Below, in pieces: positions 1 through 6,260 of a DNA stretch of 6,260 bases (positions within the stretch are counted from its first letter, which is position 1; the number at the start of each line of letters is the position of its first letter). A program made the translations under genes and the position numbers. Below the pieces are notes generated by a model. That model did not search any database and had not been told where the DNA came from. It saw nothing but the letters and a program-made list of their open reading frames with translations. Source of the stretch: a virus; the IMG/VR virus record IMGVR_UViG_3300020030_000118, positions 1 to 6,260 of that record; one strand, given 5' to 3'.

Positions 1-94
1 GTTTGGCCGCTGCTGCATTGATTAAATGTAGAGATAAGGTTAAACACAAGAGTTTGAATGATTTGTCTGGCATTTATTCTTACCATGACTGATA
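1..94 (+). repeat. Terminal redundancy, copy 1. Exact 94-nt duplicate of 6167..6260, i.e. the overlap of a circular-genome assembly. Bases 1..92 re-encode the last 29 codons plus the TGA stop (90..92) of the VP4/Rep gene.
   Basis: Base-by-base comparison of 1..94 (gtttggccgctgctgcattg...taccatgactgata) with 6167..6260 shows identity. The Rep ORF that ends at 6258 ends at the equivalent TGA at 90..92. Confidence 0.95.
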
Positions 95-118
95 TGTTTC
101 ACTAATTTACTTTTTTTT

Positions 119-1969
119 ATGGCTTCTTACACTGGAATGTCCAATCTTCAGAACCACCCTCACCGTTCTGGATTTGATATTGGACGTAAAAATGCCTTTA
201 CTGCAAAGGTTGGTGAGCTTCTTCCTGTCTACTGGGATATCTCGATGCCCGGTGACAAGTATAAATTTAACGTTGAGTATTTCACTCGTACTCAACCAGT
301 TGAAACGTCTGCCTATACTCGCCTTCGTGAGTACTTTGATTTTTACGCTGTGCCGTTACGTCTTCTTTGGAAGTCTGCGCCTTCTGTATTGACTCAGATG
401 CAGGATGTCAATCAGATTCAGGCGTTGTCTTTGACACAGAATTTGGCTTTAGGAACTTATTTGCCTTCATTCCAAATTTCTCTTTTGGGTACTTCTTTGT
501 ATTCTTTAAATGGTGGTAGTTGGACTCCTGGCAATTCTGCTTCTTTAAAGAATATGTTTGGTTTTAATCGTGCTGATTTAGCTTTCAAGCTTTTATCATA
601 TCTTGGATATGGTAATATTATAGGTTCTATTCCTCCTTCTGGTAATCGTTGGTGGTCTACTTCTTTGAAAAATACTGATGATGCTTCTAATTATACTCAA
701 CAGTATATACAGAATAATTATGTGAATGTTTTTCCTCTTTTGGCTTATCAGAAAATTTATCAGGACTTTTTCCGCTGGTCTCAATGGGAAAATTCTAACC
801 CATCGGCTTATAATGTAGACTATTTTTCCGGTATTTCGCCTTCTTTGGTTGACGTTTTACCTGTTTTTTCTTCTTCTTCTGCTTACTGGAAATCCGACAC
901 AATGTTTGACCTCAAATATTGTAACTGGAACAAGGATATGCTAATGGGTGTTCTCCCGAATTCCCAATTTGGCGACGTCGCCGTTATTGATTTTCCTGAT
1001 TCTGGCTCTGTTGATGTTGTTTTAGGCTCTGATACCGCAAAGAGTAAGGTTGGTGTTCTTTCTTCAGTTACTTCTAATACGGCTCCAGTTCCTTTTTTCG
1101 CTTTGGGTGCTTCCGCTTCTAACACTGTTCCTTCTGGCTCTTCTCTCCGTGCTGATTTGTCTACTTTAAAATCTCAGTTCAGTGTTCTTGCTCTTCGTCA
1201 GGCAGAGGCTCTTCAACGTTGGAAAGAAATTAGTCAGTCTGGTGATTCTGATTATCGTGAACAAATTCGTAAGCACTTTGGTGTTAACTTGCCCCAGGCT
1301 CTTTCCAATATGTGTACATATATCGGTGGTATTTCTCGCAATCTTGATATTAGTGAGGTTGTGAACAATAACCTTGCTGCTGAAGGTGATACTGCTGTTA
1401 TTGCTGGAAAAGGTGTAGGTGCTGGTAATGGTTCATTTACATATACTACCAATGAACATTGTGTCGTTATGTGTATTTATCATGCTGTACCTTTGCTTGA
1501 TTATTCTATTACTGGTCAAGACGGACAGCTGTTGGTTACTGATGCCGAGTCATTGCCGATTCCGGAGTTCGATAATATTGGTATGGAAACTCTTCCCATG
1601 ACCCAGATTTTCAATTCTCCGCTCGCCACCGCTTTCAACTTGTTTAACGCCGGATATAATCCTCGTTATTTCAATTGGAAGACTAAGCTTGACGTTATCA
1701 ACGGAGCGTTTACTACTACTCTGAAGTCTTGGGTTTCTCCGGTTACCGAATCTTTGCTTTCCGGTTGGGCACAATTTGCTAGTTCTACTCCTAATACTGA
1801 AAATAAGGTTGCTTTGAACTATAAGTTCTTTAAGGTCAATCCTTCTGCCCTTAATCCTATTTTTGGCGTTAATGCTGATTCTACTTGGGACACTGACCAA
1901 CTTTTGATTAACTCTTATATTGGTTGTTATGTTGCCCGTAATTTGTCTCGTGATGGTGTACCTTACTAA
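119..1969 (+). CDS. VP1: Microviridae major capsid protein (VP1 / phiX174 F-protein family), 616 aa
   Basis: Longest ORF with an ATG start. The N-terminus (NHPHRSGFDIGRKNAFTAKVGELLPVYWDISMPGDKYKF...YTRLREYFDFYAVPLRLLWK) and the central block (FSVLALRQAEALQRWKE...YREQIRKHFGV...YIGG) are recognisable conserved blocks of microvirus F/VP1 capsid proteins. Third-position T bias is strong. The size is typical of Alpavirinae-like VP1. Confidence 0.96.
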   Translation: MASYTGMSNLQNHPHRSGFDIGRKNAFTAKVGELLPVYWDISMPGDKYKFNVEYFTRTQPVETSAYTRLREYFDFYAVPLRLLWKSAPSVLTQMQDVNQIQALSLTQNLALGTYLPSFQISLLGTSLYSLNGGSWTPGNSASLKNMFGFNRADLAFKLLSYLGYGNIIGSIPPSGNRWWSTSLKNTDDASNYTQQYIQNNYVNVFPLLAYQKIYQDFFRWSQWENSNPSAYNVDYFSGISPSLVDVLPVFSSSSAYWKSDTMFDLKYCNWNKDMLMGVLPNSQFGDVAVIDFPDSGSVDVVLGSDTAKSKVGVLSSVTSNTAPVPFFALGASASNTVPSGSSLRADLSTLKSQFSVLALRQAEALQRWKEISQSGDSDYREQIRKHFGVNLPQALSNMCTYIGGISRNLDISEVVNNNLAAEGDTAVIAGKGVGAGNGSFTYTTNEHCVVMCIYHAVPLLDYSITGQDGQLLVTDAESLPIPEFDNIGMETLPMTQIFNSPLATAFNLFNAGYNPRYFNWKTKLDVINGAFTTTLKSWVSPVTESLLSGWAQFASSTPNTENKVALNYKFFKVNPSALNPIFGVNADSTWDTDQLLINSYIGCYVARNLSRDGVPY

Positions 1970-1981
1970 ATCTTTTTAATT

Positions 1982-2464
1982 ATGATTGGAAAGTTTAATT
2001 CTTTAAAAAATTTGGAACAAGATTCCGATCTTATTCCCAATGTTGAGCCGGATGCTTTTGCCGTTGCTCCTTCTTTTGATTGTACCGAGGAACTTCGTGT
2101 AGAAATCGATGATTCTAATGAAGCTCGCCCGGTTCGTTATACATCTGATGTTCGTTTGATTCTTCACACTAAAGACTTGGCTTCTCGTGCTGGTCTTACT
2201 GTTGCTTCTAAGTTTGGCCAAAATAAACAATCTGTTTCTCAGATTCAACAGATTATGGATTCAATGTCTGATGATGACCTTTTGAATACGGTTCGTTCCC
2301 GTCATATTCAGGCTCCTTCTGAGATTATTGCCTGGTCTAAGGAATTGTCGGCTTATGCTGAAAATCTTGAGTCTCAAGCACAAGAATTGATTGATGCTGA
2401 AACTGCTAAACAAGAAGCAGAAAAGGCGGCTGCTGCTTCCGCTCCTGCTGCTTCTTCTGAATAA
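1982..2464 (+). CDS. Hypothetical acidic protein, 160 aa. Possible internal scaffolding-type (VP3-like) protein, judged by position and composition only.
   Basis: ATG start 12 nt after the VP1 stop. Codon bias (T3) matches the neighbouring genes. The stop TAA (2462..2464) overlaps the next ATG (2464..2466) as TAATG. The protein is net acidic, with a helical C-terminal part (ENLESQAQELIDAETAKQEAEKAAAASAPAASSE). I recognise no family motif with certainty. Confidence 0.7.
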   Translation: MIGKFNSLKNLEQDSDLIPNVEPDAFAVAPSFDCTEELRVEIDDSNEARPVRYTSDVRLILHTKDLASRAGLTVASKFGQNKQSVSQIQQIMDSMSDDDLLNTVRSRHIQAPSEIIAWSKELSAYAENLESQAQELIDAETAKQEAEKAAAASAPAASSE

Positions 2465-3525
2465 TGGGTCTTCTTGGTTCAGTTGCTGGTGGTCTCTTTG
2501 GTATTGGTTCTTCTGCTATTCAAAATTCGCAGAATAGACAAAATGTCCGGGAGACCAATCAGATGAACTATAAGATAAACCAGATGAACAACCAGTTTAA
2601 CGAGCGTATGGCAATGCAGCAGCGCGATTTCCAGGAAAATATGTGGAATAAGGAGAACGCATATAACACTGCCTCCGCGCAACGTCAACGTCTCGAAGAA
2701 GCTGGTTTAAATCCTTATCTGATGATGAACGGTGGTTCTGCCGGTACTGCTCAATCTGTTGGTACCGGTGCAACCGCTTCATCTTCCGGTAATGCTCAGA
2801 TGCAACCTTTCCAGGCTGATTATTCAGGCGTCCAGCAGGCTATCGGCTCTGTGTTTCAATCCCAGGTTCAGCAAGCTCAGGTATCACAGTTACAAGGTCA
2901 AAAGAATCTTGCGGATGCCCAGGCTATGCAGGCTCTTTCTAATGTTGATTGGTCTAAAATGACAAAAGAGACACGTGAGTATCTGAAAGCTACTGGTTTG
3001 GCTCGTGCCCAGCTTGGCTATTCCAAGGAAATGCAGGAATTGGATAATATGGCTTTTGCCGGTCGTCTCCTTCAGGCTCAAGGTACAACGCAATTGCTTG
3101 ATGCTGAAACTAAGACTGTTCTTAATAAGTATCTCGACCAGCAACAACAAGCTGATTTGAGTACAAAGGCTGCCGAATATTATAATCAAATGTCTCATGG
3201 CCATCTGAATTATAATCAGGCTAAGAAAGTCCTTGCTGATGAAGTGTTAACTTATGCCCGTGCCAAAGGTCAGAAAATCAGTAATAAGGTTGCTGAATCT
3301 ACTGCTGATTCTTTGATTCGAGCTTCCAATGCCTCTAATCATTCGAATGCTGAATTTGAGCTTGAAGCTGCTAAATTTAATCGCGAACGTGCTCGTTCTC
3401 GTAGTATCGAGGATTGGTATCGTTCTCGTAATGAAGGCAAGAAATACAAGTATTATGACGCTGATAAGGCCGTTCATTATGGTACCTCTATCGGTAATAC
3501 TATAGGAACCTTTCTGCCCTGGTAG
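2464..3525 (+). CDS. VP2: Microviridae minor capsid / DNA pilot protein (VP2-like, functional analogue of phiX174 H), 353 aa
   Basis: Gly-rich hydrophobic N-terminus (MGLLGSVAGGLFGIGSS), then a Q/N-rich helical region. The block NTASAQRQRLEEAGLNPYLMMNGG matches the characteristic (A/S)xQRxxxxAGLNP(x)L signature of microvirus VP2 proteins. It sits immediately downstream of the capsid gene module. Confidence 0.85.
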   Translation: MGLLGSVAGGLFGIGSSAIQNSQNRQNVRETNQMNYKINQMNNQFNERMAMQQRDFQENMWNKENAYNTASAQRQRLEEAGLNPYLMMNGGSAGTAQSVGTGATASSSGNAQMQPFQADYSGVQQAIGSVFQSQVQQAQVSQLQGQKNLADAQAMQALSNVDWSKMTKETREYLKATGLARAQLGYSKEMQELDNMAFAGRLLQAQGTTQLLDAETKTVLNKYLDQQQQADLSTKAAEYYNQMSHGHLNYNQAKKVLADEVLTYARAKGQKISNKVAESTADSLIRASNASNHSNAEFELEAAKFNRERARSRSIEDWYRSRNEGKKYKYYDADKAVHYGTSIGNTIGTFLPW

Positions 3526-3548
3526 TGCTTTTTGTTTGTTGTGTGTTT

Positions 3549-3582
3549 ACCCGGCTCGTAGTGATACGCGTCGGGTTTTGTT
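3549..3582 (+). terminator. Candidate intrinsic terminator after the structural gene block
   Basis: The hairpin ACCCGGCTCGTA-GTGA-TACGCGTCGGGT (3549..3576) has 12 stem positions with one T/C mismatch and one G.T pair, and a GNRA-type GTGA loop. It is followed directly by a T-run (TTTTGTTG) and begins 24 nt after the VP2 stop. Confidence 0.5.
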
Positions 3583-3620
3583 GCTTGGAGTAACTTCTGG
3601 CAACCGCGCGAAGCGTGGTT
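3580..3620 (+). other. Two adjacent, edge-overlapping stem-loops in the packaged strand, the second containing a GCGAAGC mini-hairpin
   Basis: 3580..3604, GTTGCTTGGA-gtaac-TTCTGGCAAC, forms about 10 stem positions with wobbles and one mismatch. 3602..3620, AACCGC-GCGAAGC-GTGGTT, forms an 8-bp stem (one G.T pair) closed by a GAA loop. GCGAAGC itself is at 3608..3614. Confidence 0.6.
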
Positions 3621-3701
3621 ATACACCCCCTGAATTCCGGGAGACCCTGTCGACTGGAATCAGAGCCGTTAGGCTATAGTACTGCCTTCCTCAAATCTTG
3701 A

Positions 3702-3720
3702 TGCTTGCAACGCGTAAGCA
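3702..3720 (+). other. Stem-loop TGCTTGC-aacgc-GTAAGCA
   Basis: A 7-position stem (one G.T pair) with a 5-nt loop, found by hand pairing. It contains an ACGCGT palindrome. Confidence 0.5.
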
Positions 3721-3802
3721 ATTTCCCGGAGAACCTTTCTTTGCCGTCGCTGCTATACCCTAAAATCTCCTTTGACGAAGTCTACATGAGTTTGCCCGGA
3801 GG

Positions 3803-3827
3803 GAAAGCTATTTACCTCATAGCTTTC
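3803..3827 (+). other. Perfect 9-bp inverted repeat: GAAAGCTAT (3803..3811), loop TTACCTC, ATAGCTTTC (3819..3827)
   Basis: The two arms are exact reverse complements. A third partial copy, ATAGCTT at 3879..3885, could pair alternatively with 3805..3811. Confidence 0.7.
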
Positions 3828-3891
3828 AGTCTCTCCTTGTCTTATAAGCGCAAACTCACAGACCAGCCTGCCACCCATATAGCTTATTGTT

Positions 3892-3905
3892 TATTAATGT
3901 TAATA
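3892..3905. repeat. AT-rich palindrome TATTAA-TG-TTAATA immediately upstream of the candidate promoter
   Basis: The 6-nt arms are exact reverse complements separated by 2 nt. Confidence 0.6.
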
Positions 3906-3918
3906 TTTTACGTTGACA

Positions 3919-3951
3919 TTTGTTTTTTTCAAGCATTTATTTATATCTTTG
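3919..3951 (+). promoter_or_regulatory. Candidate Bacteroidetes-type promoter: -33 TTTG (3919..3922), a 21-nt spacer, then -7 TAtcTTTG (3944..3951)
   Basis: It matches the published Bacteroides primary-sigma consensus TTTG-N19-21-TAnnTTTG. It lies in the only AT-rich noncoding stretch, just upstream of the first small ORF. A TTGACA hexamer is also present at 3913..3918, but no well-spaced TATAAT follows it. Confidence 0.45.
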
Positions 3952-3993
3952 CTGTGTCTTTAAAAACAATGTCTAATTTAAATTTTTGTTCTT

Positions 3994-4167
3994 ATGGAAA
4001 AGTATTATTTGTGCTCCGTTCAATCAAAAACGAATCCTAATCAGAATGAAACTATTCTCGTTCCCGTTGATGAAGTTTCTCAATTTGTTTCTTCGCATCT
4101 TTGTCCTGATTGCGTGCTTATTATTTCTTATTGTTCAACCTTTAAAGCAATTCCTGATGAAAAGTGA
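3994..4167 (+). CDS. Small hypothetical protein, 57 aa (MEKYYLCSVQSKTNPNQNETILVPVDEVSQFVSSHLCPDCVLIISYCSTFKAIPDEK). Not in the supplied ORF track, which lists nothing shorter than 60 aa.
   Basis: Hand translation from the ATG at 3994 to the TGA at 4165..4167. By hand count, 32 of 57 codons end in T, the same bias as VP1, VP2 and VP4. The overlapping frame (4046..4165) has only 12 of 40. The protein contains His35, a Cys37-Pro-Asp-Cys40 motif, and also Cys7 and Cys47. Confidence 0.45.
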   Translation: MEKYYLCSVQSKTNPNQNETILVPVDEVSQFVSSHLCPDCVLIISYCSTFKAIPDEK

Positions 4168-4246
4168 AACTAAATCTAAAATTTGGTCTGCAATTATTGC
4201 AGCTGCTGTCAGTCTTCTTACGTCTATTGCTCAAATATTTTCGTAA
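4157..4246 (+). CDS. Putative 29-aa single-pass membrane peptide (MKSETKSKIWSAIIAAAVSLLTSIAQIFS). This is my preferred reading of the 3' part of track ORF 3986..4246. The alternative start, ATG 4046, would give a 66-aa two-TM protein.
   Basis: A charged N-terminus is followed by a ~20-residue hydrophobic stretch. After 4166, 15 of 26 codons end in T (hand count), supporting translation in this frame only downstream of the 57-aa ORF. The ATG at 4157 overlaps the end of the 57-aa ORF by 11 nt. The stop is 3 nt before the peptidase ATG. Confidence 0.4.
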   Translation: MKSETKSKIWSAIIAAAVSLLTSIAQIFS

Positions 4247-4249
4247 GTC

Positions 4250-4558
4250 ATGAATCCGGCATTAATGAAATTTATTGAATGGCTCCTTCGTTGGAATATC
4301 CATTTCTCGGTTACTTCTGCTTTTCGTACTAAGAAAGAGAATGAAGCGTGTGGAGGTTCTGATAATTCCCAGCACTTAACTGGCGATGCTGTTGATTTGA
4401 AACCTCTTAATCTTTCAGTGGATGATTTTATTTTGAAAATCAAAAATTCTGGTTTTGAATTTGACCAACTTATAAAGTATCGGACTTTTGTTCACATTTC
4501 TTTCGCACGTTGTCGCAAGCCTCGTCGAATGGAACTTAATTTTACTGATAGAAAATGA
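4250..4558 (+). CDS. Zinc D,D- or L,D-peptidase of the M15 (VanY / Peptidase_M15_3-4 like) family, a minimal 102-aa endolysin-type cell-wall hydrolase
   Basis: All signature elements are present in order. They are SAFRT (SxxR), GGSDNSQHLTGDAVD (the H-x6-D zinc ligands: His42 at 4373..4375 and Asp49 at 4394..4396), and FVHISF (the third ligand, His82 at 4493..4495). The stop overlaps the VP4 start as ATGA (4555..4558). Confidence 0.88.
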   Translation: MNPALMKFIEWLLRWNIHFSVTSAFRTKKENEACGGSDNSQHLTGDAVDLKPLNLSVDDFILKIKNSGFEFDQLIKYRTFVHISFARCRKPRRMELNFTDRK

Positions 4559-6258
4559 TTACTAAAGGATTGCAGAATAAGCTAATAACTCGTTGTCAGC
4601 ACCCTCGTACGGTTATCAATAAGTATACGCATGAGCCCGTTGTTGTTTCTTGCGGCTCTTGCCCTTCTTGTGTTCTTCGTCGTTCCGGTATTCAGACTAA
4701 CCTGCTTACTACTTATTCTGCTCAGTTCCGTTATGTATACTTTGTTACTCTTACTTATGCTCCTTGTTTCCTCCCTACTTTTGAAGTTTCGGTTGTTGAA
4801 ACTTGTACGGACGATATTGCGGATGTATCCGTTGTTCCCGATATTAATAACTTGGACGCTGATAACCCTAACACTTATTTGTTTGGTTTTCGCAGCGTTC
4901 CTCGTTCCTCTTCTGTTAAGTTAAAAAACTCTACTGTTGAGCGTGTTTTCAAAGACCCTGAGATAAGATTTTCTTATCCTATGAAATCTAAGGATTTATT
5001 GTCTATTCTTGGTAAGATTAACCATGATGTTCCTAATAGAATTCCTTATGTTTGCAATCGCGACCTCGACTTATTTTTAAAACGCCTAAGAAGTTACTAC
5101 CCTGATGAGAAATTACGTTACTACGCTGTATCAGAATACGGCCCTACCAGTTTCCGCCCGCATTGGCATCTGTTATTGTTTTCCAATTCCGAGCGATTCT
5201 CGAAAACTGTTTGTGAAAATGTATCTAAAGCTTGGTCTTACGGACGTTGTGATGCGTCACTCTCGAGAGGATTCGCAGCACCGTATGTTGCGTCGTATGT
5301 TAATAGCTTTGTCGCTTTACCCGAATTTTATACTCAGATGCCAAAAGTGGTGCGCCCTAAATCCTTCCATTCCATTGGATTTACAGAATCAAATCTCTTT
5401 CCTCGAAAGGTACGAATTGCCGAAATTGATGAAGTTGCCGATAAATGCCTTGATGGAGTCCTCGTTGAGCGCAATGGACATTTTCGCACAATTAAACCTA
5501 CATGGCCGTATCTCCTTCGATTATTCCCCCGATTTTCGGACGCTATTCGTAAATCTCCATCGAGTATTTACCAGTTACTTTCTGCTGCGTTCACAGCGCC
5601 CGAACGAGTCATTCGTAGCGGATGCGCCGATATAGGATGTGATCCGTTTTCCACAAGTTCCAAGCAAAGTATTTTGTCTTTTTGTAAACAGTATTTAAAT
5701 TATGTAGATAATTATGGAAAAGAATATTCTTCAAGAAATTTTCTTGTACCAAAGGAGAACTTACCGCATAGTGATGTTCTTATTCTTTCTGAATGTCGTC
5801 TCTATGATGGTGTTAATTTGGATCCGGATTTTCGTTTGTCCCGCTGCTATCGATTTTTCCTCTCGATGTCTAAGTTCTTTCGAACGTATAATGATGAGTT
5901 TGGAGCAAACTTCTACCCCGAATCCGAACAATATGCCGGCTGCTTTGCGTGTCGAGACAGAACTTTTCGAATCCTCTCCGAATCAATAGTATCCTTTTGG
6001 AATCGGTATGACTATAATCGTCTGGTTGATTTTTATCGGACTTTGGAAGATTCCAATGATAAGGATTTGGTTGATTTTGAGCTTCGTAATTATTCGTTTC
6101 GTTATAATAGGATTGATTATGGTAAGAAAGCGGAGCCCGATTATAAAACACTTCCTCTTGTTCGTCGTTTGGCCGCTGCTGCATTGATTAAATGTAGAGA
6201 TAAGGTTAAACACAAGAGTTTGAATGATTTGTCTGGCATTTATTCTTACCATGACTGA
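4555..6258 (+). CDS. VP4: Rolling-circle replication initiator (HUH endonuclease superfamily; Microviridae VP4 / phiX174 gpA-like), 567 aa
   Basis: N-terminal Cys cluster CQHP...CGSCPSC. RCR motif 1 is FVTLTY (4741..4758). The HUH motif is HWHLLLF (5161..5181). The two-tyrosine motif is YVASYVNS (Tyr244 at 5284..5286 and Tyr248 at 5296..5298), with Y-x3-Y spacing as for the two catalytic tyrosines of phiX174 gpA. The 3' end lies in the terminal repeat. Confidence 0.95.
   Translation: MITKGLQNKLITRCQHPRTVINKYTHEPVVVSCGSCPSCVLRRSGIQTNLLTTYSAQFRYVYFVTLTYAPCFLPTFEVSVVETCTDDIADVSVVPDINNLDADNPNTYLFGFRSVPRSSSVKLKNSTVERVFKDPEIRFSYPMKSKDLLSILGKINHDVPNRIPYVCNRDLDLFLKRLRSYYPDEKLRYYAVSEYGPTSFRPHWHLLLFSNSERFSKTVCENVSKAWSYGRCDASLSRGFAAPYVASYVNSFVALPEFYTQMPKVVRPKSFHSIGFTESNLFPRKVRIAEIDEVADKCLDGVLVERNGHFRTIKPTWPYLLRLFPRFSDAIRKSPSSIYQLLSAAFTAPERVIRSGCADIGCDPFSTSSKQSILSFCKQYLNYVDNYGKEYSSRNFLVPKENLPHSDVLILSECRLYDGVNLDPDFRLSRCYRFFLSMSKFFRTYNDEFGANFYPESEQYAGCFACRDRTFRILSESIVSFWNRYDYNRLVDFYRTLEDSNDKDLVDFELRNYSFRYNRIDYGKKAEPDYKTLPLVRRLAAAALIKCRDKVKHKSLNDLSGIYSYHD
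4840..4851 (+). other. Candidate viral (+) strand origin core / Rep nick site: GATATTAATAAC, with the predicted nick between G4840 and A4841 by analogy with phiX174
   Basis: 12/12 identity with the phiX174 origin core (CAACTTG/ATATTAATAAC...). It lies inside the Rep gene, in the same codon phase (GAT ATT AAT AAC = DINN), at codons 96..99. Confidence 0.5.
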
Positions 6259-6260
6259 TA
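6167..6260 (+). repeat. Terminal redundancy, copy 2 (identical to 1..94)
   Basis: Exact 94-nt identity with the window start. Confidence 0.95.

Follow-up and report, generated by a model that had tools for sequence, protein, structure and literature searches.

A conserved gene for a predicted 29-residue membrane peptide, coupled to a minimal M15_3 peptidase gene in a temperate Bacteroides microvirus, and its possible role in lysis

The way in which microviruses outside the phiX174 group lyse their hosts is, to our knowledge, not known, and the viruses considered here rank with the most abundant phages in human and animal guts. In phiX174, lysis depends on protein E, a product of an overprinted gene within gene D that inhibits MraY, whose functional part is the N-terminal TM region and which has no muralytic enzyme alongside. 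The stretch of DNA analysed here (the window, 6,260 nt) raises the question of whether another solution exists, as it carries an endolysin-like peptidase gene next to Rep and, directly upstream of it, a small ORF for a membrane peptide. The original prediction, made from the letters of the window, had read the two as a possible holin/endolysin-like lysis module.

The window contains the complete circular genome, with a unit of 6,166 nt, of a temperate, Alpavirinae-like Bacteroides microvirus. Genes for the MCP, the pilot protein and Rep were all found, matching the gene set of Alpavirinae-like temperate microviruses, and the Rep gene (4555-6258, + strand) matches PF23343 and PHROG 942. In metagenome contigs, close relatives occur as prophages between gyrA-TPR and usp/batD. 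Since the GyrA encoded by these prophage-carrying contigs is identical to B. uniformis GyrA, the host is the Gram-negative Bacteroides uniformis, as placed by the integrated copies. The integrated relatives are bounded by a 23-nt imperfect direct repeat, the copies of which lie 6,394 nt apart. Integrase-free insertion into Bacteroidales chromosomes, with dif-like direct repeats on either side, has been described for microviruses (Krupovic and Forterre 2011, PMC3091885). When GTDB genomes were scanned with the peptidase profile, only distant M15 genes (29-57% identity) and no integrated close relative were obtained, and Rfam and tRNA scans of the window gave no matches. Because the virus is temperate, functions expressed in the lysogen have to be considered as well.

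From the pilot gene to Rep, the locus encodes, in this order, a 57-aa protein, the 29-aa membrane peptide, the M15_3 peptidase and Rep. A candidate Bacteroides-type promoter (3919..3951, + strand), consisting of TTTG, a 21-nt spacer and TAtcTTTG, stops 42 nt short of the 57-aa ORF. The consensus used for this motif is reportedly that of Bayley et al. from 2000. Of the 64 clade genomes, 56 have the pattern TTTG-N17-23-TAnnTTTG in the 150 nt that precede the 57-aa ORF, always at a fixed place (ending 40-46 nt before the ATG), against a genome-wide background frequency of 0.043 per 150 nt. Judging from this arrangement, the 57-aa ORF, the mini ORF, the peptidase and Rep would be transcribed as a single unit from the candidate promoter. 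A sigma-70 promoter and terminator scan of the window was uninformative, as expected for Bacteroides. The 57-aa gene (3994..4167, + strand), predicted to encode an acidic soluble protein that starts with MEKYYLCSVQSK, overlaps the mini ORF by 11 nt and invariably lies directly upstream of it. It is conserved (dN/dS = 0.177 over 60 genomes), and all related lineages that were examined have a homologue, whether they carry the peptidase or not; the close relatives in GenBank all label it 'hypothetical protein'. No Pfam domain was found among its 364 database homologues. Its AF2 model has a beta-beta-alpha-beta arrangement (pLDDT 84), for which Foldseek against the PDB gave no informative fold match.

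The peptidase gene (4250..4558, + strand, ATG to TGA) encodes a 102-aa, endolysin-like protein of the Peptidase_M15_3 family, a LAS-type zinc peptidase. It matched PF08291 of Pfam at 51.5 bits (cut-off 23.2, E 1.3e-13) over profile positions 29-108 of 108, and PHROG 894 'endolysin' with an E value of 8e-18. Residues S23-x2-R26, H42-x6-D49, D72 and H82 were invariant in an alignment of 12 diverse sequences, with identities down to 43%, as well as in a second alignment of 30 close homologues, which bears out the SxxR, H-x6-D and H ligands that had been read from the sequence at the outset. The gene is under purifying selection (dN/dS = 0.186). The ORF coordinates (4250..4558 and 4555..6258) also confirm the ATGA overlap of the peptidase stop and the Rep start (4555..4558, + strand). 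The protein, of 12.0 kDa and pI 9.5 with a basic C-terminal tail, has no signal peptide and no hydrophobic segment (highest Kyte-Doolittle value over 19 residues, 0.63), in agreement with the original prediction.

The AF2 model of the peptidase (pLDDT 85) had as its best Foldseek match in the PDB the Zn DD-peptidase 1lbu (probability 0.97, E 0.0097, TM only 0.45), followed by LysB4 and VanY, while phage and microvirus M15 peptidases were retrieved from BFVD at E values of 8e-11 to 1e-5. The best match in a profile search of the PDB, a weak one, was the T5 L-alanyl-D-glutamate peptidase 2mxz (E 0.007). The T5 endolysin (2mxz/8p3a) and the Streptomyces albus enzyme 1lbu have the motif order SxxR, H-x6-D and final H, and probably the LAS core, in common with the window's peptidase, but they are longer (137 and 213 aa against 102 aa) and the matches to both are weak. 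Homologues of 130-174 aa in Bacteroidales phages possess an extra N-terminal segment, and it is there that the microviral enzyme is trimmed, as would be expected of the near-minimal catalytic core that had been proposed for it. By these profile and alignment results, the protein is a bona fide endolysin-type M15_3 peptidase, apparently trimmed to a minimal core.

This gene had been suspected from the start of not being new, and rightly so. Roux et al. 2012 (PMC3394797) and later Kirchberger et al. 2022 (PMC9239249) found peptidase genes in microviruses, and the microviral M15_3 gene has been proposed to be a horizontally acquired endolysin (PMC3394797; PMC9239249). These published M15_3 'peptidase' genes belong to the same family and the same Alpavirinae-like group, from the human and animal gut, and the close relatives in GenBank carry a 'peptidase' annotation for the gene. 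The small TM partner was described in neither study: all that Roux et al. 2012 (PMC3394797) mentioned was an 'unknown ORF' beside the gene in 5 of 11 cases, and overprinted genes were omitted by Kirchberger et al. 2022 (PMC9239249). The GenBank annotations of close relatives likewise omit the mini ORF, and in some records the peptidase is mis-annotated, being drawn too long, across the mini ORF. The mini ORF is the new part of the observation, the peptidase being already known.

The mini ORF (4157..4246, + strand; ATG at 4157, TAA at 4244-4246) encodes the 29-aa peptide MKSETKSKIWSAIIAAAVSLLTSIAQIFS. The ORF list confirmed that this one-helix peptide ends 3 nt upstream of the peptidase gene, as had been noted originally. 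The peptide has a basic N-terminal head (MKSETKSK), W10 and a single 20-residue hydrophobic helix, with no C-terminal tail. It was accepted as the product of a real gene because of comparative evidence, and not for its hydrophobicity alone. In the clade of the window (type A), the ORF is intact in 68 of 69 genomes, in which 58 nucleotide versions encode only 18 peptides, 36 of the 68 peptides being identical to that of the window. The dN/dS ratio is 0.095, the variable sites per codon position number 11/5/23 (third-position excess, P = 5e-6), and both alternative frames across the ORF are blocked by stops. The mini ORF is also the regional peak of nucleotide conservation, with pi of 0.08, compared with 0.18-0.37 for the peptidase. 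RNA folding of 4140-4280 gave no better result than shuffled sequences (z = -0.29), and RNA structure therefore does not explain this peak. In a second clade (type B), a 27-aa homologue is intact in 110 of 110 genomes, with dN/dS of 0.065 at dS 0.88; homologues of 27-28 aa occur in this clade and in the genome mar62. IMG/VR matches to both mini-ORF patterns were all on microvirus-sized contigs, and a tblastn search of GenBank phages with the type-B peptide matched only 35 records, all of them microviruses. With the type-A peptide, which the low-complexity filter masks, tblastn retrieved no record, and thus missed even the known relatives. These comparisons establish that, as far as patterns of substitution can tell, the 29-aa peptide is a real protein under purifying selection.

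The original prediction had also offered a 66-aa alternative to the peptide, and this did not hold. The longer version is not conserved and overprints the real, conserved 57-aa gene; in at least 22 of the 69 clade genomes the ATG of the 29-codon frame is the sole ATG in the ORF, and several clade genomes have upstream in-frame stops. On a helical wheel, the 29-aa form presents a bulky face against a small/polar face formed by S11, A15, V18, T22, Q26 and S29 together with A12, A16, S19 and S23. The G/A/S/T face and an amide (Q26 or N) at W+16 are kept in both peptide types. A face of this kind, combined with an amide, is typical of self-associating or channel-lining helices.

Between the mini ORF TAA and the peptidase ATG lies a 3-nt GTC spacer (4247..4249, + strand), both ORFs being in the same frame. 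This same-frame junction suggests termination-reinitiation coupling, as far as can be read from its layout. In the window and most of the clade, only a TAA or TAG and one codon separate the two ORFs in a common frame, and stop-codon readthrough, or a sequencing or annotation artefact, could in principle yield a 132-aa signal-anchored (SAR-like) endolysin. Such a fusion is hardly credible and was rejected, the ORFs being separate in every lineage with variable stops and frames. The identity of the mini ORF stop varies among genomes between TAA and TAG, and the spacer, of 3 nt in most clade genomes, elsewhere measures 9-21 nt, 16 nt (out of frame), about 35 nt or about 53 nt, in some cases with extra stops (two intervene in L016). 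Moreover, in mar62 and all type-B genomes the mini ORF and the peptidase overlap out of frame through an ATGA, and the MCP and scaffold gene in the window use TAA as an ordinary stop. The N-terminal anchor on the enzyme polypeptide, which is the SAR criterion, is absent from the window's peptidase.

The absence in relatives of a conserved small TM ORF upstream of the peptidase had been named as one of the observations that would tell against such a lysis module. When this was searched for, the opposite was obtained. A small TM ORF was found upstream in 68 of 69 type-A genomes, in all 102 type-B genomes that bear the peptidase and in mar62; it was missing only in mar63 and broken in L051. In about 170 genomes, the mini ORF is directly upstream of the peptidase and coupled to it. 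Eight type-B genomes have retained the peptide and lost the peptidase, and the peptide is under equal constraint there (dN/dS 0.055). That the peptide is kept where the peptidase is gone means that it has a function in its own right. Conversely, mar63 has an intact peptidase and no mini ORF; no close relatives of this genome were found in IMG/VR, and the peptide-less state is a singleton. Neither partner is therefore obligatory for the other, since mar63 lacks the peptide and eight genomes lack the peptidase. The proposal that the peptide is the partner of the peptidase is upheld in so far as the two are adjacent and the peptide is conserved, but the peptide is not simply a helper, as the eight peptidase-less genomes keep it. 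In the outer half of the type-B helix, Asn is found in 102 of 102 peptidase-bearing genomes and Ser in 8 of 8 peptidase-less ones. No other lysis candidate is visible in the 6-kb genomes that have no peptidase.

Further away, peptidase-less relatives whose Rep is only 25-37% identical have a small membrane ORF in the same slot. It encodes proteins of 58-67 aa that combine a TM segment with a lipobox-like Cys and a tail rich in Ser and Thr and that, by these sequence features, would also fit superinfection-exclusion or another envelope role. Homology of the window peptide to the minis of these distant relatives is no more than suggestive, as they rank first of 561 small ORFs but with E of about 0.1. 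In mar52, which represents an independent microvirus lineage with another gene order, a 29-aa TM ORF adjoins a 170-aa M15 gene.

The closest non-microviral M15 homologues are found in Bacteroidales (pro)phages, directly behind genes for TM proteins of 65-163 aa, which is the classical holin position. The preceding proteins include 85-aa and 82-aa one-TM proteins, whose genes overlap the M15 start, and 65-66-aa two-TM proteins. In the cassettes of Bacteroidales tailed (pro)phages (for example loci L119, L312, L131, L132 and L118), as here, the small TM gene is directly upstream of the M15_3 gene and often overlaps it, and the M15_3 proteins, with 35-44% identity to that of the window, are likewise without signal sequence. 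These putative holin-endolysin cassettes differ in that their TM proteins have 1-2 TM segments followed by a charged or coiled C-terminal part, with no sequence likeness to the 29-aa peptide, and in that their M15 proteins, of 130-174 aa, have the N-terminal segment that is absent from the window's.

Whether the mini peptide can be called a holin was assessed with criteria that are said to go back to Wang, Smith and Young in 2000. It is a small phage protein (29 aa) with one predicted helix, and its gene adjoins an endolysin gene, yet eight genomes have the peptide without the endolysin. Characterised holins are roughly 60-150 aa, much larger than the 27-29 aa seen here, and a charged C-terminal domain and a dual start are typical of them. 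The mini peptide has no charged hydrophilic C-terminal domain, as it stops at the helix end (...IAQIFS in type A, ...NAIGL in type B) and is charged only in the N-terminal head, and the dual start is absent from it. It had no Pfam match, and its best PHROG match, holin phrog_443, was not significant (E 0.13). What remains of the holin reading in the original prediction is a small TM protein whose gene adjoins an endolysin gene; the charged C-terminus and a family match are lacking. Because several defining features fail, 'holin' only describes a possible mode of working.

Other small membrane proteins offer partial parallels. Pinholin S21-68 of phage 21, with 68 aa and two TM segments, has a small-residue, glycine-zipper-like face, self-associates and depolarises the membrane. 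The mini peptide resembles it as a small membrane protein with a small-residue helix face, but has one helix and 27-29 aa, and the enzyme beside it is unanchored, whereas the partner endolysin of S21-68 has its own SAR anchor. Protein E of phiX174 and LysM (37 aa) illustrate that one short single-TM protein can lyse a Gram-negative host. The mini peptide is similar to E and to the lysis proteins of ssRNA phages in belonging to a tiny phage and in its single TM segment, with no sequence similarity. TisB, a 29-aa type I toxin, shows that peptides of this size depolarise membranes, and phiX174 K is non-essential; both are, like the mini peptide, very small with a single helix and belong to the inner membrane, but they differ from it in genomic position and regulation.

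Taken together, these features lead us to favour, tentatively and at a little short of an even chance, a reading in which the peptide serves the whole lineage as a lysis effector that acts on the membrane, and in which the trimmed endolysin is coupled to it as a dispensable addition. We infer that the 29-aa peptide would insert N-in/C-out as one helix, and that its conserved small/polar face would bring about self-association in the cytoplasmic membrane. It would be the lineage's own lysis effector, holin-like in action, older than the peptidase and independent of it. The peptidase would be a horizontally acquired endolysin that was cut to its catalytic core, inserted directly behind the peptide gene and translationally coupled to it. 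In the presumed order of events, the peptide would breach or de-energise the membrane and so let the peptidase reach the murein, which the enzyme could meet only after such a breach because it has no export signal. The peptidase would then cut peptide stems or cross-links and speed or secure lysis, as an accessory that can be lost. A lytic role is favoured by the M15_3 family assignment, the intact catalytic residues, purifying selection, the missing export signal and the position of the nearest non-microviral M15 genes directly behind small TM proteins; against it, a peptide with one 20-residue helix would have to form large assemblies before a 12-kDa enzyme could get through. It is possible, although we lean against it, that the whole 27-32-aa family is the lysis protein of Bacteroidales-infecting Alpavirinae-like microviruses and thus the smallest pore- or lesion-forming 'holin' yet seen.

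Alternatively, the mini peptide could have a non-lytic task in the envelope, for instance as a burst-size or assembly accessory like phiX174 K or as a prophage superinfection-exclusion factor, next to which the peptidase merely landed. The temperate lifestyle of the virus, the separability of peptide and peptidase both ways and the slot proteins of related viruses, which are lipoprotein-like or TM proteins whose Ser/Thr-rich tails recall exclusion lipoproteins, all agree with this, and phiX174 K, a 56-aa membrane protein, illustrates that microviruses do encode small non-lytic membrane proteins. We nevertheless consider such a role unlikely, as the gene apparently shares a single unit with Rep, preceded by a promoter-like motif that is conserved, and in about 170 genomes has an endolysin-type gene coupled to it, as the M15 genes of Bacteroidales phages follow TM proteins in holin position, and as the peptidase-less members would be left without any visible lysis gene. 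We regard as rather improbable that the peptide is a target-specific amurin (Sgl) of the E or LysM type, blocking a membrane step of murein synthesis, with the peptidase as an independent addition that comes into action only once the envelope has started to fail. An amurin would give the signal-less enzyme no route to the murein before lysis, and the tight coupling to the peptidase would therefore bring little benefit. In phiX174 E, P21 is essential; the helix of the mini peptide, unlike that of E, has no proline, and its gene is not overprinted but free-standing apart from the 11-nt overlap, so that neither of these E-type features is present. In addition, self-association accounts for the conserved G/A/S/T face no less well than target binding does. 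Known Sgls are, however, single-TM proteins down to 37 aa. The strong constraint on the peptide where no peptidase exists and the identity of 36 of 68 peptides, as expected for a fit to a conserved host protein, agree with an amurin, and a single gene is the classical lysis solution of microviruses (PMC3394797).

The remaining alternative concerns the enzyme, which might travel with the virion and act at entry, opening the murein for the pilot protein, the mini peptide then being unrelated to it. M15A domains do occur within large tail or virion proteins of tailed phages (Gp5-like proteins and proteins of roughly 1,000 aa in BFVD), but here the gene lies in the non-structural block beside Rep and not with those for the MCP, scaffold and pilot proteins. 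The nearest homologues are free-standing, in holin-adjacent cassettes, and a long-lived sublineage has dispensed with the peptidase while nothing else has changed. Moreover, a T=1 capsid has little room for such an enzyme, and we know of no packaging signal for the peptidase. Altogether, an entry function is very unlikely.

The peptidase alone cannot explain lysis in these viruses, because it has no means of crossing the membrane and close relatives are without it. The peptide, on the other hand, is conserved across lineages with near-saturated synonymous sites, whether the peptidase is present or not. At 27-29 residues and better conserved than any neighbour gene, it is a concrete and cheaply testable candidate for the missing lysis factor, and standard annotation of these genomes overlooks or mis-annotates a core gene. 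Should the peptide prove to be the membrane-acting lysis effector favoured above, the lower size limit of phage lysis or holin-like proteins would move down, and a 102-aa minimal murein peptidase and a Bacteroides-specific membrane-active peptide would become available. The locus would also be an example of a minimal virus building a two-component lysis system. If the 27-32-aa family as a whole has this role, the lineage would document how lysis by a single peptide evolved into a two-component holin/endolysin-like cassette, in which a trimmed M15 endolysin was captured behind the peptide gene and subsequently lost in at least one sublineage.

The window carries an exact 94-nt direct repeat at its ends (1-94 = 6167-6260) and thus represents a complete circular genome with a 6,166-nt unit, opened within the 3' end of the replication gene (Rep); the ORF at 3..92 is the Rep C-terminus over again, from this terminal repeat. 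All genes lie on the + strand, in the order major capsid protein (MCP; 119-1969; PF02305, PHROG 514), scaffold-like protein (1982-2464), DNA pilot protein (2464-3525; PHROG 8689), about 470 nt without a conserved ORF (3525-3993), a 57-aa ORF (3994-4167), a 29-aa ORF (mini ORF, 4157-4246), a 102-aa peptidase (4250-4558) and Rep (4555-6258; PF23343, PHROG 942). The local arrangement announced by the original prediction was borne out: peptidase and Rep overlap by ATGA, the mini ORF ends 3 nt before the peptidase at a TAA-GTC-ATG junction, its product is MKSETKSKIWSAIIAAAVSLLTSIAQIFS, and the peptidase contains the motifs S23-x2-R26, H42-x6-D49 and H82.

Positions 3526-3790 are non-coding, and here the genome reaches its highest G+C content (0.46 in the composition window 3251-3750 vs 0.34-0.42 in windows 3501 to 6250). 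This region aligns with the prophage relative L117 (~82% across 1-3914), contains several G+C-rich hairpins (DNA fold z-score -1.66) and may serve as an origin for the complementary strand or as some other cis element. At 3786-3830, the ORF start MSLP(G/E)GKAIYLIAFS... is common to relatives (L001-L004, L117:15608-15832), in which the ORFs span 38-84 aa and diverge immediately past the shared start. Rather than a gene, this resembles conservation of the nucleotide sequence close to the right end of the prophage.

The nearest GenBank records, at 83-85% nucleotide identity, are Dulem viruses 236 and 257 from lemur faeces and bajarodmic viruses 1134 and 410 from rodent faeces; their gene order is that of the window and the CDS is already named 'peptidase'. 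Proteins 84-85% identical to the window peptidase are encoded on 21-65-kb metagenome contigs (including L114-L117), where the whole microvirus is integrated with gyrA-TPR on one side and usp/batD on the other, the flanking GyrA being identical to that of Bacteroides uniformis. An imperfect direct repeat of 23 nt flanks the L117 insert (9462-9484 and 15856-15878, 6,394 nt apart; ATATTAAACATAATGACGATATT / ATATTAAACATTCTGACGATATT), an arrangement which agrees with the dif-like, integrase-free integration known from microviral proviruses of Bacteroidetes (PMC3091885). Integration in B. uniformis-like contigs and the dif-like repeat mark the window virus as temperate and Alpavirinae-like, with a Gram-negative Bacteroides host. 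Its own equivalent integration site appears to be the diverged candidate ATGTTAATATTTTACGTTGACAT (~3897-3919), directly before a promoter-like motif. An extra ORF of the 60-aa class (MKRLTPDTRC...; L001:4022-4204, L002:3768-4046, L117:9542-9724), located after the att region and before the 57-aa ORF in several close relatives, is absent from the window. A conserved motif of the Bacteroides promoter type was found 5' of the 57-aa ORF, at a fixed distance, in 56/64 genomes (background 0.043 per 150 nt).

The acidic 57-aa protein (MEKYYLCSVQSK...) has family members in all of the related microviruses examined. Its gene always lies immediately 5' of a small membrane ORF, with an 11-nt overlap (...GATGAAAAGTGA). 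An AF2 model (pLDDT 84) predicts a beta-beta-alpha-beta domain, for which neither a Pfam match nor an informative PDB fold match was obtained. The protein may belong to the same module as the mini peptide and the peptidase.

In close GenBank relatives the stretch from the 57-aa ORF to the peptidase is unannotated, and mini-type ORFs figure as 'hypothetical protein' in a few nr third-party-annotation records and one bajarodmic record. In the window's own clade (type A, GenBank and IMG/VR) the mini ORF is intact in 68/69 genomes, the sole exception, L051, having a nonsense codon and a 7-nt duplication. The 58 distinct nucleotide sequences encode 18 peptides, and 36 of the 68 peptides are identical to the window's. 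Variable sites by codon position number 11/5/23 (third-position excess, P = 5e-6), both alternative frames are interrupted by stops in all genomes tested, and dN/dS is 0.095 (peptidase 0.186, 57-aa ORF 0.177), values that come from short and phylogenetically non-independent sequences. Within the surrounding 1 kb, nucleotide conservation is highest in the mini ORF (pi 0.08 vs 0.18-0.37), and RNA structure does not explain this conservation (z = -0.29). The 29-aa ORF is a genuine gene and the new element of the finding.

The longer, 66-aa reading of the peptide (ATG 4046) offered in the original prediction had to be abandoned. It overprints the 57-aa ORF, itself conserved and under purifying selection, and at least 22/69 genomes have no upstream in-frame ATG, several carrying in-frame stops. 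In GenBank, a 124-aa 'peptidase/hypothetical' CDS of Dulem viruses 238, 243 and 226 (L007:3985-4359, L008:3998-4372, L009:3935-4309) takes an ATG further upstream as its start; the N-terminal 21 residues (MENHHWCCLCC...) translate the mini ORF out of frame, and the true peptidase start is the internal MNV....

The synteny of a small membrane ORF with M15 genes extends beyond type A to mar62 (peptidase 53% identical; mini peptide MKAETKSKLWAAIISALVSLLSNLANIL) and to another large clade, type B, whose peptidase is 45-49% identical (homologous mini peptide MKSNNIWKIIIGAVSAALGYILNAIGL); in both, the end of the mini ORF and the peptidase start share an ATGA. Between the Trp codon and the stop, type B has 85 nucleotide versions for 14 peptides; for these short, non-independent sequences dN/dS is 0.065 at a dS of 0.88, so synonymous sites are near saturation. 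All versions of the peptide have a short basic head, a Trp and then a single helix, without a C-terminal tail. One half of the helix surface is I/L/V/F and the other G/A/S/T, with an amide (Q26 or N) at Trp+16 residues.

The M15 assignment held in profile searches, the window peptidase being a clear Peptidase_M15_3 (51.5 bits vs a 23.2 cut-off) that matches PHROG 894 'endolysin'. Its catalytic residues are invariant among homologues down to 43% identity. The AF2 model is confident (pLDDT 85); its best PDB fold matches, with modest TM-scores, are the Streptomyces Zn DD-peptidase 1lbu, endolysin LysB4 and VanY, and strong matches were obtained to predicted phage and microvirus M15 peptidases. 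A profile search against PDB sequences picked the T5 L-alanyl-D-glutamate peptidase. The closest non-microviral homologues (130-174 aa, 35-44% identical) occur in Bacteroidales prophages and one 37.7-kb phage contig. The window protein is shorter by ~30-70 N-terminal residues and its Pfam match begins at profile position 29, so that 'minimal core' was a fair description; as predicted, no hydrophobic segment is present. Residues 87-102 (4508-4555) form a conserved, strongly basic tail, RCRKPRRMELNFTDRK, which in type B ends ...RNRHQVIDKRK. Some Gram-negative endolysins have cationic tails that interact with membranes or LPS. M15_3 genes were reported in 6 Alpavirinae and 5 gokushoviruses by Roux et al. 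2012, who showed that these genes had been acquired horizontally and proposed that they act as endolysins (PMC3394797), and Kirchberger et al. 2022 placed peptidases among the lysis-associated accessory genes of microviruses (PMC9239249). The peptidase side of the finding is therefore not new, as the original prediction had allowed.

Degenerate DNA patterns for both peptide types, run on IMG/VR, matched 62 type-A and 92 type-B stretches, solely on microvirus-sized contigs (4.1-9.4 kb among the matches listed). The peptidase was present in all type-A matches. In eight type-B contigs (L138, L167, L170, L182, L185, L202, L209 and L229) it is absent, and a 65-aa ORF and the mini ORF are followed directly by Rep. 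Their Rep is 57-72% identical to that of peptidase-bearing type B, and in a quick neighbour-joining tree their Rep and MCP nest inside type-B diversity, which points to loss of the peptidase. Their eight mini-ORF nucleotide versions encode 3 peptides (dN/dS 0.055, dS 0.81), and constraint on the mini ORF appears unchanged since that loss. The helix Asn of peptidase-bearing type B (102/102) is Ser in 8/8 of these contigs (...GYILSAIGV), a split that probably reflects a single event.

The reverse case, an intact peptidase without the mini ORF, was met in mar63 alone, of which no close relatives were found in IMG/VR. In place of the mini ORF, mar63 has a strongly basic, amphipathic 40-aa ORF (L006:4635-4757; MKRFLYELKRLLPLLKQVYPLIKSLLSACVRYLKNRRKNE) that overprints the 3' part of the 58-aa gene and runs on into the start of the peptidase. 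This ORF may be a substitute, or no real gene. In mar52 the gene order differs, the 170-aa M15 gene following Rep, and an annotated 29-aa one-helix TM ORF, MIPKTWKALALDVVKYALGALAAFLTSIL, lies directly 3' of it (L135:6023-6112). At that position mar54 has a 35-aa amphipathic, non-TM ORF.

Distant peptidase-less relatives (Rep 25-37% identical) have a homologue of the 57-aa protein and a small membrane ORF just before Rep, such as the unannotated MSKVWKEIVRAIITAAISVLTTLGIM of bajarodmic virus 429 and MENNNKKRNWVTVLISVLTSALTALATALGIS of bajarodmic virus 669. These two ranked top among 561 small ORFs with the peptide-family profile and, at E ~0.1 only, their homology is likely, though unproven. 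Three Dulem viruses (L313:1107-1304, L316:1286-1477, L318:1275-1478) encode proteins of 63-67 aa, and a chicken microvirus (L319:1285-1461) has a lipoprotein-like 58-aa ORF. All four have an N-terminal TM/signal-like segment and a lipobox-like Cys (VQSC, VQAC, AQSC, LVSC), to which the Dulem proteins add a tail rich in Ser/Thr. These proteins may be lipoproteins; the L313 ORF precedes the 57-aa-ORF homologue and the other three precede Rep.

A strongly constrained one-helix peptide gene lies directly 5' of, and coupled to, a signal-less endolysin-type enzyme. Holin-like TM proteins occupy the same position in tailed-phage M15 cassettes, from which the window-type peptidase most plausibly derives. 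The module would be holin-endolysin-like in its working, yet the mini peptide is not classifiable as a holin. Of the predicted holin/endolysin-like module, then, the pair-like arrangement stood and the holin label did not: unlike holins, the peptide has no charged C-terminal domain, it matched none of the described holin families, and it is kept in genomes without an endolysin. Characterised holins are far larger than its 27-29 aa.

Genome comparison indicates that the mini peptide has its own function, apart from the peptidase. This could be a non-lytic envelope role, phiX174 K-like or in superinfection exclusion, which we regard as rather unlikely. An amurin-type target inhibitor is also unlikely; the gene is free-standing and the helix lacks proline, and it is thus not like phiX174 E. 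An entry role for the peptidase seems improbable. Readthrough could fuse the mini ORF to the peptidase in type A, where both share a frame; the stop varies between TAA and TAG, however, type-A spacers also vary, some breaking the frame or adding stops, and the frames differ in type B and mar62, which leaves this reading scarcely credible.

Full-text literature searches brought up no paper on an Alpavirinae lysis protein or on a TM or holin-like protein paired with a microviral peptidase, in line with the prediction that such a pairing is uncharacterised. We tentatively favour, at somewhat less than even confidence, the mini peptide as the lineage's membrane-acting lysis factor and the peptidase as a captured, dispensable add-on. 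The peptide would insert N-in, self-associate via its small/polar face, and de-energise or perforate the cytoplasmic membrane as infection ends. The captured peptidase would then reach the murein and speed up lysis or make it depend less on the growth of the host, and for this reason it could be lost. Membrane attack by the mini peptide would be the basic lysis mechanism of this lineage.
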